Below, piece after piece: positions 1 through 38,114 of a stretch of DNA of 38,114 nucleotides (positions are counted from its first letter, which is position 1; each line of letters opens with the position of its first letter). The position numbers and the translations under genes were made by a program. The stretch covers positions 1-38,114 of the IMG/VR virus record IMGVR_UViG_3300038379_000845. The stretch is one strand, 5' to 3'. The notes beneath the pieces were generated by a model, which was not told the origin of the DNA, did no database searches, and saw nothing but the letters and a program-made list of their open reading frames with translations. This DNA comes from a virus. Lineage: Duplodnaviria; Caudoviricetes.

Positions 1-270
1 CGGAATCGCGGTTGAGAACGATATTGCCAGCCAGGTCTCCCTCGGTGGTGAGCTGACTGTCGGCGTAGCGACGGAGCATGACGCCGCCGCGACGATCCAC
101 GTTGATGTCCACCTGGTCGTCGGAATCACGACCGAAAACGATCTTGCCAGCCAGGTCTCCCTCGGTGGCGAGCTGGCTGTCGGGATCGCCTCGGAGCACG
201 ACGTCGCCTCCGCCATTCACATCGATGTTATCCATTCAGTCGGAATCGCGACCGAAAAGGATATTGCTCA
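1..270 (+). repeat. Imperfect 120-bp tandem coding repeat (two related 60-bp halves)
   Basis: CGGAATC(G/A)CG starts at 1, 121 and 241, and GCCAGCCAGGTCTCCCTCGGTGG recurs with a 120-bp period. The same unit occurs at about 37945-38114. Confidence 0.9.
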
Positions 271-382
271 AGCGGTTTACACAAGCATCCCAGCAAGTTG
301 TAGCGGTCACTTGACGATTTCGGCAGCAGAGAGTCTATCCATTGTGGCGGTAGAATCGCTGTCTATCGGAGACTGCCCATGA
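2..382 (+). CDS. 3' part of a repeat-containing putative virion protein (continues from 37814-38114 across the window ends)
   Basis: Frame 2 is open from position 2 to TGA at 380-382 (GIAVENDIASQVSLGGELTVGVATEHDAAATIHVDVHLVV...). It has the same 40-aa repeat as the ORF running off the right end. Confidence 0.7.
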   Translation, partial: GIAVENDIASQVSLGGELTVGVATEHDAAATIHVDVHLVVGITTENDLASQVSLGGELAVGIASEHDVASAIHIDVIHSVGIATEKDIAQAVYTSIPASCSGHLTISAAESLSIVAVESLSIGDCP

Positions 383-455
383 TCGAGATCGTTGCTGGTG
401 ACACCATCGATCGTATCGTTATCATTACCATTTAATGGAAAGTAAGGAATAAGCC

Positions 456-1103
456 GTGCTGAGGCTGCCCGGTGGACACGATATCGATTTGCTCGTCAAA
501 CTCGAGCGATCGCTGTTGCCCTACGATCTGTCCGACGTGGAGGAAATCTCGGCCGCCGTGACCTCCAAGGGGGCATCACCGACGTTGCTCTGCGGCCCGT
601 ACACCTGCGATCCAGATCACCCAAGTGCCGATTGGAACCTGGGGGATGTCGTCATCCCATTTGTCGGCGCACAAACAAAAAACCTGCCGCGTGCTGTGTA
701 CCTTCTCGAAATGTCTGCGGTTGCAGCCGGGAAAAGGATTACCTTTCCACCGACTGACATCTACGTCGCACCAGCAGTAATCGACGTGGTCCGGCAGTCC
801 AAGCGAATCTTCTTCGCATCGGACGGATCGAACACAAATGTTGTCGTCGTCACACCGGCCGACGAACTGACGCTTGCCATTGACCTCTCCTTGCTGCTGG
901 CCAGCGGCGACGCATTGACCGCATTTGCTGTCACCGAACTCGATACCTCCGACCTGACGATCACAAATACCGGATTTGCCAATCACCTCGGCCTGTGCGA
1001 CGTATCAGGTTTCGTGGCCGATACGATCTACCGCTTGGCAATTCAAGCGACCGGTGATTCAGACGTACATAACCTGTCAGCTACCATCGCGTGCTATGCC
1101 TAA
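456..1103 (+). CDS. Hypothetical phage protein (possibly structural)
   Basis: 215-aa ORF with GTG start after AAGGA; its stop overlaps the HNH start. No motif confidently recognised. Confidence 0.6.
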   Translation: MLRLPGGHDIDLLVKLERSLLPYDLSDVEEISAAVTSKGASPTLLCGPYTCDPDHPSADWNLGDVVIPFVGAQTKNLPRAVYLLEMSAVAAGKRITFPPTDIYVAPAVIDVVRQSKRIFFASDGSNTNVVVVTPADELTLAIDLSLLLASGDALTAFAVTELDTSDLTITNTGFANHLGLCDVSGFVADTIYRLAIQATGDSDVHNLSATIACYA

Positions 1104-1389
1104 TCGACCGCAAACATTTCGCGCCGATCAAACCGCCGCATCGGAGACCCTGACGCGACAACAACTCGCCGCGCTCTACAAGTCCCACCGCTGGAAACAG
1201 GCCAGCCAACGCTATCGCGCTGAGCATCCATTGTGCATCAACTGTCTACAATCAGGTAAGCTAACATCCGTGATCGGACCAAACGGCGTCGTCGACCACA
1301 TCACCAATCACCGCTGTGATCCGCGATTATTCTGGGACCGAAACAATTGGCAGCCTCTGTGTCGTTCCTGCAACGCCAAAAAAAAATAG
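1096..1389 (+). CDS. HNH endonuclease (terminase-associated, HK97 gp74-like)
   Basis: HPLCINC...VVDHITNHRCDPRLFWDRNNWQPLCRSCNAKK, immediately upstream of terS. Start trimmed to ATG 1096. Confidence 0.9.
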   Translation: MPNRPQTFRADQTAASETLTRQQLAALYKSHRWKQASQRYRAEHPLCINCLQSGKLTSVIGPNGVVDHITNHRCDPRLFWDRNNWQPLCRSCNAKKK

Positions 1390-1530
1390 CGTGAGGACAA
1401 ACAAAAGCGGATGGGGCATGTCGCTTCAGAAATGTACGCGGCCGTCGAACGCTGGCCGCACGTGCGTGTTTTTTTGCGCAAATAACTTTTTTCAATGGTG
1501 GGCGGCGAGGCTGAAGCCGAGAAAGAAGAG
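1390..1530. other. Probable cos/packaging initiation region
   Basis: Non-coding gap between HNH and terS with a G-run, a GC-rich core and T-tracts. This is where cos lies in HK97-like phages; inferred from position only. Confidence 0.45.
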
Positions 1531-1962
1531 ATGCGAGGGAGAAAGCCAAAACCGACGGCGGCTTTGAAACGGGCGGGGAGGTACATCAACGCAAGGCATG
1601 GTGACCGTAGTGATGTTTTGTACAGTGGAAAGCCGCAGATGCCGCGTTCGCTGGATGCTGAGGGTAAGCGGTGCTGGAAGGTGGTGATTGAGAACACGCC
1701 GCCGAACATTCTCGCGGCGATCGATTCCCAACTGCTGCATGGGTTGTGCCGGTGGTGGTCGTTGTGGCGCCGATTCGATCGCAAGTTGTCGCGGTCATCT
1801 GATAGAGAAACGATGATTTCGGCCGCGCACGCGTGGGATAAATTCTTCCGCCTGTCACTGGAGTTTGGATTGTGTCCTGTATCTCGCGCGCGGTTGAAGT
1901 CGCCGAGCGGGGATCAACAATCAGCGGACGTATTGAGTCTGTTCACCGGCGACTCGGGATGA
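1531..1962 (+). CDS. terS: Terminase small subunit (P27-like)
   Basis: N-terminal MRGRKPKPTA and C-terminal EFGLCPVSRARL motifs; directly upstream of terL. Confidence 0.88.
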   Translation: MRGRKPKPTAALKRAGRYINARHGDRSDVLYSGKPQMPRSLDAEGKRCWKVVIENTPPNILAAIDSQLLHGLCRWWSLWRRFDRKLSRSSDRETMISAAHAWDKFFRLSLEFGLCPVSRARLKSPSGDQQSADVLSLFTGDSG

Positions 1963-3686
1963 ACCTCGCGCATTACGAGCGGGAGCTACGGCGTTATTGT
2001 GACGGCGTGGTCGACGATGTGATTCCAAGTTGCCGGTATGTGAAACTTGCCGTCCGCCGGCATCTTGACGACCTCGACCATCAACAGGAACGGGGGCTGG
2101 TGTGGGACAAATACGCGGCCGCCAGGGCTTGCGGTTTTTTCCCCGTCGCTCTGCGACATTCGAAGGGGTCGTTTGCTGGACAGCCGTTTACACTGAGCCC
2201 GTCGCAGATATTTGTCGCTTCCATGGTCTGGGGCTGGCGGAAGAAACAGACGGGGACGCGGCGCTTTTCGCGAGCGTTGGTGATGGTCGCACGCAAATGG
2301 GGCAAGTCTGAGTTCGCTGCTGGCGTTGCGCTACGCCATGCACTCTGCGATGAGCCGACCGACCCTGGCGCTGAGGTTTATCTGGCGGCGACGAAGGAAG
2401 ATCAGGTGCGCAAGACGACATTCAAACAGTGCTGCCGGATGGTCAGCAGTTCACCCGTGTTGCGCGACAGGATACAGGTCGGCATGAAGGCCCTCGTCGT
2501 GCACCAGGGCGACATGCTGCAGCCGGACTCGGCGATTTATCCAATCGGTTCGGACTCAAACACATCGGACGGATTCGATTTGTCCGCCGCCATTTTGGAC
2601 GAACTGCACGCCTGGCAAAAACACCACCATGGGTTTTACGAACGGATGACCACTGCGGGAGGATCAAGAAAACAAGAGATTGTGTGGTTCTTTACAACGG
2701 AAGGAGACGACAAATCGGTGCTGCTGCATGGGATCAAGGAGCAGGCTGTCCGGGCGCTCGAGTCCGTCGACTCGCGGCAGTTCGACAAGGATTACGTCTT
2801 TGCGTTTATCGCATCGCTTGACGAAGGGGACGACCCATTCGCGGTGCCGATCGGATCTCCGGAATTCGAAAAACTGGTGATCAAAGCCAACCCGAACTAC
2901 CCCACAACACCGCTGCCGCACTACGTCCGGCAGCTCACCAGCGAGGCCGCCGATAACCCGATCGAACGCAACAAAGTCCTGCGGTTTCTCTTCAATCGGC
3001 GTGTTTCGTCAGTTGTCCAGCCCATTGAGCCGGCCCGTTGGCAGTCCCTGGCGGCTGACGTCACGATTCCGTCAAGTGGCGTCGTGGGCGGCTTCGACGT
3101 CGGCAGGAACGACGACTTCGCGGCATGGGCCCTTGCCTGGTTGGACGACGAGGACAAGCTCTGCCTGTACTCGCACAGCTACACTTGCGAGCAGCGGGCC
3201 AAGCCGCTGGCCTCCGCAACACAGCTGTTTATCGAATCGGGTGAACTATCAGTGCATCCGGGAAACCAGGTAGATTTCTCGATATTCGAAGCCGATATCG
3301 CCGAGGCCTCGTTGAACCACAACGTGTTTCGCTGGTCATTTGACCCACACTTCGCGGCGCAGATGGCACAGCAGCTTCAGCGGCAGCTCGGCGACGAGGC
3401 CCTGGTGAAGTTCGTTCAGACGCCAGCCAACTACAATGAGGCCTGCCGGTCGCTAGTCGCTCGGTTCCGCGCGGGAACGCTCCGACCAGACAAGTCGCTC
3501 TGTATGGCCTGGCAATTTCGCAACTTGAGCTTTTGCAGAAACTCGAAAGACGAGTGGATGCCAGAAAAAGGCCTCAGTCCGGAGTATAAGATAGATGCAG
3601 CCGTGGCTTGCCTGATGGCTTATCGGCTATTGATGACGCTGCCCAAACCTCGCCGAAGCCTGCTGGAAGAAGAGATATTCGCCTGA
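1959..3686 (+). CDS. terL: Terminase large subunit
   Basis: Walker A VARKWGKS, Walker B AAILDELH, nuclease motifs GGFDVG and KIDAAVA. ATGA overlap with terS. Confidence 0.95.
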   Translation: MNLAHYERELRRYCDGVVDDVIPSCRYVKLAVRRHLDDLDHQQERGLVWDKYAAARACGFFPVALRHSKGSFAGQPFTLSPSQIFVASMVWGWRKKQTGTRRFSRALVMVARKWGKSEFAAGVALRHALCDEPTDPGAEVYLAATKEDQVRKTTFKQCCRMVSSSPVLRDRIQVGMKALVVHQGDMLQPDSAIYPIGSDSNTSDGFDLSAAILDELHAWQKHHHGFYERMTTAGGSRKQEIVWFFTTEGDDKSVLLHGIKEQAVRALESVDSRQFDKDYVFAFIASLDEGDDPFAVPIGSPEFEKLVIKANPNYPTTPLPHYVRQLTSEAADNPIERNKVLRFLFNRRVSSVVQPIEPARWQSLAADVTIPSSGVVGGFDVGRNDDFAAWALAWLDDEDKLCLYSHSYTCEQRAKPLASATQLFIESGELSVHPGNQVDFSIFEADIAEASLNHNVFRWSFDPHFAAQMAQQLQRQLGDEALVKFVQTPANYNEACRSLVARFRAGTLRPDKSLCMAWQFRNLSFCRNSKDEWMPEKGLSPEYKIDAAVACLMAYRLLMTLPKPRRSLLEEEIFA

Positions 3687-5239
3687 TGGACGTGGAATCG
3701 ACGATTGAACTGGCGGAGACGAGCGGCGTACGCGATCCGCGGCGGTGGCTGATCGACGTGTTCGGCGGCGAGGATACCGATTCCGGCGCGGTGGTGAATG
3801 GCTGGACGGTGCTAACCGACGGACCGGTGTATGCCGCGACGTCGATGATTAGCGGCGACATGGCCACAATGCCAATCGACATCTTGGAATCGCAGCCAGG
3901 CAACGACGTCAAGGACAGATCGCACCCAGCCTACCGGCTGCTCAACTTCTTTTCCGGTGATGACGTCAACGCCGTGACGTTCCGCGAAACGCTGCAGAGC
4001 CACGCCCTGATTCACGGAAACGGCCTGGCCAAAATCATTCGCAACAGGCTGGAGCAGCCCATCGCATTTGAAATCTGGGGCCCTGGCACCTATTATCCCG
4101 ATCGGGACCCGGCCGATGGCCGCATCCGGTATGTCCGCCATACACCCCGGCGGGACGTGATTTTCTCCGAGGATGCGTTTCATATTCGCGACCTCGGGAC
4201 ACCTCACTGGGGCTATTCCCGGATCGACCTGGCCAGGCAAACCGTCGGCGGAGGCCTCGCCCAGATCGGTTACGCCAATCGGACGCTGCAGAACTCCGCC
4301 ACGCCCAGCGGCGTCCTGGTGAACAAGAATCCGACTCGCGACGATTTGTCGGAGACGGGCCGCGAGCGATTGCGCGATCTGTTCTACGGTCGGCATCGCG
4401 GTTTCCTAAACGCTGGACACCTCGGCATTCTGCCCGAGGGCTGGGAATGGCTGCCGACGGCGGTGACGCACGAACAGGCGCAATTCCTGGAAAGCCGAAA
4501 ATACCACCGGGAGGAAGTGGCCCTGTGGTTCAAATTGCCACCGCACAAACTCGGGGCCCTGGAAAATAGCTCCGTCAGGTCAAATCTCGAGGAACAAAAC
4601 AAGGATTACCTGCAGCAGACTCTGCTGCCCTGGATCGTCAAATGGGAGCAAGAAATCTGGGCCAAACTGTTATCGTTCAGGCAGCGGGAACGGCAAACGC
4701 ACTACGCCAGATTCAACACCCGCGCAATCTTGCGGACAACCCTGGACAAACGGTATGCGGCCTACGCGATCGGTCGCCAGTGGGGCTGGCTCTCCGCAAA
4801 CGATGTGCTGCGACTCGAGGACAGCAACACAATCGGGGACCAGGGCGATATCTACCTCGTGCCGCTGAACATGGCCGACGCGGAGACTGGACGACCGTTC
4901 AGCAGCCAGGCCGAGGTGATGCAGGAGTTGCGGGCCTTTGCGGCCACGCAGATGCAAGCCGTGCAGCGCGAAGAGTTTCGACACGCCGCGATCAGCAATG
5001 GCGAACTAGCCGGATTCTACGAGCGGTTGGTGCCCCGCATGATTGAGCGACTGAAGCCGTTGACTCGCTGCGCTGGTTTTGTCTCGCTGGCCGAACTGGG
5101 TGAAATCTGCGAACAATACGCAAGGGAGTCCATGGCATTGCTGGACGTCGATCAAGCCGAACGGCTGGCGACGATGGCTTCCTGGCCGAACCGGGCCTAC
5201 CACTTGGTGGATGGCCTCCACAAACGGAAGGACGACTGA
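3686..5239 (+). CDS. HK97-family portal protein
   Basis: Motifs HALIHGNG, FHIR, GYSRI, QFLESRKY, FKLPPHKLG, SNLEEQ and GWLSANDVLRLED. TGATG overlap with terL. Confidence 0.95.
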   Translation: MDVESTIELAETSGVRDPRRWLIDVFGGEDTDSGAVVNGWTVLTDGPVYAATSMISGDMATMPIDILESQPGNDVKDRSHPAYRLLNFFSGDDVNAVTFRETLQSHALIHGNGLAKIIRNRLEQPIAFEIWGPGTYYPDRDPADGRIRYVRHTPRRDVIFSEDAFHIRDLGTPHWGYSRIDLARQTVGGGLAQIGYANRTLQNSATPSGVLVNKNPTRDDLSETGRERLRDLFYGRHRGFLNAGHLGILPEGWEWLPTAVTHEQAQFLESRKYHREEVALWFKLPPHKLGALENSSVRSNLEEQNKDYLQQTLLPWIVKWEQEIWAKLLSFRQRERQTHYARFNTRAILRTTLDKRYAAYAIGRQWGWLSANDVLRLEDSNTIGDQGDIYLVPLNMADAETGRPFSSQAEVMQELRAFAATQMQAVQREEFRHAAISNGELAGFYERLVPRMIERLKPLTRCAGFVSLAELGEICEQYARESMALLDVDQAERLATMASWPNRAYHLVDGLHKRKDD

Positions 5240-5241
5240 AC

Positions 5242-5964
5242 ATGCTGACACTACAGGCCGCGAACGACAACGTCACAGAACTGAGGATCTACCGTCCGAT
5301 AGGTCCGCTGGACGACATGATTTCGGTGGAAGATGTGTCGGCAGCCATTGAAGGCCACACCGGCAAGTTGCGAGTGCGGATCAATTCCTACGGCGGCGAC
5401 GCGTACGAAGGAATAGCGATTTATAACGTCCTGCGCGAGTTGGACGACGTCGATACCGTGGTGGACGGCATGGCCGGATCGGCGGCCAGCGTGATCATGA
5501 TGTCAGGCAAACGGCGGATCATGGGCAGCGCCACACAAATGATGATCCACCTCCCCCGGGCGATCGTGGCCGGCGAGAGTTCCGACCTGCGAACCGCCGC
5601 CGAGCGAATGGATAAGCTGACCGACGACGTGGCGAAAATCTACTCGGACAGCTCCTCACTCAGCGTGCAGCAGGTGATGCAGGCGATGAAACGCACGACG
5701 TACTACAAAGCCGCGGAAGCCAAAAAGCTTGGATTCGCCACTGAACTCGCACAGGGCAAATCAGCCATCGCGGCCTCGGCCAAGGACCTCGACTATTTCC
5801 GCAAACTCGGCTGGCTCGGCGAAATTCCCGACGAAATCGTGCAATCCACGCGCAGCGGTGATCGTGGACCAGCCAAACGACAACGCGCGATTGAAACGCA
5901 ACTCCTGCGAAAGCGACTCGATGCCCGACGCCGAACTGGCAAAAGTGTGGGTCGAGCGGGCTGA
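5242..5964 (+). CDS. Clp-type head maturation protease
   Basis: RINSYGGD, VDGMAGSAASVI (catalytic Ser), MMIH, EAKKLGFA; lies between portal and capsid genes. Confidence 0.93.
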   Translation: MLTLQAANDNVTELRIYRPIGPLDDMISVEDVSAAIEGHTGKLRVRINSYGGDAYEGIAIYNVLRELDDVDTVVDGMAGSAASVIMMSGKRRIMGSATQMMIHLPRAIVAGESSDLRTAAERMDKLTDDVAKIYSDSSSLSVQQVMQAMKRTTYYKAAEAKKLGFATELAQGKSAIAASAKDLDYFRKLGWLGEIPDEIVQSTRSGDRGPAKRQRAIETQLLRKRLDARRRTGKSVGRAG

Positions 5965-6268
5965 CGTCCATCGCCGGCCAGAGCCGTACCGAGTCGCCTA
6001 TCGGGCCCGCGAGCTTCGGGCGAAATCGCTTTCTATCAGCGGCCAAGTCGAATGCGTGTACAACACACAGGGAGGCTCGCCGCACTGCTATTTGCTGGTT
6101 TGCGGATCACTCACGCTTGACAAAGAGGACGGCCAGCAAATAACAATAGAGACTGCCGACGGCCCAGATTCGAAGGCCCAGTAAACGTTCGTTCAGATGT
6201 AGTTCTGAACACGGACCAATCTTTTCACTCAGTACTCAAGTACTCAGTACTCGAACTGGAGTCTCCCC

Positions 6269-7657
6269 ATGGCCGTTACCCTGGACCTGAAACAAGTGCG
6301 TGAAGAACGCGCACAACTCTTGCTCGACGCCGAGGCGATCAACATGGTCGCCAAGGAAGCTAATCGCGACTTGAGCGACGACGAAAGCGCGAAAATCCGC
6401 GAACTGCTCGAACTGTACGACAAAATGCAGTCCGACGAAGACCTGGCGGCGAAGTACGAAGCGGCCCGGGCAAAAGCGGCGGCTCGTCGTGTCGACGATC
6501 GCCTGGCCGGTCTCGATGACGACGACCATCACGACCCGCTCGATCCGCCCCAGCCGCGCAAGCGGAAGATGCCAGCCGTCGCCATGGCCCGCAATCTGCT
6601 CGCGTTCAACGACAAGTCGTTGACGGCCGAACAGAATGCGCAGAACGCGTACGACTGCGGCATGTGGTTGCGGGCCGCGATGTTTCGAGATCGGAAAGCC
6701 ATTGAACACTGCCGGGACCGTGGCATGCAGTTCGTCTACGACGAAACGTTGATGGATGCGCAGACCGTCGACGACAACACCCGCGGCGGTTTCTTGGTGC
6801 CGACGATCCTTGCCCGTACGATCCTGGACGTGCGAGACATGGTCAGCGTCGCGACCAAGGCGGCCCGGATGTATCCAATGTCCGGCGAAAACGAAAACGT
6901 GCCCAAGCGGGTGAGTGGCCTGACGGTCTACAAACCCGCGGAAGGCTCGGCGATCACCACCAGTGAGAAGATTTTCGCCCAGGTGTCGCTTTCCGCGACC
7001 GATGCGTTCACCCTCACGCAGATCAGCAACAAGCTGATCCGCGGGGCCGTATTGTCCGCGGCCGACCAGGTGGCCAACGAAATCGGCTACGCCTTCGCCG
7101 ATCAGTCTGACAACGAGTTTATCAACGGCGACGGCATGGCCGGATCGCCGTACTGGGGAATCACCGGCGTGATTACCGCGATTGGCGCCGCTGGTGAAGT
7201 TACCGCGGCAGGCAATCTATGGACCGAGATCACGGCAGCCAATATCGCGTCGCTAGTCGCCCGCTTGCCGGAACGGTTCCACCCGCGCGCCGTGTTCATT
7301 AGTTCACGATCGTTCTATCACAGCGTGATCGAACCGTTGTTGGAGAACCGCGGGGCATCTAAGGCCGAGTTGGCGAGCACCAGCCCGACGGCCTACAAGG
7401 GCTATCCGTTCTTGTTCACCGACAAGATGCCGACATCTCAGGCGAACAGCCAACACTGCTTGCTGTTTGGCTCCTTCTTCGACAGCGTGTTGTTCGGCCA
7501 GCGGGAAGAGGTCGGCATCATGTCGAGCGAGCACCGGTACTTCGAACTCGACATGCTGGCGATTCGAGGCCGCACGTCGTACGACATCAAGGTTCACGAA
7601 GCTGGGGGTGCCATGGCGGTGGGTGGCTACGTCGCATTAGTCACCGCGGCCGCGTAA
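6269..7657 (+). CDS. Major capsid protein (HK97 fold, N-terminal coiled-coil delta domain)
   Basis: GGFLVP, AEG, FINGDG and GYP motifs; 462 aa; GGAG RBS. Confidence 0.93.
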   Translation: MAVTLDLKQVREERAQLLLDAEAINMVAKEANRDLSDDESAKIRELLELYDKMQSDEDLAAKYEAARAKAAARRVDDRLAGLDDDDHHDPLDPPQPRKRKMPAVAMARNLLAFNDKSLTAEQNAQNAYDCGMWLRAAMFRDRKAIEHCRDRGMQFVYDETLMDAQTVDDNTRGGFLVPTILARTILDVRDMVSVATKAARMYPMSGENENVPKRVSGLTVYKPAEGSAITTSEKIFAQVSLSATDAFTLTQISNKLIRGAVLSAADQVANEIGYAFADQSDNEFINGDGMAGSPYWGITGVITAIGAAGEVTAAGNLWTEITAANIASLVARLPERFHPRAVFISSRSFYHSVIEPLLENRGASKAELASTSPTAYKGYPFLFTDKMPTSQANSQHCLLFGSFFDSVLFGQREEVGIMSSEHRYFELDMLAIRGRTSYDIKVHEAGGAMAVGGYVALVTAAA

Positions 7658-7679
7658 GAAGACGCCTTGTTTGTGAAAA

Positions 7680-7717
7680 GGCGGGACGTTTGGTGCGCCG
7701 GCGTCCCGCCACTTTTT
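7680..7717 (+). terminator. Rho-independent terminator after the capsid gene
   Basis: GGCGGGACG (7680-7688) pairs with CGTCCCGCC (7702-7710), followed by ACTTTTT. Confidence 0.65.
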
Positions 7718-7736
7718 CAGGAGAAAAGAAACTCGA

Positions 7737-8018
7737 ATGGCTGAACGAAACGTGAAGGTAAAATTCAATCGCACGTATTGCGGATTTCAACGCGGCTGCG
7801 TCACGATTCTGCCGGAAAGCAAGGTCCGGGAATTGAACAACCTGGAGCAGTTCGTGGCCAACCACGACGTTGCCAAACGCGTGGTGTGCGAAATCCTGGA
7901 AGAGAATCGACCCAGCGACAGTCGCGCGAAAGTCGACCCCCTCATGGTCGATAGCTGCGAAAAGCCCTCGCCGTCGCGACGCAAAGGCATGACGACCGAA
8001 AGCGGTCTAGTCCAGTAA
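7737..8018 (+). CDS. Hypothetical protein
   Basis: 93-aa ORF in the late operon with AGGAG upstream. Confidence 0.6.
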   Translation: MAERNVKVKFNRTYCGFQRGCVTILPESKVRELNNLEQFVANHDVAKRVVCEILEENRPSDSRAKVDPLMVDSCEKPSPSRRKGMTTESGLVQ

Positions 8019-8052
8019 CTCATTCAGTACTCAAATACTCGGTACTCAATGC

Positions 8053-8607
8053 ATGAAAACCGAGGTCTCCACCACCGGCCTGGTCGTGACGCTGCCCGAG
8101 GTCAAACGGGCCCTGCGTGTCACGCATGATTCGCTGGACATGGAGCTGCTGTCGCTGATCGACGCCGCGATCCGAACCGTCGAGGCCTGGTCGAACCGCA
8201 CGATCAGGCCGGAGGTAGAACGTAAAATCACGTGCAGCCGGTGGCCATCGTACCAGGTCGTGCAGTTCTTCGATCCTCCGCTGATCAGCGTGGACGCCGT
8301 GAAGTACTTCGATTCGGCCAACATCGAGCAGACGCTGGACCCGAGCAACTACCGCGTGCAAGTTTCGACGGATGGCGTGGGCCGGCTGGAATTTGACGGC
8401 GACACGTGGGACGCACCGGACTTGTACGACCGGCTGGACGCAGTGGCCTACGAATACACGAGCGGTTACGGCCTACGGTCGGCCATCCCCGTGGACTTGA
8501 AGTTGGCGGTGAAGCTGGAAGTGCAGGCCACGTTCATGTCGGACGAAGCCTCGCATCGGGCCGCCCAGGCCTTCGCCCGTCGCAACGAAGTACCCGTGTA
8601 CGCTTGA
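8053..8607 (+). CDS. Head-tail connector protein (gp6-like)
   Basis: VTLPEVKRALRV...LIDAA...E, SVDAVKYFD, YTSGYG, IPVDLKLAV. Confidence 0.88.
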   Translation: MKTEVSTTGLVVTLPEVKRALRVTHDSLDMELLSLIDAAIRTVEAWSNRTIRPEVERKITCSRWPSYQVVQFFDPPLISVDAVKYFDSANIEQTLDPSNYRVQVSTDGVGRLEFDGDTWDAPDLYDRLDAVAYEYTSGYGLRSAIPVDLKLAVKLEVQATFMSDEASHRAAQAFARRNEVPVYA

Positions 8608-8614
8608 TCAGACG

Positions 8615-8926
8615 ATGCAGATGAACATCCTGGCGGCGTTCGATCGACAGTTCGTCCATCCCGAAGACTTTGGACCGGACGTCGACACCTGGAAGGAGCA
8701 GTTCGTGGCGTTCGTCAAAATCGTGCCGCTGTCCGGTCATTACCGCATCCAGGCCCAGCAGGTCAAGGAAAGCGTCACGCACCGGATCATCACGCACTAT
8801 CGGCCCGACATCCACCCGGACATGCGTATTCGCGAACTTGACGCACCGCAACGAACGTTTCACCTCCGCAGTGTGATCGAGGATGAACGACGATCGACGG
8901 TTGAATTGCAGGCGGAATCGGTATGA
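8615..8926 (+). CDS. Head closure / head-tail adaptor protein
   Basis: THRIITHYRPDIHPDMRI motif; follows the connector gene. Confidence 0.82.
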   Translation: MQMNILAAFDRQFVHPEDFGPDVDTWKEQFVAFVKIVPLSGHYRIQAQQVKESVTHRIITHYRPDIHPDMRIRELDAPQRTFHLRSVIEDERRSTVELQAESV

Positions 8927-9447
8927 CGGCCACCATCGACTATCCGAATATCGCCTGGGGGCTGGAAAAATACCTGACCAGCGGCGAGCAACTGCTGGAT
9001 AACGTGCGGCAGCAGGCCCGCCGCTGGCTGCAGACCAGGCTCGGTAGTTTCCAACTGGGCAGTATCGCCGAAAACAACCCGGGCCCGCTGGCGATCATGC
9101 TGCGTCACGCGGGTGGCGATCCGCAATACTATATCCGGACGGAGGCCGACTGTGCCACGCGGCGGCTGCAGATCGACCTGGTGGCCACCGACGGCAACAT
9201 GATCCAGCAGGCCGCCGAGGCGCTGCGAATTGCGATCAGTGGATTCTGTTCGCTCGATCGCCAAGGCGCGACGTGGGGCGGCCTCATCGTGCGGACCTGT
9301 ATCCTCGAATCGGACTGGATTTCCATTCCCGTCGCACCGGACGACGGCAGCGAGGTATGGACGCACCGCCTCGTGTCGACCTGGAAAATCGTGTACCAGC
9401 AGACAGTTCCGGCCGCCGGACCCACCAAACTATTCACCGGTGACTGA
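8923..9447 (+). CDS. Putative tail terminator/completion protein
   Basis: RLQIDLVA motif, size and synteny. Confidence 0.6.
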   Translation: MTATIDYPNIAWGLEKYLTSGEQLLDNVRQQARRWLQTRLGSFQLGSIAENNPGPLAIMLRHAGGDPQYYIRTEADCATRRLQIDLVATDGNMIQQAAEALRIAISGFCSLDRQGATWGGLIVRTCILESDWISIPVAPDDGSEVWTHRLVSTWKIVYQQTVPAAGPTKLFTGD

Positions 9448-9450
9448 CTG

Positions 9451-9855
9451 ATGCCAAAGATCAACGTGTCCGGCGAAAAGGAACTGCTGCGGATGTTCAA
9501 ATCACTCGCTCCGAAGGAAATGAAAACCGCCACGCGGAAGGCGATTCGCGTGAGTGCCAAGGAAGTTCTGGCCGACGCCAAAGCCCTGGTTCCGACGGAC
9601 ACCGGTACACTTGAATCGGCGCTAACGGTCCGCGTGGCGACCAAGCTCGGCCGCAACCGCATCGGCAGCCGGGTGATCACGAAGGACGTATTTGACGAGG
9701 AACCGTTCTACGGCCATTTCGTCGAATTCGGTACAGTACGCATGCCGGCGCAGCCGTACCTGCGACCTGCGCTGTATCGTAACGAGGATGAAATGCGGCA
9801 GATCTTCACCCGCGAATTGCGAATCGCGATCGACCATTTGAAAAGGAAGACCTGA
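9451..9855 (+). CDS. HK97 gp10-family morphogenesis protein
   Basis: AKALVPTDTGTLESA and FYGHFVEFGTVRMPAQPYLRPA. Confidence 0.92.
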   Translation: MPKINVSGEKELLRMFKSLAPKEMKTATRKAIRVSAKEVLADAKALVPTDTGTLESALTVRVATKLGRNRIGSRVITKDVFDEEPFYGHFVEFGTVRMPAQPYLRPALYRNEDEMRQIFTRELRIAIDHLKRKT

Positions 9856-10343
9856 TGTGCCTGACGGGAACCAGCATGACGTTGTCGCTTGATTACGACG
9901 GCAATCAGGCGGCCTTTTTCGACGACCCGTGGGGCATTCCGGCCAAGGAAGTTGGTTCATGGGAACGCACCGTGGAGGTAATCAGTGCCAACCGGCTGGA
10001 CCTGGCCGTGGGCGATTACACCAAAAAGTGCTTCGCCTCGCTGATTGATCACGGGCCACTGGAAGTGATGTACGACTTCAGCGACATTGTGCTGGAGCCA
10101 AATCTGCCGCTGATGGCCGCCAAATATCCGGGGATTCTGACGATCACGTTCCAACTCATGACGGCCCTGAACACGCCGGCCACGCTGATCGGCCACGGAG
10201 GCATCATTCAGGACGGCACGCCGCCGTTTGATTCTGAGGGAAACACGCAGGCCCTGGGCACGCTGCAATGGCAGTTCGACGGCTGGACCGATTCCGACCG
10301 AGACACCAATGGACCTGTCTGGACTCCTGAAACCCCGCCGTAG
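9855..10343 (+). CDS. Putative major tail (tube) protein
   Basis: 162 aa, located between gp10 and the tail chaperone; LIDHGPLEV resembles tail-tube motifs. Confidence 0.55.
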   Translation: MCLTGTSMTLSLDYDGNQAAFFDDPWGIPAKEVGSWERTVEVISANRLDLAVGDYTKKCFASLIDHGPLEVMYDFSDIVLEPNLPLMAAKYPGILTITFQLMTALNTPATLIGHGGIIQDGTPPFDSEGNTQALGTLQWQFDGWTDSDRDTNGPVWTPETPP

Positions 10344-10653
10344 CCGTTTCGGCGACATCGCCTTCAGCCAGGTGCAGGCCTACCGGCTGGAAAAAATCTG
10401 GGGCGGCCCGAAACCACGCGCCGCCGGCAGCGGTCCGCTGCAATTGCTCAAGCGAGACCACATCTTCTATCGCACGCAGTACGTCGGGTATTGCGATTGG
10501 AATCCGCGGAAGGTGATCGTCCTGGAAGTTGCCGTGGCCCGCGTGATCGAAAAACAGATTCAGCAAGCCGTCATGCAGCGCGATGCGTCGTATAAAATCA
10601 GCGCCGTGCCACGTCCGCGACCGATCTTTCATTCAGCCACGAGCGGACAGTGA
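10309..10653 (+). CDS. Hypothetical protein
   Basis: Fills the gap in the tail operon; start uncertain (ATG 10309 chosen). Confidence 0.45.
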   Translation: MDLSGLLKPRRSRFGDIAFSQVQAYRLEKIWGGPKPRAAGSGPLQLLKRDHIFYRTQYVGYCDWNPRKVIVLEVAVARVIEKQIQQAVMQRDASYKISAVPRPRPIFHSATSGQ

Positions 10654-10660
10654 ACGGACA

Positions 10661-11017
10661 GTGAACGACCGAACAGTGAACGACCGACCAGTTGCCACAC
10701 GCGATTCATTCCTGGCCTTCGCCAAACGCAAGGTCGCCAAATACTTCGTGCCGGCGCTCGGCGAGGACGTGTACCTGCAAACGTTGACGCAGGGCGAACT
10801 GATGGACTGCGGCAGTGGAGACGATCAGTTTGCCAAGATGGTCGCCTATTCGCTGGTGGACCAAGACGGGGATCAACTCTTCCACCCGCGATCACCCACC
10901 GACGTCGAGTTCATCCGCGGTTGGCAAAGCGGCATCGCGAGTGAACTGGCCGTGCTGATCCGTCGGCATTGCGGGTTGGACAAGGACGAACAGGATATCC
11001 TGGGAAACTCCGAGTGA
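10661..11017 (+). CDS. Tail assembly chaperone (gpG-like)
   Basis: VPALGEDVYLQTLT and VAYSLVDQDGDQLF; ends in the slippery heptamer G GGA AAC; start uncertain. Confidence 0.75.
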   Translation: MNDRTVNDRPVATRDSFLAFAKRKVAKYFVPALGEDVYLQTLTQGELMDCGSGDDQFAKMVAYSLVDQDGDQLFHPRSPTDVEFIRGWQSGIASELAVLIRRHCGLDKDEQDILGNSE

Positions 11018-11160
11018 GTCCCGAGCGCCTGGCCGCACTGCGCCTGGCCGCCAGGCTCGGCTACGCCTGCGTCGATCAGATGCTGCACGAACTCACGCCT
11101 CGGCAATGGTCGGAGTGGTTGGCGTTTATGGTTTTGGAAAGTCAAGAATCGAGAATCTAA
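11002..11160 (+). CDS. -1 frameshift extension of the tail chaperone (gpGT-like)
   Basis: GGGAAAC at 11002-11008 is in X XXY YYZ phase. The -1 frame reads GKLRVSPERLAALRLAARLG...LTPRQWSEWLAF and ends just before the tape measure gene. Confidence 0.75.
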   Translation, partial: GKLRVSPERLAALRLAARLGYACVDQMLHELTPRQWSEWLAFMVLESQESRI

Positions 11161-11174
11161 AGGCCTGAGTCAGC

Positions 11175-12209
11175 ATGGCGAACATTGGAACGTTGTCGGT
11201 GCAGCTCGTGGCCGACGTGAACAAACTCGTCAAGGGTTTTGAGGCCGGCAAGAAGGCTACCGCCAAATTCGCGACGCAGGTGAAAACCGCGCTGGCCACG
11301 ATCGCGACTGGCGCTGTGTTCAACAGCCTCAAAAACGCGATTCTGGAAACGGTCGATTCCCTCGACGAGCTGGGAGAAACCGCCGGCAAGCTGGGTGTGT
11401 CGGTCGAAGCGTTGCAGGAACTGCGGCATGTGGCGCAGTTCTCCGGCGTGGAAGTCTCCGCGCTCGAGAAAGCCTTGGAGGTCATGTCCCGCCGATTGGC
11501 CGATGCCGCTGCCGAAAGCGGACCAGCGCAGCAGGCCCTGCAAAAGCTACGTCTGGACGCCGCCGCCCTCACGGCGCTCGCCCCGGAACAGCAGTTCGAA
11601 GCCATCGCCAAAGCGCTCGAGGCCGTCAACAACAGCAGCGAAAAACTGGCGCTGGCGAAGGATTTGTTTGGCAACGTCGAGATTCTGAAGACCATGCAGG
11701 GCGGCCTGCAGAACATTGTCGACTTGCGCAAAGAGGCCAGACAGATCGGCATCTTTTCCACGGAGGACGCCGAACGGGCAGGTGAACTGAACGACGCCAT
11801 CGACCGCATGGCCAAAACCGTGCGCACGGCATTTGGCGAGGCTGTCGCTGGAAATCTGGAAGACCTGTCGTTGATCGTCGACACGCTGTCCCAGGCGATC
11901 AACGGATTGATTAAGGCCGTCGGAGCCATCCCCAGGGCCGGTCGATTCTTGGGCGAAACTTTCGGCAACATGGCCGTGCCAACCACGCCTGGCGTCGCCG
12001 GGTCGGCGTTCAGTACGACGCCGACTGTGAATCCCGATGTGCAGCGACGGCTGCTGGCCGACCTGGATCGCCGCGTGTCACGCACCGGCGAGGGCTTTGT
12101 GGGCAACAAAGAAGTGCTGCGTCAACTGCAGGCGATCGCCCGGAACACGACGCCGGAACCGGATCAGCAACCGGCCACCACGGTCACCATCGCGCCGGCC
12201 AATTTTTGA
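11175..12209 (+). CDS. Tail tape measure protein (short, 344 aa)
   Basis: N-terminus MANIGTLSVQLVAD, AGKLGVSVEALQELRHVAQFSG and Ala-rich helical composition; follows the chaperone pair. Confidence 0.88.
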   Translation: MANIGTLSVQLVADVNKLVKGFEAGKKATAKFATQVKTALATIATGAVFNSLKNAILETVDSLDELGETAGKLGVSVEALQELRHVAQFSGVEVSALEKALEVMSRRLADAAAESGPAQQALQKLRLDAAALTALAPEQQFEAIAKALEAVNNSSEKLALAKDLFGNVEILKTMQGGLQNIVDLRKEARQIGIFSTEDAERAGELNDAIDRMAKTVRTAFGEAVAGNLEDLSLIVDTLSQAINGLIKAVGAIPRAGRFLGETFGNMAVPTTPGVAGSAFSTTPTVNPDVQRRLLADLDRRVSRTGEGFVGNKEVLRQLQAIARNTTPEPDQQPATTVTIAPANF

Positions 12210-12218
12210 CCAGTCATT

Positions 12219-12647
12219 TCAGTCACCTTGATCGGTTGGGACAAGCTTTCCGCAGTCACCTTGATCGGTTTGGACCACAAGCTTTCCGCAGTCCTCGCAC
12301 AGAATTTGGCCGCCGTGCAGTTGGACCAGGTGCTTGGTGAAGGTGCTCCGCAGCTCCTGCACGTTGCTCACCAGCTCGCGGCAGGCCTTTGCGTCAGCTA
12401 ACGGCGTGTCCGCGTACTTCGCCTTCCAGTCTTTCAGCATTTCGACGTCACGCCGCGTATCGAGAACGTTGTCCAGCGTGGCAATCACCGTGTCGAAGAT
12501 GTTGAGTTTCCGTCCGTCTTGCGCTGGGTGGCTTCGATTGTTGACCGCGTTGTTTATCCGCCGGGCCTGCCAGCTGATGAACGCCGAGATCGCCAGGCCG
12601 ATCACGGCCAGCATGGTCGCCACGAAATCTGACTCGATGTTGATCAA
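12219..12647 (-). CDS. Hypothetical membrane-anchored protein (moron or holin-like)
   Basis: One N-terminal hydrophobic segment, a helical body and a duplicated C-terminal DCGKLV..TDQG; GGAG RBS on the minus strand. Confidence 0.6.
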   Translation of the reverse strand: MINIESDFVATMLAVIGLAISAFISWQARRINNAVNNRSHPAQDGRKLNIFDTVIATLDNVLDTRRDVEMLKDWKAKYADTPLADAKACRELVSNVQELRSTFTKHLVQLHGGQILCEDCGKLVVQTDQGDCGKLVPTDQGD

Positions 12648-12758
12648 GGGTCCATCTCTCCGTGGATGCAGCGGCCGCCAGGTCGTCGGGATTGCCAGGA
12701 TTCGACGCCGTCCACGGATTATCCTAGGCTGTTACGGCATGCGTGGGAAACGCCATTT

Positions 12759-12947
12759 TTACTCGCCGCCGCAAAGCCGCGTAATAATCAGTGTCGGACC
12801 AGAAATCAGGAATAGGACGGCGCAGCCAATACCCCACAGAAACTGCGTCGATCCCTCGTCAGACGTGGCGGCCAGGGCCATCATTCCCACCAGGCCGAGC
12901 GCGGTGGTGAGCGCGGACACACGATAGATTTTGCTGAGGAACGACAT
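12759..12947 (-). CDS. Small two-TM membrane protein
   Basis: MSFLSKIYRVSALTTALGLVGMMALAA...FLWGIGCAVLFLISGPTLII; two hydrophobic stretches. Its start codon overlaps the divergent ATG at 12946. Confidence 0.45.
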   Translation of the reverse strand: MSFLSKIYRVSALTTALGLVGMMALAATSDEGSTQFLWGIGCAVLFLISGPTLIITRLCGGE

Positions 12948-13941
12948 GGCTGCAACCTCCCATTTGGTGCTGGCCCCTGACGCGCTGATCACCTCCACCC
13001 GCGGTGGACGTTATCAGGCGACGTACGAGGTCACGGACTCGGATGAAGACAGAAAAATTACCGGACTGGCGGCAATCATCCTTGGCCAAGCGAACGGCCC
13101 AGATACGATCCCTGTTTACGGGTCGGTATTCAGTCTAACCGTCGACGGCGACCTGAACCAGGATCTGGGTTCTTTTCTCCTCGATATCCGTGCCCGCGTG
13201 GCCGGCACGCCCAACCCCGACGTCGGCATGAAGTGGAACAAGTGGTATGTGGACTGCACCTGGCGGGCCCCGGATGAGGGCGAATATCCCGGCGAAGCCG
13301 GTGTGCCAACACTACTGCGGCCGCAGCGGGTGTGGATCGAATTCGAGTCGAAGCAGGTAGAAATCGCGCAGGGCAAAAACATCCAGGCGCTTCGCACCGG
13401 ATCGCCCAATCCAGCCGGCACTAGGCTGGCGCAGCGACCGGCCAACACCGTCGGCCCGATCGAGAACGCGGCGGGGACTCCGTCCGGTCCGTTCTACCGC
13501 GAGGGGACGCTGGCCGTGATCGTCGTCCAGGACAACGTCGCCAGCTACACCGACGCGCTGACCAGAAACCTCGCCCTCGAGGGCACCACGAACAACGCCG
13601 TGTGGCTGGGAATTCCGGCCGGCCAAGCGCGATTCCTGGACTGCCGTACAGGTGAACCACTGTACGATGGCACGACCGGTACTGTCTACTTCGAACGCCG
13701 CACCAGGGTCGAGATCGCCAACGCCCGCATCCTGCTGGACGTGCCGAACCTGGGGCACGAATACGTGCAAATCAGCGGCGGCCCGGAAGGCTATATCTTG
13801 CGGCACGAGCGAGACGTGGACGGCTTACCGACCTCCGGCACGCTCGCCCTGAACTACCTGGGCGAGCCCCGCGACACGCTGGCCGAGGCCGTCATCCAAT
13901 ACGATTTCCTCGGGCCAGCCGATTACAGTGTGATCCTGTAA
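12946..13941 (+). CDS. Putative tail protein
   Basis: 331-aa beta-rich ORF downstream of the tape measure; TAATG coupling to the next gene. Confidence 0.6.
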   Translation: MAATSHLVLAPDALITSTRGGRYQATYEVTDSDEDRKITGLAAIILGQANGPDTIPVYGSVFSLTVDGDLNQDLGSFLLDIRARVAGTPNPDVGMKWNKWYVDCTWRAPDEGEYPGEAGVPTLLRPQRVWIEFESKQVEIAQGKNIQALRTGSPNPAGTRLAQRPANTVGPIENAAGTPSGPFYREGTLAVIVVQDNVASYTDALTRNLALEGTTNNAVWLGIPAGQARFLDCRTGEPLYDGTTGTVYFERRTRVEIANARILLDVPNLGHEYVQISGGPEGYILRHERDVDGLPTSGTLALNYLGEPRDTLAEAVIQYDFLGPADYSVIL

Positions 13942-15650
13942 TGACCAGCAGAGCCTTTTACCTGACGCCGCGCGACGCCGCCCGCATCAAACGCGTGATC
14001 AGTCGCGTTGAGCGGGGCGAGGCCTCGGCCACCAGCCGCAGCTTCGGCCGCGACGTGCTGCCGACGCTGGCCTTTGCCGACGAGTCCATCGCACCTAACG
14101 AGTCGGGACTGGTGACGTTCGCCGCCACCGCCTTCGACGCGCCGGTGCGGGGAACTCGGCAGGTCACCTGCTGGAACCTCTCGGCCGACACCCTGACCGA
14201 AGATTCCGACGCGTTTCAGATCGAGTGGTTTTCGCTCGAAAACGGTGGCGGCGCGTGGGTGCACTATTGCTGCGGCGGCACGGCCGCGCTCAACCTTGAC
14301 GCACTTTGTCTCGATCCGATCACGCCGGTCGACGAAACAGTCGTCACCCAGGTCCGCAAAAACAACATGCTGCGGCTGGTCGAGGACCAGGATGGCCAGG
14401 GGGCGCTGGATTTCGACCCGGGTCCGATCGAGGACGCGGTGCTGAACGCCATCGGCCCGCCCGACGATAACGGGGAAATGTCGCTAGTCTGGACGAACAC
14501 GCCCAAGCTGCGCAGCCTGGAGCTGTGCGAAGGCATGCGCATTGCCTGCGACGCCTCGACGACGACGGTGGATTCGGACCAGGTCGCCATCGACGACGAC
14601 ACCGTCATCGCCGACGCGAACTGGGCCCAGGGCTACACGTTCCGGGCACCCACCATCCAGCCGCCATCGCTCTACCCCGTCGATTCGCTCGATATCCCGG
14701 TGGACAGCGATACACTGCCTGTTGACCTGAGCGGACCCACGGCGGGCGGCGAATACGACCCTCCCTATATTGATGAACAGTACCTGTACGGACCTCCAGT
14801 ACCAGCGCGGCCCGGCGGCATCATGTACGCGGCCGGCGTCTGGCTCGGTACACGCGAACGGCACGTCCAAATTGATTTCCTCCCACCAGGCCTTTCGGGC
14901 ACGCTGACCATGCCCGACGGCGGCACGTTGACATTCGTCCATGGCGTGCTAGTCGGCCAGAACGCCGTGGCGTCGTTCGCGCTCGCCTACAGCTACTGGC
15001 AACCCACGCCTGACCAGGCCTGCGTCTGCCCCGATCCCGAGGTCTACGCGCCGTGCGAAATGCCGTCGACCGACGTCTGTAGCTACGACGACCTGTGCAC
15101 GTTCACCAGTCCTGGATTTGTTTACGGGGCCGGCTTCTTCCTGGACATTAACCGCCGCATCTCACACGGCAATCCCAATGGGCAACTCTATCGGCCGGAG
15201 ACCATCAGCCAGCGTCAGCGGATTACCTTCGTGAATCCAGGTTTCAGGTTGACCCGCGGCGCCGAGCTGCGACTGATCCCGCTAACCTTGGCTGGATCGT
15301 GCTCACCATCACAGACGTCATTCATTCAATTCGTGATCGGCGAGCGGGTGAATCCGGGCGGCGGAGACGGCATCGGTGCCGAGCTGCTGTCGCAGAAGAA
15401 CGGCGTGATCACGATGTACGAAAATCCCGACATCACGTACGTCGCCGGCGCTGAGATGGAAATCCGCGCGACACACCTCGCGGCCGATCAGTATCACCTC
15501 GAATTCCTGTATAACGGTGCCGTGATCCACGACGAACCGAGCGTCGAAATCCTGTGGTTCGACCCGTTCTACCACGAGGCGTTTATTGACTCCGCGGTGA
15601 ACGGCGACGAGCTGGCGGATTATGCGATCGAGCTGACGCCGTGTTTGTAG
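13941..15650 (+). CDS. Putative tail tip/fibre-associated protein
   Basis: 569 aa, acidic, Pro/Gly/Cys-rich, in the tail module; includes LTFVHGVLV. Confidence 0.55.
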   Translation: MTSRAFYLTPRDAARIKRVISRVERGEASATSRSFGRDVLPTLAFADESIAPNESGLVTFAATAFDAPVRGTRQVTCWNLSADTLTEDSDAFQIEWFSLENGGGAWVHYCCGGTAALNLDALCLDPITPVDETVVTQVRKNNMLRLVEDQDGQGALDFDPGPIEDAVLNAIGPPDDNGEMSLVWTNTPKLRSLELCEGMRIACDASTTTVDSDQVAIDDDTVIADANWAQGYTFRAPTIQPPSLYPVDSLDIPVDSDTLPVDLSGPTAGGEYDPPYIDEQYLYGPPVPARPGGIMYAAGVWLGTRERHVQIDFLPPGLSGTLTMPDGGTLTFVHGVLVGQNAVASFALAYSYWQPTPDQACVCPDPEVYAPCEMPSTDVCSYDDLCTFTSPGFVYGAGFFLDINRRISHGNPNGQLYRPETISQRQRITFVNPGFRLTRGAELRLIPLTLAGSCSPSQTSFIQFVIGERVNPGGGDGIGAELLSQKNGVITMYENPDITYVAGAEMEIRATHLAADQYHLEFLYNGAVIHDEPSVEILWFDPFYHEAFIDSAVNGDELADYAIELTPCL

Positions 15651-15700
15651 GATTCGGCTGCTTGAGCCTCTTTCTTGACCGATTAGTGAGGATTTGGAGA

Positions 15701-16951
15701 GTGCTGATCTACGATACGTTCCACACGCCGAAGTTGAGAATTTTTTCCATTGTGCCAGGCATGGCGGCTGGCGGGGCGGAACGCTGGTTCTGCACGCTGA
15801 CCCGGCACGCGAACACCGTGCGATACGTCGGCATGTCGATCCTGAACGGCCAGGCCATCGATCTGCACCGCGAGATCGCCGGCATGCCAAACACGTTCGT
15901 CCACTCGAACGATCCCTGGATCGTGTACGAAAAGTCAGTAGCTATCCTGCGCGAGTGCGGCGGGGCCGATCTGCTGCTGATCTGGGGCCTCGGAACTCAG
16001 GCGAACGACTTTATCGACCGCTGCAAGCTGCCAGTCGTGCAGGTCAGCCACAGCGAGCCAGCACTGGCCGAGGCCGGCATCCACCAGTCCTTCCGGCAAT
16101 ACCTGGAGATGATCCGCGGCGGTAAGGCGAACTTCTTGGCCGCGGTCAGCGAGTCCGCCAGCCGGTTGTTCGAACCGCACCGCCGCGAGCAGGCCGGTGG
16201 AGTGCACGTGGTCCACAACGGCATCGAGGTTGATCGGGCCTTGGCCGGCCGCGGTCGCCAGCAAATGCGACGGCTACTGCAGCTGCCGCAAGAGGCCAAG
16301 GTGATTTTCTACTGTGGTAGAATCTCGCACGAGAAGCAGCCGCACCGGTTGGTCGAGGCCATGCATTTATTGCCGAACGATTGGCATTTGTTGATCAATG
16401 GACATGGCGAAAAGGAACAGCGGGAGAAACTCGACGGACTCGCGCAGTCCCTCAGCCCGTCGGTTTTCTCGACGCCCGGGAAACCGCTGGGCCGAGTTTC
16501 AATCCTTCAGCCACACCTCTACGGCATCGGCGATTTGATAGGAGCTTGTGATGTGCAAGTGCTCTGCAGCCAAACGGAAGCGTTCCCGCTCGTCGCCATT
16601 GAAGCCTGGCTCGGGCGGATCCGCTTCATCACGCCGGCGTTCGCGACCATGCAAGAGCTGTTTACGGCGTATAACGCTGGCGAACCGTTCTGCCAAACCA
16701 TCCCGCTCCCCGTGAAGCCGCGCGACCTGGCCGACGCCATCCTGGACGACAGCGACGCCGAACAGCATAAGGCCACGGCCTTCAAGATCGCCATGAACAA
16801 CTTTACAGCGGCCCGCATGTGCGCGAAGTGGGAGGAGTACTTTCACTGGTGCCACCAACGCTGGATATATTCCTCACAGATCGGCGAGGTCTACAACGTC
16901 CGGCCAAACGCCGCGAATCCAGGTATCGAGCCAGCGGCCCGCGAAAACTAA
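15701..16951 (+). CDS. GT-B (GT4-like) glycosyltransferase
   Basis: GGAER, VVHNGI, GRISHEKQ and SQTEAFPLVAIEA (EX7E). Start trimmed to GTG after GGAGA. Confidence 0.9.
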   Translation: MLIYDTFHTPKLRIFSIVPGMAAGGAERWFCTLTRHANTVRYVGMSILNGQAIDLHREIAGMPNTFVHSNDPWIVYEKSVAILRECGGADLLLIWGLGTQANDFIDRCKLPVVQVSHSEPALAEAGIHQSFRQYLEMIRGGKANFLAAVSESASRLFEPHRREQAGGVHVVHNGIEVDRALAGRGRQQMRRLLQLPQEAKVIFYCGRISHEKQPHRLVEAMHLLPNDWHLLINGHGEKEQREKLDGLAQSLSPSVFSTPGKPLGRVSILQPHLYGIGDLIGACDVQVLCSQTEAFPLVAIEAWLGRIRFITPAFATMQELFTAYNAGEPFCQTIPLPVKPRDLADAILDDSDAEQHKATAFKIAMNNFTAARMCAKWEEYFHWCHQRWIYSSQIGEVYNVRPNAANPGIEPAAREN

Positions 16952-16987
16952 ACGCCGCGAGTAGCCCGCCGCTGGCTCAACTTTATT

Positions 16988-17034
16988 GGTCACCGGTCAC
17001 TGGCCACCGGTCACCGGCCACCGGTCACCGGCCA
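16988..17034. repeat. Heptamer tandem repeat GG(T/C)CAC(C/T), about 6.5 copies
   Basis: GGTCACC GGTCACT GGCCACC GGTCACC GGCCACC GGTCACC GGCCAC, intergenic. Confidence 0.9.
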
Positions 17035-17041
17035 CAAATCT

Positions 17042-17425
17042 ATGATTTCCCACGAACACCGCTGTATCTTCGTTCACGTCCCGCGCACTGGCGGGACCTC
17101 GATAGAACTAGCGGTCACGGGCACCGATTGGCAATTCTCGCACCCGCGCGAAAAGCATCTACGGTGCAGCCAGGCCCGCGACATGTACGGCGACCTGTGG
17201 CACGAATACCTGACGTTCACCAGCTACCGCAACGACCAGGAGCGCTTGCAATCGGGACTGTCGAAGGGCTTCAATCGCGACGGCGTGTGGTGCCATCCCT
17301 GCGAGTGGTGGATCGACCTGTGCGTGGACGTGGTCCTGGATTTCCGCACCCTCTGGCGTGATTGGCGGCAACTGGCAAAACGGCTCGGTGTGCAGCAGGA
17401 GATTCTGGTGCCGTGGATACGCTGA
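17042..17425 (+). CDS. Short sulfotransferase-family-like protein
   Basis: MISHEHRCIFVHVPRTGGTSIE resembles the 5'-PSB loop, and FTSYRN resembles the 3'-PB motif. Shorter than usual. Confidence 0.65.
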   Translation: MISHEHRCIFVHVPRTGGTSIELAVTGTDWQFSHPREKHLRCSQARDMYGDLWHEYLTFTSYRNDQERLQSGLSKGFNRDGVWCHPCEWWIDLCVDVVLDFRTLWRDWRQLAKRLGVQQEILVPWIR

Positions 17426-18327
17426 AAATCCGGCTCGGCGAACTCGAGGAACTGAACTGGTGGCACCCGATCGAAACCGATTGGTTCCGCCAGCTGCTGT
17501 CCGAGTTTGGTGTGCAGATTGTCACCTCTGGCCAGGACGTCGATTGGATTGACGTGCGGTATGGCAGCACGATCACGGGCCCCACGATCCTATTTGACAG
17601 GCATGATTCGTCGCTCGTCACGCCGATGGCCATCCACGAGAGCAAGCGGCCTGAGGTGCTGGCGATCACGATCCCCCTGCTGGCCAGGCAGCCAGAACTG
17701 TCGATGGCCAAGCACGTGTACAATCGCGGCGAAGATTACGCTCGGCCGAAGAAACCGGTGGGCGTGATCAACACCATGCCCTGGTATCGTTGCGAGAGTG
17801 AGTTCATGCGGGACCTGATGATCCCACCCAAGACGATCACCGCATCCTTCTGCGGCACCAGCCAGTACGGCCACATTGCCTACTGCACCAATCACCGCCG
17901 ACGCATGATCGATCGTTTCCCGCGGCACAATACCGTCTGCGTGCTGCGTGGGGCCCCTGAATATTTTTTCCAGACCGAGCTGCTGCTGGACGTGCTCCTA
18001 CGTTCGCAGGTGGTCGTCTGCCCATGGGGCGTGTGCGAGATTTCCGTGCGGGATTACGAGGCTGTGCTGGGAGAATGCATGATCGTCAAACCGCGGCAAT
18101 CGGCGATGGACACCACGGAGAATCCGTGGACGGATGGCAACACAGTGTGGTGCGATCCGGATTACAGCGACCTAACCGACGCGATCTACTGGGCCGCCGC
18201 CAAACGCGATCCCGATTATTTGCACGCGTTGGCCGAACGGATGAAGGCGGTGGTGTACGACCCGCGGGTACTGGCCCAGCGAATGGCGGCCGAGCTACGG
18301 CGGATTTATCAGGAGGCGATGGGATGA
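17413..18327 (+). CDS. Putative glycosyltransferase (exostosin-like C-terminus)
   Basis: LLRSQVVVCPWGVCEISVRDYEAVLGECMIVKP; start uncertain. Confidence 0.65.
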   Translation: MDTLKIRLGELEELNWWHPIETDWFRQLLSEFGVQIVTSGQDVDWIDVRYGSTITGPTILFDRHDSSLVTPMAIHESKRPEVLAITIPLLARQPELSMAKHVYNRGEDYARPKKPVGVINTMPWYRCESEFMRDLMIPPKTITASFCGTSQYGHIAYCTNHRRRMIDRFPRHNTVCVLRGAPEYFFQTELLLDVLLRSQVVVCPWGVCEISVRDYEAVLGECMIVKPRQSAMDTTENPWTDGNTVWCDPDYSDLTDAIYWAAAKRDPDYLHALAERMKAVVYDPRVLAQRMAAELRRIYQEAMG

Positions 18328-18989
18328 CCGAACGGCACGCTTGGTATGACGGGTTTGAGCACGAGAAACAGTTTTGGGAAGGCTGGGCCAAACGAGGCGA
18401 GGCTCAACTGCTGGGGGCGGTGCGGCCGCTGGAACCGGCGATCGCCGAGCTGCTGCCTGGCAATGAGGTGCGACGTACCACGTACAGGATACTAGACGTT
18501 GGTTCAGGGGCCATCAGTACACTTGGCCGAGAGTGGCATGGACGTCCGGTGCTGATCACCCAGGTCGACGTGCTGGGCTACTGGCACGAGGCCTTGTTGC
18601 GGCGATATGGCGTCCGCCAGCCGAACACCGTTTACTCCTGCCGCGGCGAGGATATGCTGCATTTCCTGGAAGGTCGGCAGTTCGATTGCGTGTGTGCGAT
18701 CAATTCGCTGGATCACACCGAGCACCCGGACCTGGTGCTCAGGGCCATGGCCGAGCTGACCGTGGGCCCAATCTTTCTGCGGCACTATGCCTGCGTGGGC
18801 GAGCGGCTGAAATACGCCGGTCTGCACCAATGGAACGTCGACGTCTGCGACGGCCGGATGTTGATCTGGGGCCGCGGTGGCAGCCCCATGATCGACGTCA
18901 ACGAGTTACTTGGACTGTCTGGCGTCGTCCAGCTTGACCACGCGGCAGCGAATCCGACCGTCACTTGGTTTTGGCTCGGTCATTCGTAA
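18324..18989 (+). CDS. Class I SAM-dependent methyltransferase
   Basis: ILDVGSG motif I and FDCVCAINSLDH; AGGAGG RBS; ATGA overlap with the previous gene. Confidence 0.85.
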   Translation: MTERHAWYDGFEHEKQFWEGWAKRGEAQLLGAVRPLEPAIAELLPGNEVRRTTYRILDVGSGAISTLGREWHGRPVLITQVDVLGYWHEALLRRYGVRQPNTVYSCRGEDMLHFLEGRQFDCVCAINSLDHTEHPDLVLRAMAELTVGPIFLRHYACVGERLKYAGLHQWNVDVCDGRMLIWGRGGSPMIDVNELLGLSGVVQLDHAAANPTVTWFWLGHS

Positions 18990-18993
18990 GCGT

Positions 18994-19629
18994 TCAATTC
19001 GGCGTGCGGACATACAACGCGTCGCCCCAAGCTCGCTCGGGGGCGACCGTTTTCAGATTACGGTAGCCATGGCCGCGGAGGTACGAATCGATCTGTTCGA
19101 CCTCGCAGCAGCCACGGTACACCTGTTCAAAATTGACTTCGACATAAACTCCCGCGAAGCGTTGCAGCAGCAGTCCGCAGCCCTTCAGCACGTCCAGCTC
19201 CGTGCCCTGGACGTCGATGTTCAAAAAGTCGATCCCGTCCAGATTGATACCGCGCGTGAGAACCAGCGAATCGAATCGCTGGGTGACGATCTGCACCACC
19301 TGCTCGACCGTGATCCGCGGATAGAGTTCCGTGTGGGTGCCCATGGGCAACAACGAGGTCGAACCACCAGCCAGGTACAGAGGCACGCGATAGCGACCGT
19401 CGGACAAGCACGCGTCGTACAATTCGTGCTGGCACAATTGCAGCCGCCGCGGGCGCAGGTTGGCCTTGAGCAGCCCCAGCCGATACGGGTTGGCCTCGAT
19501 CCAGATCACCCGCTGAAAGCCTGCACGCTCGTACAATTCGCGTTCCTGGGCCTCGTCCGCGCCGACGTGCACCGCGCCGGTGAAGCGGTGTCCCGCCAAG
19601 CGGCAGCATTCTTCTGGTTCAATGTACAC
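18994..19629 (-). CDS. FkbM-family methyltransferase
   Basis: AVHVGA, VIWIEANP, IDFLNIDVQGTELDVLKG, VYVEV, WGDALY. Confidence 0.92.
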   Translation of the reverse strand: MYIEPEECCRLAGHRFTGAVHVGADEAQERELYERAGFQRVIWIEANPYRLGLLKANLRPRRLQLCQHELYDACLSDGRYRVPLYLAGGSTSLLPMGTHTELYPRITVEQVVQIVTQRFDSLVLTRGINLDGIDFLNIDVQGTELDVLKGCGLLLQRFAGVYVEVNFEQVYRGCCEVEQIDSYLRGHGYRNLKTVAPERAWGDALYVRTPN

Positions 19630-19640
19630 TTATCACCTAT

Positions 19641-19699
19641 TCAGTACTCAGTACTCAGTACTCAGTACTCAGTACTCAGTACTCAGTACTCAGTACTCA
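19641..19699. repeat. (TCAGTAC)8 heptamer microsatellite
   Basis: Eight perfect copies plus TCA, filling almost the whole gap between two divergent genes. Confidence 0.97.
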
Positions 19700-19704
19700 C
19701 TGCC

Positions 19705-20430
19705 ATGCTATGCGACGCCTTCATTTGCTGCGCGCCGAAAGACGAGTCCGCACTGCCGGACGTGGTGGCATCGCTGCGCAGCTACACGGACGTACAGGAT
19801 ATTTACGTCTGTTCACCCAGTCCGTTGCAATGCCAGGTCGATGTGCTGAACGTGCTGGATCACGAAGTGCTTGATTGCCGGCCTGACCTGTGGCGCTATC
19901 GGCCGAACTGGATCAAGCAGCAGTTTTTGAAACTATTTCAACATGTCACCCGCGATTGGTACTTTGTCGTGGACTGCGACACGATCCTGCTGCGGCAGCT
20001 CGATCTGTTCGTGGATGGCCGACCAGTTTGGCTGCTGGGGGCCGAGCAGTCCCATCAACCGTACTGGAAATTTCAAATCAAAATGTGCGAGCTGTATCGT
20101 AACTGCGAGCACTCATTCATTTCGCACACCGGGCTGTACGATCGAGCGGTGATCGACGCGTTGCTGCGCGATCACCATCACACCGTCGATTCGTTCCTCC
20201 GGAAAAGCTACGATATCGTGGCCGAGAACTGCTTGCCGTCGGAGTCGCAAATCTACGGCACGTACGTGGTGCAGCAGGGCGGTTTCGGCTATATCTTCCG
20301 CCGGCCGAAGCAGTGGGAAGGCACGGTGTTGCCACCGCGCGAATGGCTGTTGGCGGAGGGGTTCGAGTTGGCCACATGTCACAGGTGGGAGCTGAGTACG
20401 GAGTACGGAGTACGGAGTACGGAGTACTGA
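19705..20430 (+). CDS. Putative GT-A/nucleotide-diphospho-sugar transferase-like protein
   Basis: WIKQQFLKL and YFVVDCDTILLR (DxD). The true start is ATG 19705, not 18910. Confidence 0.7.
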   Translation: MLCDAFICCAPKDESALPDVVASLRSYTDVQDIYVCSPSPLQCQVDVLNVLDHEVLDCRPDLWRYRPNWIKQQFLKLFQHVTRDWYFVVDCDTILLRQLDLFVDGRPVWLLGAEQSHQPYWKFQIKMCELYRNCEHSFISHTGLYDRAVIDALLRDHHHTVDSFLRKSYDIVAENCLPSESQIYGTYVVQQGGFGYIFRRPKQWEGTVLPPREWLLAEGFELATCHRWELSTEYGVRSTEY

Positions 20431-20480
20431 GTACTGAATACTGAGTACGGAGCACTGAGTACGGAGTACTGAGTACGGAG
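20394..20480. repeat. (GAGTAC[G/T])12 degenerate heptamer repeat
   Basis: Twelve units spanning the stop of the upstream gene and supplying the GGAGG RBS of the next; inverted relative to the 19641 tract. Confidence 0.95.
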
Positions 20481-20486
20481 GAAGCA

Positions 20487-21245
20487 ATGCTCGGCGTAAT
20501 CGTCTTCACTCACCGCCGGCCGTTGCAGCTGCACGGCTACCTCCAATCGCTGTACGCGTGCCTGGAGCCGACCACGGTGATTGCCGTCGTGGGGTCCGGC
20601 GATTACCGAATTACCGAACAGGCGTTTCCACGGGTCCGCTGGGTGCCGGAGAATGAGCATGGGTCGTTCGGCCACACGCTGCTGTACGAGCTCGAACAAC
20701 TGAAGACGCAGTATCTGTTGTTTGGCTGCGACGATGTCGTGTGGTTCCGGTCGCCTGGAGTGTACTGGCGTGCCTTGTCGTTTTCAGACTGCCTAGGGTT
20801 CTCCTGCCGGCTGGGAAAGAATATTGAGGGATTCAGATCACGCCGCTGGCAGTGGTCCGACTATCCGGCCAGCTCACACTGGGGTTATCCTCTCGAGCTG
20901 ACCGGCACGATCTACCGGCTGGCCGACCTGCGGCCGATCGTGCAGGCCGTCGGGCCCGAGGTCCGCAATCCAAACCACCTGGAAGAGCAGATGACGGCTC
21001 ACCTGCCGTGGCATTTGCCGGTGATGGAATGCCCGAAACAGCAATGCTGCATTAGCCTGATGGCAAATACGGTACAGACTGAAACTTCAGATGGCACCGG
21101 CGCGGTGCGGCCGGAATGGAGCCCCGAGGCGCTTCACCAAAAATATGAAGCCGGTTGGCGGCTAAACTGGATGGACGCGAGGTTTGAAACGTTCGACAAC
21201 GTCTACGAAACGAATTACCTTCCGCTGCGGAAAATCGGTGACTAA
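20487..21245 (+). CDS. Putative GT-A glycosyltransferase
   Basis: VIVFTHRRPLQLHGYLQSL, YLLFGCDDVVW, FSCRLG, WGYPLELTG, NPNHLE. Confidence 0.7.
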   Translation: MLGVIVFTHRRPLQLHGYLQSLYACLEPTTVIAVVGSGDYRITEQAFPRVRWVPENEHGSFGHTLLYELEQLKTQYLLFGCDDVVWFRSPGVYWRALSFSDCLGFSCRLGKNIEGFRSRRWQWSDYPASSHWGYPLELTGTIYRLADLRPIVQAVGPEVRNPNHLEEQMTAHLPWHLPVMECPKQQCCISLMANTVQTETSDGTGAVRPEWSPEALHQKYEAGWRLNWMDARFETFDNVYETNYLPLRKIGD

Positions 21246-21248
21246 CAG

Positions 21249-23486
21249 ATGGTCAGACAACTAATCGACTACGGCACGGCCGGCGCGAACGACGGTGAAA
21301 AGCTGTTCACCGCCATCCCCAAGCTTGACATCCGTTCCACCAGGATTGGCCAATTCGATCCGGCCACGAGCACGCCGTACACGCTGGTCAGCGGCGTGAC
21401 CGGCGGCTCGGCCGCGTTCACCCACGAGGACGGCGACGAGTACGTCGTGGCGGTGAGCGGCGTAGCCTGGTGGACCTACGATTTCGGCGGCATGACCGGC
21501 AAGGTGACGTTGCAGAACAACGACCTGGTGCAGTGGGACGCCGACGCCGAGAGGTGGAACGTGGTTCGCAACAGCACACCCAACATCTGGAGCATGACGG
21601 AGCTGCGGCAGTGGTACGGAGCCTACGTGGGCGAGATTGTCCAGCTCCGACAGTATTACACCGCTGGCGCGGCAGCCTTCCGCGGCGCGGGGACATTTTC
21701 GTATATCGGCGGACCACAGACGGACGACGGTGGCATCGTCATCAGCAACGAAATCGACAACGGCTGGCGGCGGTTGGAGGTCGACGATACTGTCAGCCCG
21801 TTTTGGTTCGGGGCCCGCGGCGATGGGGTGCTGAACGATGCGATTGCCTTCAACGACGCGGCGGCTTATTGTCGCGCGAATGACGCCGGCATCCTGCAGC
21901 AAGGCGGCGACGTGATTTTCCGCATCGATAACACGGTGGATTTCCGCGATATCAAATCGGTGTGGATCGAGGGCCTGTTCGATACCGACCTGGAAAACGT
22001 GGTGGTGCTGCAGGCCGGCAGCAACCTGGTGGACATCAATTCAGGGAACATCTATCTACGTGTACAGCGCTTCACCGGCGACTGGGATTTCGACGACGCG
22101 GGAAGCGTGGGGATTCGCATCATCGGCGATATCCGCTCCAGCCAGGTTGTGCTGGAAGCTAACGGGTTTGAGCGCAACATTGAGCTGTATTCCCCCAGCT
22201 TCGATCGGCCAGTCACCAGCAACATTATTCGCGTGCTGCGCTGCGTCTGGGGAAAGTACCAGTTCGTGTTCAAAACCGACCAGATCGGCGGCACGCCGAA
22301 CGTGGCAACCGACGGCTGGATCACTGAGAACCTGATCTCATTCGGCTACTTCTCGGGCGGCACCGGCAGCCCCTCGGGCACCCGCAACGACGCCGAGCTG
22401 CTGTTCGACTGCGACGGGGCCTGGGGCGCGCAGGATAACTTCTTCCGCGATTGCGCGTTCGAGGGGAACGCCGACGCACTGGTGAAACTGGATGGCAACA
22501 GCAGCAACGTGGGCAATCGGATCGAGGCGGCGCGGATCGAACTGAATCAGAGCAGCGGCATCGAATACGCCCTGGTCGAAAACACGCAGGCCTCGTCCAG
22601 CGAAATCTGGATCACGACCAAGACTTTGGCGGTCGACGACGGCGGTTCCACGCAGGTCTGGACGCTGAACCTGACCGGCGGCGCGAGCGACAACACGCTG
22701 GTGGATTTCGAGTACCTGCGGCGAAAATCCACACGTAGCTCGGGCTTTTGCGACTGCGGAGACCCGACAAACGTGGGCGGCGGCGTGATCGAATTTCCGC
22801 GAGCCAACTGCTACGAGGGCTATACGCCCGCGAAGAAATCCACGCGACAAGTGGGGCCCACCGACTACTCCATCGGCCGCGGCGGGGCCATCGTCAGCAA
22901 CTCGCGACAGGGGCCCGGCATCCGGCTGAAGCGCCAATCGACGAGCGTCGGGCGGCCGAGTTTCTGGAAACTGAATCAGCGTCAGGAATACCTGATCGTG
23001 GCGCTAGGTGTCGAGAAAACGTTCACCGCCTCGGGAGCCACGATCACCAGCAGCAACCACGGCCTGGCCAACGACGATCGCGTGTTCCTGGAAAACAGCG
23101 CGTCGCCGGCAGCCCCGGACCTGCCCAATGGCTTCAGCGAAAACGTGCCATATTGGGTCAAGGCCGTGACGACGAACACGTTCGAGATTTCGTTGACCCA
23201 GGGCGGGGCCTCGATCACCTCGACCGATGCCGGCACCGGCACCCACTACTGGAAGGAGATTTTCAAGTCGCTCAGCCCGATCAAGTACGTCCAGGGCCGC
23301 AGTATACAGGTGTATAACAACGCCTCGTTTGCCCTGCGTGGATCGGACTGGTTTTTCTGCGATCGCGACGTGGCCGAGATCATCATCATCTGCGGCCACT
23401 ATTACCAAAACGACGATCGAATCGTCAGTTTCTGGGTGGAGGAAACCAGTGGTGCGCTGTGGGACCAGATTGACCAGGTCATATAA
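21249..23486 (+). CDS. Tailspike / tail fibre with pectate-lyase-like beta-helix
   Basis: GAGTF..., DDGGIVI...GWRR and VSPFWFGARGDGVLNDAIAFNDAAAY (typical beta-helix entry), Asn/Gly-rich repeats, and a C-terminal ITSSNHGLANDDRV module. Confidence 0.8.
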   Translation: MVRQLIDYGTAGANDGEKLFTAIPKLDIRSTRIGQFDPATSTPYTLVSGVTGGSAAFTHEDGDEYVVAVSGVAWWTYDFGGMTGKVTLQNNDLVQWDADAERWNVVRNSTPNIWSMTELRQWYGAYVGEIVQLRQYYTAGAAAFRGAGTFSYIGGPQTDDGGIVISNEIDNGWRRLEVDDTVSPFWFGARGDGVLNDAIAFNDAAAYCRANDAGILQQGGDVIFRIDNTVDFRDIKSVWIEGLFDTDLENVVVLQAGSNLVDINSGNIYLRVQRFTGDWDFDDAGSVGIRIIGDIRSSQVVLEANGFERNIELYSPSFDRPVTSNIIRVLRCVWGKYQFVFKTDQIGGTPNVATDGWITENLISFGYFSGGTGSPSGTRNDAELLFDCDGAWGAQDNFFRDCAFEGNADALVKLDGNSSNVGNRIEAARIELNQSSGIEYALVENTQASSSEIWITTKTLAVDDGGSTQVWTLNLTGGASDNTLVDFEYLRRKSTRSSGFCDCGDPTNVGGGVIEFPRANCYEGYTPAKKSTRQVGPTDYSIGRGGAIVSNSRQGPGIRLKRQSTSVGRPSFWKLNQRQEYLIVALGVEKTFTASGATITSSNHGLANDDRVFLENSASPAAPDLPNGFSENVPYWVKAVTTNTFEISLTQGGASITSTDAGTGTHYWKEIFKSLSPIKYVQGRSIQVYNNASFALRGSDWFFCDRDVAEIIIICGHYYQNDDRIVSFWVEETSGALWDQIDQVI

Positions 23487-23491
23487 ACTGC

Positions 23492-24130
23492 TCAGTTCAA
23501 TCGCCGTGAGATATCCACCAGCAACCGCCGGTCCCGCGAGGAAGCTCGCCGGAATCGTCTGATCAGGGTGCGTTCGTCCTCATCCCGCTGGTGAAGTTCG
23601 TCAGCAGTATAGAATTGCCGCGGCAGTTGCACGTCGCCGGAGGCCTGCAGTAATAACCGCAGTGGATCCAGGTAATGCGACATCACACCCAGGTGGCAGC
23701 CATGCACGATTCGCCCTGCTTCAGCATTGGCCTGCGACCATAGATTGATCCCCAGCCTTCGCAAACCCTGGGGCGTGAATTTTGATACCCCCGCGGCCTG
23801 GCAGATGCGATCCATCTCGCGGCGCAATTGCCGATGACAGCTTGTCAGATTAAATAGCCGATCGGAATCTCGTGGCAACGATGCAATGTGGCGCCGAACA
23901 ACGTTGTTCAATGGAATCCGATGGATGCGCCCCGTTTTGTTACTCCGCAGCTCAATGTTCTCGGCTACATTCTGCCACCTCAGCTCCTTCAGATCAGACA
24001 ACGCAGAGGTCGCTGGTTCGAATCCAGTCGCCCCGACTATTCCGATGATGACTTTTAGGGTAATATGCACGTGCGACCAAAGCAAATCCATGGGGCGAGA
24101 TTCGTGGATGAATTCCTGAGCGTCATTCAC
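23492..24130 (-). pseudogene. int: Tyrosine recombinase/integrase catalytic domain, N-terminally truncated at the att site
   Basis: LSDLKELRW, KTGR.HRIPL, TPQGLRR and MSHY are present. The first catalytic Arg and the N-terminal domains are absent, replaced by antisense tRNA sequence (VGATGFEPATSA). Confidence 0.7.
23997..24039 (+). other. attP-like core: 3' half of a tRNA gene (possibly tRNA-Val GAC)
   Basis: GACAA-CGCAG-AGGTC-GCTGG TTCGAAT CCAGT-CGCCCCG-A corresponds to part of the anticodon loop, 3' anticodon stem, variable loop, T arm and acceptor strand. No 5' half is present. Confidence 0.85.
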
Positions 24131-24298
24131 CAGCGAATGGACGATCTGGGCTGGACTAGGTACCGATTAGCCCAAGAGGCCAAAATCAGTCAGACACATG
24201 TCCACAGGATCATGAATGGGGAGCAGGTACCCAGCGTGGAAGTCGCAGATAAATTAGCAAAAGCGCTGGGCCTCCAGCTCAAACTAGTAAGTCGATGA
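24065..24298 (+). CDS. XRE-family helix-turn-helix regulator (Cro/CI-like)
   Basis: GWTRYRLAQEAKISQTHVHRIMNGEQVPSVEVADKLAKALG; the start may be further downstream. Confidence 0.9.
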   Translation: MHVRPKQIHGARFVDEFLSVIHQRMDDLGWTRYRLAQEAKISQTHVHRIMNGEQVPSVEVADKLAKALGLQLKLVSR

Positions 24299-24471
24299 TG
24301 CCATCGACATTCTTCACAGGCGGTCGTCTCAACCGCCTGCCACGGTAGTGTGATTCACGCACGTACTTCGATGGCGATCACGTCGCCGCACTCTCGCCGT
24401 CCATCCCAGGCCTCGGAACACACGGACCAGCGACCAGCCTGGTCGCTGGCTATTATTCCAACCAACCAGCC

Positions 24472-24500
24472 TTGACCTAGCCTAACCTATAAGTTAGTAT
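24472..24500 (+). promoter_or_regulatory. Sigma70-type early promoter with overlapping palindromic operator
   Basis: TTGACC (24472-24477), 17-nt spacer, TAGTAT (24495-24500); inverted repeat CTAAC-N6-GTTAG at 24482-24497. Confidence 0.7.
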
Positions 24501-24571
24501 CCGTCCTTCGTTGGCCGCGTGGCCCCGAGCGGCCTGGTCTCCGCGTTCCTGTGTTGTCGACACCTCGGGGC

Positions 24572-24648
24572 GTTTTCCGCCTGCTGCTTCTTGAGCAGGC
24601 GGCGGATTGAAACGGCGGCGGATTGAAACGGCGGATTGAAACTGAAAC
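24572..24648 (+). repeat. Solitary CRISPR-repeat-like unit ending ATTGAAAC plus three nested 3'-end copies
   Basis: GTTTTCCGCCTGCTGCTTCTTGAGCAGGCGGCGGATTGAAAC (9-bp stem CCGCCTGCT/AGCAGGCGG), then GGCGGCGGATTGAAAC, GGCGGATTGAAAC and TGAAAC. Confidence 0.65.
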
Positions 24649-24661
24649 GAGCAGGTGCAGG

Positions 24662-24970
24662 ATGCTGACTCTCTCGCGGGATGTGCAAGAGTCGATCGTG
24701 GTGGTGGGGCCGGGGGGCGATTTACTCGAAATCTGCGTACAGCAGATCAAAGCAGGCCGAGTACGCCTGGCCTTCACCACTCCTCCCGAATACACGATCT
24801 GTCGGGCGGAGGTCTATCGGTCGCAAAAATCTGGCCGAGCCGTGGACGAATGCTCGTCGAGGCTGTTGTCCAAGTGCCCGACCTGCCAACACGTGCGGGT
24901 CGAACTGCGAAAGGACGGCTTGGCCTTCTGCCGGGCGTGCGACGCGCTGTTTGATCCCAGCGTGCAGTAG
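24662..24970 (+). CDS. csrA: CsrA/RsmA-like RNA-binding protein with C-terminal zinc ribbon
   Basis: MLTLSRDVQESIVV...RVRLAFTTPPEYTICRAE follows the CsrA pattern, then CPTC...CRAC. Confidence 0.75.
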   Translation: MLTLSRDVQESIVVVGPGGDLLEICVQQIKAGRVRLAFTTPPEYTICRAEVYRSQKSGRAVDECSSRLLSKCPTCQHVRVELRKDGLAFCRACDALFDPSVQ

Positions 24971-24999
24971 CTAGTACGGACGGATGACGGAGGACTGAC

Positions 25000-25200
25000 A
25001 TGGATTTGGTTTACTTTGCCGCTGGTTTCGCATTGGGATTCGGTGCGGCTGCCGCCTGGTTGTCGTGGCTGAATCACCAGAGCACCTGCTGGCTGCTGGA
25101 TCGGTACCAGGACGCGCTGGAGGAAATCGAGCGGCGTGGCGGCGGCACGATCAAACGCTGCGAGCGACCATCGACGATCCATTTGCACGGGAGCAACTGA
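25000..25200 (+). CDS. Small membrane protein
   Basis: GGAGG RBS and an N-terminal TM segment. Confidence 0.6.
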   Translation: MDLVYFAAGFALGFGAAAAWLSWLNHQSTCWLLDRYQDALEEIERRGGGTIKRCERPSTIHLHGSN

Positions 25201-25319
25201 TGTTTTGTTCACTATGCATGGTGGCGATTATCACGGCGTGCTCGGCCGCCATGGCCATCGAGCTGCTGGCCGCCGCGGCGGATCACGTGTGGCAAGAACT
25301 AGCCTGGCGACGCGAGCAA

Positions 25320-25456
25320 ATTAAGCGAGACACTCTGCTGAGGAGCCGGATCTCACCGGCGAAAGTGAGAACAGCTACGGACCTCGCGCGCCGTGTAGCA
25401 CTCACTATTACTCTGCACGATGGACGGCGGGGCGCTTGCCCCGTCCGTCCTATTTT
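25320..25456 (+). ncRNA. Candidate tracrRNA
   Basis: Successive hairpins; TTACTCTGCA (25408-25417) is complementary to repeat TGCAGAGTGA; ends in a 12-bp GC hairpin plus TATTTT just before the cas gene. The 5' boundary is a guess. Confidence 0.55.
25422..25456 (+). terminator. Terminator-like hairpin
   Basis: GGACGGCGGGGC-GCTT-GCCCCG(T)CCGTCC followed by TATTTT. Confidence 0.65.
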
Positions 25457-25470
25457 CACAAGGGGGAAAG

Positions 25471-26787
25471 ATGATTCGTGCGACACGTATCGAGTTGATC
25501 GTGCCGAAGGAACGCAAGCCAATCTGGAAGGAATTGGCGGAGCAATGCCAGCAGGCGACTAATCGCTTGTGGCAGGTCTGGTTGTGTCACCATGTGGCTA
25601 ACGATTCTGCCAGCAAAATGCAGGGTTATATGGATCGATATCAGTCTTGGAAAACCGACAAGATCGGTGACAAGCCGACGTGTCCCGTGAAACCGATTGA
25701 CAAGGAGTTATCAGGCAAACTCTATCACGACCTGAGCCAACGCTATCCGGCGCTGAATAGCCGCACGCGAGGCTTGCTGCAGAACAAGTGGCAGCAGACC
25801 GTCCGCACGCGTAAGGCCAGCCGCGGGAGTCTGTCGGGCTGGCTGTCGATCTTGTTTTGCCGGGAATCGATCCCCAGTTTTCAGCGGCCCGTGCCAATCC
25901 CCTTCGACAAGCAAAATGGTCGTCTCAGCAGCAGCGGCACTGGCAGGTACGTGTTGCAGGTCCGTATCGATCGCGTCGCGACGACGAATGGTAAACGGCC
26001 TGCTGGAAAATCGACGTTCGACGAGTGTGTGATGCTGCTCGGCAAACGCAAGATGTGGTCGGTCAAATTGATTGTCGACCGGATTCTGAGCGGCGAGTAC
26101 AACTTTAAGGGCTCGGCCCTATGCTACGACCGTGGCAAGTGGTTCGCGCTGGTCTCGTACGAGATGCCCGCGACCAGCGACGTGGTGCTGGATGCGGACA
26201 AGGTACTGCACGTTTGGCCAGCGCATCGAGGACCGGACAAGCGTCGCCATGAGCATCCGCGCGACGACCTGCGTCGCGGACCGTGGCTGTTCAAGATTGC
26301 CGGCCAACAACCTCGCTTCCTAGGCGGCGACGGAAAACATGTCAGTCGCTTTCGCGACCTCTTGACGCGCGGCCGCTTCGAGCGGCAGGAGCATTACCGC
26401 TGGGCCGGTTCCGCGCAGAAGGGACATGGACGCCAGCGTGCCATCGCCGCCTGGACGAAGCTGGGTTCACGGTGGAAGCATTTCGTCAAACGCTACAACC
26501 ACGAGATAACGCGTCGTGTGCTGAACATCGCCATGGAGCATCGCTGCGGCCAAATCGTGTACCACCAGCCGTTGAACACGCGGCGTGAGCGATGCTTCCT
26601 CACGGGACGTGGCAACGTCGGCGCGCGGACAGCGTGGGACTATTTCCAGTTCGGCACCCTGCTGGCGAGCAAGTGCGAGCAATACGGGATCAAGTGTGAG
26701 ATCAGGAAGAGAGAGCAGGTTCGCGATAATGGCTTTGACGAGCGAGGAAGAGATGAGACAAATTCCGACGTCGTGCCTGTTGTGTGA
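25471..26787 (+). CDS. cas12f: Cas12f-like type V effector, predicted nuclease-dead (438 aa)
   Basis: Collinear Cas12f1-like blocks: ILFCRESIPSFQRPVPI, IVDRILSGEY, KWFALVSY, LDADKVL, KGHGR, RYNHEITRRVLNIAMEHRCGQI, WDYFQFGTLLASKCEQYGI. RuvC-I GIDLG is replaced by HVWPA and RuvC-II MEDL by YHQP; the zinc finger and RuvC-III are missing. Lies next to a CRISPR array. Confidence 0.85.
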   Translation: MIRATRIELIVPKERKPIWKELAEQCQQATNRLWQVWLCHHVANDSASKMQGYMDRYQSWKTDKIGDKPTCPVKPIDKELSGKLYHDLSQRYPALNSRTRGLLQNKWQQTVRTRKASRGSLSGWLSILFCRESIPSFQRPVPIPFDKQNGRLSSSGTGRYVLQVRIDRVATTNGKRPAGKSTFDECVMLLGKRKMWSVKLIVDRILSGEYNFKGSALCYDRGKWFALVSYEMPATSDVVLDADKVLHVWPAHRGPDKRRHEHPRDDLRRGPWLFKIAGQQPRFLGGDGKHVSRFRDLLTRGRFERQEHYRWAGSAQKGHGRQRAIAAWTKLGSRWKHFVKRYNHEITRRVLNIAMEHRCGQIVYHQPLNTRRERCFLTGRGNVGARTAWDYFQFGTLLASKCEQYGIKCEIRKREQVRDNGFDERGRDETNSDVVPVV

Positions 26788-26992
26788 CCGGCTGGTCACG
26801 CAATCGGCCATGGCGGTGCTCAGTGGTTCGGCACCGTTGTGTCAGGAACATCGAACCTATCGATCCGTAATCAGGAGATTGACAGATGTCCACCAAGAAT
26901 TGGCGCACGAAATTGAACCTGGCAAGAGATCTGAAAAAACGGGGGATTCAACTGCTGTTCGAACGCATGACCGTGCTGGCGCAGGTCCATGA
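26753..26992 (+). CDS. Possible small zinc-binding protein
   Basis: GAGGAAGAG then ATG; CLLC...CQEH; overlaps both neighbours. Confidence 0.3.
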   Translation: MRQIPTSCLLCDRLVTQSAMAVLSGSAPLCQEHRTYRSVIRRLTDVHQELAHEIEPGKRSEKTGDSTAVRTHDRAGAGP

Positions 26993-27404
26993 CGATCCTG
27001 AATTCCGCGCCTGGTGCGCTGCCGAAAACCGCGACCTGTACAACGAACTCGATCACGATGTGGACGACACCGCGGCTACATTCATGACACTTAAGGCGGT
27101 GCTCGACCATTTCCCCAATCGCGAAGATTGGCAGACTAAGGGCTTGCCCACCATGATCGCGGAAATCCAGGTCAAGCAGCGCGCGGAACGGAAGCCGCGG
27201 GAAACCGTGAGCCACAAGCAGCGGGCCGACGACGCGGAGAAACTAGTGGAACAACTGCAAGACGAAGTCGATCGTCTGCGGGCCGAGAATTCGCTGCTTC
27301 GGGAACAAGTCGCCGAACTCAAAGAGTCCTTGGCCTTCGCCCACCGCACGCTGAGCAACGACTTACGAACGCGGGGTACCACCCCATGTAAGAATGCAGG
27401 GTGA
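26886..27404 (+). CDS. Uncharacterised helical/coiled-coil protein between the cas gene and the array
   Basis: AGGAG RBS; heptad-rich LVEQLQDEVDRLRAENSLLREQVAELKESL; the stop codon lies inside CRISPR repeat 1. Confidence 0.75.
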   Translation: MSTKNWRTKLNLARDLKKRGIQLLFERMTVLAQVHDDPEFRAWCAAENRDLYNELDHDVDDTAATFMTLKAVLDHFPNREDWQTKGLPTMIAEIQVKQRAERKPRETVSHKQRADDAEKLVEQLQDEVDRLRAENSLLREQVAELKESLAFAHRTLSNDLRTRGTTPCKNAG

Positions 27405-29194
27405 ATGAGAGTCAAGAAATGCAGGGTGAATGAGAGGCTGCGAGAAGTCGCCCACGAATGCCAGCGGTTCGACCAGCGGTTGATAGTTGACGTCGGCCAC
27501 GAGCTGCACCGACAACGTGTACCACCCCATGTAAGAATGCAGAGTGAATGAGAGAGCAGTCGGCTACAACCTCTTGACGAGTATCACGTACCACCCCATG
27601 TAAGAATGCAGAGTGAATGAGAGAAATCAACTTCTGGGGCCGCATCTGGGGCGGCGGTGTACCACCCCATGTAAGAATGCAGAGTGAATGAGAGGCGAGG
27701 AGGGCGAGCGATGACAGTCACACAACGTGACTGCGCGACCAGGTACCACCCCATGTAAGAATGCAGAGTGAATGAGAGGTCGCACTCGCCGGAACTCCGT
27801 CGATGCTGAACAGGTACCACCCCATGTAAGAATGCAGAGTGAATGAGAGTCGGCGAAGATCGCCGCGGTTGGTTCGGTCGTTAGGTCGTACCACCCCATG
27901 TAAGAATGCAGAGTGAATGAGAGACGTGACGGAGCTCTTGCAAGGCTTCAACGTACCACCCCATGTAAGAATGCAGAGTGAATGAGAGTCCTTGTTGCCC
28001 ACGAATCCCTCGCCGGTCCGGGAGTACCACCCCATGTAAGAATGCAGAGTGAATGAGAGTGAAGCAAGACCGGCCATCGCTCACTTCAGCATTTGGTACC
28101 ACCCCATGTAAGAATGCAGAGTGAATGAGAGACATGCCTCAGCTCTTGGAGAGCCTCGACCGACACGTACCACCCCATGTAAGAATGCAGAGTGAATGAG
28201 AGTGAGGCCCCTTTGGGTTGCGCGTTGGTCTACATCTACGTACCACCCCATGTAAGAATGCAGAGTGAATGAGAGCAGTCACCGGCCATGATGCACCTCC
28301 CGCGCTTCAGCGTACCACCCCATGTAAGAATGCAGAGTGAATGAGAGGCCCACGAACTGTGGATGTTTGAGCGCCTGGATTTGTACCACCCCATGTAAGA
28401 ATGCAGAGTGAATGAGAGAGAGGATGTCATCGGTTGCGGCCGCGGCTGGGGAGTACCACCCCATGTAAGAATGCAGAGTGAATGAGAGGAGTCATCCGAC
28501 TGCTCACACGCGAGTGTGTTGCCAGTGTACCACCCCATGTAAGAATGCAGAGTGAATGAGAGAGGCTGTCGCGAACAACCTGGTCGCCTGGTTGCGGTAC
28601 CACCCCATGTAAGAATGCAGAGTGAATGAGAGAGGGAGATGCGGCCGAACGTTAAATCGCTCACGGGTACCACCCCATGTAAGAATGCAGAGTGAATGAG
28701 AGGTGCCAGGTCGATTACCCGACTACTCAATATCGGATTGTACCACCCCATGTAAGAATGCAGAGTGAATGAGAGGCGTATCACCTCGGCAAAAGTGATC
28801 GAGACTGCATCGTACCACCCCATGTAAGAATGCAGAGTGAATGAGAGACTAAAGGCCGCAGCAAGCCGCCGCCGAGCACGCGAGTACCACCCCATGTAAG
28901 AATGCAGAGTGAATGAGAGATTACTCACAACCAACGGCCGGCCGAATAGTGACAGTACCACCCCATGTAAGAATGCAGGGTGAATGAGAGAGTCAGGTCC
29001 TCGCCGGTGCCATCGATGGCGCGGCTGTACCACCCCATGTAAGAATGCAGGGTGAATGAGAGTGCACGACCGAGCTATTCGCCTCATGACCAAAGCAGTA
29101 CCACCCCATGTAAGAATGCAGAGTGAATGAGAGTCACACAACGTGACTGCGCGACCAGGTACCACCCCATGTAAGAATGCAGAGTGAATGAGAG
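27376..29194 (+). CRISPR. CRISPR array: 25 repeats of 36 nt, GTACCACCCCATGTAAGAATGCAGAGTGAATGAGAG, 24 spacer intervals
   Basis: First repeat 27376-27411, last 29159-29194. Repeats 1, 22 and 23 carry an A>G variant (GCAGGGTG). Most spacers are 33-38 nt; outliers are 25, 29, 48 and 82 nt. Partial repeats occur at about 27415-27436 and 29200-29220. Orientation is inferred, not proven. Confidence 0.98.
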
Positions 29195-29213
29195 ATCCTG
29201 AGTGAATGAGAGA

Positions 29214-30122
29214 ATGAGAGCACCAACAAGCGGCATCTACCACGACATCGACTTCTCCACCTACCTGTCTTGGGACGCGATCAACAACAGTTCGCTCGGT
29301 CCATTGCGGATCAGCCCGGCGCACTACAAGATGCGCTTGGAAATTCCTCAGGACGATACGCAGGCCCTGCGGCTAGGGCGGCTCTGCCACATGGGCAAAT
29401 TCGAGCCGGCGGCGCTGCTGAAACGGTTTTGGGTGCTGGACGAATCGGCCCTGGCCGCGGAATGCCGCACGGCCAAGGGCGCGCCGGTCGAGTCGGTTGG
29501 CTCGGCCAAACGAACCAGGGATTGGGAGGAAAAGCTGGCAGGGATGCAAGCTCGTAACGGCAGCAAGGAGCAGGTCACGCAGGCCGAGCTTGATCAGCTA
29601 GTCGGTGTTTGCACCGCGCTGGCAGATCATCCCGTGGCCGGCCCGCTGACCAGGAGTGCACACAGGGAAGTGTCTTGGGTCCGCAAGATTCGTAGCGGGA
29701 GGAAAGTGATTGCGACGCTGAAAGGACGCATCGACCTGGTGGAACCGGGTGTCTTGCTGGCCGATTTTAAGACGGCTAGCGACATTACCGACGACGGCAT
29801 TGCCTGGTCCATCTGGCGCTGGGGCTACCATCGCCAGGCGGCGTTTTACCAGGACGCCTGGTGCGACCTCGCTGGCGAATGGTTGCCGTTCTGGCTGATC
29901 TTCGCCGAGCCAATGCCGCCGTACTCGGTACGCTGCGCGGTGCTGAACGAAGACGACATCGCGCAGGGACGGCGCGAATATCAGGCGGCCATCGAGCGGA
30001 TCATCGAATGTCGACGGCTTGATTTCTGGCCAGGCCCGTCCGATCCACCCGAGTTCCGCTTGCCGTTCAGAATGCGAACTGGGGTGGAGATCGAGGTGGA
30101 CGGGGAATTAGTGCAACTGTGA
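29214..30122 (+). CDS. PD-(D/E)XK nuclease (RecE/exonuclease VIII-like, DUF3799-type)
   Basis: GIYHDIDFSTY, SPAHY, ALRLGRLCH, LKGRIDLV, LADFKT, YHRQAAFY. The ATG comes from a partial CRISPR repeat. Confidence 0.88.
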   Translation: MRAPTSGIYHDIDFSTYLSWDAINNSSLGPLRISPAHYKMRLEIPQDDTQALRLGRLCHMGKFEPAALLKRFWVLDESALAAECRTAKGAPVESVGSAKRTRDWEEKLAGMQARNGSKEQVTQAELDQLVGVCTALADHPVAGPLTRSAHREVSWVRKIRSGRKVIATLKGRIDLVEPGVLLADFKTASDITDDGIAWSIWRWGYHRQAAFYQDAWCDLAGEWLPFWLIFAEPMPPYSVRCAVLNEDDIAQGRREYQAAIERIIECRRLDFWPGPSDPPEFRLPFRMRTGVEIEVDGELVQL

Positions 30123-30139
30123 AACCATTTTTCGCCCCA

Positions 30140-30196
30140 TACTGAGTACTGAGTACTGAGTACTGAGTACTGAGTACTGAGTACTGAGTACTGAGT
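30140..30196. repeat. (TACTGAG)8 heptamer microsatellite
   Basis: Eight perfect intergenic copies; reverse complement of the 19641 unit. Confidence 0.97.
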
Positions 30197-30215
30197 CTCG
30201 GGAAACGAGGGATAG

Positions 30216-30650
30216 ATGGCGAAACGCAAGACTGCGAGTGCAAGTGGGCCGGTGCTGGACGAGGCCGAGGCGTTGACGGCGGCGGAGATTGACGAACGGA
30301 CGCCGCCCGAGGAAATCTACTTCACCGACATCTACGGTCGCGACGACCTGCGGGTTGTCGACCTGGGCGGCCAGGAGCGGACCGTCACCATCAAAGGCGC
30401 GGCAATCGTCGAAGTGACGAAATACGAGAGTACGGAAAAGCAACGGCGGATCGTCCTGTACTTTCACGAATACGAAAAGGGTTTGTTGCTGAACAAAACC
30501 AACGGCTCCAGAATCTACGAAATGTACGGCAATGATGTGGCGAAGTGGTGCGGCCGCAAGATCACCCTCTATCCCAGCGAAACGGAGATCGGCGGCAAAA
30601 CCGTGGACTGCATCCGCGTCCGTGCGCAGACCGCGAAGCTGAAGAGATAG
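30216..30650 (+). CDS. Conserved phage protein, possible ssDNA-binding/recombination partner
   Basis: KGLLLNKTN...YGNDVAKWCGRKITLY...DCIRVR; follows the exonuclease gene. Confidence 0.65.
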   Translation: MAKRKTASASGPVLDEAEALTAAEIDERTPPEEIYFTDIYGRDDLRVVDLGGQERTVTIKGAAIVEVTKYESTEKQRRIVLYFHEYEKGLLLNKTNGSRIYEMYGNDVAKWCGRKITLYPSETEIGGKTVDCIRVRAQTAKLKR

Positions 30651-30661
30651 GAGAATGCGGA

Positions 30662-31270
30662 GTGGCAGGGACGCTGGAACTCGAGCCGTGTGTAGCCGGG
30701 ATTGATCCCGGACTCTCTCACCTCGGCCTGTGCGTCATCACCCAATCTGGCCAGACGCAGTCCAGCCACAAACGATCAGCACCCGTCAAGGATCATGACG
30801 ATCCGACGCAGCGCGTGGCTCGGTATAACGTGCTGGTGCATTCGGTGTTCGAGTTCCTCGACTGCTGGCGGCCGTCGCTGGTGCTGGTCGAGGCCCACCC
30901 GCTGCTGGGCGGCAAGGCGCGAGACAGCTCATTTGGCCGGCGTGATCGCGACGAGCTGATGGGCATTCTGTACGCGGACCTGGCCGGCACGAGCTACGTG
31001 CGGCGAGTCATCGAGGTCTACCCCAGCACGCTGAAGAAATTCATCACCAACGACGGCCGCGCGGATAAGTCGGCGATCGTGGGGGCGCTGATCAAGAAGT
31101 GGGGAGTCAGCTTCGGTTCCGAACATGAGTTCGAATCGTTCGCCCTGGCCAAAATGGCCTGCACCCTTCTGGGCTGGGAGGAGCAGATCACGAAGCGTCA
31201 GCGTGAATGCCTGCGAAAAATCGATCCGTCGTTTTCGTTGTGCGACGGGCAAGTGTTGTTACCGTTTTGA
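30662..31270 (+). CDS. RuvC-like Holliday junction resolvase
   Basis: VAGIDPGLSHLG, VLVE, PSTLKKFITNDGRADK; start uncertain. Confidence 0.85.
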   Translation: MAGTLELEPCVAGIDPGLSHLGLCVITQSGQTQSSHKRSAPVKDHDDPTQRVARYNVLVHSVFEFLDCWRPSLVLVEAHPLLGGKARDSSFGRRDRDELMGILYADLAGTSYVRRVIEVYPSTLKKFITNDGRADKSAIVGALIKKWGVSFGSEHEFESFALAKMACTLLGWEEQITKRQRECLRKIDPSFSLCDGQVLLPF

Positions 31271-31281
31271 GGAGATATCAA

Positions 31282-31629
31282 ATGGCTAAGCGACGTAGCG
31301 ACGTGCGGCAGAAACAGACGGCACCAGAAGATGTGGATCAGCTCCGGCTGCAGGACGCGGATGGCACCGAGATTGGCAACGTGCGGATTCCGGAGATCGA
31401 TCGCGCGGTCAAAAAGTACCTGGAGGTGAAAGCCAAACGGGCAGCAGCAAAGGCGGAATGGGACGAATTGGTGCACGACGCGCTGGCCAAACGTGATGAA
31501 GCCGTGATAGCGCATCAGAAGGAATTCGGGGAGCGATATGTGGCAGAGGTAGTCGGACAATACTTTGCGCTGACCGTGACCACTGAGGACGTTGTGAACT
31601 GCGAAAAAGTTAAGAAAGTCAAAGAATGA
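31282..31629 (+). CDS. Hypothetical protein
   Basis: GAGGAG RBS; 115-aa ORF. Confidence 0.7.
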   Translation: MAKRRSDVRQKQTAPEDVDQLRLQDADGTEIGNVRIPEIDRAVKKYLEVKAKRAAAKAEWDELVHDALAKRDEAVIAHQKEFGERYVAEVVGQYFALTVTTEDVVNCEKVKKVKE

Positions 31630-31829
31630 TCAGTGCACGCTGCATTCGGTGCGGACGAAAGAAGATCGAGCACGTCGCTGGCGACAGGTATTTCTGTCCG
31701 GTGTGCAAGATCCTGTTTGAGGTCGAGGACGACGGCGATTACAGCGACACCGATCCCACATGGCGATTGCAGCGACAAGAGCAACAAGAGCGACACAAAC
31801 GGGCGAAATGGGAGAAAAAACGATCATGA
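31626..31829 (+). CDS. Small zinc-ribbon protein
   Basis: CIRC...CPVC; ATGA overlaps on both sides. Confidence 0.7.
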   Translation: MISARCIRCGRKKIEHVAGDRYFCPVCKILFEVEDDGDYSDTDPTWRLQRQEQQERHKRAKWEKKRS

Positions 31830-33088
31830 AAGCTGGCGGCATGGAGCTGATGAAGTTCCGCCGATTGATGCGGCGGCTGGGAGAATCGAAACGCGGAATT
31901 GTGGGGCTGCTGGAGTGCCTGTGGTACTCGGCCGCGCACGATTGCCCGGCGGGAGACGTGGGGAAATTCACGAACGAGGAAATCGCCATCATGTGCGACT
32001 GGTCGGGCGATCCCGACGAGCTGGTGGCGGCGCTAGTCGCCTCGGGCTACCTGGACGAGCACGAACTCCACCGGCTGGTGATTCACGATTGGCACGTGCA
32101 CTGCCCGAACTGGGTGCGAGGCATCCTGGCCAGGCACGGACGGCAGTTCGCGAACGGGGAGCCGTCGAACCGCAAAGAGGCCGCGGCGGACAACTCGCAA
32201 AGGGGATCGATGGCCGCCGCGGCCGGTGGACGGCTCAGTAATCAGTACTCAGTACTCAGTACTGAGTGCAGTAGTGAGTCCGCGGCGAATTTTAATGACC
32301 ACGCGGCGGCTGGGAATACCGTTTTCGCTTCTATTACCCCAGATCGTCCAGATTGCCAATCGAACGGCGAGAAACGTCTAGTGGAAATTTCTGGGGCGGC
32401 TGGGAATACCGTTTTCGCTTCTATTACCGCAGATCGCCCAGATTGCCAATCGAATGGCGACAAACGTCTAGCGGAAATTTCTGGAAAAGCTCCTAAGGAG
32501 GCTACTATAGGAACCTCCTCTAAGGAGCCTCCTATAGGAACGTCCTCAGGGGAACCTACTATCAAGTCAAGTCAAGTCAAGTCAAGTCAAGTCTATTTGG
32601 TCAAGAGTCAAACCGTAGCTAGCCACAGCGCTGATACGCAGCCCAGCTTGACCAGTTTGACCAGAGATTTTTCGTCAGTGTGGCTTGACCTGACGGCGGA
32701 CTTCCTGAGGGAGCTGGGACGCGTGCCGCCAGGACAGGACGTCAGATTTGTCACGCAACTGGCCTGGCTGGTCGCCAGAGGCCGCCAGATAGCCCCGCAG
32801 GTCAGATCAGCCATCAACGCTGTCCGGTGCGTCTCCGTCCATCCCAGGGCCCCCTGCGCGTATCTGCGTGTGGTCCTAGCAGAGAGCCTCGGCGGTGAGC
32901 AGCAGTTGCGGGTGCTGCTGAAGGAATGTCCAACCAGAGAGGCGTGCGAGGCGATCACCAGGTTGGCACTCGAGGCGAACCTGCCGATCCGGATCGTCGC
33001 CCCGAGCATCAGGCTACGATCAGATTTCGACGAGGAGAGAGCCCGTCAAAAACTGGCCGCGGACCTGGAAAGGCTGGCGGCGGGATGA
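31826..33088 (+). CDS. Putative replication initiator protein
   Basis: N-terminal KFRRLMRRL...VGLLECLW...LVAALVASGYLD...IHDW (winged-helix initiator-like) and a central low-complexity region made of DNA repeats. Confidence 0.7.
   Translation: MKAGGMELMKFRRLMRRLGESKRGIVGLLECLWYSAAHDCPAGDVGKFTNEEIAIMCDWSGDPDELVAALVASGYLDEHELHRLVIHDWHVHCPNWVRGILARHGRQFANGEPSNRKEAAADNSQRGSMAAAAGGRLSNQYSVLSTECSSESAANFNDHAAAGNTVFASITPDRPDCQSNGEKRLVEISGAAGNTVFASITADRPDCQSNGDKRLAEISGKAPKEATIGTSSKEPPIGTSSGEPTIKSSQVKSSQVYLVKSQTVASHSADTQPSLTSLTRDFSSVWLDLTADFLRELGRVPPGQDVRFVTQLAWLVARGRQIAPQVRSAINAVRCVSVHPRAPCAYLRVVLAESLGGEQQLRVLLKECPTREACEAITRLALEANLPIRIVAPSIRLRSDFDEERARQKLAADLERLAAG
32305..32593. repeat. Repeat cluster inside the initiator gene (probable origin)
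   Basis: 90-bp direct repeat (32305-32394 / 32395-32484), three ~27-bp units containing CT(A/C)CTAT (about 32490-32562), then an (AAGTC)n run. Confidence 0.75.
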
Positions 33089-33234
33089 CGGGTGGCAAGT
33101 CGGCCCGCCCGACTGTTGCCGAAGTCCGCGCGTATTGTCTTCAAAAGTGGTTGGCTGCTCGGTCGCGAAAACGTGTGGTCGAGAACGACCACAGACCTGC
33201 GGCGTGGATTTCCAACCCAGTGACGTTACGATGA
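33085..33234 (+). CDS. Small hypothetical protein
   Basis: ATGA overlap with the initiator gene; PTVAEVRAYC motif. Confidence 0.45.
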   Translation: MTGGKSARPTVAEVRAYCLQKWLAARSRKRVVENDHRPAAWISNPVTLR

Positions 33235-33287
33235 TGCGCGGCGGAGCGTCATCCGCAGACTGAACTTTAATCCATGGGAGAACGCTA

Positions 33288-33878
33288 ATGCTGACGAAAT
33301 CACTGCTGGCCTCGGTCGCTCTGGCGGCTTGTGTGTGCGCGATGTCTATGACGTCGCGAGCCGAAACTGTCTACAACCTGGCCGAACTCTATGCCGGGTC
33401 GCAGGTCGTGCCGGACCTGCTGCACACCGATACCTATCCGCTCACCGGTACGCTGACGACGCATGACGACACAACCGATATCGATTACATGCTCAGCTGG
33501 GGCGGGAACGATTACGCGGGCGTACTCGAGTTCGTGTCGCAGACGCCGCACGTGGAAATCGGCGGTGTGTCGATTGCCCCGTCGATCCGCAACTACTCCG
33601 ACCTGGGTGAAGTCACGTTCAGTATGTTTGCCGAGGGTGCGACGCCAATGATTGCGCCCGATGCGCTGTTCGCCGACTGGAATGCGGCACTGTTCACGTT
33701 CATCGGCGATCTGTCGGAAGACACGCGGTATGCGAGTGTGGCGGTCCCTGAAATTGGCGCGGATGAGCTGACGTTTCTGGGGGTCGTCGGCTTGCTATTT
33801 TTTTGGGGGGAGTCTCGTCGGTGCTTACCGTTGCTCCGGAAATGGTGTGGTCGTGGTCAGGTGATGTCAGTAAGCTGA
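33288..33878 (+). CDS. Exported protein with PEP-CTERM-like sorting signal
   Basis: Signal peptide MLTKSLLASVALAACVCAMSMTSRA; C-terminal AVPE followed by a hydrophobic helix and RR. Confidence 0.65.
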   Translation: MLTKSLLASVALAACVCAMSMTSRAETVYNLAELYAGSQVVPDLLHTDTYPLTGTLTTHDDTTDIDYMLSWGGNDYAGVLEFVSQTPHVEIGGVSIAPSIRNYSDLGEVTFSMFAEGATPMIAPDALFADWNAALFTFIGDLSEDTRYASVAVPEIGADELTFLGVVGLLFFWGESRRCLPLLRKWCGRGQVMSVS

Positions 33879-33998
33879 AGTTGGCGCTGCGGTCGTCCCC
33901 GGACCTCCACACGTTTCTCCTCATTTCTCCACAGGCTCCGGGGGCGACTTTTTTCGCGTCTGGCGTGCAGACAACAGGTTCCCAAGGGACTCACACTA

Positions 33999-34631
33999 GT
34001 GTCGCCGTGGATTTCATGGATTGTCGCGCTGATTGCCGGCCTGTCCGAAATTGAGGCGGTCAGTTCCCACGAGATCGTGTTGACCCGCTTGCCAGCGACG
34101 ATTCAAGTGACCGCCGGAGCCGACGATTACACGTGGTCCGTGCCCGCCGGCGTCAAAATCCTGAGCGGCGAATTCGAACCGACGCTGGTGTTCGATGCCG
34201 TGCCCGGGAGATACCTGATCCAGTGCAAGTCGCTCAAGATCGACTGGGACAAGCGGCAGCTCGATCGGCAAGTATTTGCGTCAACATTCGTCATCGCGGG
34301 CGGTGACCCTGATGGTGATGACGATGACGATGACGACGACGATGACGTTCCGAAAATCAAGGCGGAATATTTGATCACCGTCCGCGAAACGGCCGACACG
34401 ACGACGGCGCTCAACGCGCTCTTATCTCAGTTGACTCAGGCACCTCCCGACACAATCCGAGTGCTGCACGTGGACGACGACACGCAGGACCCGAAGCTAC
34501 GTCCCTACTCGCAGCAGGCCAAGGACTTGCCGTGGCTGATTCTGGCCAACGGACAAGGCGATATTGCCTGGCAAGGTCCGCTGCCGACGGATTACGAATC
34601 GATTCGAAAGCTGGTCCGGGAGCATCGATGA
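33999..34631 (+). CDS. Hypothetical exported protein with poly-Asp linker
   Basis: Hydrophobic N-terminus, beta-rich domain, D10 run; start uncertain. Confidence 0.6.
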   Translation: MSPWISWIVALIAGLSEIEAVSSHEIVLTRLPATIQVTAGADDYTWSVPAGVKILSGEFEPTLVFDAVPGRYLIQCKSLKIDWDKRQLDRQVFASTFVIAGGDPDGDDDDDDDDDDVPKIKAEYLITVRETADTTTALNALLSQLTQAPPDTIRVLHVDDDTQDPKLRPYSQQAKDLPWLILANGQGDIAWQGPLPTDYESIRKLVREHR

Positions 34632-35458
34632 GTAATTCCAAGCGCAGCCGCAGGCTGAACGTACCTGGTCACGGTGCATTGCCGCGTAGCAATCGGCTGG
34701 GTGACGACACGCCGATTTTCGAGGACTCGATCGAGGTCATTCCGCGGGCTGAGCTGCGGCAGCTCTACGATCAATATGAGCCGAGCCAGCGGTGGACGGT
34801 GCAAAAAATCAAAAACCAGGGGCAGGAGGGTTCCTGCGCATCGAACTCGGGAACCAGTGCCTGGGAGAATGCCGCGGTGGCACAATTCGGCCAACGTATC
34901 TGGTTCGAACTGTCGGCCATCAGCCTGTACAAACGCGTCGGACGCAGTCCGCAATCGGGATCGACGCTAAACGACAATATTCGCGAGCTGTCGACGCGCG
35001 GAGCGTTGCCGACGAACGCCATGCGAGACAAGCTGGAATCGATTGGGCTGAATCCGGCACACACGATGCCGGAAACGGGATTCTATTCGGCCTTCCCATC
35101 AGGTTGGGAGGACACGGCAAAACATTTCAGGATTGTGCCCGATGAGATTTTCGATATCCGCGGCATGGATGGATTTCTTACGGCGCTGTTCCGCGGATTC
35201 TGCGTGTACTACGGGCGAGCGTCGCACGCGATTATCGCCGTGGCCGCCGAGCCCAGCGGCTCACGCTGGAAGTTGGAATATCAGAATTCGTGGGGAGCAA
35301 GTTGGGACGGCGACGGTTTCGGCTACGATGAGGAATCGTTTGTGTCCGGTGCGATCGCCTCGTACGGTGCGTACGCCGTGCGGACCGTCTCGCTCAGCGA
35401 CGCGCTTGCCAAACTTGTGTTCGATCAGACCAGTGAGAATGATAAGGTGGACGGATGA
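34628..35458 (+). CDS. Papain-like (C1) cysteine peptidase
   Basis: KNQGQEGSCAS (oxyanion Gln and catalytic Cys), SHAIIAV (His), QNSWGASWDGDGFG (Asn). Confidence 0.88.
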   Translation: MSNSKRSRRLNVPGHGALPRSNRLGDDTPIFEDSIEVIPRAELRQLYDQYEPSQRWTVQKIKNQGQEGSCASNSGTSAWENAAVAQFGQRIWFELSAISLYKRVGRSPQSGSTLNDNIRELSTRGALPTNAMRDKLESIGLNPAHTMPETGFYSAFPSGWEDTAKHFRIVPDEIFDIRGMDGFLTALFRGFCVYYGRASHAIIAVAAEPSGSRWKLEYQNSWGASWDGDGFGYDEESFVSGAIASYGAYAVRTVSLSDALAKLVFDQTSENDKVDG

Positions 35459-35673
35459 ACATTCCGTGGGACAAAATCTTTGAGCTGGCGCTATTGGCTT
35501 TTGAAAAGTGTTTTCCGACCCCGACTGGCGCGAGCGACGCGGCCGAAAGGCTGGCCGCCTTGGATAATTGCTGCAACGGTCGGTGCGAGTGGGTCGTGCG
35601 CGACGCTGGTGTCCGTGGACCGCAGAATGTGCGTGACGCGGTGGACGAAGTGGTCATCCGCTGGCCGACATGA
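35455..35673 (+). CDS. Hypothetical protein
   Basis: 72 aa; ATGA overlap with the peptidase gene. Confidence 0.55.
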   Translation: MNIPWDKIFELALLAFEKCFPTPTGASDAAERLAALDNCCNGRCEWVVRDAGVRGPQNVRDAVDEVVIRWPT

Positions 35674-35706
35674 TTTGAAACATCACTAATCAAAGGAGCA
35701 TCTGCA

Positions 35707-36180
35707 ATGAATGGCGTGTTTAATATTGCCAAGGGCCGTGTCGGTGAATTCTACAATCGAGTCAAATCCAATGATCCGGCCAACTCGGCCCTGGTACTCT
35801 GTCTTTTCACGGGTGCCGGGACAGACGCGACTTTGCGTGATCTCGATACTCTGGCGGCGATCGAGGCCGATGCCGGTTTCGCGGAAGTTGTGCATGCGAG
35901 CTATGCTCGCAAGGTTCTGACCGACAGTGATTTGGCGGCATTACCAGCACCGGACGATGCCAACGATAAATATGTACTCGATCTACCTAATCAAATTTGG
36001 CTGGCATTAGCCGGAGGTGCGTCTATCACCAGACTAATCGTCGGCTATGATCCTGACACGACCGCAGGGACGGATGCCAACATCATCCCATTGACTTTCC
36101 ATGATTTCGTCACCACCGCGTCTGGTGCCGACGTCACGGCCAATTTCAACGCCAATTGGTTTGAAGCCACTGAGCCATAA
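35707..36180 (+). CDS. Putative virion structural protein
   Basis: AAGGAG RBS; FNIAKGR...YARKVLT...PDDAND...IPLTFHDF resembles minor tail proteins. Confidence 0.65.
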   Translation: MNGVFNIAKGRVGEFYNRVKSNDPANSALVLCLFTGAGTDATLRDLDTLAAIEADAGFAEVVHASYARKVLTDSDLAALPAPDDANDKYVLDLPNQIWLALAGGASITRLIVGYDPDTTAGTDANIIPLTFHDFVTTASGADVTANFNANWFEATEP

Positions 36181-36203
36181 ATCCTGATCGACGATGAAGC
36201 GTT

Positions 36204-37349
36204 ATGGGCGCCGTCACGGAATATTACGTTAATCTGGCAACTGGGAACGATACCACCGGAAATGGTACCTCTGGTAATCCATGGCTCACGATCCAGAAAG
36301 CTCTAAACACCATCACGCGGGACGCCACGAATGGCGATCGAATCAATTGTGCCAGTTCCGGCACGAATTCCGCCGCCTTGAGTTTCACGACGTACTCGTC
36401 GGGTGGTGGCACCCAGGCCGCACCGTTGATCATCGAGGGCTATACGACGACCGCCGGCGACGGCGGTAGGGCAGCGATTAACTGCAATGGAGCGTCCTTC
36501 ATCAATTCGGCGGTGGTCGAAGGCGTTTACCTGTGCGACCTCGATCTATCAAATTCAAATACCGGCGCCGGTCAGCCCTGTGTCCAGCTCGACAAACATA
36601 GTGGTTTGTTCCGTTGTACCATCCGGGACGCCTACTACGGTTATCAGTTAGCCAATTCGTACCCGCATTTTTGCGTCGCCTGCGGGTTCACGGAAATCGA
36701 TCAGACTGCGATTCTGTCCGATCACGAGCATGATCTAATCACTGACAATTGGATCGTGGATGGGTCGACTCTTAAGCTGGGTGGATATGGTATCAGCGTC
36801 CCAGGGACTGGCGCGAACATCCACCGCAACATCATTTCGCTCGCGTCAGGATCGGCCGCTTCTGGGATCGGATGCGTTAGCGTAATTACCCAGGACGCCT
36901 CAATCACACATAATTCGATCTTTGGTCCTAACGGGACTGGTCGCGGAATCTACCTCGTGGTGGGCACTGGCGATCCTCCGGCACTGGTAGCGAATAATTT
37001 AATCCAAGGATTTAACGGAGCCGGTGGCGATGGGATCGAAATCAGCGGGACGACGCGCAGCGCTATCGTCATGGACGGCAACTGCGTCAGTGACGCGACC
37101 ACCAAATACAATCTGGGCGAGAACATTCTTTTGCCCATGCTGGACAACGAGTCACTGAGCGGTAATGTGTTCGCTTTTTCTGGTGCGAACACATTTGCCA
37201 ATCGATTCACTTACTGGGCACCATTGGATGTCGGCAATGTGTGGGCAGGTGCATTTCCGCAGGGCTCTGGAAGAGACAAAGGCGCGGTGCAGCACGTGGC
37301 GGCCGCGGCACAAACGCTACTCATCAGTAGAAAGAGACGGGTGATATAA
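36204..37349 (+). CDS. Right-handed beta-helix repeat protein
   Basis: YYVNLATGNDTTGNGTSGNPWLTIQKAL N-cap, repeated I..N.I / GI motifs, and C-terminal DKGAVQ. Confidence 0.75.
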   Translation: MGAVTEYYVNLATGNDTTGNGTSGNPWLTIQKALNTITRDATNGDRINCASSGTNSAALSFTTYSSGGGTQAAPLIIEGYTTTAGDGGRAAINCNGASFINSAVVEGVYLCDLDLSNSNTGAGQPCVQLDKHSGLFRCTIRDAYYGYQLANSYPHFCVACGFTEIDQTAILSDHEHDLITDNWIVDGSTLKLGGYGISVPGTGANIHRNIISLASGSAASGIGCVSVITQDASITHNSIFGPNGTGRGIYLVVGTGDPPALVANNLIQGFNGAGGDGIEISGTTRSAIVMDGNCVSDATTKYNLGENILLPMLDNESLSGNVFAFSGANTFANRFTYWAPLDVGNVWAGAFPQGSGRDKGAVQHVAAAAQTLLISRKRRVI

Positions 37350-37807
37350 TGCAGGGCGTCTACATTGCTCAAGCCACGATCACAGGGGTCGCGTCACCAC
37401 AGACATTGTTGTATTGCAACGTAGATCCGGCGTTAGTGATCGAGATTTTAAGTGCCGATGTCACCGTACTCGATGTCCTCACGAACGAGAAATTAGTCTG
37501 TGAGATAGTTCGCGTGGCGACTGAGGGAAGCCCCGCGGGAACGTCCCTTACCCCGAAGGGCACTGAAAACCTGTCATCAAACTATTCGGCTTGGCTCGCT
37601 GATTTGACGGTTGAACCAACGTCGTATCAAGCGGACGTAAATGCGTTCGGCCGCCGCGGAGATAGCAACCAGGCCGGATGGGAGTATACTCCACTCCCCG
37701 AGGAGCGGCCGATTTTCTCGCCTGGAGCGGCGTTCGGCTTGCGACTCATGGAAGCCATCAGCACTTCTAAAGTGCATGCACGAATCACGTTTCGCGAAAT
37801 AGGATAG
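37349..37807 (+). CDS. Hypothetical (probably structural) protein
   Basis: 152 aa; TAATG coupling to the previous gene. Confidence 0.7.
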   Translation: MQGVYIAQATITGVASPQTLLYCNVDPALVIEILSADVTVLDVLTNEKLVCEIVRVATEGSPAGTSLTPKGTENLSSNYSAWLADLTVEPTSYQADVNAFGRRGDSNQAGWEYTPLPEERPIFSPGAAFGLRLMEAISTSKVHARITFREIG

Positions 37808-37813
37808 TGGATC

Positions 37814-38114
37814 GTGCGATATGGACCGACATCGTATTTCCGCCTCGGAGCGGTAGCATCTCGCACGCAGCAGCGCTCGACGTCGGCATATGATCGGCCG
37901 CGCAGGAGGTTCGTTTATCTCGCTGCGGAAAACGAAATCATTGTCGGGGTAGCCTCCGAGCGTGACTTCGCCGCCACTATCCACATCGATGTCCACCTGG
38001 TCGTCGGAATCGCGACCGAAAAGGATCTTGCCAGCCAGGTCTCCCTCGGTGCTGAGCTGGCTGTCGGGATCGCCTCCGAGCACGACGTCGCCGCCACGGT
38101 TCACATCGATGTCC
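37814..38114 (+). CDS. 5' part of the repeat-containing protein (runs off the right end)
   Basis: Open from GTG 37814: ...IIVGVASERDFAATIHIDVHLVVGIATEKDLASQVSLGAELAVGIASEHDVAATVHIDV. Confidence 0.65.
   Translation, partial: MRYGPTSYFRLGAVASRTQQRSTSAYDRPRRRFVYLAAENEIIVGVASERDFAATIHIDVHLVVGIATEKDLASQVSLGAELAVGIASEHDVAATVHIDV

Follow-up and report, generated by a model that had tools for sequence, protein, structure and literature searches.

Background

Cas12m blocks transcription without cutting and is directed at plasmids (PMC11656645), and the accessible parts of two reports place it on plasmids and some prophages (PMC11656645, PMC12669027). In the available text of Hoffmann et al., a cluster of C-terminally truncated, dead Cas12f proteins lies near CRISPR arrays, and repression is proposed for it (PMC13472631), a description which the locus treated here resembles. 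Viral type V-like effectors from landfill are likewise array-adjacent, similar in size to the present effector and without acquisition genes, according to the available part of that report (PMC12607003). The spacers of viral arrays often resemble the carrier's own genome without being identical to it, as stated in the available part of PMC7099407, and for the TldR repressors the available text describes that the phage's own gene copy escapes by TAM and seed changes (bioRxiv 2023.11.30.569447). For dCas12a placed on the lambda tape-measure gene H, an EOP of 1e-6 is given in the accessible part of PMC10695390.

In this study, we analysed the 38,114-nt stretch presented above (the window), a tailed-phage genome with HK97-type head genes, in which a CRISPR array lies beside a Cas12f-like gene and some of the spacers closely resemble the phage's own tail tape-measure gene. 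Our preferred reading, which we hold to be probable if only just, is that a dead Cas12f and its predicted tracrRNA use these self-like spacers to bind and silence the tape-measure gene of close rival phages.

The phage genome

A second assembly runs from the end of the window into its start across about 10 nt, therefore the genome is probably a complete circle. Both contig ends (1-267 and 37942-38114) belong to a tandem repeat with a unit of about 120 nt and copies that are 78-88% identical. Four tandem tracts of a 7-nt unit with the palindrome AGTACT (19638-19700, 20385-20480, 30140-30196 and 32234-32267) occur in both orientations and are mostly intergenic. The stretch that separates the tail genes from the tail spike (15641-20430) contains a glycosyltransferase gene, a sulfotransferase-like ORF and a DUF6492 ORF, which perhaps serve virion or host-surface modification. 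A tyrosine-integrase-like ORF on the minus strand (23492-24130; PHROG 216, E 7e-4) seems to lack its N-terminal part. The stretch 24005-24040 at the break resembles what we take to be the 3' half of a tRNA, and ARAGORN and Rfam gave nothing for it; possibly an attP lies inside a split or broken integrase.

A phage-borne dead Cas12f module

The module and its array comprise the following features.

25322..25455, plus strand: predicted tracrRNA; conserved core found by nhmmer and cognate-repeat pairing, 5' end approximate
about 25400-25417, plus strand: anti-repeat of the tracrRNA, pairing with the 3' part of the repeat
about 25421-25450, plus strand: terminator-like hairpin of the tracrRNA, fold z -3.0
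25471..26787, plus strand: Cas12f1-like effector gene, 438 aa, predicted nuclease-dead
26886..27404, plus strand: partner gene, 172 aa; helical N-domain and C-terminal coiled coil, pLDDT 94
27376..29194, plus strand: CRISPR array with 25 repeat copies of 36 nt; most spacers measure 33-38 nt, both ends ragged

The order is thus tracrRNA, dead Cas12f, partner gene and array, with no cas1, and the tracrRNA region lies directly upstream of the effector gene. The top PDB match of the effector is AsCas12f both by sequence (E 8e-16) and by fold (E 2e-21, model pLDDT 89), against a fold E of 2e-6 for Cas12m2. In the alignment Trp249 takes the place of the RuvC-I Asp and His365 that of the RuvC-II Glu, and both zinc finger and RuvC-III are absent, therefore the effector is predicted not to cut DNA. 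Among the 120 homologues listed of 127 found, none has the RuvC-I Asp, one has the RuvC-II Glu and none has the C-terminal CxxC. Homologues occur in IMG/VR phages, in metagenome contigs and in two planctomycete MAGs, and on account of these MAGs a planctomycete is the likely host of this phage.

A tracr profile built on five seed loci (nhmmer) matches 31 of 44 other family loci, a set that was not dereplicated and holds many short contigs, and all matches lie on the effector strand. In 13 loci with both parts, cognate anti-repeat/repeat pairing ranks first in 8, and the cognate energy sum was reached by 0 of 100,000 permutations, five of the 13 being seeds picked for pairing; the eight non-seed loci rank 1, 1, 1, 2, 2, 3, 4 and 6, and four of them share nearly the same repeat end. 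Searched alone, the tracr motif retrieved seven new viral loci, six of which carry the effector and all of which carry arrays. The candidate has no Rfam match, and a promoter scan gave a result at chance level.

Loss of the catalytic residues and the ragged array ends might suggest a decayed, non-functional CRISPR remnant. We regard this as scarcely credible: the residue loss is nearly family-wide while conservation elsewhere is strong, tracrRNA and repeat co-vary, the array repeats hardly vary, and for one spacer there is a 34/35 match to a co-occurring contig.

The partner gene has a homologue in 35 of the 44 other family loci; of the nine loci without it, all but one stop no more than 345 nt from the effector. 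It is also present in four of the seven motif-retrieved loci, and absent from records G412 and G415. No protein family was found for it in Pfam, PHROGs, NCBIfam or PDB beyond coiled-coil matches, and the Atlas gave leads only, namely DUF3102, Plasmid_parti_N and Translat_reg, with scores of 0.90 or below. Our guess is that it acts as a co-repressor.

Arrays were found in 20 of the 44 other family loci, and Cas1 in none of five phage records, thus the spacers are presumably host-written. Across the family loci L036-L085 and L128-L137 the repeats are all about 36 nt long and the spacers come in two lengths, near 30 or near 36 nt, which suggests two different host acquisition machines. Three viral contigs of 122-364 kb (L046, L047 and L048) carry two tandem dead-Cas12f genes with several tracr copies and arrays, part of them on the opposite strand, and on another viral contig (L036, 1-3200) repeats about 310-630 nt apart resemble integron attC-type cassette ends.

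In the present phage, the direction of the array (plus strand) is fixed by the pairing of the tracrRNA with the 3' part of the repeat, therefore the 5' end of each spacer is PAM-proximal. The array is wedged into an operon, with the stop of the partner gene inside the first repeat and the start of a RecE-like exonuclease gene (29202-30122) in the last repeat remnants. The short last spacer (29134-29158) repeats the 3' part of composite spacer 4 (27695-27742), which indicates recombination within the array.

Self-like spacers and the tape-measure gene

The tape-measure gene, its self-like sites and the spacers concerned are as follows.

11175..12209, plus strand: tail tape measure gene, 344 aa; PHROG 9483, best E 6e-35
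11190..11222, minus strand: self-like site 1, codons 6-16; 32/33 against an orphaned spacer piece
11397..11431, minus strand: self-like site 2, codons 75-86; two spacers with a common 5' end
12078..12112, minus strand: self-like site 3, codons 302-312, in a poorly conserved region
27437..27518, plus strand: composite spacer of 82 nt behind a half repeat; its 3' 33 nt form the 32/33 self match
27924..27952, plus strand: spacer 7, in antisense to the tape-measure gene; guide positions 3, 6, 9, 12, 15, 21 and 27 differ from self
27989..28023, plus strand: spacer 8, antisense; self mismatches at 3, 15, 18, 30 and 33
28132..28166, plus strand: spacer 10, antisense; forms a synonymous pair with spacer 7, and guide positions 8, 12, 15, 18, 20, 21 and 24 differ from self

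The gene closes the head-tail gene run, after which a long non-coding or unassigned stretch starts. The preliminary description had aligned four spacers with it, with 32/33, 22/29, 28/35 and 30/35 matching letters, and all four alignments were reproduced at the same coordinates. All 20 mismatches are synonymous as had been claimed, since the protein of ORF 11175-12209 is unaltered when the letters of any of the four spacers are inserted; 18 of them are third-position and 2 are first-position changes, CTC/TTG and AGG/CGG swaps included. In a shuffle test the best match outside the array was reached by 0 of 300 shuffles for each spacer, with null maxima of 24, 20, 25 and 25 for the 32/33, 22/29, 28/35 and 30/35 spacers, respectively. 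Randomly placed mismatches were all silent in 0 of 20,000 trials for each of the two 7-mismatch spacers; the probability is 0.00035 for the 5-mismatch spacer and 0.26 for that with a single mismatch.

Two particulars of the earlier account need correction. Spacers 7 (27924-27952) and 10 (28132-28166) start at the same base and share one site with its 5' end at 11431, thus the four alignments define three sites and not four. The 32/33 alignment is exact, but the piece concerned is not a free-standing spacer, being the 3' end of the 82-nt composite 27437-27518; its own upstream repeat is lost, the nearest repeat half lies 49 nt upstream, and the sole mismatch is at position 4.

All three sites fall within one gene that makes up 2.9% of the genome; with the first site given, P is about 8e-4. 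Our preferred reading gives no reason for this clustering, for which either a hot spot or the exchange of a module may be considered. The remaining spacers have no own-genome match above background (for those of normal length 23/37 or lower, and likewise at the protein level). Self-likeness appears peculiar to this phage, since none of 77 spacers of other family members was convincing. Targeting of the tape measure across the family was considered and set aside: among 202 spacers only those of this array scored clearly against the tape-measure profile, and here spacer 8 had no clear score. A general antisense bias was likewise dropped, at 7 of 20 once the four are left out (model accuracy 75%), as were capsid-like readings of two other spacers, which had rested on motifs and found no support in searches. 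Read in antisense, spacers 9 (28060-28095) and 12 (28276-28311) resemble gene starts, with a stop or ribosome site followed by ATG, and several spacers may target the first 20 codons of genes (spacers 9 and 12, site 1 and, by eye, two targets in run X1).

Donors of the spacers and a target outside the phage

The preliminary description derived the spacers from sibling phages with the same peptide. This is still the best reading, given star-shaped alleles and identity in an unconserved region, although no sibling was found. At site 2 (11403-11429) all nine codons vary among spacer 7, spacer 10 and self: spacer 7 has three private changes, spacer 10 and self have two each, and at the remaining two codons no two alleles agree. 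The alleles are thus star-shaped, which indicates three lineages and no series of ancestors. Residues 302-312 at site 3 rank 314 of 334 conservation windows, among the least conserved, and 7 of the 11 residues are shared by 0 of 158 tape-measure homologues; the peptide is nevertheless identical, which makes the donor a close relative. From the sequence comparison, the spacers most likely came from close relatives.

The donors had to be deduced in this way because no sibling with any of the four spacer alleles was found, and the carriage of these alleles by related phages drew a blank in IMG/VR and run X1. An IMG/VR search with the tape-measure protein gave 33 loci, two of them identical copies and the rest at 38% or less, and a degenerate pattern for site 2 matched there only this phage's own gene and array. 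A protein collection gave self and 10 matches at 39% or less (189-602 aa), with no shorter sibling among them. The nearest non-identical homologue, at 45%, came from a library clustered at 50%, which is blind to relatives above 50%. No sibling contig at 80% was found in run X1 (77% covered), which may be the source sample, INPHARED phages gave 3 chance matches only, and an array search of 401 genomes of the phylum of G008 gave 21 weak matches, none of full length.

One spacer has a target outside the phage:

29063..29097, plus strand: spacer 23; non-self target at 34/35 in a 151-nt contig of run X1

Run X1 is from the same habitat, the 5' flank of this target ends in ACT and, by eye, the target appears to lie on the sense strand. 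The 5' flanks in the phage's own genome end in GCC at site 2 and in ACT at site 3; there, provided that the protein is conserved, the next codon dictates flank positions -2 and -3. A weak lead to a PAM with C at -2, perhaps 5'-RCY, can be drawn from this one true target and the two own-genome flanks. A partial 31-nt target match of spacer 14 has the flank TCA.

The self-likeness might also be a by-product of gene history, with a tape-measure module recombined from the targeted lineage or with spacers taken from the phage's own ancestors. This would account for matches in this gene only, and the RecE-like exonuclease gene directly after the array and the 32/33 piece, which is closer to self than synonymous saturation allows (P 0.00065), both fit it. 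The private changes at site 2 argue against serial ancestors, and the normal GC3 and codon use of the tape-measure gene give no compositional sign of a foreign module; altogether we find this history improbable.

Why only silent differences

Escape through silent sites, which the preliminary description had read out of the silent-only mismatches, is not implied by them, because purifying selection gives the same pattern. Such mismatches would be expected from purifying selection together with the loss of self-reactive guides. Codon divergence (7/9, 6/11 and 5/11) stays within ordinary synonymous saturation, mismatches are not enriched in the seed (12/18 codons near the PAM against 6/13 away from it, p 0.22), and a rare-codon signal is not significant (P 0.07, 0.11 and 0.87). 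Signs of a filter against self are present: guide position 3 is a self mismatch in both spacer 7 and spacer 8, spacer 10 departs from self at position 8 and at four more positions within 20 nt, and the sole near-perfect self match (32/33) is the one without its repeat.

The preliminary description also suggested that mismatch-tolerant binding damps the phage's own late gene, which might for example time tail production. In its favour, the first 7 nt of spacer 10 match self perfectly as a seed next to the GCC flank, the self flank of spacer 8 is that of the one real target (ACT), and dead TnpB relatives bind with short seeds, according to the available text of bioRxiv 2023.11.30.569447. However, the best self match is disabled, matches of RCY plus a 7-nt seed occur in the own genome for 8 of 23 spacers and are hence common, spacers decayed in place would lose the reading-frame peptide, and no relative shows self-like spacers. 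We therefore disfavour self-regulation and think it very unlikely.

Spacers 7 and 10 are not the only twins. Synonymous pairs at the same site number 3 of 1,329 within arrays, against 0 of 18,972 between arrays (202 spacers, 25 loci), and they lie in three unrelated arrays, with an identical peptide and 6-9 silent nucleotide differences. The two foreign pairs are located as follows.

L133, 11560-11589 and 11692-11721: synonymous spacers in another phage
L038, array 11798-12288: synonymous spacers in a second other phage

For the three pairs, the probability that all differences are silent is 0.0046, 0.0024 and 0 of 20,000, and one pair includes a TCG/AGC serine swap. No twins with an amino-acid change or with just 1-5 differences were found, save one 34/35 duplicate. 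Three overlapping pairs compare with 0.83 expected if all spacers came from one 40-kb lineage (P 0.05), and P falls to 0.009 when such a common donor is assumed for half of the pairs, in a test prompted by pairs spotted by eye beforehand. For the targets of the two foreign pairs, IMG/VR returned the arrays themselves or nothing, and the 401 genomes gave none.

These twins in two other arrays keep silent-site escape alive as an explanation. Siblings may target each other at few sites, answer by synonymous recoding of several codons, and then be re-acquired at the same site; recoding of several codons would be needed because a non-cutting binder tolerates mismatches. The system would be the same as in our preferred reading, and only the cause of the mismatches differs. 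We consider such an arms race unlikely, although deserving of attention. Apart from the twins, it is favoured by the variation of all nine codons among the site 2 alleles (P 0.12 even at full saturation) and by the TldRs, whose seed is about 6 nt long and whose binding is highly tolerant of mismatches, as the available text states (bioRxiv 2023.11.30.569447). It is weakened by the lack of seed enrichment (p 0.22), by site divergence within ordinary saturation alongside normal GC3 and codon use, and by an excess of overlapping pairs that is just modestly above expectation in a test prompted by eye; moreover, a self-tolerance filter predicts the same twin excess. In its boldest form, which we offer tentatively, this phage family tells kin by a barcode, the synonymous codon choice in essential genes; rivals recode whole patches while their protein stays the same and are re-acquired at the same site, and the twins are a fossil record of it. 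It is similarly doubtful, if conceivable, that the reader of such a barcode is a non-cutting, mismatch-tolerant Cas12f with a dedicated partner protein, engaged in a phage-versus-phage silencing arms race.

A proposed mechanism

The preliminary description does not name the nuclease-dead effector, the tracrRNA or the partner gene, on which the mechanism turns. In our preferred reading, host Cas1-Cas2 would write spacers into the array, and the tracrRNA:crRNA would load the effector, which would bind beside a C-containing PAM (lead 5'-RCY) without cutting. Once bound, the complex would block RNA polymerase on essential genes of other mobile elements, including phages that co-infect or superinfect the cell, and the partner protein would perhaps reinforce the block. 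Purifying selection on the tail protein would leave silent differences only, and guides too similar to self would be lost or disabled, so that only guides against synonymously distant siblings would persist. Expression, binding and silencing are in this scheme conjectured from what the DNA itself holds, namely the matches, the module, the loss of catalytic residues and the lack of cas1. The precedents of lambda H and Cas12m indicate that a transcription roadblock suffices in principle. On the other hand, a protein-identical sibling could borrow the tails of this phage in a mixed lytic infection, and a prophage phase is uncertain because the integrase gene looks broken; both speak against this reading.

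For a widespread, barely described phage-borne dead-Cas12f system, a concrete target class can now be named, a tail gene of close relatives. The system is ready for test, with a 438-aa effector, a tracrRNA with a co-varying anti-repeat, a PAM lead and natural sets of self and rival alleles. Should it repress, it would be a miniature CRISPRi system of natural origin with which phages compete; should the twins stem from escape, they would show that CRISPR pressure makes sibling phages diverge at synonymous sites.

Comparison with known systems

We infer that the system works like Cas12m or CRISPRi in inter-phage competition, and that it stands outside the active V-F1, the V-M, the sigma-E and the transposon-linked kinds. 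Unlike Cas12m, the present effector belongs to another clade, is nearest to AsCas12f and has a conserved tracrRNA candidate. Cas12m is not known to need a tracrRNA. What is shared with Cas12m (V-M) is, in the available parts of PMC11656645 and PMC12669027, an inactive RuvC and the silencing of essential genes of competing elements by binding.

The closest likeness by both sequence and fold is to AsCas12f (type V-F1 Cas12f1; PDB 8J12/8DZJ/7WJU), which is of similar size (the 400-500 aa class), and type V-F1 also has a tracrRNA with an anti-repeat to the 3' part of the repeat, here a computational prediction, and an array of 36-nt repeats. In contrast to AsCas12f, to which identity is about 20%, the present effector has the catalytic Asp and Glu replaced and the zinc finger and RuvC-III missing, and in contrast to V-F1 the system is phage-borne with a conserved coiled-coil partner gene.

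The main system of Hoffmann et al., in the available text, combines sigma-E with a single guide and no tracrRNA (PMC13472631), whereas here there is an array with a tracrRNA, and no sigma-factor gene matched among the 45 window ORFs scanned. Their array-linked example, likened here by description, lies in a Chitinophagaceae genome with its target upstream of an efflux system (available part of PMC13472631). The landfill effectors form, in the part of PMC12607003 available to us and compared by description, a 19-member clade without RuvC motifs for which binding without cutting is suggested; that part describes no tracrRNA, partner gene or targets. TldR repressors resemble the present effector as dead, RNA-guided repressors of the TnpB family, some on prophages, and differ from the array system in having one fixed guide against host promoters and no CRISPR array, according to the available text (bioRxiv 2023.11.30.569447). 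CRISPR-associated transposons (Cas12k, CasMu-V) are described in the accessible part of PMC10910872 with an adjacent Tn7- or Mu-type transposase, and no gene for either was found among the 45 window ORFs scanned.

Viral mini-arrays carry spacers against related viruses that are close to the carrier's genome (available parts of PMC7099407 and PMC11656645). The self-like silent matches seen here would imply related viruses as spacer targets, although no sibling was found. Mini-arrays, as far as these sources describe them, have 1-2 spacers and no cas gene and borrow a host nuclease, whereas the present locus has 25 repeats and its own effector, predicted not to cut. In the literature covered, judged by title or by the text available, no paper describes this module or spacer twins with synonymous differences. 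Published work already covers silencing by dead Cas12 and viral arrays directed at related viruses, and what is new here is the tape-measure target together with the synonymous twin spacers.

Follow-up and report, generated by a model that had tools for sequence, protein, structure and literature searches.

Type V CRISPR effectors that act without cutting are already known, and several groups of them have been described. Cas12m (type V-M) is a non-cutting effector found on mobile elements, and the reports on it (PMC11013384, PMC11656645) describe interference by DNA binding, with protection achieved without cleavage (PMC11013384). The CasMu-V and Cas12k CASTs (PMC10910872, PMC12669027) combine an inactivated Cas12 with partner proteins, CasMu-V having been inactivated through the loss of RuvC-III. 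Sigma-E-linked dCas12f proteins and an array-linked dCas12f cluster (PMC13472631; PDB 9n9c) are likewise dead and truncated at the C-terminus; the sigma-E-linked forms use a single fused guide and have mostly lost the array, while one cluster also keeps arrays. The published example comes from a Chitinophagaceae genome, where a guide addresses an efflux promoter, and the clade described below may overlap with that array-linked cluster. A phage-encoded type V system, Cas12r of the Thermus Lalka phages (10.64898/2026.04.20.719267), carries spacers against competing integrative elements and is described with another effector and host than the locus considered here. Finally, the V-U43 and V-U44 branches of Cas12 have altered catalytic sites, V-U40-43 lying near Cas12f1 (PMC10691335); the clade described below may be among the V-U43/V-U44 groups, terms that are absent from the SI text of that paper.

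The locus analysed here lies in a 38,114-nucleotide stretch of DNA (the window) from a tailed-phage record, IMGVR_UViG_3300038379_000845, for which an earlier note, made from the sequence alone, had proposed a nuclease-dead Cas12f system aimed at related phages. Its features are collected in Table 1. On balance we favour the reading that the module is a V-F-derived, RNA-guided, non-cutting block against competing phages that probably works with two linked helper proteins. With Cas12f1 of type V-F (AsCas12f1; PDB 7wju, 8j12, 8dzj) it shares the effector fold, the domain order and about 21% identity, together with a tracrRNA bearing an anti-repeat and 36-nt repeats, but it is phage-borne, has two extra linked genes, and has an effector without the catalytic D and E, the zinc finger and RuvC-III. 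Cas12f of type V-F works as an asymmetric dimer around a single guide and binds DNA in a PAM-dependent way. Unlike the sigma-E-linked dCas12f systems, it has no rpoE or other sigma-family gene among the effector's neighbours in the window or the long related loci, and arrays are present in 26 of 35 family loci. The structural match to 9n9c (Z 22.6) is tied with that to AsCas12f, whereas in sequence the effector scores 101 bits to active AsCas12f and 44 bits to 9n9c, which suggests a separate loss of the catalytic residues. In contrast to the CASTs, no Tn7 or Mu transposase was found among the scanned ORFs of the window, of three related records (G004-G006) and of 11 long loci, a scan that small or remote genes could escape, and the long loci carry tyrosine integrases instead. 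Cas12m, by analogy the likely functional counterpart of the phage module, belongs to another lineage (Z about 13 as against 22, with Cas12f chains ranked far above Cas12m chains by fold) and is about 600 aa long, whereas the module here has a tracrRNA and the helper pair.

Table 1. Positions of the module and of the phage's own gene resembled by its spacers (window coordinates).
Feature	Position	Strand	Description
tracrRNA	25340..25457	+	~120 nt; nested stems conserved; covariation; 5' end approximate
Cas12f-fold effector ORF	25471..26787	+	438 aa, intact; RuvC-I D (W249), RuvC-II E (H365), zinc finger and RuvC-III absent
Small C4-type zinc-finger gene	26753..26992	+	79 aa, CxxC-x18-CxxH, conserved core to about 26914
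Helper gene	26886..27404	+	172 aa; six-helix domain and C-terminal coiled coil; conserved
CRISPR array	27376..29220	+	36-nt repeats (25 full) and a partial one; 3' end eroded
Own tape-measure gene	11175..12209	+	sites 11190-11222, 11397-11431 and 12078-12112 resemble four spacers

The description of the effector given in the earlier note, as an intact frame collinear with Cas12f1 that lacks its catalytic residues and ends early, is borne out at each point. Foldseek matched the protein to AsCas12f with an E value of 1.5e-21, a comparison with 7wju_A gave a Z score of 22.5 (rmsd 5.6, 351 aligned), and the best PADLOC models were Cas12f and Cas12u3. In an alignment with AsCas12f chains and, as the intact reference, the Cas12f-like protein of phage Mgbh1, the tryptophan and histidine listed in Table 1 occupy the positions of the RuvC-I aspartate and RuvC-II glutamate, and the match to intact Cas12f stops ahead of the zinc finger and RuvC-III. 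Judged from the homologue alignment, this loss of catalytic motifs is family-wide: the RuvC-I aspartate is retained in none of 200 homologues and the RuvC-II glutamate in seven, and none carries a zinc finger or RuvC-III motif in its tail. Six basic positions (R295, R302, R305, R310, K317 and R323) nevertheless remain K or R in 90-98% of the alignment. The dead-Cas12f clade comprises at least 150 clusters at 50% identity, and in a quick tree 40 sampled members separate from two intact outgroups on long branches. Relaxed selection among close homologues, which the earlier note had named as a sign of a pseudogene, was not what was found; the four closest pairs gave dN/dS values of 0.04-0.18 and so show purifying selection, although none of them includes the window protein, for which the comparisons were saturated. 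Together with the open frames and the covariation of the tracrRNA, these values argue for exaptation, as the note had proposed, and not for decay.

The tracr-like RNA of the earlier note is genuine as well. It contains an anti-repeat at 25406-25417, ends in a terminator hairpin and U tract, and presents a hairpin loop (TCTCA, 25351-25355) that pairs with the 3' end of the repeat; a search of Rfam returned no relevant family. Two-sided changes occur in seven of its 18 pairs, and in all 20 loci compared the loop forms five or more base pairs with the cognate repeat end, as against 15% of non-cognate pairs. The RNA is called real because this loop-repeat pairing holds in all 20 loci despite their differing repeats; none of 5000 permutations equalled it, kinship among the loci being uncorrected in that figure.

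The array was counted correctly in the note: 25 full repeats span 27376-29194, 22 of them identical and three with one change each, and a partial repeat lies at 27418-27436, while of the 24 intervals 21 measure 29-38 nt and the others 25, 48 and 107 nt. The length and homogeneity on which that note had drawn are, however, not the family norm, related arrays having mostly 2-11 repeats that are often varied. Neither cas1, cas2, a transposase nor a sigma factor was found among the window ORFs scanned, as had been noted, and cas1 was likewise absent from three related phage records; the window repeat did not occur in the Planctomycetota genomes searched. Under the favoured reading, tracrRNA:crRNA guides and the dead Cas12f would form a ribonucleoprotein that probably binds the DNA of competing related phages during co-infection or superinfection, where it would stall transcription or replication as a roadblock. 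A short motif on the 5' side, with C at position -2, may take part in recognition, and new spacers may be gained through host Cas1-Cas2 or phage recombination.

A stand-alone roadblock, as first proposed, may nonetheless be too simple; the phage setting of that proposal stands, yet two conserved partner genes accompany the effector. The 172-aa frame reported earlier is one of them, its last codons extending into the first repeat; the other, a zinc-finger gene, had been overlooked by that note. This second gene overlaps the effector tail in the +1 frame and has its own GAGGA and ATG. The idea that a programmed frameshift fuses the zinc finger to the effector was rejected as a general rule, because five loci (L014-L017 and L019) have the gene as a separate frame behind the array, starting at an ATG of its own. 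Compared with the C-terminal zinc finger of Cas12f it gave an hhalign probability of 11% over 17 columns, and no RuvC-III motif follows it. Helper and zinc-finger genes accompany the effector in 25 of the 25 loci that reach far enough, a shared layout of the kind for which the note had suggested looking, and in L014, L015 and L019 the pair has relocated together to a position behind the array; searches led by the helper recovered the pair only on effector-carrying records (both of two viral loci, and one genome out of 401).

In the block that we favour, these two proteins would likely assist or regulate the module. The same linkage lends itself to a bolder account, in which dead Cas12f is the targeting unit only, the effector step falls to the zinc-finger and helical proteins, and interference needs all three: a nuclease-free class 2 weapon that marks the rival genome and then, through a pair recruited to the bound site that spreads along the DNA, bridges it or loads a host factor, silences or immobilises it beyond that site. 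The constant presence of the pair and its movement as a unit speak for this account, as does the recruitment of a partner by sigma-linked dCas12f (PMC13472631), and the ESM Atlas points the helper towards DUF3102 (0.85) and Plasmid_parti_N clusters (0.81-0.83), none of these values reaching the 0.9 mark. Searches with the helper gave no Pfam match, however, a DUF3102 row in BFVD only at E 0.86, no fold match at E 0.001 in the PDB or BFVD, and in the fold search only generic coiled-coil rows (Z about 6) that barely test the N-terminal domain. Neither partner was assigned to a family at curated cut-offs, helper alignments hold no conserved nuclease-like motif, neither a fusion of effector and helper nor a longer fused form occurs among 212 homologues (a weak test), and autoregulation of the operon would be an equally good role for a linked helical protein. 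We regard the three-protein account as unlikely, if the best placed of the alternatives; were it true, it would be a mode of type V interference without a described counterpart.

Evidence on what the module targets comes from its spacers. Four of them match the phage's own tape-measure gene, and all 20 mismatches involved are synonymous, a pattern that points to related phages. The earlier note had held that such near-self spacers would be tolerable in a non-cutting system; instead, the best self match (32/33) follows the nearest partial repeat only after 49 nt, which puts it out of guide position, and the other three spacers have 3-5 mismatches within the first 20 nt. With the leading repeat of the closest match lost, the phage seems to avoid self-targeting and not to tolerate it. 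Two low-depth contigs of X1, the run that contains this phage, match spacers 14 and 23 over 31 and 35 nt, each with a single mismatch; both contigs are 151 nt long and may or may not be phage, and the spacer 14 match reads like the start of an excisionase-type gene. An exact 25-nt core of spacer 23 occurs in IMG/VR only on this phage's two contigs. One spacer of a related locus corresponds to the effector gene of a different carrier, and when 162 distinct family spacers were compared with the fetched loci and contigs, the only clear matches were the near-self ones and that of L027 spacer 3. The proposal that morphogenesis genes of related phages are the targets is supported by the tape-measure matches, but the range of targets may be wider, given spacer 14 and the effector-gene match. 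About 18 of the 24 spacers have no identified target, and the array matched none of 50,697 GenBank phages.

These targets also bear on a second alternative, which we consider improbable, namely that RNA-guided regulation is the main task of the module, directed at genes of the host or else at the late genes and lysis-lysogeny switch of the phage itself. Each of the four near-self matches runs antisense to the tape-measure mRNA, and the array-linked dCas12f cluster has guides to efflux promoters (PMC13472631). The guide-position defect and mismatches just described count against self-regulation, however, and against 401 Planctomycetota genomes no full-length match exceeded 29/36, reached by a GC-rich spacer, with none of 21 marginal matches convincing. 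Some points weigh against the favoured block: the identified targets fall within coding regions and not at promoters, and a 438-aa protein bound there may be a poor obstacle; no clear strand bias was evident (65 of 151 spacers sense-like, p 0.10, by a strand test about 78% accurate); and host sequences may be among the targets as well. Beside the matches there was no more than a faint sign of C at -2. Least credible is the notion that a rearranged site still lets the protein cut nucleic acid or that the module is a decaying relic, for although rearranged TnpB/Cas12 sites exist (PMC10691335), D390 and H319 are conserved in 83% and 81% of the homologue alignment, and some related arrays are eroded (L014), no RuvC motif keeps a conserved acidic residue, RuvC-III is deleted in 200 of 200 homologues, D390 aligns with the non-catalytic W-x-Y motif of Cas12f, and the arguments against decay given above apply.

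The module adds a large clade of naturally dead Cas12f to those known, and searches of the openly accessible literature listed no paper on this phage clade with its helper pair. It puts two questions within reach of experiment, namely whether small phages use non-cutting CRISPR systems against one another and how arrays without cas1 and cas2 gain spacers, and the two linked helpers may reveal a new route from RNA-guided binding to interference. The parts are compact, the effector core measuring about 415 aa and the tracrRNA, with pairing rules that follow from covariation, about 120 nt, and they make a candidate natural scaffold for CRISPRi or base editing. A search of the same 50,697 GenBank phages with the effector returned only four distant records. 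In the window the module's neighbours are an integrase, RecE/RecT and replication genes, which places it, by gene content, in the phage early region, and where the setting of other clade members could be seen they lie in phages that carry an integrase, two of which reside in Planctomycetota genomes.

The record is a phage of 38,114 bases whose genes include those for terminase, portal, protease, capsid and tape measure, and in which genes for an Xre-type HTH protein and a CsrA-like protein precede the 438-aa ORF. Downstream of the cassette lie genes for a RecE-like nuclease, a RuvC resolvase and a replication initiator, which places it in the early region.

Features of the cassette and its surroundings
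Feature	Position	Strand	Description
Glycosyltransferase and FkbM methyltransferase cluster	15641-21245		
Integrase-like ORF	23492-24130	-	212 aa; partial match only to tyrosine integrase profile
tRNA 3'-half-like stretch	about 24000-24040		inside 5' part of integrase-like ORF; probable attP core
CsrA-like gene	24623-24970		CxxC-CxxC tail
tracrRNA loop	25351-25355	+	TCTCA; pairs with repeat TGAGA
Effector ORF	25471-26787	+	438 aa
Helper ORF	26886-27404	+	172 aa
CRISPR array	27376-29194	+	25 full 36-nt repeats, 22 identical
Spacer 4	27695-27742		48 nt
Spacer 24	29134-29158		25 nt; equals 3' part of spacer 4
GTACTGA/TCAGTAC 7-nt tandem repeats	19638-19700, 20390-20480, 30140-30196, 32234-32267	both	four intergenic or gene-edge sites

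Sequence and profile searches with the effector returned AsCas12f chains as first matches (E 2e-15 and E 6e-28), and its structural model (pLDDT 88.5) resembled those chains (Foldseek E 1.5e-21, Z 22.5) and, in a tie, the sigma-linked dCas12f of PDB entry 9n9c (Z 22.6). The RuvC-I aspartate position is occupied by W249 and the RuvC-II glutamate position by H365, and the alignment stops at the strand preceding the zinc finger, in agreement with the earlier note's description of a disarmed Cas12f scaffold. A word search returned 67 family proteins, and a full profile search returned 233 clusters with E-values no higher than 1e-30. Among 200 homologues of at least 380 aa drawn from both (with the best 150 of the 233 clusters listed), the RuvC-I aspartate is present in none (arginine stands there in 99), the RuvC-II glutamate is present in seven, and no tail contains a RuvC-III or zinc-finger motif; basic residues of the helical region are conserved. 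In the four least saturated homologue pairs dN/dS is 0.04-0.18; these pairs do not involve the window effector, whose own comparisons are saturated. Judged from these sequences, the loss of catalytic motifs is old and under selection, which upholds the proposed exaptation over decay. Three family members (P0183, P0113 and P0119) carry large internal insertions, that of P0183 being DnaJ-type CXXCXGXG-like.

Three scans yielded 35 loci, a count that takes in the contig of the window phage itself and some near-identical entries. A conserved tracrRNA core was found in 25 of them, as a rule directly 5' of the effector, and seven of the 18 pairs in its consensus fold display two-sided changes. The first-hairpin loop pairs through at least five Watson-Crick bases with the repeat 3' end in all 20 loci having core and repeat, across 11 different repeat ends (15% of non-cognate pairs reach this), and the anti-repeat run averages 9.4 pairs against 5.5; none of 5000 permutations over these 20 loci equaled either value, in a statistic that ignores kinship among loci. 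The tracr-like RNA noticed earlier is thus supported, and the array is therefore oriented on the plus strand. A search for the core pattern returned seven viral stretches, six of them adjoining an effector and the seventh preceded by the helper, at the end of a contig.

Since two loci sit in Pirellulaceae and Planctomycetaceae genomes, we infer a Planctomycetota host; the family occurs in one of 401 Planctomycetota genomes searched, the seed genome itself. The gene content of the long loci includes integrase, excisionase, RecE/RecT and replication functions. Arrays of at least two repeats are present in 26 of the 35 loci; one further locus has an eroded array, and eight lie on contigs that break off early. 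Most arrays are short, with repeats that differ within and between loci. In six loci (L012 and L015-L019) arrays of mixed repeat types lie 5' of the effector, flanking it on both sides in L015-L019, and those five loci gave no match to the tracr core pattern. The array of L014 (8200-8960) is worn to repeat ends of about 12 nt with irregular spacing, beside intact genes. In the window array, the identity of spacer 24 with part of spacer 4 and a variant common to repeats 1, 22 and 23 are signs of internal recombination.

The earlier note's parts list (effector, 172-aa ORF, array and tracr) stood, but lacked a small zinc-finger gene (CxxC-x18-CxxC) that overlaps the effector tail in the +1 frame in 18 loci. 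Because the overlap shows pN 0.30 and pS 0.62 in the zinc-finger frame (against 0.41 and 0.26 in that of the effector), the window copy has its own GAGGA and an ATG at 26753, and five loci carry it separately behind the array, this ORF is, by its sequence, a real gene. Helper homologues occur in 25 of the 35 loci; among the ten without one, eight have at most 312 nt downstream and two stop at the zinc-finger gene. As a version with 9-11 residue spacing fills the same place in four divergent loci, a zinc-finger gene comes ahead of the helper in all 25 of these loci. The helper model comprises six helices and a coiled coil (pLDDT 95); neither helper nor zinc-finger protein received a family assignment at curated cut-offs, and DUF3102 and Plasmid_parti_N are leads for the helper with scores below the mark. 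That this constant pair is the true effector is an unlikely alternative, and every record returned by helper-led searches also carries the Cas12f-like protein.

Four spacers resemble the window's own tape-measure gene (32/33, 30/35, 28/35 and 22/29). Because all 20 mismatches are synonymous, the most likely source of their protospacers is related phages, as had been proposed, or else silent substitutions have since let the window gene escape. A common start base and differing silent letters in spacers 7 and 10 are what two acquisition events at a single 5' motif would be expected to leave. In run X1, which contains the window phage, contigs of 151 nt and depth about 2.5 are matched by spacers 14 and 23 across 31 and 35 nt respectively, each with a single mismatch. 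A spacer of L027 (5233-5269) matches the effector gene of another locus, L026, at 32/37 and, more weakly, its own at 27/37; carriers may direct spacers against one another's CRISPR modules. A C at -2 in four of four window sites (two being own-genome proxies and one relying on counting two unmatched letters) is a weak hint of a 5' motif; the L027-L026 match has none. About 18 spacers are without an assigned target, and the spacers show no clear strand bias.

An RNA-guided binding block is the most likely mechanism, with moderate confidence: the effector would load tracr:crRNA, bind the matching DNA of relatives that co-infect or superinfect, and block transcription or replication, by analogy with Cas12m, for which interference by DNA binding is reported (PMC11013384). 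Spacers would be gained from outside the cassette, through host Cas1-Cas2 or neighboring recombination genes as candidates; a search for cas1 was negative in three phage records, of which one is complete, and in one of two host genomes. Regulation of host or self genes, which fits less well than the binding block or the helper-pair reading, is improbable: no spacer had a convincing match in the 401 genomes, the closest self match is separated by 49 nt from the partial repeat before it and so is not in guide position, and the other three have 3-5 mismatches in their first 20 nt. The state of the self matches suggests that the phage would be harmed if its own late gene were bound, contrary to the idea that a non-cutting effector tolerates such spacers. 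Hidden nuclease activity, or decay, also fits less well and is highly improbable.

The system is real. Literature searches listed no published counterpart of a phage dCas12f clade with this helper pair, though the clade may be one of the V-U43/V-U44 groups. Inactivated type V effectors are themselves a recognized trend (PMC12669027; PMC10691335), including dead, truncated Cas12f with sigma factors and one array-linked dCas12f cluster (both mentioned in PMC13472631) and CasMu-V, which has lost RuvC-III (PMC10910872). Cas12r is described as a phage-borne type V system acting against rival elements (10.64898/2026.04.20.719267), and mini-arrays as functioning in inter-virus competition (PMC11656645).

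Elsewhere in the phage, ARAGORN detected no whole tRNA at the tRNA-like stretch, where tRNA-like contigs of run X1 accumulate; the start of the integrase-like ORF may be reshaped by integration, or the integrase may be truncated. A CsrA-like gene also lies upstream of the cassette in L003 (3407-3757). The glycosyltransferase cluster possibly serves virion or DNA glycosylation, and at a similar position the related phage G005 harbors glycosyltransferases, radical SAM and a NeuB gene.
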